Shown here in pieces: positions 1-64,000 of a stretch of DNA of 64,000 nt. The notes under the pieces were generated by a model, which saw nothing but the letters and a program-made list of their open reading frames with translations, ran no database searches and was not told the origin of the DNA. This DNA comes from Nitrospirota bacterium (GTDB lineage Bacteria > Nitrospirota > UBA9217). Numbering within the stretch: the first letter of the stretch is position 1; every line of letters starts with the position of its first letter. The stretch spans positions 4,930 through 68,929 of the forward strand of contig DASPQB010000253.1 of assembly GCA_035625205.1 (NCBI GenBank), given 5' to 3'. The translations under genes were made by a program, and so were the position numbers.

Positions 1-510
1 GTTTTCTATCGGGAGAGACTGCTTCCAACGGCGCGGTTGACGCTTTCACCGGAGGAACGCACTCGGTTCGAGATCAACCTTTTCAAAGCTGTAATCAAAG
101 CAAAAAAACCGGTTCTGGCCATTTGTTACGGAGCGCAACTGGTGAATGTGGCCCTCGGCGGTAAATTATACCAGGATATTGACCAACAGATTCGTCGCCC
201 GATCGCGCATGGTCCTGCACGCAGGGGTGAAGCGGTTTTTCACGATGTCGACATCCTTGAAGGTACGCTTCTCTCGAGCATCATGGGAGTTTCCCGCATC
301 CGCGTACGAAGCGCGCACCACCAGAGCGTGAAGAACCCAGGCCGCGGGCTCCATCTCTCCGCAGTTGCCCACGACAAAGTGATCGAAGCCCTCGAGCCAA
401 GGTCTAAACAGTTCCTGCTGGCAGTACAGTGGCACCCGGAAAAAACTCCAAATGACCGATATTCCAAGAAATTATTCGCGGCATTTATCAACGCGTCAAA
501 AAAATCATAG
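1..510 (+). CDS. Class I glutamine amidotransferase-like / gamma-glutamyl hydrolase (peptidase C26, PuuD-like), 5'-truncated by window edge
   Basis: Reading frame is open from base 1. Motifs AICYGAQL (nucleophile Cys in G-x-C-x-G-x-Q context), HHQS and WHPE match the class I GATase/C26 catalytic region. Confidence 0.55.
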   Translation, partial: VFYRERLLPTARLTLSPEERTRFEINLFKAVIKAKKPVLAICYGAQLVNVALGGKLYQDIDQQIRRPIAHGPARRGEAVFHDVDILEGTLLSSIMGVSRIRVRSAHHQSVKNPGRGLHLSAVAHDKVIEALEPRSKQFLLAVQWHPEKTPNDRYSKKLFAAFINASKKS

Positions 511-2119
511 CTCGCAAAGGGCAGCCGCATCGCGCAGGCCGTTCGCGCCTCTCCTTGTCACGCTCTCTATCCTTGTATTATTTCTTTTCGCGGGATGCCA
601 TCATTCCGATGACGGCCGTCTCCCCGGCTACCTCTACCTCAGGCTGAATAGCAACCCGACAACGCTGGATCCCGCGCTGGTCACCGATGTTCTGGGAGGG
701 GCAATCACGGCCAAGCTTTTCAATGGGCTGGTCCGCTTCAACGAGAGCCTGGATATCGTTCCTGATATCGCCCGTTCCTGGAAACTCTCGGACGATCAGA
801 TGACCTACACGTTCCGCCTCCGGAGGGATGTCACGTTTGGCAACGGACGTAAGGTCACGGCCCAGGATTTTAAGTACTCTTTCGAGCGCGTACTCCAGCC
901 GCAAACGAAAGCCCCACTCACGTGGGTCCTCGATAAGATTCAAGGTGCCGGCGACGTAATTTCCGGGAAGACCAAAAGCGTGTCCGGCATCAGCGTCGTA
1001 AATGACCATACCCTCATGCTCAAACTGGAGAAGCCCTTCGGTCCGTTCCTGTCACTTCTGGCCATGACGACCGCGTATGTCGTTCCCCGCGAGGAAGTGG
1101 AACGGCTGGGTCAGGACTTTGGCACTCATCCGGCTGGAAGCGGGCCCTACGTGCTCACGGAGTGGAAGCATGGCCAGCACGTTATCCTAGCCGCGCGGGA
1201 AGATTATTTTGAAGGGAAACCGACGTTAAACGGGATATTTTACCGCGTCATCCCCGAGGACATGACCGCAGTGCTCGAATTTGAAACGGGCAGGCTCGAC
1301 GTACTTGAAATTCCGTCATCGGAATATCACCGCTATACTACTGACCCTCAATGGCGAGATCTCGTTTACGGCAGAACGGGGTTGAACACCTACTATCTGG
1401 GGCTCAATTGCACGCGTCCGCCTTTCGAAGATATCCGCGTGCGACGGGCCGTGAATTATGCAATTGATCGCCAGCACATCCTGTACACGATCTTTGAAAA
1501 ACGCGGCATCCTGGCCTCAGGGCCGATCCCTCCCGGTTTGTGGAAAAGCAAGATCTGGCCGCAGACCTCGGAGGGTTACGCGTATGATCCCCAGAAAGCG
1601 AAGGAATTGATCAGGGAGGCCGGGGCCGAAGGGACAACGATCAGGATATACATCCCGTCTGATCCGGAGGTCCTCGACATAGTCGAAGTCATCCAGGATT
1701 ATCTCGCGAAGTCAGGACTCAAGTCTGAAATAACAGAACTCGACTGGAGCGCCTTTAAACAAGCAGTGAACGAGGGAGAACCAGACGCTTTCTGGCTCTC
1801 CTGGTGGGCCGACTACCCGGACCCGGAAAATTTTCTGTTTCCCCTTTTCCATTCAGCAAGCGTAGGGTCCACTGGCAATAGAACGCGCTGCCTCGATCCG
1901 GAGCTTGACCGGCTGATCGAAACAGCTCGGAACACGATGGACGAACAGCGGCGCTACAGGATCTATCGGCAGGCCGAAAACCGCATCATCAAGGACGCTC
2001 CATGGGTATTCATGTGGCACAAGGCGGACCATTTTGTGGTGCAACCATGGGTTAAGGACTTCAGAGTATATCCTATCTATTCCATCGACAAGCGAATGGA
2101 TGTCAGGATCAACCGATGA
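452..2119 (+). CDS. ABC transporter substrate-binding protein, family 5 (peptide/nickel type), lipoprotein or Tat-like N-terminus
   Basis: 555-aa ORF. N-terminal SRRPFAPLL followed by a hydrophobic stretch and LFAGC lipobox. Length and motifs (e.g. WLSWWADYPDPENF) are typical of DppA/OppA/NikA-family solute-binding proteins. Confidence 0.8.
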   Translation: MTDIPRNYSRHLSTRQKNHSSQRAAASRRPFAPLLVTLSILVLFLFAGCHHSDDGRLPGYLYLRLNSNPTTLDPALVTDVLGGAITAKLFNGLVRFNESLDIVPDIARSWKLSDDQMTYTFRLRRDVTFGNGRKVTAQDFKYSFERVLQPQTKAPLTWVLDKIQGAGDVISGKTKSVSGISVVNDHTLMLKLEKPFGPFLSLLAMTTAYVVPREEVERLGQDFGTHPAGSGPYVLTEWKHGQHVILAAREDYFEGKPTLNGIFYRVIPEDMTAVLEFETGRLDVLEIPSSEYHRYTTDPQWRDLVYGRTGLNTYYLGLNCTRPPFEDIRVRRAVNYAIDRQHILYTIFEKRGILASGPIPPGLWKSKIWPQTSEGYAYDPQKAKELIREAGAEGTTIRIYIPSDPEVLDIVEVIQDYLAKSGLKSEITELDWSAFKQAVNEGEPDAFWLSWWADYPDPENFLFPLFHSASVGSTGNRTRCLDPELDRLIETARNTMDEQRRYRIYRQAENRIIKDAPWVFMWHKADHFVVQPWVKDFRVYPIYSIDKRMDVRINR

Positions 2120-2146
2120 TGACAGCCCCGATGAGGGAGCCCATCG

Positions 2147-2665
2147 TTAAAAAAAACGAAGTTCATCCCTGGGAGTCCTTCTCCTCTCCCGGCTGTTATC
2201 CGTCCCGCAAGAAAGAATGATGGGAGTTCGAAAATATTCCTCACCTTGAATCCCGCCGACAATCTCGGATCGCTCGACACCAGCAACGTCATGCTTTATC
2301 ACAAAACGATATGTACCGTGGCTGAATCTTTTAGTGATGCGCGGAAGAAATCTGACAGAATCCGGCGGAACATTCGGATAACTGTTTCCTCTTTTCTGCT
2401 CATCGTCACCACGAAGAATAACGTCACCGCGTGGCTTGCGAACCGTATACCGCGGGAGCTCTTGGAAAAAGGCGAAAAACCATACTGGACTCCAGTTCCA
2501 TGCATTTCCCGACCATACGTAGAATACAAGTACTGCCGCAGACAATTCAACCAAAAAAGACGGACAGAAAAAATCTGCTCGAATGAACGCCTCCTTCCCA
2601 ATGGCATGCAAAACGTGCGCTTCTTTTGTAAAAGAGTAAGTACTTCTCTCCTCCTGCGGTGTCAT
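2147..2665 (-). CDS. Hypothetical protein (weak call)
   Basis: 172-aa ORF downstream of and co-directional with the DUF1059 gene. No recognisable family. Overlapped by an equally long opposite-strand ORF, so coding status is uncertain. Confidence 0.2.
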   Translation of the reverse strand: MTPQEERSTYSFTKEAHVLHAIGKEAFIRADFFCPSFLVELSAAVLVFYVWSGNAWNWSPVWFFAFFQELPRYTVRKPRGDVILRGDDEQKRGNSYPNVPPDSVRFLPRITKRFSHGTYRFVIKHDVAGVERSEIVGGIQGEEYFRTPIILSCGTDNSRERRRTPRDELRFF

Positions 2666-2715
2666 TCATCCCCGACGAGAAGAGATCCCTACCATTCCCG
2701 TTCGGTCGTTCTTGT

Positions 2716-3123
2716 TTATCCTTTCCAGGTACGGAGAGAATTCACAACTTTCAGCTTCAGCTCAGGTGTAAACTCTGAGATGCCATGTGCCTCGCGCGCA
2801 TGAACAGCTACGCCGTCTATGATCAGATCCTCGGTTTGTGCTATGTACCTGAACCCACAATTCATTCCCAGATCTTTGCACTTAAACTCTTTGAGAACGG
2901 GCTCCTTGTCTTCCGACGGAAATTCTACGTTCTGGCCCTTGGCAAAGGTCTGCTTTATTTTGCCCACCATATCCTGGTTCAAATCAGCCACCCCGTGCAC
3001 ATCACGCAGATGTATCGCGACCACATCCGTCAACAGTTCTTCGGTCCGAGCAACATGCTTCCATCCACAATTATATCCCAAGCTCCTGCAGGCAAACTCT
3101 CTCATGACAGACCTCCTCACCAT
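2716..3123 (-). CDS. Tandem DUF1059-like small protein (two ~55-aa repeats)
   Basis: Two internal repeats: MREFACRSLGYNCGWKHVARTEELLTDVVAIHLRDVHGV and KEFKCKDLGMNCGFRYIAQTEDLIIDGVAVHAREAHGI. Pattern C-x-x-G-x-x-C-G ... H-x-x-x-x-HG resembles DUF1059. The true start may be the internal Met at MREF. Confidence 0.5.
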   Translation of the reverse strand: MVRRSVMREFACRSLGYNCGWKHVARTEELLTDVVAIHLRDVHGVADLNQDMVGKIKQTFAKGQNVEFPSEDKEPVLKEFKCKDLGMNCGFRYIAQTEDLIIDGVAVHAREAHGISEFTPELKLKVVNSLRTWKG

Positions 3124-3252
3124 AGTTTAGTATTAAAACCGTTTTTCGTATTCTTTCCTTAAATATAGCACCGGAGCAACGCATCTGCAGAAAAGGCCGT
3201 AGATTGTCGGAGGGAATAAAAAAAGAGGAAGGGATAGGGACATGCGCGCATC

Positions 3253-3285
3253 AAAAAACGCCGGCCCCTATCCAGGAAGCCGGCG
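3253..3285 (-). terminator. Rho-independent terminator downstream of ccsA
   Basis: Minus-strand reading: CGCCGGC-ttcctggatagg-GGCCGGCG stem followed by TTTTTT, ~50 nt past the ccsA stop. Confidence 0.5.
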
Positions 3286-3332
3286 TTGTGATCACACATA
3301 ACCAATTATCGGAAATAATCTCTTTTGCTCTA

Positions 3333-4628
3333 TTAATTCATTCCTCCGTAGGAGTGCAGACCGGACAGAACGAGGTTGACCCCGAGGTATGTGAAAATGA
3401 CCGCCAAAAAACCGACTGAGGAAATAACGGCCATCTGGGTGCCTTTCCAACCCCGAACATATCTGGAGTGAAGATAAATGGCGTAAACGAACCACGTAAT
3501 GAGCGACCAGGTCTCCTTGGGATCCCAACTCCAGTAGGTGCCCCAGGCGCTGTTGGCCCAGACCGCTCCGGTAATGATTCCTGCAGTGAGGAGCGGCCAT
3601 CCGATCGCTATCATGCGGTAGGTAACATCATCAAGCTGGCTCTGCACAGGGAGGTAGGGCTTCAGCAGACCCCTGAGTCCCAAACCCTTGGACCAAATAA
3701 AATAAAAGAGTGCCAGGACCGCCAGCCAGCTGATGAGCATGACGCCCGTGTTCGAATTTAAAAAGGTAGCTTCGAACATGTGCTTTTTAAATGACTCGCC
3801 TGCTGCCAGATTTTTAAAGGATATCAAATAGACAAAATCGATCCCCATGGCCACCAGCAGAACGATCGCCAGGGTCACACAGAACGACCAGAACAGGAAA
3901 ACCTGCGGCTTGTTCCTGGAGCCCGCCACAATCAGGAAGATAAACCAGGCAAGGGTCAAGACTCCCAGTCCCATCCAGAAGGCTGTCTTCATTCGGTCTC
4001 CCTGGCTTGCCATGAGATAGCCGATCGGGGCAAGTACCACGATAGCCGCAAGTGCTAAGTACAGGTTCGACCGAGAGCCCCTTTCCTCAATGTCCATTAA
4101 CAGGTATACCATGCTTATGGCAAATGCAACGCCGAAGGCCGCGTAGCCGAGGAAACTCACAAGGACGTGATAGAACAGCCAGTTGCTCTTAAGCGCCGGT
4201 ACCAAGGGCGTGATATCGGAGCTGATGCCGGCCACATTGATGAATGCAAGGGAGAGGAACGCGACGGGCATCACAAAAGCGCCGAACGCCTTTGTCTTAT
4301 ATTTGAATTCCACTACAAGATAGATTAATACGGTACTCCACGTGAAGAACACCAGCGATTCATAAAGATTGGACAGCGGTATCCTGCCGATGTCCATCTG
4401 GTAGGACTCGCGCCACCGGAGCAGCAAGGCTGCGGTCTGCACTAAAAACCCGAAAACCGTCACGATCGTGGCTGCCTGGCCGATACCGTTTTTTCGGAAG
4501 GCAAGGTAGCCGAAGTACAGCACCATCGCGACGAGATATGCCAGTGTTGCTATACTAAAAAGTAATGAACTGTTCATTGAATCCTCCTGAATAACACTTG
4601 AAGCATTTGGAAAATCTCGATCCACCAC
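3333..4628 (-). CDS. ccsA: Cytochrome c biogenesis protein CcsA/ResC (System II haem handling)
   Basis: Polytopic membrane protein with the WWD-type motif WGTYWSWDPKETWSLITW, diagnostic of CcsA/ResC/CcmF-family haem-handling proteins. Located next to resB. Confidence 0.85.
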   Translation of the reverse strand: MVDRDFPNASSVIQEDSMNSSLLFSIATLAYLVAMVLYFGYLAFRKNGIGQAATIVTVFGFLVQTAALLLRWRESYQMDIGRIPLSNLYESLVFFTWSTVLIYLVVEFKYKTKAFGAFVMPVAFLSLAFINVAGISSDITPLVPALKSNWLFYHVLVSFLGYAAFGVAFAISMVYLLMDIEERGSRSNLYLALAAIVVLAPIGYLMASQGDRMKTAFWMGLGVLTLAWFIFLIVAGSRNKPQVFLFWSFCVTLAIVLLVAMGIDFVYLISFKNLAAGESFKKHMFEATFLNSNTGVMLISWLAVLALFYFIWSKGLGLRGLLKPYLPVQSQLDDVTYRMIAIGWPLLTAGIITGAVWANSAWGTYWSWDPKETWSLITWFVYAIYLHSRYVRGWKGTQMAVISSVGFLAVIFTYLGVNLVLSGLHSYGGMN

Positions 4629-4784
4629 GGGGCATGAAGACAGGGCGAGCGCACCCCTATAAAATCAGGATGAAATAACTCTGCAAGACAGATCTTCCTG
4701 CACCGCTCACGTTCCCCAGAGCAATGTTCCTTTGTTCTCCGCCACTTGACGGGAGACTTCTTTCTTCCGGATATTCGGACCCGG

Positions 4785-6296
4785 CTACTTTAATATGTCT
4801 TCTGATATCCTGTTAAATTCTCGTTCAAACCCAATCCTGTTCCGGTTTGCGGAGCCCGCAACAAGAATGGCCGTTTGGCCATTTCGGTTCCGGATACTTA
4901 TCCATAGCTTCCGGTGAGAACCGAAGAATGCAATCGGCGGTCCGATGCAAAGCATAATGAATCCTATATAGACTACCCAAACTCCCGGATCCTTCGTGAC
5001 CTGGAGACCGGTGTAACGGGCCCCCACGAAGCCACGGTAACTGATCACATAATCCTCGGGCATATAGGGTTCCACAGAATCCGTTTTGAGGATGGTGGTA
5101 CGGTAAAGCTCCTTATTTCCTCGGTATACCTCGAGTTCCACGGCGGGGTTTATGAACTCCTGTCTTTCCGCGTTGAAATACTGTACCTGACCGGTGGAAG
5201 GACTTCTCATAGCGAAGGGCTCAAATGAGAGGACCTTGATCGTCCTGTCGATGGACGGAATATGGAGCGAGGCACCGGGGTCTATCACGACCGTCTCCCC
5301 GCCCGTCCGGTTGTCGTTTTTCTTGCGGATGTTTAACACGACCTTCCCGCGGCTCATCTGAGTCACCCCGTAGCTCGACTGATAGAAGGTTATCCCATGA
5401 AAGGTAAGAGGGTCGTTCACCCTGATCCGCTTGTCCAAGATCTTTTGGCCGTTAAGGTCGAAAATACTGAGCGTGCTATGATATTCCGAGGGCATGCCGG
5501 TCGGCATCCCCGATTGACTCATATAGTAATCGACATCGAAATTGTCGCACCGGACATAGTAACCGAGTGGCATGGCGGGAACACCTACTTGGGGATCATG
5601 GATTACCGGGCTCTCGGCAATGCCAAGCGCGGCTATGATCTGGTCCCACATTGGTTCGTTTCTGAGGTAGACCACCTGGGACGCAGATCCTTCCGGAAGG
5701 TTCAAGAACGCCTTGAACCCAAAGAACGAGCCGATAAGAGCTCCCGTAAAGATGAGAAGGATGCTCACGTGGGTAATATATACACCAAAACGGCTAAACA
5801 CCCCTTTCTGCGAGATGTACTGCGTACCGTTCGACCCTTTGGACTCCACAAAACGAAATCCCCGCGCTTTGAGCACGGCAGCAGCCTTCTCCTCGGCCTT
5901 ACCCATATCGGCCTTCAGTTGAATCTCTTTCTTGAACGGTACAGCTTTCAAGCTGTCTTCATCGATCGGTTTAAGCGGTGCTCTGGCAAGTTTCCATGTG
6001 TGTGGGAACCGCTCGAGCGTACAGATCGTAAGATTTGCCGTAAACAGAAAGAGGAGCAGAATGAACCACCATGTGTGGTACATATCGAAGAATCCCAAGG
6101 CCTCGAAGAGCTGAACCGTGCTCTGACTGTATTCCCGGAGATAGCGTTCCGGGGCCTCGTTCTGCTGGATGACGGTCCCGATGACCGACACGATCGCCAA
6201 AATGATCAGCAACACCACTGCAAGTTTTACGGACGAAAAGAATTTCCAAACCTTTTCGGCGGCGATTTCTACAATCCCTTTTTGATTTTCCAACAC
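4785..6296 (-). CDS. resB: Cytochrome c biogenesis protein ResB/Ccs1
   Basis: 503 aa. N-terminal TM helices (VKLAVVLLIILAIVSVIGTVI), a large soluble domain and a C-terminal TM helix. Classic resB-ccsA gene pair. Confidence 0.75.
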   Translation of the reverse strand: MLENQKGIVEIAAEKVWKFFSSVKLAVVLLIILAIVSVIGTVIQQNEAPERYLREYSQSTVQLFEALGFFDMYHTWWFILLLFLFTANLTICTLERFPHTWKLARAPLKPIDEDSLKAVPFKKEIQLKADMGKAEEKAAAVLKARGFRFVESKGSNGTQYISQKGVFSRFGVYITHVSILLIFTGALIGSFFGFKAFLNLPEGSASQVVYLRNEPMWDQIIAALGIAESPVIHDPQVGVPAMPLGYYVRCDNFDVDYYMSQSGMPTGMPSEYHSTLSIFDLNGQKILDKRIRVNDPLTFHGITFYQSSYGVTQMSRGKVVLNIRKKNDNRTGGETVVIDPGASLHIPSIDRTIKVLSFEPFAMRSPSTGQVQYFNAERQEFINPAVELEVYRGNKELYRTTILKTDSVEPYMPEDYVISYRGFVGARYTGLQVTKDPGVWVVYIGFIMLCIGPPIAFFGSHRKLWISIRNRNGQTAILVAGSANRNRIGFEREFNRISEDILK

Positions 6297-6443
6297 AGCC
6301 TCCTGGTAAAAACAGTCCCGCTAAATTATCACATCAGCTTCGGAGTGTCAAGGAATTTGGCCAGAACGGCAGCCTACCTCGCAGGAGAGGCAGCAAGTAT
6401 GATACTGCAATCACAGCACTGTAGTTTTCAGTCCATTACGTGG

Positions 6444-7346
6444 TCACTGACAGATCTCGTCTTGTTTGCACATTCCTTCATCAGCAGCCGAGGTCGCCGG
6501 TGCAGTCAGCATGTCTGGCTGCCTAAAAATATCGATTGTTGCGCCCGAGTTTGGAACAACCCGTACTTCCTTCTTGGGCGCCTTTTTTTTTACAGCCTTG
6601 GCCTGCACTGCCTTGGGCACCGTACACGCGAGAAGGTAGCGGTTTATGGCGTCCGTCCCGGTCAACAATATCTTCTGGTTCGGGTCGTTTATCATGAGAG
6701 TGGGCACGGTTTCGATCCCGATGTTTTTTAGGAACCCGACATATTCCTTCACCGGTAAATGCGCTACGCTGATCTTTTTGTCATCAAACTCCTTCATGAC
6801 CTCGGCGCAGTGTTTGCAGTCCTTGCTGTAAAACAGGATGAGCCGTTCGTTCGTCGGCAGGTTTAAAGGCACGCCTGCAGGCAGGACAAGATACTGGATT
6901 ATGAAGATCGCGAAAAGGGCAGCAAATCCTGCGATGATATCTTTTTCCCCGGAGAGAAGCCTCATGATTCCGAGAGTGACCATAAAACAGAAGATTGTGA
7001 CGCAGAAGAGGCAGAGCGTGTGTATCCTGAACGCCAAATACCCCATGAAAAACCCTTCGCCTGCCAGTGCAACGACGAGGATGAGATTGATCAGCCGTTC
7101 GATTACCGGCTTCTGGAAGCGCCGATTCAATATCGTGAAGGCCATGATCGAAAAAAAAGTTGCAAACCCTATGAGAAATATTGATATATCACCGAATCTC
7201 GCCGACTGCGCTGTCATCTTGCATCCTTCGGCGGCACAGATGCTCTTTCCGAAGGACTGCAGGACGATTTCGGTGAGCACAAAAAGTGAAGCAAGCATGC
7301 TCGCAACCAAAAAAATTGTATCGAAGGTTTTTTTATGCCTTTGCAT
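6444..7346 (-). CDS. Vitamin K epoxide reductase (VKOR)-family membrane domain fused to a thioredoxin-like domain
   Basis: N-terminal multi-TM region with a CAAEGC pair. C-terminal soluble domain with the thioredoxin CKHC motif. Lies in a thiol-redox / cytochrome c maturation context. Confidence 0.6.
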   Translation of the reverse strand: MQRHKKTFDTIFLVASMLASLFVLTEIVLQSFGKSICAAEGCKMTAQSARFGDISIFLIGFATFFSIMAFTILNRRFQKPVIERLINLILVVALAGEGFFMGYLAFRIHTLCLFCVTIFCFMVTLGIMRLLSGEKDIIAGFAALFAIFIIQYLVLPAGVPLNLPTNERLILFYSKDCKHCAEVMKEFDDKKISVAHLPVKEYVGFLKNIGIETVPTLMINDPNQKILLTGTDAINRYLLACTVPKAVQAKAVKKKAPKKEVRVVPNSGATIDIFRQPDMLTAPATSAADEGMCKQDEICQ

Positions 7347-7574
7347 GTCCTTTTTCCCTTTAACTTATTTCATTTCATCAGCAGTGTGCTGGTTGCCTTC
7401 CGTTTACCACCTGAAAACAATTACGCCAACGGACGTCCCCCACGAGCGGTATGCATTGTCGCTTGTTTTTCTCTTCCAGGAATGGATGCGGGTGGCAAAA
7501 TTGCTGCCTCGCCTTGAGCCAACTTCGCATCGACAATTTTAAATAGACGCGGGGCTTCGCTCTCCAACGAGGCT

Positions 7575-8894
7575 TTACAACAGCGTTGCCGCGAGCTCCG
7601 CAAGATCAGAGCGTTCGCCCTTCACCAAAGTGATGTGGCCGGCGATGGGCTCTTCCTTGAACCGTTCGACGACGAAGGTTAGGCCATTGCTCGACGAGTC
7701 GATATATGGATTGTCGATCTGATAGGGGTCCCCGGTAAGGACGATCTTCGTCCCCTCGCCAGCGCGAGTGATTATCGTCTTGATTTCGTGCGGCGTCAGG
7801 TTCTGCGCCTCGTCCACGATCAGATACTGGTTCGGCATGCTGCGTCCGCGAATATAGGTGAGCGGTTCAACCTCAATCATGCCAAGATCAAAAAGTCCCT
7901 GGAGGTCCTTCTTGCCCTTGGCGCGGCCGGCCATGGTCGATGCACCCATAAGAAAATCGAGGTTGTCACGAATCGGCTGCATCCAAGGCCGGAGTTTCTC
8001 CTCGATGTCGCCGGGCAGGAACCCGATGTCCTTGCCGAGCGGGAACACGGGGCGCGAGACCACGAGCCGCTGGTATGCCCTGTTTTCGATGGTCTTCTCA
8101 AGGCCAGCGGCAAGCGCAAGCAGGGTCTTTCCCGTACCGGCCTTGCCCACGAGTGTCACCAGATTGATGTCGTCGTTGAGGAGCAGGTCGAGGGCAAACT
8201 GTTGCTGTTTGTTCCGCGCATTAATGCCCCACACGCCGTGTTTGGTGTTCACAATGGGAACGAGGACGTTCTTTTGTTGTTGATATCTCGCTAATGCCGT
8301 TTGGGACGAGTTAGCGCTGTTCTTAAGCAATATAAACTCGTTTGGAAAAAGCCTGGGAGTGGGAGGAGGCGTGAATTCTCCCTTCGCATAAAATTCATCG
8401 ATTGCTCCCGGCTCTACCGCCAATTCCATCTCTCCCGAATAAAGCTCGTCAAAGATAATGTTGTCCGACTCGAAATCTTCGGCTTTCAGACCAAGAGCAT
8501 CAGCCTTGATGCGGAGGTTCGTGTCTTTGGTCACGAGGATCACGGGAAGGTTTTCGTGCTTCAGGTTGAGTGCTGTGGCAAGAATGCGATTGTCCGCCTT
8601 GGTTGCCACGAGCTCATCCGGAAGGTGCCCCACCGATTGGTGGTTAAGTTCGACGCACAGGCTCCCGCCTCCATCGAGTTCGACTCCCTGGGAAAGTTTC
8701 CCTTTTTGCCGCAGTTCATCGAGGATTCGCGAGACTTGACGCGCGTTTCTGCCGATTTCATCTATGCCCTTCTTGAACTTGTCCAGTTCCTCGATCACGA
8801 CAATCGGGATGATTACTTCATTGTCCTCGAAGGAGAATATCGCGTGAGGTTCATGCAGCAGAACATTAGTATCAAGTACAAATATTTTTTTCAT
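7575..8894 (-). CDS. PIN domain-PhoH-like ATPase (PhoH2/YlaK type)
   Basis: N-terminal PIN-like segment (FVLDTNVLLHEP ... IPIVVIEELD) and C-terminal P-loop GKAGTGKTLLALAAG with PhoH-like motifs. Confidence 0.8.
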   Translation of the reverse strand: MKKIFVLDTNVLLHEPHAIFSFEDNEVIIPIVVIEELDKFKKGIDEIGRNARQVSRILDELRQKGKLSQGVELDGGGSLCVELNHQSVGHLPDELVATKADNRILATALNLKHENLPVILVTKDTNLRIKADALGLKAEDFESDNIIFDELYSGEMELAVEPGAIDEFYAKGEFTPPPTPRLFPNEFILLKNSANSSQTALARYQQQKNVLVPIVNTKHGVWGINARNKQQQFALDLLLNDDINLVTLVGKAGTGKTLLALAAGLEKTIENRAYQRLVVSRPVFPLGKDIGFLPGDIEEKLRPWMQPIRDNLDFLMGASTMAGRAKGKKDLQGLFDLGMIEVEPLTYIRGRSMPNQYLIVDEAQNLTPHEIKTIITRAGEGTKIVLTGDPYQIDNPYIDSSSNGLTFVVERFKEEPIAGHITLVKGERSDLAELAATLL

Positions 8895-8907
8895 TAAACA
8901 ATCCTTT

Positions 8908-9561
8908 TCACGAGGATGAGAATCTATGTCGGGCTGTGATGCTCCCCGAAGGGATGGCTCCTTCGCGGATCACGTGCGGTATTTCAGTTCTTACATCGAT
9001 GATGGTCGACGGTTTTCCCCCTGCGGTTTCGCCTCCATCGAGGATCAGGTCAACCATGCCGCCTACCGCAGCTGCTTCCTGAGCTGTTGTTGGGCTCGGT
9101 TTTTTCGAGATATTTGCGCTCGTCCCGGTCAGAGCATGACCGAGATATCGTAGCAGGCTGCGCGTCAGTGCGTTACCCGGCACCCGGAGGCCTACGGTTC
9201 CTGTGCCCGCCGTAACTTGCGCCAGAACGTCTACCCGCGCCTTGAACACGAGCGTTAGAGGTCCTGGCCAGTATCTCTGAATAAGCATTTCTGCCTGCTG
9301 TGTAATCTCTGCGGCCCAGTCGCGTAGTTCAGTCGCGTCAGCAATGAGCAGCAGAATCGGCTGGTCCGGTAGCCTGCCCTTGATAGCAAATAACCTATTC
9401 ACGGCAGCGCTATTCCTCGGATCAGCGCCCAGCCCGTAATACGTATCCGTCGGATAGACGATAACGCCGCCCGCGGAGATCACTTCTCTGCACCGGGAAA
9501 ACGCCTGTTCAGGGTACGCAGGGTCGATTGTAACGACTTTTTCCAATAGTGAACCACTCAT
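8908..9561 (-). CDS. tsaC: L-threonylcarbamoyladenylate synthase (YrdC/TsaC/Sua5 domain)
   Basis: 217-aa YrdC-like fold with signature motifs VIVYPTDTYYGLGAD and GTSANISKKP. Confidence 0.75.
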   Translation of the reverse strand: MSGSLLEKVVTIDPAYPEQAFSRCREVISAGGVIVYPTDTYYGLGADPRNSAAVNRLFAIKGRLPDQPILLLIADATELRDWAAEITQQAEMLIQRYWPGPLTLVFKARVDVLAQVTAGTGTVGLRVPGNALTRSLLRYLGHALTGTSANISKKPSPTTAQEAAAVGGMVDLILDGGETAGGKPSTIIDVRTEIPHVIREGAIPSGSITARHRFSSS

Positions 9562-9669
9562 TACAGCTGGTCTTGGCCAGTGACGTGCCCTTGCTCCTCA
9601 CCAACAGGACTACAGTCAAAATAGCTTTCCTCAGGTCAGGGGATTTTTTCACGGTGGCCGGGGTCTGCA

Positions 9670-10572
9670 CTACTCTTGTCCTCTCGTCAGCACGATGTCG
9701 CCGTTCTTGTGTCCAAGAAAGCCTGCAACGACCGGGCATTTCACTTTGAACAGAAAGAAAATGCGGGTATCCTTTTCCCCCACAAGCGTTTCGTAGTTGG
9801 CCTGGCCCTTACTGATGATAAGGTCCGCAGATTGGTAGAACTCCATAAACCGCGCCGAGCACGCTTCCAGAAGGGTACCGATGCCATCGTTCCCATTATC
9901 GATCACGGTCGCATACTCATGCAAGCCAGCGGCGAGCGCATCTTCGAACGTGGCATCATTAATCACCGGGGAACCCTTCACCACGGCAGTCACGTCCTTG
10001 CCCAGGGCCCGCAGAGATTCGAGCAGCAGCCGGTCGAACACGATCTCTCCGGCGTTGTCGCAGAGATAGAGAATGCGGCGTGCCATTCCAACTTCCCGGG
10101 AAAAGGCGCGGTAATCATCGTGTGAGATCTGCAATCTGACCGATTCCTCTATGGCACGGTCAAGATTGATACTTTCGTAGATCCCGAAGTCTATCACATT
10201 CCCGGCAATCGCGACGCGTACAGATCCCTCAAGTCGGTCGTCAAATCGGGAAACTCTTGCCTTGAGCGACGGCATCCTGTCGAGAGCGATGCGGTTATAG
10301 TCAGCCTTGAGGGACCGATAAGGGTCGGTTCCCGTCTCTTCACGAAGCATTCGGTGAAGTATGGTCGATGTCCTGGCTGGAACCTCTGCGAGCGATGCCT
10401 GTTCAATGATTGTGGCTGCCTTTCGCACAATGCCACGGCCTCGGTCGCCGTTCACTCCTGCATGCTTCAGGGTACGTGTCACCTGACCGAAAAAACAGGA
10501 TAGACATTCGAGCTCAGTCTTCAAGCAGCTGGTCCCTGCACTGGCGCTTGACCACCAGATTTTTTCTTCCAT
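9670..10572 (-). CDS. DUF89 / ARMT1-like damage-control phosphatase family protein
   Basis: Motif CDNAGEIVFD (the D-N-x-G-E signature of DUF89) and an N-terminal Cys pair LECLSCFF. About 300 aa. Confidence 0.6.
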   Translation of the reverse strand: MEEKIWWSSASAGTSCLKTELECLSCFFGQVTRTLKHAGVNGDRGRGIVRKAATIIEQASLAEVPARTSTILHRMLREETGTDPYRSLKADYNRIALDRMPSLKARVSRFDDRLEGSVRVAIAGNVIDFGIYESINLDRAIEESVRLQISHDDYRAFSREVGMARRILYLCDNAGEIVFDRLLLESLRALGKDVTAVVKGSPVINDATFEDALAAGLHEYATVIDNGNDGIGTLLEACSARFMEFYQSADLIISKGQANYETLVGEKDTRIFFLFKVKCPVVAGFLGHKNGDIVLTRGQE

Positions 10573-11162
10573 CGTCTGCGGCGGGATTTCTTTTTGGCAG
10601 GCGCCCCCGCATCGGCTACTGCCAGTTCTCTGACTGCTGGTGCTGCGGTGATCGCTAGGAGGCGCTTCGCCTTCTCTTCCACCTCTCGTTCCATTTCAAC
10701 CCTGAAAACTTTGAGACGATTTGCGATCTTCACATCGCTGGTGGCGATGATCTGGGCCGCGAAGACTCCCGCATTCTTTGCGCCGGGCTTGCCGATCGAC
10801 ATGGTAGCAACAGGAACACCACCTGGCATTTGTGCTGTCGCCAAAAGAGCATCGAGTCCCTTGAGGGGAGAGGATTCGATCGGCACACCAATGACCGGAA
10901 TCGTCGTATGCGATGCGATAGCCCCGGCAAGGTGTGCCGCCCATCCGGCACCGGCTATGATCACCTTGATCCCCCGTTTCTCCGCACCCACACTGTATTC
11001 GAGGACCTTTTTCGGCGTCCGATGGGCTGACGCGATAGTCATTTCATATTCGACGCCGAACTCCTGGAGCATCGCGGCCGCCTCCTGCATGACCGGAAGG
11101 TCAGAGTCACTGCCCATTAGTATTCCGACAACTGGTTTGCTCATGAGTACTCCCTTCCTCAA
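10521..11162 (-). CDS. purE: N5-carboxyaminoimidazole ribonucleotide mutase PurE with an unusual basic C-terminal tail
   Basis: Motifs VIIAGAGWAAHLAG and SAHRTP. The ORF is ~45 aa longer than typical PurE. The Ala/Lys/Arg-rich tail overlaps the DUF89 start by 52 nt. Confidence 0.8.
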   Translation of the reverse strand: MRKGVLMSKPVVGILMGSDSDLPVMQEAAAMLQEFGVEYEMTIASAHRTPKKVLEYSVGAEKRGIKVIIAGAGWAAHLAGAIASHTTIPVIGVPIESSPLKGLDALLATAQMPGGVPVATMSIGKPGAKNAGVFAAQIIATSDVKIANRLKVFRVEMEREVEEKAKRLLAITAAPAVRELAVADAGAPAKKKSRRRRWKKKSGGQAPVQGPAA

Positions 11163-11186
11163 GTTGATTATGAGAATCCAGGACTG

Positions 11187-11972
11187 TTACAAATCTTTTA
11201 CGTCGTCGATAAAGACCGTCTCAATGCCGAACACGTCTCCCACGAGACGCCTTAATGCCTTGACGCCGACAGTTTCCGTCGCATAGTGGCCTGCCACGAG
11301 GAGGTTCATACCATATTCTCTCGCAGTATTGTGTGTCGCGAGATCGATCTCTCCAACCACAAAGCAATCAAGCCGCTCCTGAACGGCATCTTTCAGCACG
11401 CTGCCGCCACCGCCGGACACTACTCCCACGCTGCGAATACGCCCTTTGCCGAAGCGGAACACCCTGCAGGTCGTTTTTAACTGTTTTTTGAGAATCGTTG
11501 CCAAGTCATCAAGGCTGATGGTCCCTTTGACGGTACCGGCGTAACCGATCTTGATGCCATGATACTTGCCGAATTCATGCAGATTCTGCAGCCCGAGCAA
11601 ACGGGAAAGCTGTATATTGTTCCCGTATTCCCTGTGGAGATCCAGCGGCAGATGTGCGGCATAGAGCGCCAGGTTCTTCTTTTTCAGGTACGCCTCCCGC
11701 TTTTTCTCGAGGGTACGATCCTGTTGGGGCCTCCATTTAATGCCATGATGCACAACGATAAGGTTAACGCCAAGCTTATGCGCTTTCTCGAACGTAGAAA
11801 TACATGCATCGACGGCGAAACCAACACGTTTCAGTGCGCCATTGGGGCGGGCCCGCACCTGCAAGCCGTTTAGGGAAGCATCCCTGATTTTCCCGATGCG
11901 TAACTCTTCATTCAGGAATCTGACGACATTCCGTATTGTCGGCCATTCTATCTTGCACTGTCCTCTTCGCAC
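11187..11972 (-). CDS. Nif3-family dinuclear metal centre protein (YqfO/YbgI-like)
   Basis: Motifs LIVVHHG and LVAGHYATE. ~260 aa, typical of the NIF3 family. Confidence 0.75.
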   Translation of the reverse strand: MRRGQCKIEWPTIRNVVRFLNEELRIGKIRDASLNGLQVRARPNGALKRVGFAVDACISTFEKAHKLGVNLIVVHHGIKWRPQQDRTLEKKREAYLKKKNLALYAAHLPLDLHREYGNNIQLSRLLGLQNLHEFGKYHGIKIGYAGTVKGTISLDDLATILKKQLKTTCRVFRFGKGRIRSVGVVSGGGGSVLKDAVQERLDCFVVGEIDLATHNTAREYGMNLLVAGHYATETVGVKALRRLVGDVFGIETVFIDDVKDL

Positions 11973-11984
11973 GAGTAGGTTCCG

Positions 11985-13262
11985 CTAATTCCCCGTCTCA
12001 AGAGCCCGCGCCCCGATATCTCTTCGGTAGTGTGCGCCATCGTACGTGATCTCCCGAACGCCCCTGTAAGCATTATCGATGGCGGCGGCAACTACTGGAC
12101 CAAGACCGGTCACGCCGAGCACCCTGCCGCCATTTGTCACGATTTTGCCATCCTTAAACGCGGTGCCGGCGTGAAATACCGATACATTGTTCAATTTTAC
12201 GGCGTTCTCGAGACCGCAGATGATCTTGCCTTTTTCGTAGCTGCCGGGATATCCACCCGAGGCCATGACCACGCAGACTGCGGAATCGGGTTTCCATTTG
12301 ATATCGATCTTCGACAGAGAACCCGAAAGGATGGCTTCGATGATATCGATAAGGTCTGTCTCGAGCCTTACCATGATTGGCTGAGTCTCCGGATCACCGA
12401 AGCGGGCGTTAAACTCCAACACCTTCGCTTCGCCGTGCTGGATCATGAGCCCGGCATACAGCACTCCTCGGAACAAGCGTCCTTCTTTTTTCATGGCGCG
12501 CACCGTGGGAACCATGATCGTTTCCATGACATTCCGTTCCAGCTTTTTGGTCACCACCGGGGCCGGAGAATAAGCTCCCATGCCGCCCGTGTTCGGTCCC
12601 TTGTCTCCATCGAACACGCGTTTATGGTCTTGTGACGATGCCATGGGAACCACCGTCTTGCCGTCTGAGAAGGCCATGAAGGAAGCCTCTTCTCCCCTGA
12701 GGCATTCCTCGATCACAATGCGATCACCGGCCGCGCCGAAAACCTTGTCAATCATCATGAGGTCCAATGCCTTAAGCGCCTCTTCCACCGTTTCAGCAAC
12801 CACAACACCCTTTCCTGCTGCTAACCCGTCGGCCTTTACGACTATGGGCGCGCCCTTCTCGCGAACGTAAGCCTCTGCCGAGGCCTTCTCGGTAAACACA
12901 CGGTACTCTGCCGTAGGGATGTGATACTTCCTCATGAGGTCCTTGGAAAACGTCTTGCTTGCCTCGATTTCAGCTGCCTTGCCGCTCGGGCCAAAGGCGC
13001 GTAGCCCTGCATTCGTAAACTCATCCACGATGCCTAACGAGAGCGGTCCTTCCGGGCCCACGATAGTGAGGTCCATGGCCTTGGCTTTGGCGAATGCCAG
13101 AAGTCCGGGGACATCCTCTGTCGTGACTGGTACGCATTCCGCAAGCTGTGCGATACCGGCGTTTCCAGGCGCCGCGTAAATTTTCGTTACCTTCGGGCTC
13201 TGTGCTATTTTCCAGACCAGCGCATGTTCCCTGCCGCCACCACCGATGACGAGTACCTTCAT
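11985..13262 (-). CDS. purD: Phosphoribosylamine-glycine ligase
   Basis: 425 aa with MKVLVIGGGGREHAL at the N-terminus and ATP-grasp motifs. Full-length PurD architecture. Confidence 0.9.
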   Translation of the reverse strand: MKVLVIGGGGREHALVWKIAQSPKVTKIYAAPGNAGIAQLAECVPVTTEDVPGLLAFAKAKAMDLTIVGPEGPLSLGIVDEFTNAGLRAFGPSGKAAEIEASKTFSKDLMRKYHIPTAEYRVFTEKASAEAYVREKGAPIVVKADGLAAGKGVVVAETVEEALKALDLMMIDKVFGAAGDRIVIEECLRGEEASFMAFSDGKTVVPMASSQDHKRVFDGDKGPNTGGMGAYSPAPVVTKKLERNVMETIMVPTVRAMKKEGRLFRGVLYAGLMIQHGEAKVLEFNARFGDPETQPIMVRLETDLIDIIEAILSGSLSKIDIKWKPDSAVCVVMASGGYPGSYEKGKIICGLENAVKLNNVSVFHAGTAFKDGKIVTNGGRVLGVTGLGPVVAAAIDNAYRGVREITYDGAHYRRDIGARALETGN

Positions 13263-13334
13263 AGATTCACTCCTTGAAATCTCACAATACTATGGTAGCT
13301 GGTAGGTTCCCTACAGGAGACCGGAATAAAACGC

Positions 13335-14180
13335 TTATTGATTTCCTGCCACCTGCTTATTCCGGATCACTTTCTTCTGAAGATTCTCATTCATGCTTCC
13401 TGTCCGGTATCCCTCAAGGTCCAGACAGACATAGGTGTAGCCCAATTCCTTAAATGCTACTGTGATCGATTCCATGACATCGCTGGAAATCAGTTTTGCA
13501 AAATCTTCCCTCGTCACCTCGATCCGCGCGATTTCGCCGTGATGCCGCACGCGGACCTGCCGGAAGCCGTGAGCACGTAGCTGGTCCTCTGCGGCCTGAA
13601 TAGTTTGCAATATCTCGGATGTGATCCTGATTCCATAGGGGATACGGGAAGATAGGCAGGCGAGCGACGGTTTGTCCCATGCCGGCAGGTTCAGGCTGCG
13701 CGCACTTTCGCGGACATCTGCCTTCGAAAAGCCGGCTTCGACAAGCGGGCTTCGGAGACCGAATTCTTTTGCGGCTTTTCTGCCTGGGCGATAATCGTTC
13801 AGATCATCGGTGTTCGATCCTTCGATTACATAGGAGATGCCCTCACTATCGGCAATCGCTCTGAGCTTTGCATAAAGCTCGCTCTTGCAATGGTAGCACC
13901 GTTCCGGCGTATTCATTACGAATTCTTCTGACGCAAGCTCATTCGTTTGAAGGACCTTATGTGTCACTCCCAACATGCGTGCGAATTCCTTTGCGGCACG
14001 CAGTTCATCGGCAGGATAGGTCTCGGAAACGGCAGTCACCGCAATCAGGTGGGGGCCCATGACCTCCGACGCGACTCTGAGAAGGAGCGAACTATCGACG
14101 CCGCCGGAATAGGCGAGCACCGCGTAACCCATCTCCTTGAGCGATGCTTTAAGATGATCTAATTTTTGTCCAATCAGCAT
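13335..14180 (-). CDS. PP-loop ATP pyrophosphatase, LarE / TIGR00268-like sulfur transferase family
   Basis: PP-loop SGGVDSS near the N-terminus, a conserved CYHCK cysteine pair, ~280 aa. Confidence 0.65.
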   Translation of the reverse strand: MLIGQKLDHLKASLKEMGYAVLAYSGGVDSSLLLRVASEVMGPHLIAVTAVSETYPADELRAAKEFARMLGVTHKVLQTNELASEEFVMNTPERCYHCKSELYAKLRAIADSEGISYVIEGSNTDDLNDYRPGRKAAKEFGLRSPLVEAGFSKADVRESARSLNLPAWDKPSLACLSSRIPYGIRITSEILQTIQAAEDQLRAHGFRQVRVRHHGEIARIEVTREDFAKLISSDVMESITVAFKELGYTYVCLDLEGYRTGSMNENLQKKVIRNKQVAGNQ

Positions 14181-14260
14181 CTGGCGGATAATAGCATAGC
14201 ATAAAGAGTAGTGTCAACCATTCTTGAACTTCCTGGCTTGGCCGACTGTCCTGGGAAATA

Positions 14261-15064
14261 CTACGTTCTCGCCGCGACTGCGATGAAGCCCAGTTTCGAC
14301 GAAAGCGCCTGGCCTGAATCCCGTAGCAGGTTAATGATGCCCCCTTTTTCGAGTCGTTCGTCTGTCAGACGGCTTACGGGTGCCGTGATACCGATCGCGG
14401 CTATTACGTTTTTTGAATAATCCTTTACTGCAACAGAGATGCCCCTCACATCGGCTTCACACTCCTCGTTCTCGAGGGAATAACCCTGGTCAGCAACGCT
14501 CTTCAACTCCACCATCAGAGTATCGCGTCTTTTAATGCTACGGTCGGTCAGCGTGGACAGCGTTTGATCGGGGTAGAGCCGCTCGATCTCGGCAGTCGAC
14601 AGCTGGGCCAGCTGCACCTTACCGACGGCGGTGCAATGTGCAGGGAGCAGGGCGCCGATATGGGAAACCGCACGAACGGTCTTGTCCGTTTCCACGCCGT
14701 CCATGTAGATGATCTTATTCCCGCGCAGGACGGCCACGACCGTTGTTTCACCGCATGCTGCCATCAAGTTTTCGAGGATTGGCCGCGCCTGCCGGCGGCA
14801 TTCACGCTGCTCGATGAAGATCGACCCAATCTGGAGAGTCTTCACGCCGAGCCGATAATTTTCCGTGGCAGGGTTCTGTTCAATATACCCTCGATATTCG
14901 AGCGTGGCCAGCAGCCTAAAGACGTTGTTTTTGTGCAGACCCAGCCGCTTGGACAACTCGGTCACCCCAAGTTCGTCCTCCGTCCTGGTGAAGGATTCGA
15001 GAATATCGAGCGCATGCGACACTGACTGGATAGAATAATTAACTTTCTCTCTTTTCATAAACAC
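14261..15064 (-). CDS. IclR-family transcriptional regulator
   Basis: N-terminal winged HTH (SVSHALDILESF ... ELGVTELSKRLGLHKNNVFRLLATL) and a C-terminal IclR effector domain. Confidence 0.8.
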   Translation of the reverse strand: MFMKREKVNYSIQSVSHALDILESFTRTEDELGVTELSKRLGLHKNNVFRLLATLEYRGYIEQNPATENYRLGVKTLQIGSIFIEQRECRRQARPILENLMAACGETTVVAVLRGNKIIYMDGVETDKTVRAVSHIGALLPAHCTAVGKVQLAQLSTAEIERLYPDQTLSTLTDRSIKRRDTLMVELKSVADQGYSLENEECEADVRGISVAVKDYSKNVIAAIGITAPVSRLTDERLEKGGIINLLRDSGQALSSKLGFIAVAART

Positions 15065-15904
15065 TGTTCCCTAATGATCCTGCTAAAATTATTCATTTTC
15101 CCAGAACTTTAACTCCGAATCATTTGATGGCATTTGAGCAACCATACTGCATAGGAGGAGAACCGAAGACCATGTGAAATCATACAACGCTTTGTTTATT
15201 TGTGAGAAGATGGAATCTCATTATTTTAAAACAACCGTTTAATATTAAGCCGTGCGTTTTTTTTTGTCAATGGTAAATATATATCCGGAATTCATTTTCA
15301 CGAATAGAATGAGGAATGAAAAGAGCTGAAGTCGTTTCATCCGGTCATTCTTTACCGGAGCTTATTTCATATCATCAAAAAATCACTGAGGTGTACAATC
15401 CATACACACCAAGGGAGATGAATACTATCGATGCAAGCCACTTGATCAGTTTTTCCGGTATTTTTTGTGTAGGAGAATACTAATGATGATCCCAACACTG
15501 TTTCCAACCAACATTCCGATCGTAGTCCCGGCCCCTTGGGGACGACGGAGTTGAACTCGACAGCAAACGCAACCGTCACTAGCTGGGCTTTGTCCCCCTG
15601 TCGGCAAGAAAGTACGCCGTCGTGCATCCCAAGAGGGACTCACGTTGAATCCGTTGTCCTCCTTCTCAAGCTTATCGCCCTTTTTTTGTCCAGAGACCGA
15701 AGAGGATGAATGACACCGCTGCGGCGATCTTGAGGGAGTGAAATGGAATGATACGTGTGAGGAAATTACCGAGATATACAGCGAAGAGATGGCTCTGAGC
15801 GGTCGCGACGAAAATCCCGAGCAAGACCGGCTACCAGCGAAACCTCCTGGTAAGAGCCATAGCCTGGAGTTGCATCTTGTCTCCCCTCGCGGTACGGAAC
15901 GCCA

Positions 15905-16612
15905 TCATTTGAGCAGGTCTTTCTGCTTCTTCACCAGCGCCTTGATTCCTTTCTCGCCGAGGGCGAGGAGCTTGCCCAGTTCATTTTTAGAGAACGGCTT
16001 GCCTTCTGCCGTGCCCTGTAGTTCCACAACTCCGCCTTTGCCCGTCATGACCAGATTCATGTCAACCTCCGCTGCCGAGTCCTCTTCAAAGCAAAGGTCG
16101 AGCATTGGCTTACCGTCCACGATACCGACGCTGATCGCTGCAAGATAATCCATAACCGGGATAGTTTCTATCAATCCCTGCTGCTCCATATGACGGAGCG
16201 CATCCACTAATGCAACGTATGCTCCCGTGATCGACGCCGTCCGCGTTCCGCCGTCAGCCTGGACCACGTCGCAGTCAATCAACACCGAGCGTTCTCCGAG
16301 GGCGGCCATGTCCACGACGGAACGGAGCGATCTGCCGATGAGCCGCTGAATCTCGTGCGTGCGGCCGCCTACCTTGCCCCGTTCGCGCTGGATACGCTGC
16401 GCAGAGGAGCGTGGCAACATGGCATATTCGGCGGTCACCCAGCCTGAGCCTTTGCCCCTGAGGAAGGGCGGGACGGAATTATCCACCGTTGCCGTACAGA
16501 TGACCTTCGTGTCGCCCATCTCGATGAGCACCGAACCTTCGGCGGATTTAATATAGTTCCGTCTTATCGTCAGTTTGCGGAGTTCGTCCGCCTTCCTTCC
16601 GTCAACGCGCAT
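15905..16612 (-). CDS. rph: Ribonuclease PH
   Basis: 235 aa with the RPH signature (MRVDGR ... [11 protein letters not shown] ... [18 protein letters not shown]). Confidence 0.9.
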
Positions 16613-16767
16613 GTGGATCTCCCCATGAACAAGTCAATTTCCCCGCTAAAACGCAGGGCATACAGGCATAGGTACGTAAACAATGATAGACTTTGATCAT
16701 TACCGGTGCATCCTCAAGAATCGTCATCTGCATCAAAAGGTTTTCTCATTGCCTCTGCGGTAGAACC

Positions 16768-17550
16768 TTAGAATTGAAAATATTTTGTCCTGCTCCTGCC
16801 GAGCGGCTCTGCGGTTTTCAACATCTTATCCACAAACTGTTTTGCTTTTCCCACAGCCTTTTCCACAGGTAATCCCCTTGCTATAAACACGGCGATTGCC
16901 GAGGAAAGAACACACCCCGTTCCGTGAAACGCGCCTTTCTTCCGGGGTGTGGAAAAGCTGAGCACGGATTTGCCACCATAAAGGGTGTCCGTTGCCGAAC
17001 CGCGTCGGTGGCCGCCTTTGATGAGGACATACGATGGCCCTTTATCAAGGATGCGTCCTGCAGCATAATCCATGTCCCTTTCCGAGGCTATCGACATTCC
17101 CGCCAAAACCTCTGCCTCGGGGATATTCGGTGTAACGATCATTGCGATGGGGAAAAGCTTTCCGATGAGTGACGTAATGGCTGCAGGCTGCAGCAGGAGC
17201 TTGCCTGAACTTGATTTCAGCACAGGATCCACCACAAGACCTTTGATCGAGAATTTCTTGATGGTCGAGGCAACGGTTTCAACATTCTGTTTCGTCAAGA
17301 GCATTCCGGTCTTTACTGCATTTGGCTTGATATCGGAGAGGAGGGCGTCAAGCTGTTTTAAAAGGAAACCGGGTGCTACGCTTTTAACGCCGAAGACACC
17401 GCGGCTGTTCTGAATCGTCAGAGCGGCAGGCAAGGCCATCCCGAAGACGTGGAGGGCCTGGAACGTTTTCAGGTCAGACTGGATGCCTGCACCGGATGAG
17501 GGGTCTGAGCCGGCTATGGAGAGGACTTTTTGCATGGGCACCTTTTCCAC
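16768..17550 (-). CDS. thiD: Hydroxymethylpyrimidine/phosphomethylpyrimidine kinase
   Basis: PfkB-family fold with a GSDPSSGAGIQSDL anion hole and a KGGH motif (VLIKGGHRRG). Sits in the thi operon. Confidence 0.8.
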   Translation of the reverse strand: MEKVPMQKVLSIAGSDPSSGAGIQSDLKTFQALHVFGMALPAALTIQNSRGVFGVKSVAPGFLLKQLDALLSDIKPNAVKTGMLLTKQNVETVASTIKKFSIKGLVVDPVLKSSSGKLLLQPAAITSLIGKLFPIAMIVTPNIPEAEVLAGMSIASERDMDYAAGRILDKGPSYVLIKGGHRRGSATDTLYGGKSVLSFSTPRKKGAFHGTGCVLSSAIAVFIARGLPVEKAVGKAKQFVDKMLKTAEPLGRSRTKYFQF

Positions 17551-17604
17551 GACAGAGTCTCGATACTTTTTATGTGTTTTCGCAGCTGAGCTGGAAGCCC
17601 TCTC

Positions 17605-18456
17605 TCATTCCAACTTCAGATGAACCAGTTCTAGCGGGTCGACACGAGCTCCCTGCACGCGCACGCCCCAGTGCAGGTGCGGTCCCGTGGCGCGGCCCGT
17701 GGCACCGACAAGCGCAATAACATCACCTTTTTTGACTTGCTGCCCTCGTTTGACGAGCACCTTGGAGAGATGAAAGAACATGGTATAGATGCCTTGGCCG
17801 TGGTTCAGCACCAGCGCTTTGCCGGCGAAGAACTGGTTGTCGATCAGAGCCACGGTAGCATTGTTCGGCGCGATAACTTTATCTCCTTTATGCCCTCTGA
17901 CATCAACTCCAGTGTGCGGGCTTTTCGGAATTTTGTTGATGATCCGTTGGACGCCGAAGGGCGTTATAATCTCGCCTTCAAGAGGATTGAGAAAGTCTCC
18001 CGTCCATGACCGACTGGTCTCGTTAGGCCAGATAGCCGCCATTTTGCGCTGGTCCCGCTCAGCACGTGCCTCGTCCTTGGCGGATAATTCCACCATATGT
18101 TTGGGAAGAGTTAAGCGCTGGACTTCATATTCTTTCTTGATGACTTCCACCGTCTGCTGAAAAACGTCACCCTCTGAAGAAACTTCCAAATCGTATTTCC
18201 CCGGTTTGGTAAAGTAATCGACTGCAAGAATTGCCTTGAGCGATCCCGTTGAAGGATTAAAATAAATTTTCTTGCCGTTAAATTTCCCTTCCACCGTCCC
18301 TGATGCGTTTTTGACCGTGACGACCACGAGATCACCCGGTCCGGGTGTTGTCGGTTCAACTAAAATCTCGGGCTGGAGCGTTGTTCCCTGCGCATGCACG
18401 AGGTATGGCAGGCACAACACGACGGCGAGAATGAAGATTTTTTTGAATCCATTCAT
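17605..18456 (-). CDS. Secreted M23-family metallopeptidase (LytM/lysostaphin-like)
   Basis: Signal peptide MNGFKKIFILAVVLCLPYLVHAQG. M23 motifs HTGVDVRG and GATGRATGPHLHWGVRVQG (HxxxD ... HxH). Confidence 0.8.
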   Translation of the reverse strand: MNGFKKIFILAVVLCLPYLVHAQGTTLQPEILVEPTTPGPGDLVVVTVKNASGTVEGKFNGKKIYFNPSTGSLKAILAVDYFTKPGKYDLEVSSEGDVFQQTVEVIKKEYEVQRLTLPKHMVELSAKDEARAERDQRKMAAIWPNETSRSWTGDFLNPLEGEIITPFGVQRIINKIPKSPHTGVDVRGHKGDKVIAPNNATVALIDNQFFAGKALVLNHGQGIYTMFFHLSKVLVKRGQQVKKGDVIALVGATGRATGPHLHWGVRVQGARVDPLELVHLKLE

Positions 18457-18484
18457 TTTGTACCTTTCGGGTATGGGGATTGCC

Positions 18485-19804
18485 CTATGATTTTCTGACT
18501 TCCGTTTTGCGGTCGCTGTCTTCCTTCTTCAGGTATTGCGACATACCCTTCATCGAACAAAACTCACCGCACATCGTGCAGACATCCGATTCTTTCGGTG
18601 TGCTCGATTCACGCAATTTTCGCGCCCGTTCGGGATTAACCGACAACTCGATCTGGCCTTTCCAATCAAGCGACTTGCGCCGCCGTGCCATTTCCCTGTC
18701 CCAGTCCATAGCGCCTTTCACACCTTTTGCGATATCCGCGGCATGGGCCGCAATCCGGGAAGCGATCACTCCTTCGCGTACGTCATCAAGCTCCGGCAAC
18801 CGCAGATGTTCGGATGGTGTTACGTAGCAGAGGAAGTCAGCGCCAGCAGCACCCGCAATGGCACCGCCGATGGCGGCAGTTAAATGGTCATAACCGGGAG
18901 CCACGTCGGTTACGAGCGGTCCAAGCACGTAGAACGGTGCGCCCTTACAGAGTTCTTTCTGGATCTTCATGTTCATCTCGACCTGGTTGATCGGCACGTG
19001 GCCGGGCCCCTCAATCATCACCTGTACGCCTGCCTCATAGGCGATGTCACGGAGTTCTCCCAGGTTGATCAGTTCTGCAATCTGTGCTCGGTCCGTAGCA
19101 TCGGCAAGACACCCAGGCCGCATACCGTCGCCGAGCGATAGCGTCACATCGTATCGTTTCGCGATCTCGATCAGCCTATCATACTGGGCGTACAACGGGT
19201 TTTCCCGCTCATTATATATGATCCATTCTATGTGAAAAGCGCCTCCCCGGCTGACAACGTCCATGATCCTGCCCTGTTTTTTAAGCCGCTCAAGGCTCGA
19301 GATGTTGACGCCGCAGTGCACGGTAATAAAATCCACACCTTCTTCCGCCTGCTGCTCGATCACTCGGAACAGGAAGTCGGGGTCCATCTGGACGATCGGC
19401 TTACCCCGTTCAACGGTTTCGACTGCAGCCTGATAGATCGGCACGGTGCCTATGGAGACCGTTGACTGCTTCAAAATCTCCTTGCGTATGCCGACAATGG
19501 GACCTCCGGTCGAGAGGTCCATGACCGCATCAGCGCCTGCGGCAACGGCCGTTTTTAGTTTCTCGATCTCGTCCTCAATAGACATACGGTCCTTCGAGGT
19601 ACCGATGTTGGCGTTGATTTTGGTCCTGAGCCCCTTGCCGACGCCAAGTGGTGTTATGGACGTGTGCCGGTTGTTCCTCGTGATGACGATAGTACCCTTT
19701 GCCACACCATCGGCAACATGATCAAGCGTTACCCCCTCAGCGCGTGCCACGGCCTCCATCTCGGAGGTGATATTCCCTTTTCGTGCTTCAAGTATCTGCG
19801 TCAT
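18485..19804 (-). CDS. thiC: Phosphomethylpyrimidine synthase
   Basis: 439 aa with the C-terminal CTMCGEFCSMK Fe-S motif and conserved ThiC core. Confidence 0.9.
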   Translation of the reverse strand: MTQILEARKGNITSEMEAVARAEGVTLDHVADGVAKGTIVITRNNRHTSITPLGVGKGLRTKINANIGTSKDRMSIEDEIEKLKTAVAAGADAVMDLSTGGPIVGIRKEILKQSTVSIGTVPIYQAAVETVERGKPIVQMDPDFLFRVIEQQAEEGVDFITVHCGVNISSLERLKKQGRIMDVVSRGGAFHIEWIIYNERENPLYAQYDRLIEIAKRYDVTLSLGDGMRPGCLADATDRAQIAELINLGELRDIAYEAGVQVMIEGPGHVPINQVEMNMKIQKELCKGAPFYVLGPLVTDVAPGYDHLTAAIGGAIAGAAGADFLCYVTPSEHLRLPELDDVREGVIASRIAAHAADIAKGVKGAMDWDREMARRRKSLDWKGQIELSVNPERARKLRESSTPKESDVCTMCGEFCSMKGMSQYLKKEDSDRKTEVRKS

Positions 19805-19852
19805 TCTGCACCTCGTTTCGATCCAGATTCCTTATGGGACCCAGAATTTCCA

Positions 19853-20563
19853 TTACCTGCGGCCGCACTGCACACAGATGGACCTATCGACGATTTTGAC
19901 AATTTCAGTAATATTTTTTGCCGCCTTCTGTATATCCTTTGCACCGAAAATAGCAGAAATCATGGAAACCCCGTACGCACCTGCCCATAGGACATTGCCT
20001 ATATTTTTGCCTTTTATCCCACCTAAGGCAAAAATTGGTATATTTATCACTTTTTTTACGCTTTTCAAGGCTTCTAATCCCACCGGAGCATTAATTTTAA
20101 TTTTTGTCGGTGTTTCATAAATTGGACCGAAAGTTATAAAATCAGCGCCTTCAGATTCTGCGGCACGTGCCTCCTCGACATTGTGCGTTGATACACCAAT
20201 CATCATTTTTTTACCGATGATATGCCTGACCGCTGATGCCGGCATACTTTGATGTCCAAGGTGGACACCATCGGCCTCCACGGCCACGGCAACATCTACA
20301 TGGTCATTGATGAAAAGCTTTGCACCAAACTCTTTCGTAAGCGACCTTAATTCCTGCGAGAGGGCAAGCAGTTCCCGTATCGACAAATCCTTCTCCCGAA
20401 GCTGGATGCCGCGAACACCGCCTAGAAGAGCAAGCCGTATAGCTTCGGGGAGAGGCACGGTAGTCTGTTTCCGGTCGGTAATCAGGTAGAGCTTGAAATC
20501 AATGGGCAAGAATACCTCCCGGGTAGAGGCACTGAGACAAGGAAAGTCATAAAAACAGGGCAT
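19853..20563 (-). CDS. thiE: Thiamine-phosphate synthase
   Basis: FKLYLITD start region, GVRGIQLREK, and an ALGGI motif typical of ThiE. The ORF-table start may sit slightly upstream of the true start. Confidence 0.8.
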   Translation of the reverse strand: MPCFYDFPCLSASTREVFLPIDFKLYLITDRKQTTVPLPEAIRLALLGGVRGIQLREKDLSIRELLALSQELRSLTKEFGAKLFINDHVDVAVAVEADGVHLGHQSMPASAVRHIIGKKMMIGVSTHNVEEARAAESEGADFITFGPIYETPTKIKINAPVGLEALKSVKKVINIPIFALGGIKGKNIGNVLWAGAYGVSMISAIFGAKDIQKAAKNITEIVKIVDRSICVQCGRR

Positions 20564-20667
20564 GGAGAACCATTTGGGAACCCCGAAATTTCATAGTTCA
20601 ATCGATATCCATAGTTTTCAAAAATCTTCCCCCTCTGTGCCACAGTATCCCTGTAACGATAACGGAT

Positions 20668-21447
20668 TTAACTCCCTATCATTCCTTCAAGTGGACTGCT
20701 TGCCGTGGCGTAAAGCTTTTTCGGTATCCGCCCTGACTTGTACGCGAGTCTGCCGCCAAGCACGCCGTACTTCATGGCTTCTGCCATACCGATGGGGTCC
20801 TTGGCCCCGGCAATCGCCGTATTGAGGAGAACGGCATCACAGCCGAGTTCCATGGCAAGTGCGACATCCGAGGCAGTTCCCACGCCTGCATCGACGACAA
20901 CAGGTACCTTTATGGTCTCCATGATGATCCGGATGTTAAAGGGGTTCCTGATACCGAGGCCTGATCCGATGGGAGCGGCTAGCGGCATGACTGCAGGACA
21001 GCCGATGTCCACAAGCTTCTTTGCCATAACTGGGTCATCACTTGTATACGGGAACACGATGAGACCCTCTTTCACCAATACCTTTGCTGCCTCGAGCGTG
21101 GCCTCGTTATCAGGAAAAAGGGTTTTTTCATCGCCGATCACTTCGAGCTTCACGAGCTTCGAGATCCCGGCCTCCGCCGCCAGCATAGCGGTCCGAATTG
21201 CGTCCTTGGGCGTAAAGCATCCTGCAGTATTCGGCAGAATCTTGTACTTCTTCGGATCGATATAATCGAGAAGGTTTTCTTTGTTTTTGTCGATTATGTT
21301 TACCCGGCGAACGGACACCGTCACCACATCAGTGCCGGACACCTCAATTGCCTTTTTTGTCTCGGGAAAGTCTTTGTACTTACCGGTCCCGACCCAGAGG
21401 CGCGAATGAAATTCAATACCTGCAATTATAAGCTTATCGTCCTTCAT
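20668..21447 (-). CDS. thiG: Thiazole synthase
   Basis: 259 aa. Motifs [19 protein letters not shown] and [14 protein letters not shown] with the Schiff-base Lys region. Confidence 0.9.
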
Positions 21448-21480
21448 TTTTTAATACCCCTTGTATTTACTTCCAAGCTC

Positions 21481-21705
21481 TCATCTCGGACTCTGGATGG
21501 TGCACAATCCACCCCCCATAAAACTGACCACTTCAAGTGCATCGCCGTCATTGATTGTCGTCGTGGCGTACCTATCTTTTTTCACGGTAGCCTCATTCAA
21601 CTCTACTGCCACGCGCTGATGCTGTATGTCCAGAATCTCGAGAAGCCGAGAAACGGTAATATTGTCCGTGACTTCCTTTTTTTCTCCATTCAGCATGATC
21701 TCCAT
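21481..21705 (-). CDS. thiS: Sulfur carrier protein ThiS with a C-terminal extension beyond Gly-Gly
   Basis: 74 aa ending ...EVVSFMGGG-LCTIQSPR. ThiS/MoaD fold length plus 8 residues after the GG(G) terminus. Lies directly between the TPP riboswitch and thiG. Confidence 0.7.
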   Translation of the reverse strand: MEIMLNGEKKEVTDNITVSRLLEILDIQHQRVAVELNEATVKKDRYATTTINDGDALEVVSFMGGGLCTIQSPR

Positions 21706-21921
21706 AGTTTTTTATACCTGCGAACATCCCGAGAGCCTCTTTTTCACTTCTCGAGGTTCCCGTAACTGGTTCCAAACTCTCAAAAAATAAAAAACCGTAT
21801 CCGGTCAGGATACGGCTCGAAAGGTCTTTGGTAATAAAATGCTCGCCTTCCCTACGCCGGCACTACCCGGATCAGGTTCTAAGGGTCGTCCTTTCGGGAC
21901 TCTCAGCCTCTTGGCTCCCCC
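21706..21921 (-). promoter_or_regulatory. TPP (THI-box) riboswitch with intrinsic-terminator expression platform, leader of thiSGEC
   Basis: Minus-strand aptamer GGGGGAGCC..GGCTGAGAGTCCC..ACCCTTAGAACCTGATCCGGGTAGTGCCGGCGTAGGGAAGG matches the THI-element consensus (CUGAGA, ACCUGAUC, GGCGUAGGGA). Followed by hairpin CCGTATCC-tgac-CGGATACGG plus a U-run (~21786-21815) before the thiS start. Confidence 0.8.
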
Positions 21922-22898
21922 AGCATACTATAGGTTAACAATACGGCAAGATAGGCATAAAGTCAATTATTTTCTCAAATCATACACGTATGCTTTTCAG
22001 TATTGCGGCAGATGAAATTGCAGGTGCCGTTTATGCTTGTTTCCTTAATCATTTAATTTGCGAGGGCACCTTGCAACAGAGCTGTTCCGAATCTACCTCC
22101 TCGTACATTCCATGATCGGCGAGACATCAGATTTCCCTGCCTTCGCCAAACGTACAACCGCCGGCACAGCGCGAGAACCGTGCTTTTTTCTCGTATCCGG
22201 ATAGCTGTTGGGCGCTCATTTCCCATTCCGTCATACCGTAAAATTTGCCTGCGCTGAAGCGTAATTTGAACTATAGGGACACTGAAACAACGCTGCCGCA
22301 TCAGTGGTCCTAGCCATAGATCAGACACGTGTCTTGCCGAGATCGTCGAGCACCATACCGGCCACAACCGAGCTCAGCTCGTACCGATTGTCTTTGGGAT
22401 ATGCACGCTCTGCGATGATCCTGCCGTTTTCTCCTTGAAGGAGAGCGCACGGTGACGAGATACGCTGGAACAAAATCGGTAAACAGACGCGACGATGGTC
22501 GAACATTATCTCCTCGATCACGCCCCTCGAACAACGGGAAGCAAACGGGGTTCTGACCTGCGACCCGGCGAGTTCCTCGCCGAAAAGGTTTTGGAGCGAC
22601 TTCTATGGCGAAGTACAAAATATTTACGTTGCTAGCCCACTATACGGACAAATATATTCAAAGTATTGTTGAAGAAAATATGATAACGGCATGTTCACCA
22701 CCCAAAATGGTTTGTCTCATTTTTGGTCATGCGTGATAGTAAAAAATGTTAGTTGACTTTCATGATGCTTTTGCATTAATATTCGCAAAATATCATTCTT
22801 TGTAATTCCATCCATGATTCCACTTCCGTTCTTTGCCAAACGATTTAGATAAAGGTCATTACGATAAACTCATCACATTCAACCAAGGAGGGTTTAAA

Positions 22899-24149
22899 AT
22901 GCGCCGTAACATCTGGTGGTGTTTGGTCATTGGATTATCTCTAATATGCATAAGTATGCCTTTTCCCGTCACAGCCAAGGAAGACTGTATAAAAGCCGCA
23001 AAACTTTCTGATGAGGCAGGCGATCTTGTTTCATCGGACCCGCAACTTGCTGAAAATAAACTTCACCAAGCGCTTTACTACTGCGATTCAAGCGCAGCAT
23101 TGCATTACAACCTTGCAATGGTCCTCATCAGCAATCAAAAACCCGCTGAAGCAGCGAAGCAGTTGGAATTCGCACTCAAGCACAATCCGAAGTATGCCAA
23201 GGCGTTGAATGCTCTTGCCTATCTCTACGCCACAAAGGCCGGAGGAGACCAGGTAAAAGCAAAGCAACTGGCCCAGAATGCCGTAGCTCTCGAACCGGAT
23301 AACGAACAGTACCGACAAACCCTCGAAATGATAACCAGCAACATCGAGGTGGCCCCCCGAACAGCAGTTCGCAGGCCCGATGCTGTAGCGATCATTATCG
23401 GCAATAAAAACTACCAGGACCGCCACATCCCGACAGTTAAATATGCGTACCAGGACGCCGCGCTGGTAAGAAAGTATCTCGTTAACACCCTTGGTTTTGA
23501 TGAGAAGAACATCGTTATGGTCAGCGATGCAAAAAAGGACGACTTTGAAAAATTTTTTGGCACTGAGAGCAATTATAAGGGGTTCTTGTACAACCATGTC
23601 ATCCAAGACCGTTCCGATATTTTTATTTACTATTCCGGCCATGGTGCACCGGACACCAATACGAAGAAAGCATACCTGGTCCCCACCAGCGCCGATCCGA
23701 GTTACATCAATATCACCGCTTATTCACTCGATCTCCTCTATGGGAACCTGGAAAAATTGGATAACGACAAAAAACCCAAAAGCATTACCGTGGTTCTCGA
23801 CTCCTGCTTTAGCGGCGGATCCAATGGGGGCATGATTATCAGGGATGCCAGCCCTATCTTCATTGAAACGACAACCCCGCTTCTTACAATGGACAACGCC
23901 GTGATATTTACCAGCTCCCAGGGTGACCAGATCAGCTCCTGGTATTCGGAAAAACAACATGGACTCTTCACGTACTTTTTCCTGAAAACGATCAAAACGG
24001 CCGCGGAAAATGGCGCTCATTTGACCGCAGAAGACATGGAAAAAGCGCTCCAGGAGCCTGACAGTATAAATGATTATGCGCGGAAATTGTACAACCGTGA
24101 ACAGGTACCCCAGATTACAGGCAATAAAAAGATAACCCTGATTCCTTAG
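22899..24149 (+). CDS. Secreted TPR-repeat protein with C-terminal caspase-like (peptidase C14) domain
   Basis: RBS AAGGAGG 7 nt upstream of the ATG at 22899. Signal peptide MRRNIWWCLVIGLSLICISMPFPVTA. TPR repeats (~aa 30-170). Caspase p20-like core with AVAIIIGNKNY, catalytic His in IYYSGHGAPD and catalytic Cys in VVLDSCFSGG. The ORF-table start at 22833 is probably too far upstream. Confidence 0.8.
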   Translation: MRRNIWWCLVIGLSLICISMPFPVTAKEDCIKAAKLSDEAGDLVSSDPQLAENKLHQALYYCDSSAALHYNLAMVLISNQKPAEAAKQLEFALKHNPKYAKALNALAYLYATKAGGDQVKAKQLAQNAVALEPDNEQYRQTLEMITSNIEVAPRTAVRRPDAVAIIIGNKNYQDRHIPTVKYAYQDAALVRKYLVNTLGFDEKNIVMVSDAKKDDFEKFFGTESNYKGFLYNHVIQDRSDIFIYYSGHGAPDTNTKKAYLVPTSADPSYINITAYSLDLLYGNLEKLDNDKKPKSITVVLDSCFSGGSNGGMIIRDASPIFIETTTPLLTMDNAVIFTSSQGDQISSWYSEKQHGLFTYFFLKTIKTAAENGAHLTAEDMEKALQEPDSINDYARKLYNREQVPQITGNKKITLIP

Positions 24150-24201
24150 TGGTCTTACAGAAAGCTTATATTGGAATGCAATGGAAAATAGGAGGACCTT
24201 G

Positions 24202-24609
24202 ATGAAAAAATTAATCGCCTTGGCCATCATGCTGTCAATCGCCATCCCCCTTCCGGTTCGCGCCGGGCTGACACCTGACTTCGAGCCCGTTGAACAGAAC
24301 TTGATTGACCAGCAAAAACAACAGGAAGAACAGGAACGCCTGCAAAAGGAGCAACAGCAGCAAGAACAGCAAAGGCTTGAAAATCAAAGAATTCAGCAGG
24401 AAATGAACAAGGGACTGCAGCAGCCTGCGCAGCTAACGCCTCAGCAGGCGCCAGTAGCGAAAAAATCAGGCTCGACCTGGTGGATATGGGTGCTTGGGAT
24501 ACTGGCTGTTGGCGGTATCGCTGCAGCCGCAGGAGGAAGTCATGGCAGCAGTAGCAGCAGTAGCAGCAGTGGCGGAGGCAGTACGGGTGCTGTCTCGGCA
24601 CATTGGTAA
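24202..24609 (+). CDS. Gln/Glu-rich coiled-coil protein with signal peptide, C-terminal TM helix and Ser/Gly tail
   Basis: RBS AGGAGG before the ATG at 24202. Signal peptide MKKLIALAIMLSIAIPLPVRAG. Low-complexity QQKQQEEQERLQKEQQQQEQQRLENQRIQQE block, TM helix WWIWVLGILAVGGIAAAAGG, poly-Ser tail. Confidence 0.5.
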   Translation: MKKLIALAIMLSIAIPLPVRAGLTPDFEPVEQNLIDQQKQQEEQERLQKEQQQQEQQRLENQRIQQEMNKGLQQPAQLTPQQAPVAKKSGSTWWIWVLGILAVGGIAAAAGGSHGSSSSSSSSGGGSTGAVSAHW

Positions 24610-24692
24610 AGCCGCATTTCCCCAGATGTCCTTCACTGACTACGAAAGGGCGCAACAGGACCAAAACAATTAACTAGAGAGGTCTTAATAAT

Positions 24693-27600
24693 ATGAAACG
24701 AATGTTCATTTTATTCCTGGCAATCAGTTTCTCTTCCTTCCTTCTCATCGGGTGCGGCTCTCAAGGATCGCAAAATAGCGCTACCGGTACCGGATCGATT
24801 GCATTTCAAGCCCAATGGCTCGGCTCGGCCCCGGTGACGCAGCAAGCACATGCTACATCCGAATCGCCTGTTATCAGGACCGCCCCTGCAAACGTTACAA
24901 CCGTCCAGTTGATTATTTCTGGTGCGGATATGGCCACGATAGGTCCAATTAGCTTCGCAGCTTCCGCAGGGGTAGGAACCATCAGCGGAGTACCAGTCGG
25001 ATCCGACCGAACACTCCTCATGCTCGGGCTAAACTCTAGCAACACTGTTGTTTACCAGGGCGTGAGCTACAACATCACTGTTACTGCAAACCAAACGTCG
25101 AATGCCGGAACGATTGTCCTGGCACCCGTTGTGGCGGGTGGACTCTCAGTCCCATGGCAAGTCGCGGTGGACTCCACTAATATTTACTGGACCGAACAAG
25201 GCACAGGGACGGCCGACGGCTTTGTGAAAAAGATGTCTATTGCGACGGGAGTGATAACCACCCTGGCAAGCGGTCTCTCCGACCCGGTGGGGATCGCCAT
25301 TGATGCAAGCTTTGTCTATTGGACGGAATACGCGCAAGGGACGACCGGCCTTGGCTCGGTCAAAAAAATCAGCATCTCGGGCGGCACAACGCCTACGGTG
25401 CTTACCTCAGGAATCTCGGGTCCCTGGGGTATAGCTGTAGATGGGACCACTGTCTACTGGACCGAATACTTGAACAGCGGTTCGGTTATGAAAATCAACA
25501 AGAATAGCATTAACAGCGCTGGCACAACCCTTGTATCTGGCCTGGCATGGCCCCTCGGGATTGTAGTGGATGCGACCAATGTGTACTGGGCGGAGAACCC
25601 AGCGAACGGCGGAGCTGTAAAGAAAATTCCTATCGGTGGAGGAGCCGCAACGACTCTTGCGACCAGTTTGAGCAGCCCCACGTATATCGCAGTGGATTCG
25701 ACGAGTGTGTACTACACAGAGTACGGTACCGAAGACACAAGCGGGAACACAATTGCCGCCTCGGGAAGCCTGAAAAAAGTATCGTTATCTGCGTCATCAT
25801 ATCCTACGACACCGACAACGCTTGCCTCCGGCCTCAACTATGCGGCAGGTATTGCAGTGGACTCAACGAACGTCTACTTCACGGAATTTGGCTTCTCAAT
25901 CGGCTCGGTCAAATACGTACCGATAAATGCCAGCAACGCCACACCGACGCCTGTTGTGATTAACCTTCCCAATGGCACGACAACATCGGCTACTGGCCTG
26001 TATGCCCCCTATTACTTGGCTATTGATCCAAGTGACCAGTACGTGTATTGGACCGAAAGCAATTCAGGAACGATCAAGCGGGCAATCACAGGTACGTCGA
26101 GCACAACCGCACCTTCTGCACCTACAGGCGTAACGGCCACTGCCGGGAATGCGCAGGTAGCTGTAAGTTGGACGGCCTCCACCGGCGCAACATCGTATAA
26201 TGTCTACTATTCAACGTCTGCCGCTGTGTCTACCTCAAGTTACATCGGTTTGATCTCAACGACAACTACCACAGCCACTGTTTATGGACTTGCTAATGGT
26301 ACAACGTATTATTTCATCGTCACTGCTGTCAACGGAGCAGGACAGAGTGCAGCATCCAGTCCAGCGGCATCAGCAGTACCTTCGGCGGTCATAACCACTC
26401 CGGCTGCTCCTACAGGTGTAACGGCCACTGCCGGGAATGCGCAGGTAGCTGTAAGTTGGACGGCCTCCACCGGCGCAACGTCGTATGATGTCTACTATTC
26501 AACGTCAGCCGCTGTGTCTACCTCAAGTTACCTCGGTTTGATCACAACAGCCACGAATTCCGCTCTTGTGTCAGGACTCACTAACAGTACAACGTATTAT
26601 TTCATCGTCACTGCTGTTAACGGCGCCGGACAGAGCGCAGCATCCAGTCCAGCGGCATCAGCAGCACCGTCGGCGGTCATAACGATACCGTCTGCTCCTA
26701 CAGGCGTAACCGCCATAGCAGGAAATGCCCAGGCGACCTTAAGTTGGACGGCCTCCACCGGCGCAACGTCGTATGATATCTACTATTCAACGTCGGCCGC
26801 CGTATCCACGTCAAGTTACATCGGTTCGTTCTCAACAACGTCGACCTCAGACATTATCTCAGGACTTACTAACAGTACGACGTATTATTTCATCGTCACT
26901 GCCGTCAACAGCGCAGGTCAAAGCACAGCGTCCACTCCAACAGTCTCTGCTATGCCATCAGCAAGTATCCTATATCAGTTCAGCTCCATAGATGTGCCCA
27001 ATGCGGTCAATACGTATGCCACCGCAATCAACAGCACCGGCCAGGTAGTTGGATACTACTGGGACTCAAGCAATATACAACACGGCTATTTACTTACTTC
27101 AGGAACATTCTCTACCATTGATTATCCGGGAGCCACGGTGGAGTGGGGGACCGAGTTGTGGGGAATTAACGATTCCGGAGCTATTGTCGGAGCACATGGT
27201 CCAGTCTACATTGGTGTTGCTTATGGTTTCGTTTTGTCCGGCGGGGTTTTCACTTCAATTAATTTCTCCACTGCCCCCGGCAGCGCTCTCGGAGCAAATG
27301 CCATGGGAATCAACAATGCCGGCCAGGTCGTGGGAGAGTATGAGGCCGGGTCTGCTCCCACTTCTTTTTGTCCGTCCTGCGTATTTCCATCAAATCCCGC
27401 TATTGGCTATTTGGATACTGCAGGGAGTTACACTGCATTTATCCCCGCAGGGTCTGGGAGTAGCACTGCCAACGGCATCAATACAGCCGGCAAGATTGTA
27501 GGCGGATACTATGACTCAAGCCTCGCGGGACACGGTTATACGTATTCTGGAGGAGTCTTTACTACTATTGATTTCCCCGGAGGGGGTGGCTCCAATTCGA

Positions 27601-27827
27601 GCAATAACAAACTTTTTAAAATCAATGATAACGGACAGATGGTGGGAGAATACGTGGACTCAACGGGCAAATGGCATGGCTATCTGTATAACGGAACTAC
27701 CTTTACAACTATTGATGTGCCCAATGCCACCGGTACGTTTACTCTTGGCATCAACAATTCTGGGCAGATCGTGGGATATTGGACCGATTCCAGCAGCAAA
27801 GCGCATGGTTTTATAGCAACGCCATGA
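24693..27827 (+). CDS. Large surface lipoprotein: YWTD-type beta-propeller + 3 fibronectin type III domains + HAF-like C-terminal repeats
   Basis: Lipoprotein signal MKRMFILFLAISFSSFLLIGCGS. Seven ~43-aa blades, each ending in a YWTE-type motif (STNIYWTEQG, SFVYWTEYA, TTVYWTEYL, TNVYWAENP, TSVYYTEYG, TNVYFTEFG, QYVYWTESN), with P-GIAVD between blades. Three 96-aa Fn3 repeats (SWTASTGATSY..YYS..TYYFIVTAVN). Six C-terminal ~45-aa repeats IN(N/D)xGQ(I/V)VG..(Y/W).DS...HG(Y/F). Confidence 0.8.
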   Translation: MKRMFILFLAISFSSFLLIGCGSQGSQNSATGTGSIAFQAQWLGSAPVTQQAHATSESPVIRTAPANVTTVQLIISGADMATIGPISFAASAGVGTISGVPVGSDRTLLMLGLNSSNTVVYQGVSYNITVTANQTSNAGTIVLAPVVAGGLSVPWQVAVDSTNIYWTEQGTGTADGFVKKMSIATGVITTLASGLSDPVGIAIDASFVYWTEYAQGTTGLGSVKKISISGGTTPTVLTSGISGPWGIAVDGTTVYWTEYLNSGSVMKINKNSINSAGTTLVSGLAWPLGIVVDATNVYWAENPANGGAVKKIPIGGGAATTLATSLSSPTYIAVDSTSVYYTEYGTEDTSGNTIAASGSLKKVSLSASSYPTTPTTLASGLNYAAGIAVDSTNVYFTEFGFSIGSVKYVPINASNATPTPVVINLPNGTTTSATGLYAPYYLAIDPSDQYVYWTESNSGTIKRAITGTSSTTAPSAPTGVTATAGNAQVAVSWTASTGATSYNVYYSTSAAVSTSSYIGLISTTTTTATVYGLANGTTYYFIVTAVNGAGQSAASSPAASAVPSAVITTPAAPTGVTATAGNAQVAVSWTASTGATSYDVYYSTSAAVSTSSYLGLITTATNSALVSGLTNSTTYYFIVTAVNGAGQSAASSPAASAAPSAVITIPSAPTGVTAIAGNAQATLSWTASTGATSYDIYYSTSAAVSTSSYIGSFSTTSTSDIISGLTNSTTYYFIVTAVNSAGQSTASTPTVSAMPSASILYQFSSIDVPNAVNTYATAINSTGQVVGYYWDSSNIQHGYLLTSGTFSTIDYPGATVEWGTELWGINDSGAIVGAHGPVYIGVAYGFVLSGGVFTSINFSTAPGSALGANAMGINNAGQVVGEYEAGSAPTSFCPSCVFPSNPAIGYLDTAGSYTAFIPAGSGSSTANGINTAGKIVGGYYDSSLAGHGYTYSGGVFTTIDFPGGGGSNSSNNKLFKINDNGQMVGEYVDSTGKWHGYLYNGTTFTTIDVPNATGTFTLGINNSGQIVGYWTDSSSKAHGFIATP
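26100..26963 (+). repeat. Three tandem 288-bp near-identical repeats (the Fn3-encoding units) inside the lipoprotein gene
   Basis: Repeat landmark ACAGG(C/T)GTAAC(G/C)GCCA at 26124, 26412 and 26700 (period exactly 288 bp). Copies 1 and 2 are nearly identical at nucleotide level over >250 bp; copy 3 is more diverged. Confidence 0.85.
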
Positions 27828-27883
27828 CGGAACCGTCCAGGCAGTCGGTGGGTTGAACAGCAGTCGTACACTGCGTTCAGCAA

Positions 27884-27919
27884 CAAAAAAAGGCAGGCCA
27901 TGTTGGCCTGCCTTTTTTT
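27884..27919. terminator. Bidirectional rho-independent terminator between convergent genes
   Basis: AAAAAAA-AGGCAGGCC-atgtt-GGCCTGCCT-TTTTTT: perfect 9-bp GC-rich stem with an A-run and a T-run on either side, 57 nt after the 24693..27827 stop. Confidence 0.75.
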
Positions 27920-28244
27920 ATCGAGAGCCCTAACCCATCTTCCGCAGTTAAAAATTCAAAGTTCCAATAAATCAGTTTCTTAGCTCGCACAATTGGCAAA
28001 AGTCGGCACTACACGCGGTTTTTAAAAATCACCAGTAAAAAAATCAATATGTTGGTTGCTCAAATCGGCTCAAAATAGTTTAAAAGATGATCAATCTGCG
28101 GAAGATGGGCTAGCGTTACATTTGGGGCTTCCTTACATCCGTTTTTCTTGATATGCATCCGTCTGATTCGGGTCTTGCAGAGGGATTGGAAATCTGCAAC
28201 ATCCCCTCCACAAATTAGACGAATCATCTGCCAGCACGACGTTG

Positions 28245-29090
28245 TTACTCTCTCACCTCATACCCCACCGTACTTTCCGCCCACAGCGAGGGATCGAGGT
28301 CTGACAGCTCTTTCATCAGATCAGTAATTGTGGGGTTTTCCAGGGATTTGTCGGCAAGGAGCGATGTTTTTTCTTTCGTGGCGATCACGAGTACAGATTC
28401 GATAGATTGTTTTACTCCCTTGGGTGTCTTCACCTTAAGCCGGAGCCCCCGGTCCCTGGTAGTGTTATCGGGGAATATGAACTCTGTTTCCCCGGCCAGA
28501 GCAGCCTTCTGCTGCTTAACGTAAGAATTCGGATAGAGTTTGCTTACGTTCCCGTACTGGTCCACGCTGAAAAGCTGGAGGAATGCGTCTTCATTGGTAG
28601 TGATCCGAATCTGAATCTCGTCATTATTCTGGAAGACTGGGCTCTTTGCCGCAAGATCCATGTCCGGCCTCTGTACCGAAGCCGATGTGATCGAGAAATT
28701 CCCTTTTCTTTCGATATTGAGCGGCTTTATGGATGCCTTAATCTTGGCAACGCACAGAAAACGCCCATCCGCAATTTTACAGGAGTTATCCAGAAGTTGT
28801 TCCTGGACGATAATCCCCTTGGTCGCCGTCCTTACCAGATCGTTGATAAGGATATTATTGTACACGACCGATGAACCACGCACCTCTATCCCCGTCGCTT
28901 TTTCAAGTGCATCCCTGCGAGCGTTGTTCAAGGCCGTGACCTTGCCTTGGGACATGGTAGCGTCCTCTCCCAGATTCGCCTGTCCTTCGCCTTCTACCAC
29001 TTTTAACTCGTCAGCGGCAAAGAGCGGTGATAAGATCATGAAAAATACTACTATGAGGAACAGCAGTCTGAGAATTATAGTCTTCGTCAT
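28245..29090 (-). CDS. Secreted LPP20-like N-terminal domain + DUF4384-like C-terminal domain protein
   Basis: RBS AAGGGAG before the ATG. Signal peptide MTKTIILRLLFLIVVFFMILSPLFAADE. N-terminal GEGQANLGEDATMSQGKVTALNNARRDALEKATGIEV resembles LPP20/FlgP. C-terminal DEIQIRITTNEDAFLQLFSVDQYGNVSKLYPN ... FIFPD ... VLVIATKE resembles the DUF4384 pattern. Confidence 0.55.
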   Translation of the reverse strand: MTKTIILRLLFLIVVFFMILSPLFAADELKVVEGEGQANLGEDATMSQGKVTALNNARRDALEKATGIEVRGSSVVYNNILINDLVRTATKGIIVQEQLLDNSCKIADGRFLCVAKIKASIKPLNIERKGNFSITSASVQRPDMDLAAKSPVFQNNDEIQIRITTNEDAFLQLFSVDQYGNVSKLYPNSYVKQQKAALAGETEFIFPDNTTRDRGLRLKVKTPKGVKQSIESVLVIATKEKTSLLADKSLENPTITDLMKELSDLDPSLWAESTVGYEVRE

Positions 29091-29164
29091 ATTATGCTCC
29101 CTTGGTCATGAATGATACACAAGATTTCCAATCTAAACAAACCGTTAATGATTGTATATCACGT

Positions 29165-29761
29165 TCAGCCGTTCAAAAGCCTGACCACGGCCATCTCGTC
29201 GTCAAAGTAGTCGATAACGTTCATCGCACCAAATGCCTGGTCTATCCGGAACAGGTTTCTCATGTCCAAGCCAAGTGCATCCGCCAGGATCACGCGGTTC
29301 ACGCCGCCGTGGAGCAGCATGGCGATTTCCTGGCCAGGATGTGATGAGAGCAAGTTCCTGAAAACAGGCAAGATCCGGTTCTTGACATCCAGCAGACACT
29401 CTCCACCCGGCGGCCGGTAGTTCAAGAGATCAGCACGCCAGAGAAGGTATTCATCGGGAAAACGGGCCTTGATCTCTTCACCAGTCAATCCTTCCCATGC
29501 GCCTACGCTCCGCTCCCGCAGTTCACGCAGCGGTAGGTACGGTTTTCCGATTCGCCGGGAAATAATATCTGCGCCTTTTTGCGAGCGTAGGAGATCGCTG
29601 GAATAGACCGCCGAAATATTCTTACTCTCAAGCAATCCCGCAAGCCGGTGCATTTGCTGGACGCCATTTTCTGTTATATCAACATCGATGTGGCCGTTGT
29701 ATCGTTTCTCGCCATCGTTTGCCACTTCTCCGTGGCGCATTAGGTAGACCTTCGTCTGCAT
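29165..29761 (-). CDS. cobC: Histidine phosphatase family protein (alpha-ribazole phosphatase CobC-like)
   Basis: LMRHGE catalytic motif at the N-terminus, ~198 aa. Sits immediately after cobS in the cobU-cobT-cobS cluster. Confidence 0.7.
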   Translation of the reverse strand: MQTKVYLMRHGEVANDGEKRYNGHIDVDITENGVQQMHRLAGLLESKNISAVYSSDLLRSQKGADIISRRIGKPYLPLRELRERSVGAWEGLTGEEIKARFPDEYLLWRADLLNYRPPGGECLLDVKNRILPVFRNLLSSHPGQEIAMLLHGGVNRVILADALGLDMRNLFRIDQAFGAMNVIDYFDDEMAVVRLLNG

Positions 29762-29765
29762 GGTG

Positions 29766-30536
29766 TTAGCTTCCGTTCGAAAAAATCACGAAGATAAAAA
29801 ATACCAATACTTCGTTCAGTTCGCTTATGGCGCCGATTGCATCACCTGTAATTCCGCCGAGCTTTCGAACCAGATACCATCTTCCAAGGTAGCTTGTCAG
29901 CACGACACTGATAATCAGGCTAAAGAAAAGCACTACGGACCTGACATCCTCACGTACGACAACGAATGCTGTCAGGCTGGTGGCTATCGCGGAAACCACG
30001 GCAAAACTGTTGGCTCTCAGGTGTCCGACAAATGCCTTACCCATCCCGTGGTCGCGTCCGTATTTCGTGCCAAACACCATGAATGTCTGCGCCCAGCGGG
30101 CGAGCGCTGGTGCTGTAAGCAGCGCCGCTATCTTTTCGCTGGCATAGAGGTTGTTGAGACATAGATATTTCAGGGAGAGGACACAGAGTATGCCGAGGAC
30201 GCCGGCTGTCCCAAGCCTGCTATCCTTCATGATCGAAAGCCGGGTCGTGTGGTCATGGCCTCCCATGAGACCGTCGAGCGTGTCCGCCAGACCGTCGATA
30301 TGAAGGGCGCGCGTTACCAGGACAGAGATCACGAGGAGCAACAAGTTCGCGATGTTTTGAGGCAGGACGATGATGGCGAACGCTTTATCCGCGTAAACCA
30401 GAATAACACCGATAAGGAAACCAACCAGCGGGAAATAGACCATGGATTTCGCCAAGTTCCCTTCCTCGATACGGTGGTCCTTCTTTACGGTAACTGCAGT
30501 GAGAAACTGCAATGCGGTAATAAAATTTTTGATCAT
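29766..30536 (-). CDS. cobS: Adenosylcobinamide-GDP ribazoletransferase (cobalamin synthase)
   Basis: 256-aa polytopic membrane protein with the YFPLVG motif. Conserved position between cobT and cobC. Confidence 0.8.
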   Translation of the reverse strand: MIKNFITALQFLTAVTVKKDHRIEEGNLAKSMVYFPLVGFLIGVILVYADKAFAIIVLPQNIANLLLLVISVLVTRALHIDGLADTLDGLMGGHDHTTRLSIMKDSRLGTAGVLGILCVLSLKYLCLNNLYASEKIAALLTAPALARWAQTFMVFGTKYGRDHGMGKAFVGHLRANSFAVVSAIATSLTAFVVVREDVRSVVLFFSLIISVVLTSYLGRWYLVRKLGGITGDAIGAISELNEVLVFFIFVIFSNGS

Positions 30537-30704
30537 CGCTCGGTCAACCTGGGGAAATCAATCCTAATAGAAGAACGACTAACAAAGCTTCGTATGCCGA
30601 AGCCCGTGACTTTGTTGTGCACACAGCTGATCAGTCCCGACCTGGCAGAAACCTGCAGTAATGCAGGTTAGGCCCTGGCGTGTCCGGCGCTGTATGGATG
30701 TTCT

Positions 30705-31775
30705 CTATTTTCTTACCGCCCCTTCGCTCTTCTCAGCCACGCCGGCACCGGCAAAGGTCGCCATCTCGCCGAGAATTTTCACACCGGCTTCCACAATCGA
30801 CATCCCCAGCGCGGCGCCCGTGCCTTCACCGAGTCTGAGGTTCAGATCGAGGAGCGGCACCTGCTCCAGGTGATCAAGCATTTTGCGGTGGCCGATCTCG
30901 ACGGACCGGTGTGCAGCGATGATATAGCCTTTCACCAGCGGGTTCAGCTCCGCAGCAATGAGAGCGCCAGCCGTGGAGATAAACCCATCGACGACAACCG
31001 GGACCTTGTACAACGCGGCGCCAAGCACAAGACCCGCGATGCCTCCAATTTCGTAACCGCCGACTTTGGCCAGCACGTCGAGTGCGTCATTGGGATCGGG
31101 GTTGTTCACGGTTATCGCCTTTTTGATAACTGCGACCTTGTTTCGCAGCGATTGATCGCTGATGCCGGTGCCGCGGCCGGTCACCTTATCCGGCTCAGTT
31201 CCGGTGAGGACGGACACGATTGCCGACGACGGCGTCGTGTTACCGATGCCCATGTCCCCGGTACCGAGCAGGTCAAGACCGTCCTTATATTTTTCGACCA
31301 GCTCGATTCCGGCGAGCACAGCACGCTCTGCCTCTTCACGCGTCATGGCCGGTCCCTTGGCCATGTTCCTCGTCCCGCGGCCGATCTTCCTGATCTCGAG
31401 CCCTTCTCTGGGCTCGAAGTCGAAGTCGACGCCCATGTCGACAACAATCACCCGCGCTCCTACGTGCTTTGCAAGCACGTTCACGCCTGCGCCGCCACGG
31501 AGGAAATTCAAAACCATCTGGGGTGTCACTTCCTTCGGATAAGCACTCACATTCTCTTCGGTCACCCCGTGGTCGCCGGCAAACGTAAAAATGATTTTAT
31601 TCTTGATATGCGGTTTGTCCCTGCCGGTTATTAAACAGTATTTCTTAGCAAGCTCTTCGAGCCTGCCAAGGCTTCCCTGCGGTTTCGTCAAGTCGTCAAG
31701 CTGCGCTTGGATGGCAGTGGATCGTGAAGTATCAACGGGTTGGATTTTTTTTAATATGTCCTGCAGTTTTCCCAC
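30705..31775 (-). CDS. cobT: Nicotinate-nucleotide--dimethylbenzimidazole phosphoribosyltransferase
   Basis: 356 aa with the [11 protein letters not shown] signature and conserved CobT core. Confidence 0.85.
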
Positions 31776-31927
31776 GTTTGTTGCCTCCTTATTTTTTTCT
31801 CCGTATTGACCTTATTGTTGAGCGTGCCGCTTAATCCGAAGATTCGACTGGCCAGCCGACGATCACACCAACGCAATCTGAGACCTGCGACTGCCGTAAC
31901 GGTTCCTACTCGTATTCCACAAACGCA

Positions 31928-32449
31928 TCACTTTATCTTCAACGGAATCCCCGACGCAATAAAATAAACTTCATCCGACGCTTGCGCTACCTTCTGGTTC
32001 AGGATACCTGCAAAATCGCGATATTTCCGCGCAAGCGGATTATCAGGAACGATCCCGAGACCGACTTCGTTCGATACGACAATGCACACGCCACTGAAGC
32101 CCTTTGCCGCTTCAACCAACTCGTCCGATCGTGTAACAACAGCTCCGTCCCCCTCGGAGTGGGCCATGACATTGCTCAGCCAGAGCGTGAGACAATCGAG
32201 GAGCACTATCTGGTACCGATTCGCAAACTTTCGCAGAAGTTCAGCCACAGCCAGCGGTTCCTCGAATGTGTCCCAGGCATTGCCACGTTTTATCCTGTGG
32301 TTCTCAATCCTGGCTAACATCTCCGCGTCAAGGGCTTGTGCTGTGGCGATGTAGGCCCGTTTGCCGGTCATATCGAGAGCCACCTTCTCTGCAAAGGAGG
32401 ACTTTCCCGATCGGGCCCCCCCGGTTATGAAATATAGTTTATGTGCCAT
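31928..32449 (-). CDS. cobU: Bifunctional adenosylcobinamide kinase / adenosylcobinamide-phosphate guanylyltransferase
   Basis: 173 aa. P-loop GGARSGKSSFAE. Size and motifs match CobU/CobP. Confidence 0.85.
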   Translation of the reverse strand: MAHKLYFITGGARSGKSSFAEKVALDMTGKRAYIATAQALDAEMLARIENHRIKRGNAWDTFEEPLAVAELLRKFANRYQIVLLDCLTLWLSNVMAHSEGDGAVVTRSDELVEAAKGFSGVCIVVSNEVGLGIVPDNPLARKYRDFAGILNQKVAQASDEVYFIASGIPLKIK

Positions 32450-32534
32450 AATAACGTATCAGTCATAGACAAAAAAACCCTACCTTTTATATCAGGCAGG
32501 GGTCATTCGTGCGTGAAAAATAGTAATGCAAAAA

Positions 32535-32610
32535 TGGAGCGGGCGACGGGTCTCGAACCCGCGACCCCAAGCTTGGGAAGCTTGTACTCTACCAGCTGAG
32601 CTACGCCCGC
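32535..32610 (-). tRNA. tRNA-Gly (anticodon CCC)
   Basis: Minus-strand sequence GCGGGCGTAGCTCAGCTGGTAGAGTACAAGCTTCCCAAGCTTGGGGTCGCGGGTTCGAGACCCGTCGCCCGCTCCA. Perfect 7-bp acceptor stem, D arm, anticodon stem CAAGC/GCTTG with loop TTCCCAA, T arm GTTCGAGAC, encoded CCA. Confidence 0.85.
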
Positions 32611-32673
32611 TTTCGGAAATTATTATAGCGGCAGGCCCTCGTGTTGTCAATCAAAAAACCCAGCATTATGACG

Positions 32674-33243
32674 CTACAGGATGGCTTTAATGTCTCTCTC
32701 CACGTCTTGATCGCTTCCGAACCCGAGATAGCGTTTTACGACTTTCCCTTCTTTATCAATCACCACAAGCATCGGGATCGAACGCACCTGATATTTTTCC
32801 GCAACATCATCGTTACCTTTGAGTACCGTGTACTTAATACCGTTTTCCTTGACAAAAGACTGAACTGCATCCCATCCGCTGTCATCCATTGATACGGTAA
32901 GCACAACAACGCCCTTATCTTTATACTTTTCATAGAGTCTTTCAATACCCGGGATCGATGCACGACATGGCGGACACCACGTGGCCCAAAACTCAAGCAG
33001 GACGACTCTTCCTTTCATATCCGAGAGCGCCACGTTTTTCCCTCCGTTCAGATCCTGAAGGGTAAAGTCGGTGGCCATGGTTCCCCTCGATTTCGGCACC
33101 TTATCCGTGCAGCTGAACAGCAGCACAAGGAAGGCTGATACTGCTAATATTTTTCCGGCCATCGTCAGGATCTCCTTCACCTTTCCACGTAAAAAATAAA
33201 AACAAAAAAAGCCCGCCGGAAACGGGCAACCGAAGGTCATCAC
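32674..33243 (-). CDS. TlpA/ResA-like thiol:disulfide oxidoreductase lipoprotein
   Basis: Signal peptide + lipobox (LLFSCTD) and thioredoxin-fold motif WATWCPPC. Confidence 0.75.
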   Translation of the reverse strand: MMTFGCPFPAGFFCFYFLRGKVKEILTMAGKILAVSAFLVLLFSCTDKVPKSRGTMATDFTLQDLNGGKNVALSDMKGRVVLLEFWATWCPPCRASIPGIERLYEKYKDKGVVVLTVSMDDSGWDAVQSFVKENGIKYTVLKGNDDVAEKYQVRSIPMLVVIDKEGKVVKRYLGFGSDQDVERDIKAIL

Positions 33244-33275
33244 GCACCCTGCTCATAGTGCGGTGAAAACGAGTG

Positions 33276-33599
33276 TCACTTTGCCAGCAGTGTGTCTACT
33301 TTGGTTTTAAGCTGCGCTTTCGGTACCGCGCCCACTACTTGGTCAACGGTCTGGCCGTTTTTAAAGAACATGAGGGTCGGAATGCCCATGATGCGGTACT
33401 TACCGGCCACATCGGGGTTCTCATCAGTGTTCAACTTCAACACTTTGAGCTGGCCTTCGTACTCTTTGGAGATTTCGTCCACGATTGGCGCTACCATCCT
33501 GCAGGGACCGCACCAGACCGCCCAAAAATCCACCAGCACAAGGCCGGGCGCTTGCAATACCTCCTGTTCCCATGTCGTACTCGTTACCGCTTCAGCCAT
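33276..33599 (-). CDS. trxA: Thioredoxin
   Basis: 107 aa with WAVWCGPC active site and full thioredoxin fold length. Confidence 0.9.
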
Positions 33600-33620
33600 T
33601 CCTACCTCCTTCTAACTGTT

Positions 33621-33818
33621 TCAGAAAGAATTTTGGACAGTTGTGGTGAGCACCTGCGTTATCGCGCCTTCGGAGCAGACCCGCGGACAGGCGCCGCAAC
33701 CAATGCATTCTATCGTTATCACTGCATGCCCGTCTTGCATCTTGATTGCCGCACTAGGACACACATCACGACAGCTCCCGCATCCCGAACATCTATTTTC
33801 TGCAATACGATACGGCAT
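33621..33818 (-). CDS. 2x[4Fe-4S] ferredoxin
   Basis: 65 aa with two CxxCxxCxxxCP motifs (CSGCGSCRDVCP, CIGCGACPRVC). Confidence 0.7.
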   Translation of the reverse strand: MPYRIAENRCSGCGSCRDVCPSAAIKMQDGHAVITIECIGCGACPRVCSEGAITQVLTTTVQNSF

Positions 33819-33855
33819 ATAACAAACGGTTGTAATATAAACTAAGCACTTATCA

Positions 33856-33884
33856 TTGTCAATAATTTTTACTTATGGCATAAT
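33856..33884 (+). promoter_or_regulatory. Putative sigma70-type promoter of addBA (possibly leaderless transcript)
   Basis: TTGTCA - 17 nt - CATAAT, ending ~8 nt before the addB ATG at 33893. No recognisable Shine-Dalgarno in between. Confidence 0.3.
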
Positions 33885-33892
33885 CACCCTAT

Positions 33893-36800
33893 ATGAAATT
33901 GCTCGTCGTACCGCAGCAAAATGCCGGATGGAAAGAAAAGCGACGCTTATTGGAGGAGATCATCTCTTCTCACCCAAAGCCGCCGTATATCTATAACGAT
34001 GTTCTGATCATCGTCCCCACATCACGCATGAAGCGTGCTTACGGGAGGATGCTTTTGGACATTGTGCAGAGGAAATTTGGCGTTGCTGCACTTGTCCTAC
34101 CCGAGATCCAGACGCTCCACCAGCTCTTCGAACACCTGTATGCTTCTTTGCAGGGTCCCCGCCTCATCGACGAAAACAGCAGAATCATCCTGCTCGAAGG
34201 CATTGTCAAGGGGCACCTCACCAGGGGCCATATCTTCGGCCAGAAACCCGACCTGCTTGCACCTGCGCTCTCCACCGAACTCGCAAAAATGATTGAACAA
34301 TTGTCCGCGGCCGGTGTAAGCGCCGATGATCTTGCCCGCAGGATCACGGCTGAGGATTTTTCAGATAAACAGCAGGTAACGCTGCTCATTGCCGCTTACC
34401 GTGACTATGAAAGAGAGCTTCAGCGCAGGAACATAACAGACCCCGCCGGCATGCGTGCGCACATACGAGACCATGTCGAATCGGGAGCCCTCGCCGGCTA
34501 TACGCGTATCATTCTCGACGGCATTCACGATGCCGGGAGAATCGAAACCGAAATCCTCAGAAAGACGGTTGTTGGGGAGAACTGCACGTGTATCGTGCAG
34601 GCTACCTCCGCGGAGCTTATAACAAAAGCATCGGCATGTCATCCGCTCAGTTTGACGAGAGATTTCCTCTCGCTGCTGGGGACATCTCCTGAGGCGGGCG
34701 GTGATGCACCCGGAACGAGCGAGCTGTTCCTCTCCTCGGTATTGTTCTCGGACAAAGCGTTCAAAACATCAGCCGCGGAGGCGCCCGACCCTCTATCATT
34801 TTCGAAAGACATCAGGTTGCTCTCCGCCGTCAACGCCCGAGAAGAAGTATCGCTCATTGCCTCCAGCGTGAAGCAGTCGCTTAAACAAGGCACACCTCCC
34901 GACTCGATCCTTGTTGCCTTTCCCGGACTCGAAGCGTACGGACCCCTCGTTGAAGAGATTTTTACCGATTACGGTATCCCCTACAACCGCGCCCTCGGCA
35001 GGCAGCTCAGCTCTTCTCCCGTGGCAGCCGCGGTCGTCTCTCTGCTTCAAGCGTGCCAGGAAGACTTCTCCGGCCCGTCATTAGTACGCATATTCAGCTC
35101 AGCATTCCTGAAATTCGGCGAGACCCCGGAGCTTGCCCCTGCGCTTGACAGGCTCATCCGACACTGTCGTATAACGGGCGGCAAGCACAAACTGCTGTCT
35201 GCGCTGAACTATCAGATGCCGGAGGAACAGGGGAATGACATAATCAGCGGGCCGATCAAGGACCTCTTCGACTGCCTCGAACCATTCTCCCGGAATGATA
35301 CGGCCCCGCTTTCGTTATGGATGGAGCGCTTTTCGGATCTCATGACGTGGTCCGGACTCGGCGCACGGGTGGCGCTCATCAAAGGCCCCCTGAGCATCAA
35401 TCTTCAAGCATATAAAAAAATGAAGGACACGCTCTCTTCGCTTGCTCAGGCTGGAAAGTTGTTTCCGGATTATCGATACACGTTCAATGAATGGTATTTC
35501 CTCCTCAAGAAGACGTTTATGCATACCCGCTATCAGGTTCCGCCCGAGGACGAGGGCGGTGTGCAAATCCTAGGGCTCGAAGAAAGCATGGGCTATGCAT
35601 GGAGTGAAATCTATTTCGGCGGTCTGGCCGATGGTGCGTTTCCCCAGCGCCTCCCCCAAAATATATTTTTGCCCGAGCTCATATTGGAAGCCATGGGCGT
35701 GCGGACACTGGAAAAAGCGCGCCTGAACGCGGCCGGTCATTTCTATCGGCTCTTGCTCTCGGCGGACAAGATTACGTTGACTTATCCCGAGAATGAAGGG
35801 GACCGGCCTGTGGTGCCGTCGCCGTTCCTCGAGGAGCTAACGCCTCTCAAGCAGAGCGGTTTAATAAACCGTGGAATCGAGAAGACCTCCGGCATCCAGA
35901 GCAGCTTGATGATCGAGAAGAGTCACAGTATTCCCGAGCTTGCCAAGGCCATCGGTCTTGTAAAAAACGATCAGGGGCTGACGGACCTCCTGAATTCTAG
36001 CATCAGGGGTATGGCCGGTATCGCAGCGGCAATAGCCCATGAGCCACTGGCATCCGCACCTGATGTCCTGCCGAAGCAAAAGCGTTCTTTCTCGGTCACC
36101 GAACTTGATCTCTATCTCCGCTGTCCTTATGATTACCTGGTCACACAGGTCTTAGGCCTTGAACCTCTGGAAGAAGCGACTGAAGATATTTCTCCACTTG
36201 ACCGAGGCAGTAAGGTACACACAATCCTCAAGAATTTTTATCTTACCTGGAGCAAGCCGGTAACGCAAGCGGGCAGAGTTGAGGCACGGATGCTCTTAAA
36301 AAAATTGGCAGACGATGCCTTTGCTGAGGAGGCTGACACCTTTCGCAATCGTCGCGAGAAGGAATTGTTCCTGACCGTCATGGCCGAACGGTTCCTCGAT
36401 GGAGAGGAAGAATTCTGGAAACAGGGGATGAACCCTGCGTATCTGGAACAAAAGATCGATCGCTTCCCCCTCGTCCTTTCGAACGGTGAAGAAGTCGAAC
36501 TCTCTGCCAAAATTGACCGCATTGATGTGGACAATAACGGCAACTTCATTATCGTAGACTACAAAACCGGCAAATACCCTCTGCCGAAAATGACCACCGA
36601 CCAGGACATCTTCCAGCTGCCGGTCTATGCAGTCATGGCTCAGTCAGCGTTAAAAGGCTCCGGTCCGGAGCTTACTAAACCCATTGGACTTGCGTACTAT
36701 GATCTCGCGGGCAAAACCGATGCAGGCGCACGCGATGTAGTTCTCTATAATAAAGAGGAACGCGACGATCATCCGTCGTCAAAGCCGAAAGCAAGCTCCA

Positions 36801-36964
36801 AGCGCGCTGAAGAGTTCGATGCAATTTTGAAGCAGAGCATGGTTAAAACGCGGAAGGCAATAGAGGGAATCCTCGCAGGAGAGTTTAGTTCAAACCCACA
36901 AGACGAAAATAGGTGTCGATACTGCCCTCTTGGAATGATGTGTGAGAAAGGTGAAACGCCCTGA
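33893..36964 (+). CDS. addB: AddB/RexB-like helicase-nuclease subunit B (PD-(D/E)XK iron-staple nuclease, degenerate Walker A)
   Basis: 1023 aa. C-terminal nuclease motifs IDRIDVDNNGNFIIVDYKTGK and cysteines RCPYDY ... CRYCPLGMMC (iron-staple). Sits immediately upstream of addA. Confidence 0.7.
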   Translation: MKLLVVPQQNAGWKEKRRLLEEIISSHPKPPYIYNDVLIIVPTSRMKRAYGRMLLDIVQRKFGVAALVLPEIQTLHQLFEHLYASLQGPRLIDENSRIILLEGIVKGHLTRGHIFGQKPDLLAPALSTELAKMIEQLSAAGVSADDLARRITAEDFSDKQQVTLLIAAYRDYERELQRRNITDPAGMRAHIRDHVESGALAGYTRIILDGIHDAGRIETEILRKTVVGENCTCIVQATSAELITKASACHPLSLTRDFLSLLGTSPEAGGDAPGTSELFLSSVLFSDKAFKTSAAEAPDPLSFSKDIRLLSAVNAREEVSLIASSVKQSLKQGTPPDSILVAFPGLEAYGPLVEEIFTDYGIPYNRALGRQLSSSPVAAAVVSLLQACQEDFSGPSLVRIFSSAFLKFGETPELAPALDRLIRHCRITGGKHKLLSALNYQMPEEQGNDIISGPIKDLFDCLEPFSRNDTAPLSLWMERFSDLMTWSGLGARVALIKGPLSINLQAYKKMKDTLSSLAQAGKLFPDYRYTFNEWYFLLKKTFMHTRYQVPPEDEGGVQILGLEESMGYAWSEIYFGGLADGAFPQRLPQNIFLPELILEAMGVRTLEKARLNAAGHFYRLLLSADKITLTYPENEGDRPVVPSPFLEELTPLKQSGLINRGIEKTSGIQSSLMIEKSHSIPELAKAIGLVKNDQGLTDLLNSSIRGMAGIAAAIAHEPLASAPDVLPKQKRSFSVTELDLYLRCPYDYLVTQVLGLEPLEEATEDISPLDRGSKVHTILKNFYLTWSKPVTQAGRVEARMLLKKLADDAFAEEADTFRNRREKELFLTVMAERFLDGEEEFWKQGMNPAYLEQKIDRFPLVLSNGEEVELSAKIDRIDVDNNGNFIIVDYKTGKYPLPKMTTDQDIFQLPVYAVMAQSALKGSGPELTKPIGLAYYDLAGKTDAGARDVVLYNKEERDDHPSSKPKASSKRAEEFDAILKQSMVKTRKAIEGILAGEFSSNPQDENRCRYCPLGMMCEKGETP

Positions 36965-36996
36965 GGGGTTGTGCAACGACTATCCGTGACAAGAAC

Positions 36997-39900
36997 ATGA
37001 CAACCAACTCCAAATATCAGGCCACGTCTAAAACATCCGACACATCCAAATCCGTTCACCTTTCGGCCTCCGCCGGTTCGGGCAAGACACGCGCGCTCAA
37101 GGACCGGTACCTCTCACTCCTGGACGAGTTGGATCACCGCGGTCTCAACATCGATCAGGCCGTGGCAATCACGTTCACAGACAAAGCAGCAGCAGAGATT
37201 AAAGAACGCGTGATGCAAGACCTGCCCGAGGCCATGCTCAAAAAAATCATCCGTGGCAGACAAGACCTCCGCATATCCACAATCCACTCTTTCTGCATGA
37301 ATCTGCTCAAACGTTATCCGCTTGAAGCGAGGCTTCCGCCCGACTTCGGCGTGCTTGATGCCCGGGACCAGACCCACAAAATTCAAAATGCCATCGAAGA
37401 AGCGCTTGAAGAATCGGGCCGCGATCCCTCGACCAGGGACCCGCTCGGTCAATTCACCGCCGACGAGCTAGTTACGGCACTCGTGTTTTTGATCTCCATC
37501 AGAAGCAAGCTGAAACGGATGGAAATCGATGCCGGCGGGCCCGCGGGATTAATCCGCTCCGTCCGTGCCGGCATGAGCATAGACCAGGCAGAATCAGAGC
37601 TGCAGGAGTTCATTGAAAGCGCGGAATGGCGGAAGGTACTTCAGCACATGGAGCAAGTCCTTCAATCACAGCCTGACTTTTATAATGAATGTCTGGGGGA
37701 AAAGCATCTCCTGCTGGCCAAAGCGGAAACCATTGAGGACGCCGAAAGGATTTCCAAATCTCTTGTCGCAATCTATTTCAAGAAGGATGGTACGCCAAGC
37801 AAAAAAGCCTATATCGCGAAAATCAACTATCTGGGCAACAAGCGGGAAGAATATGAAAACGCTTTCTTCTCCGTTCAGGAGATACTCGCAAGGCTGCGGA
37901 CGCTTTCTACAAGAAGGCAGGCAGGCTACGAGTCCTTAAGCCTGTTACGCTTGTACCAGCATGCAGAGAGCAACTACCAGGAATCGAAGCTCAGGGAAGG
38001 TCTACTAGACTTCGATGACCTCGAGATCTATGCCTACCGCCTTCTCCAGGGGCAGGACTCTCCCGATATCCTTTACTGGCTTGACCGAAAGATACTCCAC
38101 ATCCTCGTGGACGAGTTCCAGGACACGAGCGATATCCAATGGGCCATCGTAAACAAACTGACGGAGGAGATCTTCGCGGGTCAGGGAGCGGATAAGCCCA
38201 TGCGGCCAACGCTCTTCGTGGTAGGCGATGAAAAACAGTCCATCTACCGTTTCCGTGAGGCTAACTACCGCTTACTAGAAGACGTCAGAAATAAAATGGA
38301 AAGGAATATTCCTGCAGAATGGCGCGAGATCCTTACTCTGGACAAAAATTTTCGGTCGACTCCGGAAATCATCGAGATCGTAAACGAGGTTTTTAGCACA
38401 CTCTGGGGTGAGTCGTACAAACCTTCTGAAGTGGAACGTAAAAACCAAAGAGGGAGCGTAAGGCTCATAGAACTTTCCCCGAAGGGGACAGGGGAAACGA
38501 CCGATGTCCTGAGTGAAGCGGAAATACTTGCACGAGAAATAAAGGCGGTAATCGAGGCGAAGACGGCGATTTTCGTGCAAACGGCCGGTTCCCTTTTGCA
38601 CGGAAGAACGGTCATCGAAGACAGCAGCTTGTATGCACGCCCTGCCGGCTACGGCGATTGCGCAGTACTGATCCAATCGCGCACAAAGCTCAAGGAATAT
38701 GAAGCTGCTCTGGAGTCCGCCGGTATCCCCTTCCGCGTTGTCGGCGGCATCGGGTTCTACGATGAGGACGAAATTCAGGCATTGATCAACGTTCTTTTTT
38801 TCTTGTGGAACCGCGCCGACATGCTCGCGCTCGCAGCTGCGCTCAAATCCCCCCTCTTCGGCTTCACGGAAAAGGACCTCTTCGATCTCTTCCAGGAAAA
38901 AGGCACCGTGGCCGACGCACTGAAGAAGCACAGGCCGTCTACCGCTGAACTTCTGCAGAATTGGATGAACATCGCCGGCCTCGCCTCTCTTTCTGGGCTC
39001 GTCCACAAGATAGTCGAGGATACTGGTGCATATGTCCGTTTCGGCAGACGCAACCCCCAGGCGATTTTCAATATCGATAAACTCCTCGACACTGCTCGGG
39101 AATTCGACCGCAGAGGCTATACTACGCTCCAGGACTTCGTCGAATGGGTCAAGAACATCCGCGAGGCTGAACAGCGTGAAGCCACTGCAGATATGAACCT
39201 GCCTGGTTTCCAGGGTGCGGTTAGCATCATGACCGTCCATAAGGCAAAGGGGCTCGAATATCCCATCGTGTTCCTTCCTGGCATGAATCAGGCGCCGCGG
39301 TCCGTTACCCGCGGGCCGGACGTGATCATCAGTGAAAGAGGCCACGAAACACGCATGGCTGTCAAGGACGCGGCGAACCCGCTCTACAAAGAACTATGGG
39401 CTCAGGAAATGGAGGAGCTTAAGCGGGAGCATCAAAGGCTTCTCTACGTAGCCATGACACGTGCCCGTGACCATCTGATCATGATTGGCGTGAGAAAAGA
39501 CGACAAAAAACAGTTCAAGCAATCTACCTGGTTGGACTATCTTCATATGGCAGTTCCGAAGCCGCTCTTCGATTCGGAAAACAAATCAAGACCGGGAATT
39601 ACTACCTATGCATATTCAACAGGAACTGTATTGCAGGCTAAGGGCATGACCATGGACACCCCCCTGACCAGCAGTCCCGATCAATCCCCGCCGACTCACA
39701 TAGATACTCAAACCATCATCGACAACATCGCCCCGATTCCACCTTCGCGATCGCTGGAATGGAAAAGAGCAACTGATTTCATCGAACATCCGACAGCGCT
39801 TGATTCGGTGTCAGTCGAGACCACAGCCGGCGCCGTTTCTCCCCTTACCCGCGGGAGCGTGCTTCACCGCTGTCTTGAGGATTATGCGAAGTTCGGCTTC

Positions 39901-40326
39901 TACCAGCTCGAGCAAATCATCACCGGGTATTTTGACATCGTATCCCTCGACACAACAAATCTTCGGCGGTTCATCGCTGATACCAAGTCCCTGCTAGGTG
40001 CTATTCTGTCAAACAAAGAGCTCGCATGGATATTTGAGCGCGAGGCTTCCGTTTACTCCGAACTCCCCTTCCTGTACAAAAAAGGGGATTCGCTCGTAAG
40101 CGGGATCATTGATCGCGCGATAATCAAGGGCAGCAAAGGATATATCATCGATTACAAGGGAATTTTCGCCGAAAATGAAGAGGCGCTCAAGACGTGGACC
40201 GACCATTACCGGCCGCAGATTCAGATCTACTGCGAAGCTATAAAAGAAATTTTCAACCTGGCATCAGTGGATGGGTACCTTCTCTTTCTTGGTAGTGCCA
40301 GGCTCGAACTAGCGAATGAAATATAA
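36997..40326 (+). CDS. addA: AddA/RecB-like UvrD-family helicase-nuclease subunit A
   Basis: 1109 aa. Walker A SAGSGKTRAL and UvrD helicase motifs (VDEFQDTS, FVVGDEKQSIYRFREA). C-terminal RecB-type nuclease GIIDRAII ... IIDYKG. Confidence 0.8.
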   Translation: MTTNSKYQATSKTSDTSKSVHLSASAGSGKTRALKDRYLSLLDELDHRGLNIDQAVAITFTDKAAAEIKERVMQDLPEAMLKKIIRGRQDLRISTIHSFCMNLLKRYPLEARLPPDFGVLDARDQTHKIQNAIEEALEESGRDPSTRDPLGQFTADELVTALVFLISIRSKLKRMEIDAGGPAGLIRSVRAGMSIDQAESELQEFIESAEWRKVLQHMEQVLQSQPDFYNECLGEKHLLLAKAETIEDAERISKSLVAIYFKKDGTPSKKAYIAKINYLGNKREEYENAFFSVQEILARLRTLSTRRQAGYESLSLLRLYQHAESNYQESKLREGLLDFDDLEIYAYRLLQGQDSPDILYWLDRKILHILVDEFQDTSDIQWAIVNKLTEEIFAGQGADKPMRPTLFVVGDEKQSIYRFREANYRLLEDVRNKMERNIPAEWREILTLDKNFRSTPEIIEIVNEVFSTLWGESYKPSEVERKNQRGSVRLIELSPKGTGETTDVLSEAEILAREIKAVIEAKTAIFVQTAGSLLHGRTVIEDSSLYARPAGYGDCAVLIQSRTKLKEYEAALESAGIPFRVVGGIGFYDEDEIQALINVLFFLWNRADMLALAAALKSPLFGFTEKDLFDLFQEKGTVADALKKHRPSTAELLQNWMNIAGLASLSGLVHKIVEDTGAYVRFGRRNPQAIFNIDKLLDTAREFDRRGYTTLQDFVEWVKNIREAEQREATADMNLPGFQGAVSIMTVHKAKGLEYPIVFLPGMNQAPRSVTRGPDVIISERGHETRMAVKDAANPLYKELWAQEMEELKREHQRLLYVAMTRARDHLIMIGVRKDDKKQFKQSTWLDYLHMAVPKPLFDSENKSRPGITTYAYSTGTVLQAKGMTMDTPLTSSPDQSPPTHIDTQTIIDNIAPIPPSRSLEWKRATDFIEHPTALDSVSVETTAGAVSPLTRGSVLHRCLEDYAKFGFYQLEQIITGYFDIVSLDTTNLRRFIADTKSLLGAILSNKELAWIFEREASVYSELPFLYKKGDSLVSGIIDRAIIKGSKGYIIDYKGIFAENEEALKTWTDHYRPQIQIYCEAIKEIFNLASVDGYLLFLGSARLELANEI

Positions 40327-40527
40327 TCATTTCCTTCGTCCTCGCCAATAATCTAAAAAATATTGTATATTAATTGTCAAAGACGTCGTTCATCTTCACG
40401 ATATCTAGCAATTAAGCTTTTCTCGGTCTGTGGTGTCAAATCCTGTGATTCTTCCCGAATTTAAAAAAACCGACAGGTTGTGGAGTGTTCATCTTTTATT
40501 GTGAGCTAAAACAAGGAGGCCATACTA

Positions 40528-41991
40528 ATGACGCGATCGTTCATAAAGCAAGAGGTAGGATACAAAAGGTTATGTGTAATGATTCTCGCAGCGGTACTGG
40601 TAAGTGGATTGCCATCTTCAGGCATCGCCAGCGCGAAGGACGGTACGGTTTCCCGGGAATCCTCACAACTTCTCGGCAGCCTGAGCGACGCGCTAGCCGA
40701 AGTCGCCGAAGCCGCCAGGCCTGCGGTCGTAAATATTTCTACAACATCTACTGTTACCATGGAAGAAAGTCCCTTTGGCGACATGTTTAACGATCCTTTC
40801 TTCCGGCGCTTCTTCGGCGACCAGTTTGACCATCCTGGGCAGAAACGCAAATACAAATCATCGGCCCTCGGTTCGGGTGTTATCGTTGCAGAAAACGGCT
40901 ATATCCTCACCAATAACCATGTAATCAAAGGTGCAGATGAAATTAAGATAATACTGTATGACAAGCGTGAATTCATGGGAAAGGTCGTGGGCACCGATCC
41001 ACGAACGGACCTCGCGGTCGTCAAGATCAATGCAAAGGATCTTCCATTGCTCAAGTTCGGTGACTCCAACAAACTTAAAACAGGTGATATAGTCCTAGCA
41101 ATCGGCAATCCATTCGGCCTGAACCAAACCATTACGATGGGAATCGTCAGTGCCGTAGGGAGGTCAAATATAGGGCTCTCTGATTTCGAAGACTTTATCC
41201 AGACCGATGCGGCAATCAATCCCGGCAACTCTGGAGGGGCACTGGTGAATTCAAACGCAGAACTCATCGGCATCAACACGGCCATCTTTTCTACCAGTGG
41301 CGGATACATGGGCATCGGGTTCGCCATTCCGTCTGAGATGGTGAAAACCGTGATGAACAGCATCATCAAGCACGGCAAGGTGATCCGTGGCTGGATGGGC
41401 GTGAGCATACAAAACCTCACGCCGGAACTCGCAAAATCGCTTGGCATTAAAGAAACTGAAGGCGCACTCATTTCAGGAGTGGAAAAGGACAGCCCTGCTG
41501 ATAAAGCAGGCCTTAAGCGGGGAGATCTCGTCGTTGCATTAAACGGGAAAAAGGTCGTCGATGCAACGGGCCTTCGGAACATGGTTGCCGCAATGGCCCC
41601 GGGGACGAAGATCGACGTCAAGATCGTCAGAGAAGGCAAGGATCAAACTGTGCCGATGACGCTGGGTGAATATAAAGAAAGAAAGGTCGTCAAGAAAACG
41701 GAATACAGCAATGTCTTAAGGGGGATTACTGTCCAGGAACTTACACCCACGTTGCGTGATAAGCTGAACCTGCCGGACAATTTAAACGGCGTTGTGATCA
41801 CCGACATCAGCCCGGACAGTCCTTCCCAGGGGTTGTTGCAGGTGAATGACTTGATCCAAGAGGTTAACCGTGAAGCAATCCAGAGTGCGGAGGAGTATGA
41901 CCAGGCGGTATCGAAGCTCGGGGAAAAGGACATTGTCCTCTTGCTCATCTACCGAGACGGAGGCTCGGTGTATCTCACGATCAAACCGTGA
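40528..41991 (+). CDS. DegP/HtrA-family periplasmic serine endoprotease with two PDZ domains
   Basis: RBS AAGGAGG and a signal peptide. Catalytic triad region (TNNHVI, D in KREFMGKVVGTDPRTDLAV, GNSGGAL). Two PDZ-like C-terminal segments. Confidence 0.85.
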   Translation: MTRSFIKQEVGYKRLCVMILAAVLVSGLPSSGIASAKDGTVSRESSQLLGSLSDALAEVAEAARPAVVNISTTSTVTMEESPFGDMFNDPFFRRFFGDQFDHPGQKRKYKSSALGSGVIVAENGYILTNNHVIKGADEIKIILYDKREFMGKVVGTDPRTDLAVVKINAKDLPLLKFGDSNKLKTGDIVLAIGNPFGLNQTITMGIVSAVGRSNIGLSDFEDFIQTDAAINPGNSGGALVNSNAELIGINTAIFSTSGGYMGIGFAIPSEMVKTVMNSIIKHGKVIRGWMGVSIQNLTPELAKSLGIKETEGALISGVEKDSPADKAGLKRGDLVVALNGKKVVDATGLRNMVAAMAPGTKIDVKIVREGKDQTVPMTLGEYKERKVVKKTEYSNVLRGITVQELTPTLRDKLNLPDNLNGVVITDISPDSPSQGLLQVNDLIQEVNREAIQSAEEYDQAVSKLGEKDIVLLLIYRDGGSVYLTIKP

Positions 41992-42551
41992 ACCGAATCG
42001 TGGCTCCCGCTTGATCCCCCTGATTTGAGAAAGCCACATACCATGTCATTAAGGGCAAGAAATACGCGTAGTAACACTTCAGGGGAATCAGGCTAGAGGG
42101 GAGGCAAGTCATCCGGTTGCGGAAATCAGCGGAAAAGGACTTTTTCCTAGAAATGGAACTCCACGGAGCCACGGAGCGTACCAAGGACTACAATTTCTGC
42201 ACAACGAAAAGATCATATGCGAAGAGTTCGTCGAGAGCAAATATGGCGTTCTCGGAGGGAGGTTTCAAGACCTACAGGTATGAGTTTAATTGAGCACGAA
42301 CATCAATGCCTGAGGCAGCTTGAAAAAATACAATGCAGAGTTCTTAAACAATTAACAGGGGAACCTCACTGCATTCGGGATGAGCGTATGTCAATCCCGA
42401 GTCAGCACGAGGAAAGGAATTGAGTACACGGAATGTCGAGCTCTGATCGTTACCTGTTATTTTTTGAAAAAGCACTGAGGAGACTTCCTGGGTACCGGTC
42501 TCTCCGGTACTTCATGTTTCGGGGGGACAGCCCCTCAGTCTGACAAACTGG

Positions 42552-44213
42552 TTACGCTACCTCTACCCGGTTCCGCCCTTTTGCCTTGGCCCTGTAGAGA
42601 GCATTGTCCACCCTTCGCGTAAAGCGGTCGTCATTATCATCTGCTTCCATCTGGGCCACCCCGAAACTGCAGGTAACATGCCCGACACCCGGAAATTTCC
42701 GGCTGTCGATCATGTGCCGCAGTTTCTCCGCAAATACTCGTGCCTTATCCACGGATGTGTTAAGGATGAGGATCATGAACTCCTCTCCACCCCACCTCGC
42801 GAAAAGGTCAGACGCCCTGATGCTGTGGGCGACTAGGCTGGTCAAGGTACGCAGGACTTTGTCTCCTGCTTGGTGACCATAGGTGTCATTGATATCCTTG
42901 AAATGGTCGACATCAAACATGATGAGTGTAAGCTCCGAACCGAATCGTCCTGCTCGGCGGATCTCCATATTAAGGGCGTCGGTAAATTTCACCCGATTGG
43001 AAATTCCCGTAAGAGGATCTGTGGTTGCCTGGCGTACCAGGAACTCATTGAGCATTTCCAGCTCCGCTTCCATCCGCTTGCGGTCGGTTATGTCTTGAAA
43101 AACAACCACGGTCCCTCCAATCTGTCCATGTTTCCTGAGGGGAGTCGCGACGATGGAAACAGGAAACAATGCCCCGTCCCTACGCATGAAGAGGTTGTCC
43201 TCACTGCGATACGTCCCCCCGGTGCCGATGGTCTTCAATATGGAGCACTGTGATGTCGTCACACTTGTTCCATCGGCCTTCTCACAGTGAATCACCTCAT
43301 AAAACTCCTTTCCCAAGAGTTCCGATTCACTCCAGCCCAAGAGTTTTTCCGCCTCAGGGTTTATAAATTGTATGCGGCCCTCTTCGTCCAGAACATAGAG
43401 TCCCTCGCCGATCATGTCCGTAATATTGCTCAATCTGGCTTCACTTTCCCTCAGGGCCTCTTCCATCCGTTTGCGTTCTGTGATGTCTCGAAGGGCACCC
43501 TCTATTCCGGAGGGCTGTCCCGACGCGTCATACAAAAAATGGGCGTTAAGAGAAGCATAGAGGGCCGGATTGTCTTTCGTTTTAAGAACAAGCTCGTAAT
43601 CGACGACCTTGCCCGTTTTCTGCAACGCAGTAAGGAGCTTCATCCTGTCGTCGGGATCGGCATAGAAATTCGACACGGGTTTGCCGATGAGTTCTTCCCG
43701 GGAAAATCCAGAATAGTGAAAGACTGAGGGACTGACATCGATAAAGTTGCCGTTCACATCGGTCTGGAAGAATACGTCTTGAACATTTTCAAAAATCAAC
43801 CGATATTTTTTTTCACTTATCCGTAAAGCGTCTTCTGCCTTGTTGCGTTCCCCAACTAATCTCTTGAGCTCTCGGTTCAACCGGAGCAGGGATAAATATC
43901 TCCATCCGGCCATCATGCCGATGCTGATCAACAGGACAATGGCACCGACGGCTAAGATCCAGCTCGATGCCATATGATCGGCAGAAGGTTGGGCATCCGG
44001 CAGATCACTGAAACCAACGATCAATACTGCCGCCGGGAAAATAAAAGCTTGTGTACGTAGAGAGCGCAAAATGGTTTTCATATCGCGTCGCACCATGCGC
44101 AAATATTTCCGGATCTCGTTCCTCTTGAGACGTTCATATTGGATCGCACCTGAGCAGTATCTCCTTTTTAAGTGTAACAAGTATACCACAATAACTGAAG
44201 AATATTTAAGCAA
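42552..44213 (-). CDS. Membrane-anchored PAS/PAC - GGDEF diguanylate cyclase
   Basis: N-terminal TM helices, two PAS-like segments and a C-terminal GGDEF domain with RWGGEEF active site and RxxD I-site-like context. Confidence 0.8.
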   Translation of the reverse strand: MLKYSSVIVVYLLHLKRRYCSGAIQYERLKRNEIRKYLRMVRRDMKTILRSLRTQAFIFPAAVLIVGFSDLPDAQPSADHMASSWILAVGAIVLLISIGMMAGWRYLSLLRLNRELKRLVGERNKAEDALRISEKKYRLIFENVQDVFFQTDVNGNFIDVSPSVFHYSGFSREELIGKPVSNFYADPDDRMKLLTALQKTGKVVDYELVLKTKDNPALYASLNAHFLYDASGQPSGIEGALRDITERKRMEEALRESEARLSNITDMIGEGLYVLDEEGRIQFINPEAEKLLGWSESELLGKEFYEVIHCEKADGTSVTTSQCSILKTIGTGGTYRSEDNLFMRRDGALFPVSIVATPLRKHGQIGGTVVVFQDITDRKRMEAELEMLNEFLVRQATTDPLTGISNRVKFTDALNMEIRRAGRFGSELTLIMFDVDHFKDINDTYGHQAGDKVLRTLTSLVAHSIRASDLFARWGGEEFMILILNTSVDKARVFAEKLRHMIDSRKFPGVGHVTCSFGVAQMEADDNDDRFTRRVDNALYRAKAKGRNRVEVA

Positions 44214-44329
44214 AATTGTCGATTCCCGGTGAAGCCCACTCTTTTTGCATAATGTAATTCCTTGTCTTCGTCAAGGAACCCCAAATTGACTCCTCCCGAA
44301 AAACTGCTACAATTCTAAAGAGGTGTCCT

Positions 44330-45709
44330 ATGAAGGAATACGATGTCATCATAATCGGGTCAGGCAGCGGAGCCAACCTTATTGAAGACGCACTGTCGCA
44401 CAACAAAACCGTGGCCCTGGCTGACAAAGGTCCCGTGGGCGGGACTTGTCTCAATGTCGGCTGCATCCCAACGAAGATGATTGTTTACCCCGCCGACCGC
44501 ATCATGGAAATTCGCGAAGCCGGAAAACTCGGCATCACTGCAGATATAAAAGGGGTTGACTTCACCGCCATTATGGAACGAATGCGCAAAACCGTTCAGA
44601 AGAGCCATGATCACATTCGGGAAGCATTGGAAAAATCCGATGACATCGATTTTTATTTCGGCGAAGCGCACTTCACCAGCGACTACACCCTCGAGGTGAA
44701 CGACAAGATCATAAAAGGCAAAACGATCTTTATCGTTTCCGGAGCTCGGCCGCTCATACCGCCTATTAAGGGCATCGAGAGCATCGAGTACCTGACCAAT
44801 GAAACAGCACTGCGGCTCACGGAAAAACCCGAAAGTATGGTCATCATTGGCGGGGGATACATTGCTGCGGAGTTCGCCCACTTTTTCGAAGCCGTAGGAA
44901 CAAAAATCACGATCATCCAGCGGAATAACCGACTCGTGCCCGATGAAGAACCGGAGGTATCGGAAACGCTCAAGAAGGCCCTTTCCCGCCGCATGGCGAT
45001 ACATACCGATACTGAGGCAATCGAGGTCCGCCAGACAGGAAAGGTCACGACGGTCGTGGTAAAAGAACGGGGAAGTGGCAAACAAACTGAGATCATTGCA
45101 CAGCACGTCCTGATTGCGGCGGGCAGAAAGTCGAACGCCGATGTCCTCATGGTCGCAAACACGGCTGTTAAAACGAACGAGCAGGGATATATCGTCGTTG
45201 ACGATTTTTTGGAAACCACGAAAAGGAACATCTGGTCCTTTGGAGACGCTATCGGGAAAAAAATGTTTCGTCATACCGCCAACCATGAGGCTGAGCTCGC
45301 ATGGCAAAACGCGGTTCATGGCAAAAAAACTCGGATGAATTACCTGACGATCCCCCATGCTGTTTTCTCCTGGCCCGAGATTGCATCGGTTGGCTTGACA
45401 GAAGAAGAGGCCATCAAGCTCATCGGCAAAGAGGAGCTGCTCGTGGGGAAGGGGATGTACAGCGAAGTTGCGCGCGGCGAGGCTATGATGGAGACCGAGG
45501 GTTTTGCCAAAGCCATTGTGCACAGAAAATCAGGCAAGATCCTAGGCTACCATATCATCGGTTCCCAAGCTTCCGTCCTGATTCAGGAGGTAGTGAACTC
45601 CATGGCGGCAGACGGCAACCTCTGGACAGTGGCAAAAGGTATACACATTCACCCTGCTCTCTCCGAAATTGTCCTGAAGAGTTTCGGAAAGCTGCACGAG
45701 GTCGATTAA
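44330..45709 (+). CDS. Pyridine nucleotide-disulfide oxidoreductase, dihydrolipoyl dehydrogenase-like (second paralogue)
   Basis: FAD-binding GSGSGAN and redox-active GGTCLNVGCIPTK near the N-terminus. Dimerisation-domain HIHPALSE (His-Pro...Glu) motif. 459 aa. Confidence 0.7.
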   Translation: MKEYDVIIIGSGSGANLIEDALSHNKTVALADKGPVGGTCLNVGCIPTKMIVYPADRIMEIREAGKLGITADIKGVDFTAIMERMRKTVQKSHDHIREALEKSDDIDFYFGEAHFTSDYTLEVNDKIIKGKTIFIVSGARPLIPPIKGIESIEYLTNETALRLTEKPESMVIIGGGYIAAEFAHFFEAVGTKITIIQRNNRLVPDEEPEVSETLKKALSRRMAIHTDTEAIEVRQTGKVTTVVVKERGSGKQTEIIAQHVLIAAGRKSNADVLMVANTAVKTNEQGYIVVDDFLETTKRNIWSFGDAIGKKMFRHTANHEAELAWQNAVHGKKTRMNYLTIPHAVFSWPEIASVGLTEEEAIKLIGKEELLVGKGMYSEVARGEAMMETEGFAKAIVHRKSGKILGYHIIGSQASVLIQEVVNSMAADGNLWTVAKGIHIHPALSEIVLKSFGKLHEVD

Positions 45710-46467
45710 AAAGAGGCCCCGAGTTTCACACCTAGCATATCGGCAGAAGAACTCGGCTGGTATACTAAACCTATCGATGTGTTAACGTTATGGGATTGCG
45801 CGAACCGCAGGCTGTCATAGAACACTGGCGCCTTGAAATGATACATCTTCATACCTGCCTCGGCGAACCATGATGATTGAAGGCCCGGATACAAGGTAAA
45901 GTCCGGGCTGTTGTTCCCGCTGTTCAAATATACGCTGTTCTCATTGTAAATGGCAGTTTAACTCCCCCCTCAGCGTATAGCCGTACCCTTCGGATATGGA
46001 TATTTCGCCTCGTACTCCGAGCCGGCTGAACGCGGTCAACCATTCTTCTGTGTATCCTGATGCAACGGAACCGGATAAGGTAGTGCTATCATGGAGGTCT
46101 CTGGACCAAGAACTGATACCTAATCCTCCAAATGGCTCGAGGAAGGATTTTTCGCCAACGCGGAACGCTCTACCAGCATCGCACTGGATATTCGCTCCGA
46201 CATACCTCACCGTGGTCTTAACCGGACTCCCCCCTGAGTAGTTCCATCATATCCCACCGTGCCCGCGAAGAGCTCGGCGAGGGGCTTTACCGTCATATGG
46301 TTCGAAAATTCATTCCAATACGAGAGCCCTGGGCCGGCAAGGATTCCTGACTCACGGAGCGGACGAACGCCATTTTGGTATTCGCTGCAGGTATAGTCAT
46401 CGACCTTAAGATAGACATCCATCTCACCTGCAAATGCGCCGGCGGTGACTTGTTGATCGAATACCAC
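45706..46467 (-). pseudogene. Disrupted outer-membrane beta-barrel protein gene (MipA/OmpV-like), split over three frames
   Basis: Three consecutive minus-strand ORFs (46207..46467, 45941..46210, 45706..45927) totalling ~248 aa and ending in the C-terminal ...LGVKLGASF typical of OM beta-barrels. No signal peptide is recoverable upstream. The fragments are joined only by frame changes. Confidence 0.4.
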
Positions 46468-46697
46468 AGGAGCATGAAAATCGCAAAGGATCGCCGATAA
46501 AGTTTAAGAACATACAGCTTCGTCACGCAAACGCTCCCTCAAAAAAACGAAGAGATACTGCCTCACGTTTCAACTTACGATCTCGTATCGGGAACGCTCT
46601 ACCTCCCTTGGCTGAAGACGAGTTAGGGAGTATGCAGAGATCCCCATCTCGTTTCTGCGCCGGTTGAATGGTGGTCAGCGGAAGCTTAGTAGGATTC

Positions 46698-48098
46698 TTA
46701 CTTTTCCAATTTTGGTGCATGTATCGCCATGCCGTGCACGTCCTCCGCCGCTTCCATGATCCCCTCTGCTAGCGTGGGGTGCGCATGGATCATCTGCCCC
46801 AGTTGAGCCGCCGTCGCGCCCATCTGGATGGCAAGCGCACCTTCGTGGATGATGTCCGTCGCATGAGCACCGCAGATGTGGACGCCCAGCACTCTGTCAG
46901 TGGACTCCTCGGCGAGAATCTTGATCATACCAGTGATTTCTCCCATCGCGTGCGCTTTGCCAAGCGTACGGTAGTGGAACCGCCCTACACGGTATTTCAT
47001 GCCCTTCTCTACGGCAGTTTTCTCTCGGATGCCGACACTCCCGATCTCAGGCATGGTAAAAATGCACGAAGGAACTACAGAGTAATCCATCTTCACCTTA
47101 CCGCCGAGGGCGTTTTCTACGGCTACAAGCCCCTGATGAGACGCAACGTGGGCGAGCATGATCTTGCCTGTTACGTCGCCGATGGCGTAAACGCCCTGGA
47201 CGCTGGTCTCCATTCTTTCGTCGACGACGATCTCGCCGCGATTCCCTCTGATCACACCGATGTCTTCGAGGAGGAGGCCGTCTGAGTTCATGCTGCGGCC
47301 AATGGACACAAGTATCATATCAACACCGAGTTCCTGCCCGTTCGAAAGCTTTACCCCGAGAATGCCATTAATGTTTTTTTCGATATTCTCTACTTTTGTG
47401 TTGGGAATAAGCTTGATCTTCGCTTTTTTCAATTCCCGTTCCAGGAGCTCGGACAATTCCTCGTCCTCGGTAGAAATCGCGTAAGGCATCATTTCAACCA
47501 TCGTTACTTCCGCGCCGAACGCGCGGTAGATGAAAGCGAATTCCGACCCGATCACGCCTGCGCCGACGATGAGCAACCTCGCCGGAATACTCTTGAGCAG
47601 GACCGCATCATCACTGGTGACGACGCTCTCGCCATCGAACGGGAAGCCGGGCAGTTTTGCAGGACGCGAACCTGTAGCGATGATGATTTTATCAGATTTA
47701 ATGTCCATCGTCGTGCCGTCTTCCTGCACCACGCGAACAACGTCGGGTGAGAGCAGCGAGCCGCGGCCCTGGATGAGGCTGACGCCCCAGCTCTTGAGCA
47801 GACCCCGGATGCCCTTCACCTGCGTTGATACCACCTTGTCTTTGCGTTCGCGGACCTTCGCGAGGTTGTAGCCGATAGCGCCGGGAACTTCTATGCCGAA
47901 ATCGTCGGCGTGTCGCACCCGTTCAAGCGTTTCAGCCGAGGCAATGAGGGTCTTTGTGGGAATGCAGCCCCAGTTCAGACAAGTGCCGCCCACTTCCGCA
48001 AATTCGATCAACGTCACCTGGGCGCCTTTCTGCGCCGCGTGAATCGCGGCTACATAGCCTCCCGGGCCCGCACCGATTATTGTAACTTTTATAGGCAT
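46698..48098 (-). CDS. lpd: Dihydrolipoyl dehydrogenase (E3 / glycine-cleavage L protein)
   Basis: RBS AAGGAG 6 nt before the internal start MPIKVTIIGAGPGGY (ORF-table start at 48227 rejected). GGTCLNWGCIPTK redox disulfide. C-terminal HAHPTLAE motif. Confidence 0.85.
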   Translation of the reverse strand: MPIKVTIIGAGPGGYVAAIHAAQKGAQVTLIEFAEVGGTCLNWGCIPTKTLIASAETLERVRHADDFGIEVPGAIGYNLAKVRERKDKVVSTQVKGIRGLLKSWGVSLIQGRGSLLSPDVVRVVQEDGTTMDIKSDKIIIATGSRPAKLPGFPFDGESVVTSDDAVLLKSIPARLLIVGAGVIGSEFAFIYRAFGAEVTMVEMMPYAISTEDEELSELLERELKKAKIKLIPNTKVENIEKNINGILGVKLSNGQELGVDMILVSIGRSMNSDGLLLEDIGVIRGNRGEIVVDERMETSVQGVYAIGDVTGKIMLAHVASHQGLVAVENALGGKVKMDYSVVPSCIFTMPEIGSVGIREKTAVEKGMKYRVGRFHYRTLGKAHAMGEITGMIKILAEESTDRVLGVHICGAHATDIIHEGALAIQMGATAAQLGQMIHAHPTLAEGIMEAAEDVHGMAIHAPKLEK

Positions 48099-48341
48099 TA
48101 CACACTCCTTGGGCAAGGTGGTTAAAAAATATGTTTCACACAGCAGTGACCAGAAAAACCGACCAGGCGTTCTAGGCGCAGATGAGCTGGAATAGGCCGA
48201 TAGCATAATCACAAAATCGATTTGCATTAGTAGAAGCTCTTTCGATTCGTCATCTGTGAAAATCTGTGTTCCAACGAATCTAGAAGTAATTTCCTCTATA
48301 TCCTCCGTAGTACCGCGCTCATGTGGTCAAGATCTTAAAGC

Positions 48342-48368
48342 GAAAAAAAGGGAGAGTATGTACTCTCC
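48342..48368 (-). terminator. Intrinsic terminator/attenuator between gcvH and lpd
   Basis: Minus strand: GGGAGAGTAC-ata-CTCTCCC followed by TTTTTTT, 45 nt after the gcvH stop. Confidence 0.5.
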
Positions 48369-48413
48369 CTTTCGGTTGATGACAAGAACTATGGTGGCCG
48401 GTTCCTCCGAAGT

Positions 48414-48803
48414 CTACTTCCCCTCTTCTTCTTTCAGGAACTTTTCGTACTCCGACTTGCTCATCAAGTCGTTCAATTCGGAAGTATCGCTCATTTCAAG
48501 CACAACGAGCCAGCCATTTCCGTAGGGGTCTTCGTTTATGATCTCTGGCGAGTCGGCGAGGTCCTCGTTCACCTCCACCACTGTGCCCGACACCGGACTA
48601 ACGACAGGCGAAGTCGCTTTCGTAGACTCGACTTCGGAAAGCTCAGAGTCTGCATCGATTTCCGTGTCTGTTTCTGGAAGATCGATATAAACAATATCAC
48701 CCATCTGCTGTTGGGCATAGTCGGTAATGCCGATTGTTGCCCGCTTTCCTTCCGCCCGAACCCAAGCATGCTCTCTGTGATATTTTATATCATCGGGATT
48801 CAT
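48414..48803 (-). CDS. gcvH: Glycine cleavage system H protein (lipoyl carrier)
   Basis: 129 aa with lipoyl-lysine motif SELSEVESTKATSPVVSPVSG and HAWV motif. Confidence 0.9.
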   Translation of the reverse strand: MNPDDIKYHREHAWVRAEGKRATIGITDYAQQQMGDIVYIDLPETDTEIDADSELSEVESTKATSPVVSPVSGTVVEVNEDLADSPEIINEDPYGNGWLVVLEMSDTSELNDLMSKSEYEKFLKEEEGK

Positions 48804-48845
48804 GGATACCTACCTCCAAATTGGAACGTGAAGAGAATGAGTCTG

Positions 48846-48874
48846 TTTTTAGCCCATGCGCGCTATTTTGTCAA
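48846..48874 (-). promoter_or_regulatory. Putative sigma70 promoter for gcvH
   Basis: Minus strand TTGACA - 17 nt - TAAAAA ~45 nt upstream of the gcvH ATG. A perfect extended -10 TGTTATAAT also occurs further upstream (48940-48948, minus strand). Confidence 0.3.
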
Positions 48875-49668
48875 GCAAAAAAATGTCGTCATTCATCGGC
48901 TTGCTGCAGAGAAGAACTTTCACGAGGGAAGATTAAAATATTATAACACAGCAACAGGCAAGAGAGAACGCTCAGGGATGTCATAGCTCATGTTGACGTA
49001 CTCCCAACGCTAAAGAACGTAGGGCTACCCACGCCATTTCCCTAAACGTAAATCGGGATAGGGGGGAGCCTCTCGGCTCCTCCCCTCCCACACCGTGCGT
49101 ACGGCTGCGTACACGGCAGTTCGGCTGGTTAAGCGAACGCTTCTCGCCTCGCTTTGGGTAGGCAGTGTTTCGCAAGCGTTTCGGTCCTTGTCGGTGTCCC
49201 TCGGGGCTTCACCCCTACCTTCACCGTGAACAGCTATACTGGATTTTCTGCCGCATTACGTTGGCAGTTTCATCCTACATGCAACTCCAACCGTTTGGGC
49301 CTTCGCCCCGCCACGGGACTATGATGCCCTCTGCGGACTTCTGCGCCACGGTCAGGAAACCTCACGGCTCCCTCAGTCTCGATTCCGGGACATGACGCAG
49401 ATCTCCCGAGGTAAATTCGACCGCCTTCCGCGCACAACCGCTGGATTTACGCCCTGCGCCTTTGATGGATGTCGACATCGCGATCATTTGCCCGCTCGTG
49501 GGGCACTCACGCCTCATAGCCGGTTTTTGTTCATCGGCTCGCGCGTTTGCTCCACGCTTCTTTCAGACCCCGCGTCTCGATGAAGCCCTTGCGCTTCGCT
49601 AACCCTTCGCCTCCATCAGGCTGGGTAGCGGACTCGCACCTCCAAACTGTCGAACATGCTCGGCACAC

Positions 49669-49697
49669 AAAAAAAGGGATGCGTTTCTTCGCATCCC
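49669..49697 (-). terminator. Rho-independent terminator of the rnf operon
   Basis: Minus strand: GGGATGCG-aagaaa-CGCATCCC followed by TTTTTTT, 30 nt after the rnfB stop. Confidence 0.7.
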
Positions 49698-49727
49698 CTT
49701 CACTTCACAAATGTCATTACGATAGTG

Positions 49728-50885
49728 CTATACTGCAACCGATTCCTCTGTTTTTGATTTTTTCTGCACGGTTGCGGAAGCAGCTTCCACCATGGTTATC
49801 GCTTTTTTCGGGCAGCGGGACTCGCACATCCTGCAGCCAATGCACTTCTCCTGGTTGACGACATGCAACGAACGGATTTCGCCGGAGATAGCGTTAACGG
49901 GGCAGACCTTCTCACACACATCGATGCCTACGCACTTCGCAGGATCGATATATGCTTTCGGCCGGGGGATATAATCGAAGATCGCATGCGTGGGACATTT
50001 CTTGACGCAAAGACCGCAGCTGATGCACTTGCTCTGGTCGATGCGCGCAAGATTGTTGTCGATCTTAATGGCATCCACCGGGCAGGTCCTGACGCAGATT
50101 CCGCAGGCGATGCAGCCGACCTGGCACTTTTTCTTGACGTCAACACCCTTGTCCCTGCTGTGGCAGCTGATGATCACAGCCTTAGAGGTCTGGGCAAGTT
50201 CGATGACCTGCTTAGGGCAGGCGGCTACGCACTTTCCGCAGGCCGTACACTTATCGGGATTTATAATCGGCAGGTTGTCGGCACTCATCGTGATCGCATC
50301 AAAAGGACAAGCCCGCATGCAGGTCCCGAATCCCAGGCATCCGTACTCACAGGATTTATCTCCACCAGCAGCCAGTACCGCCGCAGTGCAGTCCTGCACG
50401 CCGGTATAGATAAACCTCCTCTGGCTGAGCGACGCTCCACCCTGGCAGAAGACACGGGCAATCTTAGGCTCGAATTTTTCCGCTTTTTTACCCGTGATTT
50501 CGGCGATCTTTTCGGCGACTGCTGATTTACCAGGAGCGCACATGCTCACTGCTACGTCGGGATTGCCCACGACTGCCTCGGCGTATCCCATGCAGCCCGC
50601 GAACCCACAGGCCCCGCAGTTTGCGCCGGGCAGGACCTCGCGGACCTGCTCTACTTTTGGATCTACTTTCACCACGAAGCGGGCAGCGACCAGGGCAAGA
50701 GCCACGCCAAACACGATGCCGAGCCCCGCTAGTACGATTAGTGTCACATACACAGTGGACGTAGGGACGGCTCCTGTTGCCTCCGATGAAGCGCCAGCGT
50801 CGATGAGTGGCACAAGCTTGTTCGTAATCGTAAATAGTGAGTGGGAGAAGACCTGCATCAGAATATGCATAAATTGTTCATACAT
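49728..50885 (-). CDS. rnfB: Rnf complex subunit B with extended poly-ferredoxin domain
   Basis: N-terminal TM helix plus the PGANCGACGFAGC motif typical of RnfB, then at least five additional CxxCxxCxxxCP ferredoxin motifs (385 aa ORF). The true start may be an internal Met. Confidence 0.7.
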   Translation of the reverse strand: MYEQFMHILMQVFSHSLFTITNKLVPLIDAGASSEATGAVPTSTVYVTLIVLAGLGIVFGVALALVAARFVVKVDPKVEQVREVLPGANCGACGFAGCMGYAEAVVGNPDVAVSMCAPGKSAVAEKIAEITGKKAEKFEPKIARVFCQGGASLSQRRFIYTGVQDCTAAVLAAGGDKSCEYGCLGFGTCMRACPFDAITMSADNLPIINPDKCTACGKCVAACPKQVIELAQTSKAVIISCHSRDKGVDVKKKCQVGCIACGICVRTCPVDAIKIDNNLARIDQSKCISCGLCVKKCPTHAIFDYIPRPKAYIDPAKCVGIDVCEKVCPVNAISGEIRSLHVVNQEKCIGCRMCESRCPKKAITMVEAASATVQKKSKTEESVAV

Positions 50886-50986
50886 GGTATTATACCTTTA
50901 GTATAGTAGTTTTGAAGCCAAGGATTATTGGAAGACTCGATTTGATCGGTTTCATTCGCATCCCGCAACCCTTCTTGCACAGTGCA

Positions 50987-51571
50987 TTACAGCGTGATCA
51001 TGCCTGAAAATCCCAGGAAAGCCAGGGCGATCAACCCGGTCAGCACGAACGAGATGGGAAGTCCCTGAAAAGACCTGGGGACATCGGCAAGTTCCAATTT
51101 TTCCCGAATGCTCGCCATGATGACGAGAGCCATGCTGAAACCAAGACCAGATCCCAACGCGAGCGCCATACTCTCGAATAGGCTGTAATTTTCATCGGCA
51201 TTAAGGAGGGGAACGGCCAGGATGATGCAGTTCGTCACGATCAGGGCGAGGTATATGCCCAGTTTATAATACAATGCGGGGGCGACTTTTTTCATCATCG
51301 TGTCCGCTGCCTGCACAAAAGCAGCAACTGTTCCAATGAAGATCACGATCTTCAGAAAACCCAGATTATAGGGTATCATCACATAGTTATAGATGAGCCA
51401 GTTCAGTACCGCCTCGACCAGCATAACGGCCGTAAAGGTGAAACTCATTCCTATGGCCGTCTCCATCCTTTTCGTAACGCCAAAGAAAATGCAGAGACCG
51501 AGATAGCGTGAAAACACGAAATTGTTAATGAGTGCAGATGCAATGAATATGGTTAGAACATGCTGCCACAT
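50987..51571 (-). CDS. rnfA: Rnf complex subunit A
   Basis: 194-aa polytopic membrane protein of the RnfA/NqrE family, in operon position after rnfE. Confidence 0.85.
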   Translation of the reverse strand: MWQHVLTIFIASALINNFVFSRYLGLCIFFGVTKRMETAIGMSFTFTAVMLVEAVLNWLIYNYVMIPYNLGFLKIVIFIGTVAAFVQAADTMMKKVAPALYYKLGIYLALIVTNCIILAVPLLNADENYSLFESMALALGSGLGFSMALVIMASIREKLELADVPRSFQGLPISFVLTGLIALAFLGFSGMITL

Positions 51572-51652
51572 GATACCCTCCGCATGATGTCATTTCGGAT
51601 TGCGAATTGCAAGTTTGTGATTTTTCATGACGCGTCTAACATTCAGTTTTGG

Positions 51653-52282
51653 CTAGTGCCCGCCGCTGCTTGCTCCCGCGCCGCCGAAGAACTTCCGGTC
51701 TATCCAGTTGAGCCACCCCATCATGAGACCCATTGCGAAAAAACCTCCCGTCGGCATGATCATGATGAGAAGCGGTTTTGCGGGCAGTATCTGGGTTCCC
51801 CAGAACGATCCTTTGCCCAAAAACTCCCTGAACACACCAAGCAGCATCAGGGATAGTAAAAATCCGAGTCCCATCCCTACTCCGTCAACAAATGACGGCA
51901 AAAGTGTGTTCCTGCTCGCGAACATCTCAGCCCGGGAAAGGATGATGGCAAAGGCGACGATGAGCATGATATAGAGACCCATTTCCTTGTAGACTGCCCT
52001 TTGGTAGGCAGACATCACCTGATCGATCACCGTAACCCATGTGGCGGTAATGAATACGTAGGAGGGAATACGCACCTTCGGGTTGATGAAGTTCCGCAAG
52101 ATGGAAACGGTTACATTCGTCATGGTCATGACAAACAAAACGGCAACACCCATCAGAAACCCATTTTTTACGCCGCTCGTAACAGCAACCGCCGGACAGA
52201 GAGAGAGCGCAAGCCTGAAGACCGGATTCTCACCGAAGATGCCGTTTTTGAGCAGCGCCCCTAAACTTACATTATTACTCAT
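51653..52282 (-). CDS. rnfE: Rnf complex subunit E
   Basis: 209-aa membrane protein of the RnfE/NqrD family, in operon position. Confidence 0.85.
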   Translation of the reverse strand: MSNNVSLGALLKNGIFGENPVFRLALSLCPAVAVTSGVKNGFLMGVAVLFVMTMTNVTVSILRNFINPKVRIPSYVFITATWVTVIDQVMSAYQRAVYKEMGLYIMLIVAFAIILSRAEMFASRNTLLPSFVDGVGMGLGFLLSLMLLGVFREFLGKGSFWGTQILPAKPLLIMIMPTGGFFAMGLMMGWLNWIDRKFFGGAGASSGGH

Positions 52283-52866
52283 TTTTCCACCCCCTGCACC
52301 GCAGTCTTTATGCCTGCACCATACTTATCGACAAGCAACTGCACTGCGTCTTTCACGCCGTTAGTCACGCCGCGGCTCGAATACGTGGCTCCGGATACGG
52401 CCTGGATGTTTTCCTTGGTCTCGGTTTTTGTCAGGATGATCTGCGAAAGTGACTTGCCTTTGAACTGGTCGAGGAAGCTCTTTTCCAGAACCTGGTCCCC
52501 GAGACCGGGAGTTTCATTCATATCGAGGATCTTGACATCCCTAATTTTCATGTCAGGACTGAGTGAAACGAGCATCTTTATGAAACTGGAATATCCTTTA
52601 CCAGCAGTTTCGGCGATATAGGCTACCGATATCCCGCTGGCTGTCGCCTGATAATACTCGTAGGACTTATTATCAGCGCTCCAGGTGCCTGCCGGCTTAA
52701 TGGGGTCGGTCGCATCGGGAGCCATCTCTTTCAAGGCTTCTTCCTTCTCCTTCTTCTCAGCCTGAAACCGGACAGGATGAGTATGTTGATAGGTTACACT
52801 CATGATGATGCCCGCGACGATGAATATCGCGACGAGAGGGAGGGTTATCTTCAATATGTCCTTCAT
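52279..52866 (-). CDS. rnfG: Rnf complex subunit G (FMN-binding)
   Basis: N-terminal anchor plus FMN-attachment motif SGATYSSRG. 195 aa. Confidence 0.8.
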   Translation of the reverse strand: MKDILKITLPLVAIFIVAGIIMSVTYQHTHPVRFQAEKKEKEEALKEMAPDATDPIKPAGTWSADNKSYEYYQATASGISVAYIAETAGKGYSSFIKMLVSLSPDMKIRDVKILDMNETPGLGDQVLEKSFLDQFKGKSLSQIILTKTETKENIQAVSGATYSSRGVTNGVKDAVQLLVDKYGAGIKTAVQGVEK

Positions 52867-53894
52867 TTCTTCACCACCTTGGCCTCTGTTTTGCCGAAGA
52901 CCGGACTCCTCATGCCCCGGTCAAGGAGAGGTGCGAAGCAGTTCATGAGGAGGATGGCGAACATCACGCCCTCGGGATAACCGCCTTTCAGTCGTATGAG
53001 CGTCGTAAGAATGCCAGCGCAGATGCCGAATACCACCTGGGCACTCCGGACCGAAGGTCCCGTCACGTAGTCCGTAGCCATGAAGAACGCCCCGAGGATG
53101 AGACCACCGGACATCATGTGAAGAATCGGATCGCCAGTCATAAGGCCATCTTTGCCGCCGAAGACCCAGGTGAGAATGCCGACCGTGGCAATAAAAGGAA
53201 TGGGTATGTGCCACGTAATGTACCGCTTCATCATAAGAAACGCGGCTCCGAGCAAAAGGGCAACGGCTGATGTCTCGCCGAGCGAACCGGCCCGGTTCCC
53301 GACGAACAGGTCCTGATACAGAGCTGCCTTGGTATGATAAATTTCAAGGAGCTTCGCCATGCCTTCCTCTTTGAGGATGACAAGGGGCGTAGCCGTCGTT
53401 TTGGCATCGAAGGCCATAAACGTCGTAGCCGGGGCGACAAAAGTGGTCATGATTTTTGCGAAGCTGATGAGGACAAAGGCGCGTCCGACCAGCGCCGGAT
53501 TGAATATGTTGTAGCCGAGACCGCCGAAGAGCTGCTTGGCGATCATGATCGCCACGATGGAACCGACAACGGGAATATAGAGCGGCACGTTGGCCGGCAG
53601 GTTCATTGCAAGGAGCAGGCCCGTCAGGAACGCGCTCCCGTCTGAAAGCGTAACCGGCTTCTTGAGCAGCAATTGCATACCGGCCTCTGCCAGGAGAGAC
53701 GTCGCGAGACAGACAAGAATCACCATGATAGCCGGCAGGCCGAAGTAGTAGACCGACATGAGCGTAGCCGGTAGCAGCGCACCGCTCACAGTCCACATGA
53801 TCTTCGCCGTGCTCTCCATGTCGTGAATGTGGGGACCAATCGACACGATCAGCTTAGGCAGTTCTTTCGGTAGTTCCTTGGCAGGTGCTTCCAT
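52863..53894 (-). CDS. rnfD: Rnf complex subunit D
   Basis: 343-aa polytopic membrane protein of the RnfD/NqrB family with a conserved flavin-attachment Thr context. Confidence 0.85.
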   Translation of the reverse strand: MEAPAKELPKELPKLIVSIGPHIHDMESTAKIMWTVSGALLPATLMSVYYFGLPAIMVILVCLATSLLAEAGMQLLLKKPVTLSDGSAFLTGLLLAMNLPANVPLYIPVVGSIVAIMIAKQLFGGLGYNIFNPALVGRAFVLISFAKIMTTFVAPATTFMAFDAKTTATPLVILKEEGMAKLLEIYHTKAALYQDLFVGNRAGSLGETSAVALLLGAAFLMMKRYITWHIPIPFIATVGILTWVFGGKDGLMTGDPILHMMSGGLILGAFFMATDYVTGPSVRSAQVVFGICAGILTTLIRLKGGYPEGVMFAILLMNCFAPLLDRGMRSPVFGKTEAKVVKK

Positions 53895-53993
53895 CAGATG
53901 ACCCTCTCTTCTCTAACATGGTGCGCAGGGCACGGAGCAAAGAATGGAAGACCGATCTCTGTTCAATGCGTCCTGTTATCCGCCCTCTGCGCA

Positions 53994-55349
53994 TTAATTT
54001 TTCTTTTTTGCCAGCTCCTTTTTGGCTTTTTTCACCCACTGGACCATCGGCCGGTTAGCGGGGCAGACGAAAGTACAGGAACCACACTCAAAGCAGTCCA
54101 TCAGGTTATAGTTCTTCGCGTCTTCGTAGTGTCCCTTCTCGACGTAAAGTCCAATGTAGGAGGGTTGGAGTTTCATTGGACAAGCGTCGATGCATCTGCC
54201 ACAGCGGATACACGGGCCGTAGGGTTTCGTGTATACTTCGTCCCGCGGAAGTACCGTGATTCCGGACGTTCCTTTTATCACTGGCACATCGAGCGTATAC
54301 TGGCTCATGCCCATCATGGGGCCGCCAGAGATAACTTTGGCTGCATTGTCGGTAAGGCCGCCTGCCTCTTCAATGAGTTGAGAGAACGGGGTGCCGATCC
54401 GTACGAGGAAATTTTTCGGCTCTTTCACCCCTCGGCCTGTCACCGTAACGTAACGCTCAATCAGCGGTTTACCGTAGCGCACGGCGTTGTAGATGGCCTC
54501 CGCGGTGCCGACGTTCTGGACGACGACGTGGACATCCATGGGCAATCCGCCCGCCGGCACTGTCCTGCCTGCGATGGCCTTAATGAGCATTTTTTCGGCT
54601 CCCTGCGGGTACTTGACCTTGACTGGCCAGACGTTGACCTCGGGAGAACCTGCCGCGGCTTTGGTCATGGACTCGATGGCGTCGGGCTTGTTAGATTCGA
54701 TGCCAATATATCCCTTGCTCACGTTCAGAATTCGCATGAGGATCTTGAGGCCATCTACGATTTCCGAGGACTTTTCGAGCATGAGTCTGTGGTCCGACGT
54801 GAGATAGGGTTCGCACTCTGCGCCATTTAGGATTATAACGTCGATCGGCTTCTCTTTGGGAGGGGAAAGCTTGACATGGGTGGGAAACGTTGCCCCGCCC
54901 ATACCCACAATGCCGGCATCTTGAACAATCTTCTTCAGCTCATCGGGGCTCAGTAGCTGATAATCGGGGTTTTCCTTCAGTCCGCCGACCCACTCATCTT
55001 TACCGTCGTTCTCGATGACAACTCCAGGCATGTCCGTACCAAGTACATGTGGAAAGTTGCCGAGAGCAACGACCTTCCCCGAGATCGTAGCATGAACGGG
55101 GGCAGAGACAAAACCAGTGGTTTCACCGATCTTTTCTCCTTTTTTTACTTCTTGCCCGATGACGACGAGTGGTTTCGTTGGTGCGCCGATATGCTGACTG
55201 AGGGGGATAACTGCTCTCTTGGGGATTGCTGCGGTAACGGTCGGCTTGTGTGCTGTGAGCTGCTTGTTATCAGCGGGATGCACACCTCCGCTGAATGTAT
55301 CATGAGCTTTTACGGTTGTGGCTTCCATCAGTCTCACCTGCCATAGCAT
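53994..55349 (-). CDS. rnfC: Rnf complex subunit C (NADH-binding, 2x[4Fe-4S])
   Basis: 451 aa. Motifs CIRCGRCIDACP and CFECGSCTFVCP plus an NADH/FMN-binding region. First gene of rnfCDGEAB. Confidence 0.9.
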   Translation of the reverse strand: MLWQVRLMEATTVKAHDTFSGGVHPADNKQLTAHKPTVTAAIPKRAVIPLSQHIGAPTKPLVVIGQEVKKGEKIGETTGFVSAPVHATISGKVVALGNFPHVLGTDMPGVVIENDGKDEWVGGLKENPDYQLLSPDELKKIVQDAGIVGMGGATFPTHVKLSPPKEKPIDVIILNGAECEPYLTSDHRLMLEKSSEIVDGLKILMRILNVSKGYIGIESNKPDAIESMTKAAAGSPEVNVWPVKVKYPQGAEKMLIKAIAGRTVPAGGLPMDVHVVVQNVGTAEAIYNAVRYGKPLIERYVTVTGRGVKEPKNFLVRIGTPFSQLIEEAGGLTDNAAKVISGGPMMGMSQYTLDVPVIKGTSGITVLPRDEVYTKPYGPCIRCGRCIDACPMKLQPSYIGLYVEKGHYEDAKNYNLMDCFECGSCTFVCPANRPMVQWVKKAKKELAKKKN

Positions 55350-55811
55350 ATATAAATGAACGTTGGAGTTTTCGCCTTCATAATTTAAAAAGCCGCACCG
55401 TTTATAACAGAATGGCGCCGATGTGTCAAGCGAATTTTTCCTGAGACCTATTGAAAATCCTTCTAATTTTGCTCCCTACAGATCCGTTGGTGCGGTAAAT
55501 GTGCTAGAAAGTCTTTCCTCGGTGGCGAGCGTCGGAGGGGGATACTCTGAGAGGGGAAGAGGCAGTACAATCCAGGTAACACATTAGAAAACATGAGACC
55601 GCAGGTTCCCGTTCGCTCTTGACGATGATAATACTATTTTCCCACGATAACGAGCAGCGCTGCTGCCAATTCCGATCTCTGAACTGTACGGCTGACGCCG
55701 TTTGCATCCGTCTTTCTCAACTCAATTGCGTGAAACCAGCATGCCAGGACGACAGAAAAGAATGCGGTCCTCTTTACCTGAAATCCTGTCATGAAAAAAC
55801 AAACAATAAAG

Positions 55812-56036
55812 TTACGCTACCTGGACTACTTCCTTCACATCAGGGATCTGCTCTTTCAGAAATTTCTCAACACCCATCTTGAGCGTCATGGTTGACATAG
55901 GACAGGAACCGCAGGCGCCTTTAAGCCGCACCTTCACAACTCCGCTGGCATCCACGCTGATGAGCTCGATGTCTCCGCCATCCCGCTGGAGCGAGGGCCG
56001 TACCTTTTTGAGCGCTTCTTCGACTTTTTCTTTCAT
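55812..56036 (-). CDS. NifU-like (Nfu-type) Fe-S cluster assembly domain protein
   Basis: 74 aa with the GACGSCPMS CxxC motif of the NifU C-terminal domain. RBS GAAGGAG upstream. Confidence 0.75.
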
Positions 56037-56507
56037 GATCGGTCTCCTTCGTTGGCAATGATGTTACGCTACTTGCATATGGTATAATTATACCCTTTTT
56101 TACTCTCGATTAATAGATTTTTCTATGATCAGGATCATATTGCCGCCAACTGTCTCTTAACCACGGGCAGCAAGGGAGTGTCGAAGCAGAGGATGGACAG
56201 AGCGTGCATAATGATATCCTGCCGGCGAACGTTCAATCGTCAGTTCCCGTGCGCACCGAGCGATCATACCGATGGTAAGCATTTTTTCTGTCCCGATTTT
56301 CAAAACCTCGCAAATTCAATCGCACATGTCAGATCCTCTGATCCTGTCACTAGCTGTCGCCTTTGCATGTATAGAGGGGTGGCCACTACCCTGTTGATGT
56401 TCTTAGTGGTGGAGTCACGGGCGATGCATGGGTGGTCATTCTGGTAAGCTTGCGGTGGACAACTGAATATGAAACTATGGTGAATGAATTACGAGGGATG
56501 TAAGAAG

Positions 56508-57152
56508 CTATTCCTTCCATGCGTGGTTGCCGATAAGCGGGACAAATATGCAGGGGATGCTCCGGTCCGTCACGAACCCTTCGGCAGTCTTGATGACTTT
56601 TGTGAGCGTCTGTTCATATCGCTCTCCCACAGGGATCACCATCCTGCCGCCTTCTTTCAACTGCTCGACGAGCGGCGCGGGGATGTCTGGCGAGCCCGCC
56701 GTAACGATGATGGCGTCAAAGGGCGCCATGTCCTTCCAACCGTAGGTCCCGTCATAGACCTTGATCGCAACACTTCTGTACCCAAGACGGTCAAGGGTAG
56801 CCCGCGCACGATCTGCAAGTATTTTAATTCGTTCCACCGTATAGACCTTTTCGCATAATTCCGCGAGTACAGCTGCCTGGTATCCCGAGCCCGTACCGAT
56901 TTCGAGCACGCGCTCCGTGCCCGATAGTCCGAGGAGCTCTGACATCACTGCAACCATGTAGGGTTGAGACATAGTCTGTCCTTCGCCGAGCGGCAGCGCG
57001 CTGTCCTGGTACGCCATACCCCGGATGGCCTCAGGCAGGAATTCGTGCCTCGGCACCTTTCGCATGGCTAAGAGAACGCGCTCGTCCTTGATGCCCCGGC
57101 TGACGATCTGTTCATCCACCATACGGAGGCGTTCTTTCTCAAAGTTGATCAC
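56508..57152 (-). CDS. pcm: Protein-L-isoaspartate O-methyltransferase
   Basis: SAM-binding motif VLEIGTGSGYQAAVLA and conserved PIMT regions. 4-nt overlap with surE. Confidence 0.85.
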   Translation of the reverse strand: MINFEKERLRMVDEQIVSRGIKDERVLLAMRKVPRHEFLPEAIRGMAYQDSALPLGEGQTMSQPYMVAVMSELLGLSGTERVLEIGTGSGYQAAVLAELCEKVYTVERIKILADRARATLDRLGYRSVAIKVYDGTYGWKDMAPFDAIIVTAGSPDIPAPLVEQLKEGGRMVIPVGERYEQTLTKVIKTAEGFVTDRSIPCIFVPLIGNHAWKE

Positions 57153-57934
57153 TCGGCGCTCCTGTGCGTCGCGATCTCTCGGTAGGACATCGTCTCCATG
57201 GACCTCAGCAGGTTAAAAGATGCGTAATCCGTCATGTCGAGATGGAGCGGTGTGATCGAGACGAACTTCTTGTCCACGGCATCGAGGTCCGTCCCCGTCT
57301 CCCGTTCCCAGTCAGGTTCTCCCCCGCCGATCCAGTAGTACTTCTTCCCGCGCGGGTCAACGCGCTCCACCGTCATTTGATGGTAAATTCGCTTGCCGAG
57401 CCTGGTGATGAGCGTACCCTGCATTTTGTCGATAGGAAGGTTTGGAACATTGATGTTGAGAAGCGTTCCGGCGGGTAGTCCGTCCCGCATGATGCGCTTT
57501 ACAGCGTGGAATGCCACCTCCGCTGCCACAGCAAAACGAAAGTCCTCCCGTGCGGCAAGAGATATAGCAAAGGCAGGGATCCCAAGCAGGATACCCTCGA
57601 TAGCCCCTGCGACGGTCCCTGAATAGGTCACGTCGTCGCCGAGATTCGGCCCCTTGTTGATGCCCGATACGACCAGTTTCGGCACCTCTTTCAAAAGTCC
57701 CTTGACAGCGATATTCACGCAGTCTGTAGGCGTCCCATTGACGCTGTACATACCTTCCCTGACTTCCTCAATCAGAAGGGGGCGATGGAGCGTCATGGAA
57801 TGGCCTGCCGCACTCCGCTCCCGGTCCGGGGCCACGATTACGACCACATCGATCTCACGCAAGCGCTTTGCGAGGACCTGTATGCCCGGTGAATAAACAC
57901 CATCATCATTCGTAACGAGGATCATGTATGACAC
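57149..57934 (-). CDS. surE: 5'/3'-nucleotidase SurE
   Basis: N-terminal MILVTNDDG motif and conserved SurE core, 261 aa. Confidence 0.9.
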   Translation of the reverse strand: MSYMILVTNDDGVYSPGIQVLAKRLREIDVVVIVAPDRERSAAGHSMTLHRPLLIEEVREGMYSVNGTPTDCVNIAVKGLLKEVPKLVVSGINKGPNLGDDVTYSGTVAGAIEGILLGIPAFAISLAAREDFRFAVAAEVAFHAVKRIMRDGLPAGTLLNINVPNLPIDKMQGTLITRLGKRIYHQMTVERVDPRGKKYYWIGGGEPDWERETGTDLDAVDKKFVSITPLHLDMTDYASFNLLRSMETMSYREIATHRSAE

Positions 57935-58080
57935 CTCAGAATAACGCAGCTGTTGAATACAGGAGGTTTATACAATAAAAAGGAGTGAAAAGTAAAGGGG
58001 AAAGAGGAGCCACGGTCATCCGCCACATTATTCTCCACGGAGGAGACAAACCATGACGGTTTGAGCCTTACTGGTATTCA

Positions 58081-60579
58081 TCAGATACAACGTCGTGCCC
58101 AAAATTCAGAGACATCCTTTACGATGCTTTCGGAGACCAGCTCATTCGCCGCAGATTCAAACCAATCCGCCGGCATCGACCGGGAATAGCCCGGTTGCAC
58201 GAAACGACTGTCCATCAGTACAATGAGCCCCCGATCCGTCTCAGAGCGTATCACTCTCCCGGCGGCCTGGATCGCCTTGGCCATGGCCGGGATCGCATAA
58301 GCATAGGCGAAACCTGCGCCGTATTTCCGTTCGTAATACTCCCTCATCTGCTCACGCTCGAGATCGTAATTTGGCAGCGGCGGTCCCACGATGAACGCAC
58401 CGATCACCGATTCACCCGGATAGTCCACTCCCTCGGACAACACGCCTCCCTGCACAGCGAACACGATTGTCGGGTCAATCCCTTCTTTGAGCTGTTGCTG
58501 AATGTCCTCAACACGGAACGCATTCATATCCCGCTCCTGACGGAGAACAGTGAAGCCGCCAGGAGGCTCGAACAGGTCGAAAACTCTCCCCAGAAACTCG
58601 AAGCTCGGGAAAAAGGCGAAATAATTCCCTTCGCGTAGTGCCGCAATCCTCCGGATCGCGTCGCTGATCCGAAGATAGTTATGCTCGCGGGCCGAGTACC
58701 TGGTCGAGACCTGGGGAATGATCAGGAGTTTGCGGTTTTCCTTCGGAAAGGGGCTAGGAAATTCAGCCTTATGCACCGTCTCCGGATCGAGCCCGGAAAG
58801 TTTTGCGTAATAGGCAAAGGGCTTTAAGGTAGCTGAGAACCCGACAACCCGCTCAAATTCATTGTAGCAATCCGTAAGCATCGGCGAAGCATCGCAGCAG
58901 GTAATCTTTACGATACCGCCGGTCGCATGGGGATGAAAGGTCGTGAAAAACTCCTGATGATCTGGATCGCCGACGTACTCGAGGGCTTCTGTGAACTCTG
59001 ACCAGTAAAAGGAAAGCCTCATAACCACGTCCCTCGGCTGGATGGCGACGTCGGAATCGAGATACCGTGAGAGGAAGGAACGGAGCCTGATGTCCTGCTC
59101 GACAAATTGTTCAATCGCTGGACTGATCTTCACCGGTTTTGCAATTTTGCCAGGGCTGCATGAGACAATCACTCGTATGCAGCTGTCGAGAAGCTCTTCT
59201 GCTTCAGCGCGGAAGAGCGGCAGCAACGCCCGCATCCCGCTGCGCATCTGTTCGAGTGTGCTGCTGGAGAGCGCGGGAGAGTAATAGTCCATGGCACGAG
59301 CGGGAAGATTATGGGCCTCGTCTATCACAAGGTTCGGTTTCCCCTTCTGGTCAATGCCGACTTCCGTCATTCGGCCGAAGCAAGAGCGCGGAGCGAAAAC
59401 ATAGTTATAATCGCAGATCACGATATCGGCTTCCTGTGCCCCTTCGAACTGCAGTTCGAAGGGGCAGACCGTGTATGTTTCGCCGAGTGTGCGGAATACC
59501 TGGGCCTTTAACTTCCTCTTCTTTGCGAGCAAATCGAGGATCCCGTGTTGATATACTTTGGCGTAATAATCGCGGGCGTATTCACAGTAATCGGGATTGC
59601 AGAGCGGCTCGTTCTTGAAGCAAATTTTCCCCTTTGCTGTTATCGTAAGGGATTTCAGTTTTGCGCCGGCATCCTGAAACCGCGTAATAGTGTTTTCAGC
59701 AACGGCATGCTGACTGTTCTTCGGAGTGAGGTAGACTACCTTTTGGCCCCTGCTCAGAGCTTCCTTCAGAAGAGGATAGAGTACTCCAACCGTCTTTCCG
59801 AGGCCAGTAGGGGCCTGAATAAGCATTGGATTCCCCTCCTGCATTCCCGCCTCAATGGTGTGCATGAGCTCGATCTGGCCGGGACGCGGCCCTTGGAAGG
59901 GGAATGGAAAAGCGGCGGCAACCTTCCTGCGGTGCCTGGAATGCTTCTCCGCCTTTCTGGCATAAAGAACAAGCTCGTCGAGCCTGATGTCGAGCCAACT
60001 CTCGTACGCAGGCTTGTCGAATGCGATTTCGAGATCACAAGACTCCCTGGTGCGGTTAGAGACGAGATGAAAGCTCAACACAGGAAGAACCCGGTGCTCG
60101 AGCCAGTAGAAGTAACCGTAAGTCAGGAGCTGCAGACCGTACGGGTGGGCCATTTGATTGCCCGCGAGCCGATTCGCAAGTTCACGGATGTTGAAGCTGG
60201 TTTTGATCTCTTCGATTTTCGGTGGATCATGCCTGAAAATCCCGTCCATGCGGCCGGCGATGCTGAATCGATACCGATCCCGATCGAATGCGCGGCTTAG
60301 CATGACCTCGGCCTCATATGCAGAATCGGACTTTGCTCTTTTCTTCTGCGCGCGGATGTGGATTTCCCTCCCCTCGGCAGCTGCTCGTCCATATCCCGAA
60401 TGCACCTCGATGCTCCCTGTCCGGGGGACCGGTATGGCGAAATCGCGGATTGCAATCGGGATGAGTTTCAGGTCGGCAATCATAGTACAGCCTCCGGCCG
60501 CAATCAAACGAACGGTATCTCGACACACGCCATGCTGACGCACGCGGTAACAATTGACGACATTGGTTCCCAGAATCAT
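58081..60579 (-). CDS. DinG/Rad3-like superfamily-2 DNA helicase with ~230-aa N-terminal extension
   Basis: Helicase motif I LIQAPTGLGKT (about aa 270), DEAH box VIDEAHNLP, C-terminal helicase motifs (AAGRVIRSETDRGLIVLMDSR). The first ~230 aa have no recognisable motif. Confidence 0.7.
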   Translation of the reverse strand: MILGTNVVNCYRVRQHGVCRDTVRLIAAGGCTMIADLKLIPIAIRDFAIPVPRTGSIEVHSGYGRAAAEGREIHIRAQKKRAKSDSAYEAEVMLSRAFDRDRYRFSIAGRMDGIFRHDPPKIEEIKTSFNIRELANRLAGNQMAHPYGLQLLTYGYFYWLEHRVLPVLSFHLVSNRTRESCDLEIAFDKPAYESWLDIRLDELVLYARKAEKHSRHRRKVAAAFPFPFQGPRPGQIELMHTIEAGMQEGNPMLIQAPTGLGKTVGVLYPLLKEALSRGQKVVYLTPKNSQHAVAENTITRFQDAGAKLKSLTITAKGKICFKNEPLCNPDYCEYARDYYAKVYQHGILDLLAKKRKLKAQVFRTLGETYTVCPFELQFEGAQEADIVICDYNYVFAPRSCFGRMTEVGIDQKGKPNLVIDEAHNLPARAMDYYSPALSSSTLEQMRSGMRALLPLFRAEAEELLDSCIRVIVSCSPGKIAKPVKISPAIEQFVEQDIRLRSFLSRYLDSDVAIQPRDVVMRLSFYWSEFTEALEYVGDPDHQEFFTTFHPHATGGIVKITCCDASPMLTDCYNEFERVVGFSATLKPFAYYAKLSGLDPETVHKAEFPSPFPKENRKLLIIPQVSTRYSAREHNYLRISDAIRRIAALREGNYFAFFPSFEFLGRVFDLFEPPGGFTVLRQERDMNAFRVEDIQQQLKEGIDPTIVFAVQGGVLSEGVDYPGESVIGAFIVGPPLPNYDLEREQMREYYERKYGAGFAYAYAIPAMAKAIQAAGRVIRSETDRGLIVLMDSRFVQPGYSRSMPADWFESAANELVSESIVKDVSEFWARRCI

Positions 60580-60750
60580 TCTTTCAAATCAATGATCGAT
60601 AATCATACTCCACTTTACCAGCGGAATCTATCGGGAACGTGCATTGAAAAAAAATAAGCCATAACTTTTTTCAAGTTATAGCTTAGAGGAAAGGGGCTGG
60701 GGTAAACCAATTTGAACGGCTGGTAACGCGCGCCGTCGCGAGCTTTCCCG

Positions 60751-62733
60751 TTAAATTGTTGCCGTGATTTCGTTAGAATAACTACTTTCCTCGCCTGCCG
60801 CATCCACATCCGAGACGACAAAATAATAGGTCCCATGCGGTAGGGTCAATGTGTCAGTAATGGTCGAGGTTGCAGGATTTGGAACGCTTACGACCATAGT
60901 GTAAACGCCCGATGCGGTTCCGTAATATACATGATACGTTGATATATCTGTGGCGGGATTCAATGGAGTCCCATCTGAATACGACGTTGGGGCGTCCCAG
61001 ATAAGGGTAACCGTTGGTGGAGCCGTAACTGTCAGGGAAGCAGTTCCTGAAACTCCGCTCCAGGTAGATGAGATCACGGTTGATCCGACGCCGACAGCCG
61101 TGGCTAGTCCATTTGATCCAGCTGCATTGCTGACCGTTGCGACACCCGCGGTAGAGGAACTCCAGGTAGCGAGTGAGGTTAAAACCTGCGTCGTGCTGTC
61201 TGAGAACGTACCGGTTGCTGTAAACTGCTGCGTCGACCCCGTCGTGAGCGAAAAAACAGGCGGTTCTACGGCGATTGAAATCAATATCGCCGGGGTTACC
61301 GTCAAGGTGGTCGATCCTGATTTGCTGCCTAGTGTCGCCGTGATTGTCGTCGACCCGACTACCACCGGTGTTACCAATCCATTTGAACCAGCAGCATTGC
61401 TGATGGCTGCAACGGATGCTGACGATGAACCCCAGGTCACCGCCGTTGTGAGATTTTGCGTCGAACCGTCCGAGTATGTCCCGGTGGCTATGAATTGCTG
61501 GGTGGTCCCTAGCGCTATGCTTGGACTGGACGGCGTTACTGCCAAGGAGACGAGCGTTGCCGGCGTAACGGATAACATCGTGCTGCCGGAAATGCTTCCC
61601 ACTGTCGCGGTGATCGTCGTTGACCCGACTGCCACCGGTGTCGCCAATCCATTTGAACCGGCAGCATTGCTGATGGCTGCGACGGATGCTGCCGACGAAC
61701 CCCAAGTCACCGCCGTTGTAAGATTTTGCGTGGAACCGTCAGAGTAAGTACCGGTAGCGGTGAATTGCTGGGCAATCCCTAGCGCTATGCTCGGACTGGA
61801 CGACGCTATTGCCACGGAGACAAGCGTTGCCGGCGTAACGGATAACATCGTGCTGCCGGACATGCTTCCCACTGTCGCGGTGATCGTCGTTGCCCCCGGT
61901 GACACCAGTGTTGCCAGTCCGTTTGATCCAGCAACATTGCTGATTGTTGCTGCCGAAAGAGACGAAGAATTCCAGGTAACAGATGCAGTGATATTTTGGG
62001 TAGAGTTGTCGGAATAAATTCCGGTTGCGATAAACTGTTGAGACGTCCCCAGGGCGGTGCTCGGGTTTGTAGGAGTGACCGAAATAGCTACGAGCGTAGC
62101 TGCCGTGACGGTCAACGTAGTAGAACCGGTTATATTTGTTGCCGGATCCGAGGCGGTAATCGTCGTCGTACCGACGGATTGAGAAGTGGCTTTGCCGATA
62201 AAACCTTGAGCCGTACCGATGATCGCTACCGCGGCCGTTGAGGAACTCCAGATTACGCTGGTCGTTAGGTGTTGAGTGCTGTTGTCAGAGTAGATGCCAG
62301 TAGCGATAAATTGTTGTGTCGTCCCTTTGGCGATGGTTGGATTCGTTGGGGTTACCGCTATCGATTGAAGCTGTGCTGAGGTTACCGTCAACGTAGTGGA
62401 TGCGGTTATGGTCCCATTCGTGGCTATAATCGTGGTAGTACCAACTGCTGTTGTTTTAGCCACGCCTGGACTCGTAATCGTTGCGACAGCGGTGTTCGAG
62501 GAGTCCCAGCTGATCATCGTTGTTATGTCTTGTGTGGAATGGTCAGAATAGATGCCGGTAGCATTATAATGCTGTATTGTCCCTATCGGATTGGTTGGAT
62601 TCGTAGGAGTGATCTCTATTGATTGCAATGAGGCATTCGAGGCATTGGTATTCGCACCTCCGCCTGCGCCGCAAGCAGAGAGAAGAATGGATGCGCAGAA
62701 AAACATTGCCACTCTGTTTTGATGAAATTTCAT
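60751..62733 (-). CDS. Surface lipoprotein with ~7 tandem Big_2 (bacterial Ig-like) domains and a C-terminal Fn3-like domain
   Basis: Start adjusted to MKFHQNRVAMFFCASILLSACG (lipobox) with upstream RBS. ~90-aa repeats ...TLTVT(S/P)A(T/Q)L.SI.VTPTNP.. match Big_2. C-terminal ...STYHVYYGTASGVYT...GTYYFVVSDVDAAGEES is Fn3-like. Confidence 0.7.
   Translation of the reverse strand: MKFHQNRVAMFFCASILLSACGAGGGANTNASNASLQSIEITPTNPTNPIGTIQHYNATGIYSDHSTQDITTMISWDSSNTAVATITSPGVAKTTAVGTTTIIATNGTITASTTLTVTSAQLQSIAVTPTNPTIAKGTTQQFIATGIYSDNSTQHLTTSVIWSSSTAAVAIIGTAQGFIGKATSQSVGTTTITASDPATNITGSTTLTVTAATLVAISVTPTNPSTALGTSQQFIATGIYSDNSTQNITASVTWNSSSLSAATISNVAGSNGLATLVSPGATTITATVGSMSGSTMLSVTPATLVSVAIASSSPSIALGIAQQFTATGTYSDGSTQNLTTAVTWGSSAASVAAISNAAGSNGLATPVAVGSTTITATVGSISGSTMLSVTPATLVSLAVTPSSPSIALGTTQQFIATGTYSDGSTQNLTTAVTWGSSSASVAAISNAAGSNGLVTPVVVGSTTITATLGSKSGSTTLTVTPAILISIAVEPPVFSLTTGSTQQFTATGTFSDSTTQVLTSLATWSSSTAGVATVSNAAGSNGLATAVGVGSTVISSTWSGVSGTASLTVTAPPTVTLIWDAPTSYSDGTPLNPATDISTYHVYYGTASGVYTMVVSVPNPATSTITDTLTLPHGTYYFVVSDVDAAGEESSYSNEITATI
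61300..61900 (-). repeat. Near-identical tandem 270-bp repeats (Big_2 units) inside the lipoprotein gene
   Basis: Landmark (A/C)CTGTCGC(C/G)G at 61331, 61601 and 61871 (period 270 bp = 90 aa). The two central copies are >90% identical at nucleotide level. Confidence 0.75.
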
Positions 62734-64000
62734 GCGACCTACCTCACCTGATGTGCCCTGAAGGAATAGTTCGAAACGTTGCTTCCCGTCACCTGGTTTC
62801 ATGACCTGGAAGTTCCCGTATACTGCTGACCCGGCGGTATCCCGTCAATGTCCTGCTAAAAGTCTTATTGTGAGTTTGTTGCATTTCTGCAATCAGGATT
62901 ATCGCGGAAGTCGGTTCAGCCACAGCCAATCGCACCGAACACATTGCCATACCGATAAAATATTTTTCCCCTTCTCCACAGTTCATGAGAAGGCCTTTGC
63001 CTTGCGGGATTCTCCCCCACCAGTTATAGTCCGGAGGAGATCTGGATTTTTGGGTTATGAGGCCCCCGTAATGGTCCAGTCAAAAGAGGGATTTTATCGG
63101 ATACCAGAAGAGTTCCTTGCTTACATCCAAACGCGTGCTATGGGGTTCATCGTAAACCACTGGTAACAGACTGATCACTTTTCGAAGCAAACTTCCGCAA
63201 GATACCATTCATCGAGCAATCCGGGATTGGCAACATTGCATGCAGCGGAGAAAATTCCAATTTAGTAAAGAAAGATGCAAAAAAATCAGCTCGCGTGAAG
63301 TTTTCTTATCATTCGTGTCCGATACCTATTCCAAAGGTACTTCAGATCCCTTCGTCTTGTCCGATAATAGAGTTCTCCCGAACACTATTACCATACGAGG
63401 GAGCAAACCATGCGCGGATTGAAAACGATTTCAGAGTTTCTAAGACACCTACTGAGATATCAGATTGACGAACGACTCAATGTGCCATCTGGGATTGTCG
63501 ATTGTAGTAATAATTGTAGTAATAGCTGGAAACAAACAAGATGCAGCATTGACGCAAGCAAATTCCGGCGGCAATTAATGTTATCCGTTGTTTACCTTAA
63601 TTGCATACCTGATGAAGTATGAGCATTCCCTGCTCCTTTAAACCGTATCTTCAGGGCGATGTTCAATGAACGTCAGAACTTGATCGATATTCCTTCACTG
63701 ATACGTGAAAGGCTTGCGGCAATTCAGAATGAGTCCTACAAAGGGCTCTATTTAACCGGGACAGAAGTCTAGCATTTCCTCAAAGAGAGTGCAAGCCAAA
63801 TTTAGGGTTAAGACGGAGAAGATTTTGTGTATTACTAAAGTTGGAGATGAGTTGTAAGGAGGGAACCCGCGATAAAGTAGAGGCGGGTCCGTGAGAGCGT
63901 TTTACAGTTGGCTTTTGCAGAGAGAATCCATGTTTTACTGAGCAACGAGTGCTGATTGCAGGTCACGACTGTATGAGCTTAAAGAAAATGCGCTCCTTTT

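Follow-up and report, generated by a model that had tools for sequence, protein, structure and literature searches.

Described class C and ORF-less group II introns

Group II introns begin with GUGYG and end with AY, and the bulged A of domain VI lies 7–8 nt from the 3′ splice site; domain V is a helix of ~34 nt with the catalytic triad and a 2-nt bulge. The bacterial class C (IIC) is represented by B.h.I1 of Bacillus halodurans, O.i.I1 of Oceanobacillus iheyensis, and GsI-IIC of Geobacillus stearothermophilus. Introns of this class typically sit immediately behind an intrinsic terminator—their usual low-cost niche—or another stem-loop, feature an EBS1–IBS1 pairing of 3–4 bp, and encode an IEP with RT and X/maturase domains and no endonuclease domain.

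The introns of the Thermosynechococcus elongatus family belong to the CL/IIB type and are located in genes. ORF-less introns of this organism depend on the IEP of a related intron in trans (PMC2882425). As Simon et al. (2008) are cited in two reviews (PMC4424553, PMC3245105), ORF-less bacterial introns occur together with related IEP-encoding introns that can act in trans; the same reviews call ORF-less bacterial introns "comparatively rare." C.te.I1 of Clostridium tetani is also ORF-less, and its genome has no IEP (PMC4024640, PMC4424553). This intron lies inside a gene, self-splices robustly, and yields protein isoforms by alternative splicing.

The element described here lies at 49668..49052 on the minus strand of the window, that is, the whole 64-kb stretch of DNA that was analyzed. 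With high confidence in the explanation as a whole, we read it as a group II intron of bacterial class C, hosted by a Nitrospirota genome, that has no ORF and is non-autonomous (Table 1). It belongs to a known kind of selfish element and is a new Nitrospirota example of an ORF-less IIC intron. Like the class C introns named above, it features a small ribozyme (~440 nt without domain IV), a position directly behind an intrinsic terminator hairpin and U-run, and a short EBS1–IBS1 pairing, and the IEPs of its relatives consist of RT and maturase domains only, with the GsI-IIC RT as the nearest protein. Unlike these examples, it has no IEP gene, carries lesions in domain V, and resides in a Nitrospirota MAG. 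It resembles the known trans-dependent ORF-less introns in being an internal-deletion derivative of an RT-encoding intron, and, as in those systems, ORF-less and full-length copies among its relatives share a genome and differ by a single deletion; unlike the T. elongatus introns, it is of class C and located behind a terminator. With C.te.I1, it has in common that it is an ORF-less bacterial group II intron, whereas its own position is between genes, without coding exons that splicing could join, and its sequence looks degraded.

Table 1. Features of the rnfB–gcvH locus under the preferred reading, in window coordinates
Feature	Position	Strand	Basis
ORF-less class C (IIC) group II intron, 617 nt, GUGUG to CCUAUCCCGAU	49052..49668	-	Rfam, collinear ends, empty sites
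Domains I–III (intron nt 1–372; GUGUG at 49664–49668)	49297..49668	-	Rfam D1D4-3 and D1D4-1, alifold
EBS1, AAAU (intron nt 180–183)	49486..49489	-	Fixed-column complementarity to exon end
Domain IV remnant, ~175 nt, ORF-less	49122..49296	-	Alignments to L004, L049, L164
Domain V (CUGCCGUGUACG-CAGC-CGUACGCACGGUG)	49091..49119	-	Alignment of 43 relatives; RF00029
Domain VI, bulged branch-point A at 49059	49055..49089	-	RF00029 alignment
rnfB, 385-aa Fe-S subunit of the Rnf complex	49728..50885	-	ORF; Pfam FeS and Fer4
gcvH, glycine cleavage protein H, 129 aa	48414..48803	-	ORF; Pfam GCV_H
rnfB intrinsic terminator, GAAGGGGAUGCG-AAGAAA-CGCAUCCC and U7	49669..49701	-	Terminator scan
gcvH promoter candidates and near-invariant leader	48804..48948	-	Conserved columns in relatives' alignments
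3′ exon; its initial UU completes the split U-run	49010..49051	-	Alignments to empty sites

The rnfB–gcvH locus and the intron within it

The upstream neighbor of the intron on the same strand is rnfB, whose product has homologs named RnfB / Nitrospirota bacterium. An earlier note, made from the letters of the window, had marked 48990–49668 as a GC-rich, highly self-complementary segment without ORFs between the gcvH promoter and the rnf terminator. Its reading of coding capacity and composition is borne out: no ORF longer than 103 aa overlaps 48990–49668, and the GC content of 49052–49668 is 59.8%, compared with 51.9% on average in the window (sd 3.4%, 617-nt windows), a value reached by 0.16% of 617-nt windows. 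Of its bounds, 49668 is exactly the 5′ end of the intron, whereas 48990 overshoots the 3′ end (49052) by 62 nt. Both hairpins quoted for the self-complementarity exist. GGAGCC-tctc-GGCTCC is present at 49066–49081 and, on the minus strand, forms the distal stem of domain VI; the second, CCGTGCGTACGG..CGTACACGG at 49094–49117, is domain V and is imperfect, contrary to what was claimed, because of the canonical 2-nt bulge of this domain. The fold of the segment as a whole, however, beats shuffles only modestly (z = −2.4), and support for structure comes from covariance models and covariation rather than from the whole-segment fold.

The rnf terminator is real as judged by a terminator scan (49701..49672, minus strand) and the T-run that follows, and the hairpin and T-run are kept in five of five intron-free relatives. 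For the intron, it is at once 5′ exon and target motif, with its last UUU serving as IBS1. The proposed gcvH promoter is plausible, since the candidate motifs TGTTATAAT (48940–48948, extended −10-like) and TTGACA (48870–48875) are conserved in relatives, although a strict σ70 scan of 48700–49800 called no promoter; all of these motifs lie downstream of the intron. Across six loci, the ~100 nt leading up to the gcvH start are near-invariant despite a 10–12% divergence in RnfB, and could be a conserved leader or an operator. Neither a glycine riboswitch nor any other Rfam family was found in this leader (E ≤ 1), with only weak matches at chance level. Elsewhere in the window, Rfam at the gathering threshold identifies a TPP riboswitch (21831–21931, minus strand, 69 bits) and a tRNA (32538–32610, minus strand, 65 bits).

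The Rfam search of both strands that the earlier note had proposed returned group II intron matches on the minus strand. RF02001 (group-II-D1D4-3) matches 49584–49415 over the full length of the model at 94 bits (E 3e-19, gathering score 32), RF01998 (group-II-D1D4-1) matches 49375–49298 at 43.2 bits (gathering score 35), and RF00029 (Intron_gpII, domains V–VI) matches 49121–49052 at 30 bits, which is below its gathering score of 40. The 5′ terminus GUGUG directly follows the U7 of the terminator. The 3′ terminus is ...CCCGAU, and the end of the intron reads ...GGGAGGGGAGGAGCCGAGAGGCUCCCCCCUAUCCCGAU. This is domain VI with its bulged A, placed 7 nt from the 3′ splice site, and relatives share the motif as ...CCCCUAUCCCGAU. 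Both termini are collinear with at least 40 relatives, and self-BLAST of the intron against the 64-kb window gave no second copy.

Covariation, also proposed as a check, is extensive. The RNAalifold consensus of domains I–III, built from 75 non-redundant relatives among the matches listed, contains 106 pairs. Compensatory double changes occur at 67 of these, and 96.6% of the cells are canonical. Domain V covaries across relatives as well (for example, CCGU/ACGG, CCGG/CCGG, and CCCA/UGGG). The EBS1 column pairs with 3.2 of the last four exon nucleotides on average over 75 copies, compared with 2.09 ± 0.08 in 1000 shuffles, and this EBS1–IBS1 covariation also fixes the 5′ boundary of the intron. 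In the window copy, EBS1 stands opposite UUUU and forms a 3-bp AAA–UUU pairing with IBS1.

Homologous loci, the third check, were positive for a group II intron as well. Besides the intron-bearing relatives, five loci with RnfB 88–90% identical (L005, L006, L008, L215, and L216) are empty sites: They have the order rnfB–terminator–gcvH and a spacer of ~260 nt, with no intron. Alignment to these sites places the insertion point inside the T-run of the terminator, which is split into 7 T before and 2 T after the intron. Its absence from the loci of five relatives marks the element as a recent insertion specific to this lineage rather than a host RNA under conservation. Together with the Rfam matches and the covariation, the empty sites decide among the options of the earlier note in favor of the decayed mobile intron, here a group II intron on the minus strand. 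Its two other options, a large ncRNA and a regulatory platform, amount to a structured RNA selected by the host to serve gcvH or rnf, possibly a domesticated intron. The strongly structured element does share its strand with the two operons that flank it, and outward promoters can occur in IIC introns of other systems (PMC3001079), which was counted for this alternative. We nevertheless judge it very improbable: The element is missing in the five close relatives, whose gcvH promoter region and leader are near-invariant; far from being better conserved than its mobile relatives, it has degraded further than they have; and it has the conserved gcvH promoter candidates downstream. One part of the insertion site differs from a plain interruption: The ~33–42 nt directly 3′ of the intron (UUACGUUUAGGGAAAUGGCGUGGGUAGCCCUAC...; ~49010–49051) have no equivalent at any of the five empty sites, nor a match in the rest of the window or in ~200 fetched loci. 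This stretch can fold into a hairpin (ΔG −14.8 kcal/mol), and simple retrohoming does not explain its origin.

The class C assignment rests on placement behind a hairpin and T-run, on the homology of the IEP of a relative, and on the short EBS1–IBS1 covariation. A scan for the 5′ pattern with one genome per species gave at least 120 loci in many phyla. Among the matches listed, 119 relatives, nearly all of the copies, lie directly behind a GC-rich hairpin and T-run at unrelated loci, and the 45 nt upstream have a median ΔG of −21.6 kcal/mol; the subclade occurs mostly in Acidobacteriota, Proteobacteria, Latescibacterota, and Nitrospirota. BLASTN against plasmids retrieved introns of ~1.9 kb in Rhizobium, Sinorhizobium, Burkholderia, and others. 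The intron of Burkholderia cenocepacia (L004) measures 1864 nt with ltrA inside, and the window copy is collinear with it at nt 1–473 and 545–617. Full-length relatives of ~1.85–1.95 kb are also found in Nitrospirota MAGs (L049 and L089/L126). L049 is the closest full-length relative among the matches listed, with 85% identity over domains I–III, and encodes a 457-aa RT/maturase. The IEP of this relative was examined because the window copy has none: It consists of RVT_1 and GIIM domains only, and its best solved homologs are the GsI-IIC RT (7e-150) and IIC maturases (7uim, a IIC RNP, 2e-103; 5hhj), far ahead of LtrA of class IIA (2e-37) and of 6me0, which we take to be the maturase/RT of the T.el4h IIB intron. 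Two variations within the group are worth recording. A related class C copy on Sinorhizobium fredii plasmid pSF83666a (L003) is apparently split by an IS21-family element, with the intron 5′ part at 3001–3344, istB at 4854–5654, and ltrA resuming at 5815. L138 (nt ~345–430), L172, and L019 have an additional structured segment of ~80 nt inserted into domain III (…GUUCACUCGAU…GAAAGGGGAGAAACGG…), which is absent from the window copy and most relatives.

Loss of the reverse transcriptase ORF and the ORF-less relatives

In full-length relatives, the IEP ORF starts at about intron nt 407–420 and ends 9–20 nt before domain V. The window copy aligns with the full-length introns L004, L049, and L164 at both ends, with one gap of ~1.24–1.3 kb in the middle. 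It has kept the first ~110 nt of the IEP ORF including the DIVa hairpin, and the last ~10 nt. The dead IEP start is AUGCGGCAG at 49248–49256, and AUGCGGCAGAAAAUCCAG now runs into an early stop; the DIVa hairpin GGGGUGAAGCCCC is retained at 49203–49215 and is followed by ~60 nt more. The deletion junction, as located with the help of L138, L164, and further pairs of ORF-less and full-length copies, lies within 49129–49148. Past the junction, the copy reads ...GUUCGCUUAA with the former stop codon (in CGCUUAA, 49129–49135), then CCAGCCGAAC, and then domain V. The largest ORF of the window copy (103 aa) is unrelated to RT, and tblastn with the L049 IEP found no significant RT similarity in the intron and no RT gene in the 64-kb window or in the 81-kb ENA metagenome contig to which the window belongs.

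These remnants bear on an alternative origin of the segment, as what is left of an ordinary protein gene after frameshifting—raised in the earlier note as an outcome that would overturn its proposal—or as a piece of another mobile element such as an IS or a prophage fragment. The missing long ORF and the foreign GC content fit such an origin, but only ~120 nt inside domain IV are related to a protein, and these are the two ends of the RT gene of the intron itself; tblastn with the IEP gives nothing significant, and the ribozyme domains account for the whole length. An origin from a protein gene, IS, or prophage, to which we give practically no credence, is refuted by the matches to covariance models and by collinearity with group II introns from end to end.

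The intron reading extends to other ORF-less copies in the subclade. A survey was made with an nhmmer profile of domains V–VI and restricted to copies followed by at least 2400 nt of sequence. Among the matches listed, the 50 assessable genomic copies divide into 21 full-length, 9 ORF-less (620–730 nt), 3 shorter, and 2 odd copies, and 15 5′ fragments without domain V. The 9 of 50 that are ORF-less form a sizeable minority, in contrast with the "comparatively rare" of the reviews. In JGI metagenomes, 10 full-length copies and 1 ORF-less copy occur among 14. In a tree of domains I–III, the ORF-less copies are scattered amid the full-length ones, which indicates that ORF-less derivatives arose repeatedly in the subclade.

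Pairs within one genome display the deletion most clearly. The alphaproteobacterial MAG CBDBIS01 features the ORF-less copies L015 (CBDBIS010000005, 3.16 Mb) and L110 (CBDBIS010000004) and the full-length copies L093 and L095. L015 and L110 are identical, lie at different loci, and are 99.8–100% identical to L093/L095 outside a single deletion of 1309 nt; as judged by their sequences, the four form a clean natural example of what would be trans-mobilization. In Endozoicomonas numazuensis, the ORF-less L009 is 96–99% identical to the full-length L052 and differs by one clean deletion.

L138 (JGI Ga0209212_1037352), a copy from another metagenome, is ORF-less, 91% identical to the window copy in domains I–III, and has the same domain IV across the junction. 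Projected on the full-length L164, both copies have the same 3′ deletion endpoint (nt 1862) and a homologous 5′ endpoint, so the ORF was already gone in their common ancestor. The flanks of L138, which include an FdhD-like gene downstream, are unrelated to those of the window copy, and its domain V is the clade consensus. We infer that this ORF-less lineage moved after the deletion and occupied at least two sites—a statement that holds for the lineage and not for the window copy itself—presumably with an RT supplied in trans. The likeness of the two copies may instead stem from horizontal transfer of a whole locus, against which their unrelated flanks speak.

The 5′ breakpoints of the ORF-less derivatives lie at intron nt 539–553 in three lineages, at the homologous position in the window copy and L138, and at 589 in L009; those of L015, L016, L037, L009, L138, and the window copy (~nt 525–590) all fall within ~15–50 nt of one homologous position. 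They cluster just before the first conserved RT motif (RT0, LMEEV); the distance of the 3′ breakpoints from the end of the intron ranges from 81 to 134 nt. No microhomology was found at the junctions. The clustering could reflect a mechanistic hot spot, such as a template jump of the RT, or strong selection for a complete DIVa module. A broader reading is that ORF-less class C introns are persistent, SINE-like non-autonomous lineages that spread from site to site and from genome to genome by way of the RTs of full-length relatives, and not rare accidents. It is suggested by the share of ORF-less copies (~10–20% of the assessable ones among the matches listed), by the ~9% divergence of the window and L138 lineage since its deletion, and by independent deletions that share a 5′ breakpoint without microhomology; we advance it tentatively, as a possibility that we do not favor.

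State of the window copy and its relation to the host

The clade consensus of domain V consists of CCGCC, a GACC loop, and GGUGGUGU, and 43 of 43 aligned relatives carry CCGCC...GGUGGUGUGGG. The window copy has the helix and the GC bulge of this domain and differs in three respects. The catalytic triad is changed from CGC to UGC (strand CUGCC instead of CCGCC) with the U–G wobble kept; the loop is CAGC instead of GACC; and the 3′ base has gone from GGUGGUGUGGG to GGUGUGGG, a loss of 3 nt that costs the domain one base pair, most of the 3-nt J5/6 linker, or both. At the conserved columns (≥93%) of domains V–VI, the window copy deviates at 4 of 38, where 31 of 43 copies deviate at none. At the equivalent columns of domains I–III, it deviates at 9 of 202 (rank 4 of 43), and 8 of 105 consensus pairs are broken against a median of 3 (rank 6 of 75). 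Its Rfam scores of 94 bits for D1D4-3 and 30 bits for domains V–VI compare with 124–135 and 40.5–46 bits for L138, L015, and L049. A second, independent assembly (L002, Logan SRR7004205) is identical over the part of the intron that it covers, including domain V. The 36-nt domain V variant of the window copy has no match in JGI metagenomes, and there is thus no evidence that the lesion-bearing form ever spread. Because of the private lesions in domain V and the eight broken pairs in domains I–III, the window copy is probably a decaying relic, catalytically weakened and immobile.

An intron that is still active, splicing from read-through transcripts of rnfB and mobilizable by an IEP encoded elsewhere in the genome, would require that the changes in domain V are tolerated. 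The window copy has all six domains along with GUGUG, the bulged A, and the 3′ AU, it keeps the DIVa hairpin, and its 3-bp EBS1–IBS1 pairing is the commonest state of the lineage, with AAAU/UUUU in 16 copies among the matches listed. A U at the first triad position that retains the wobble, together with a shortened J5/6, might be tolerated, and full-length relatives occur in the Nitrospirota MAGs named above. The absence of the variant from JGI metagenomes, the four deviations at conserved domain V–VI columns including the 3-nt deletion, the excess of broken pairs, scores 10–40 bits under those of relatives, and the lack of an IEP in the 64-kb window all weigh against activity, which we therefore regard as rather unlikely.

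In the history that we propose for the relic, a full-length IIC intron would have lost its ORF through one internal deletion, and the resulting mini-intron would have kept a working ribozyme and the protein-binding DIVa hairpin. With both retained, the RT/maturase of a related full-length intron could bind it in trans. The mini-intron would then have reverse-spliced into DNA behind terminator stem-loops and been copied into DNA, its target recognized by the terminator hairpin and the 3-bp EBS1(AAA)–IBS1(UUU) pairing. After insertion, private mutations would have gathered in the catalytic core of domain V and in the helices of domains I–III—a decay in situ of a copy no longer in need of function.

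The intron interrupts no gene: The rnfB terminator precedes it, and the gcvH leader and promoter candidates follow it. It is transcribed only via read-through of the rnfB terminator, which, together with its place upstream of the gcvH promoter, makes it near-neutral for the host. It shows no sign of a regulatory role and is not a regulatory ncRNA. For annotation, this means that a structured non-coding block of 0.6 kb in a compact Nitrospirota genome is a selfish element and not a new regulatory RNA, and that intron finders based on the RT would miss such an ORF-less copy. As a modest lead, the survey suggests that ORF-less derivatives are commoner in this subclade than "comparatively rare" and can persist as lineages.
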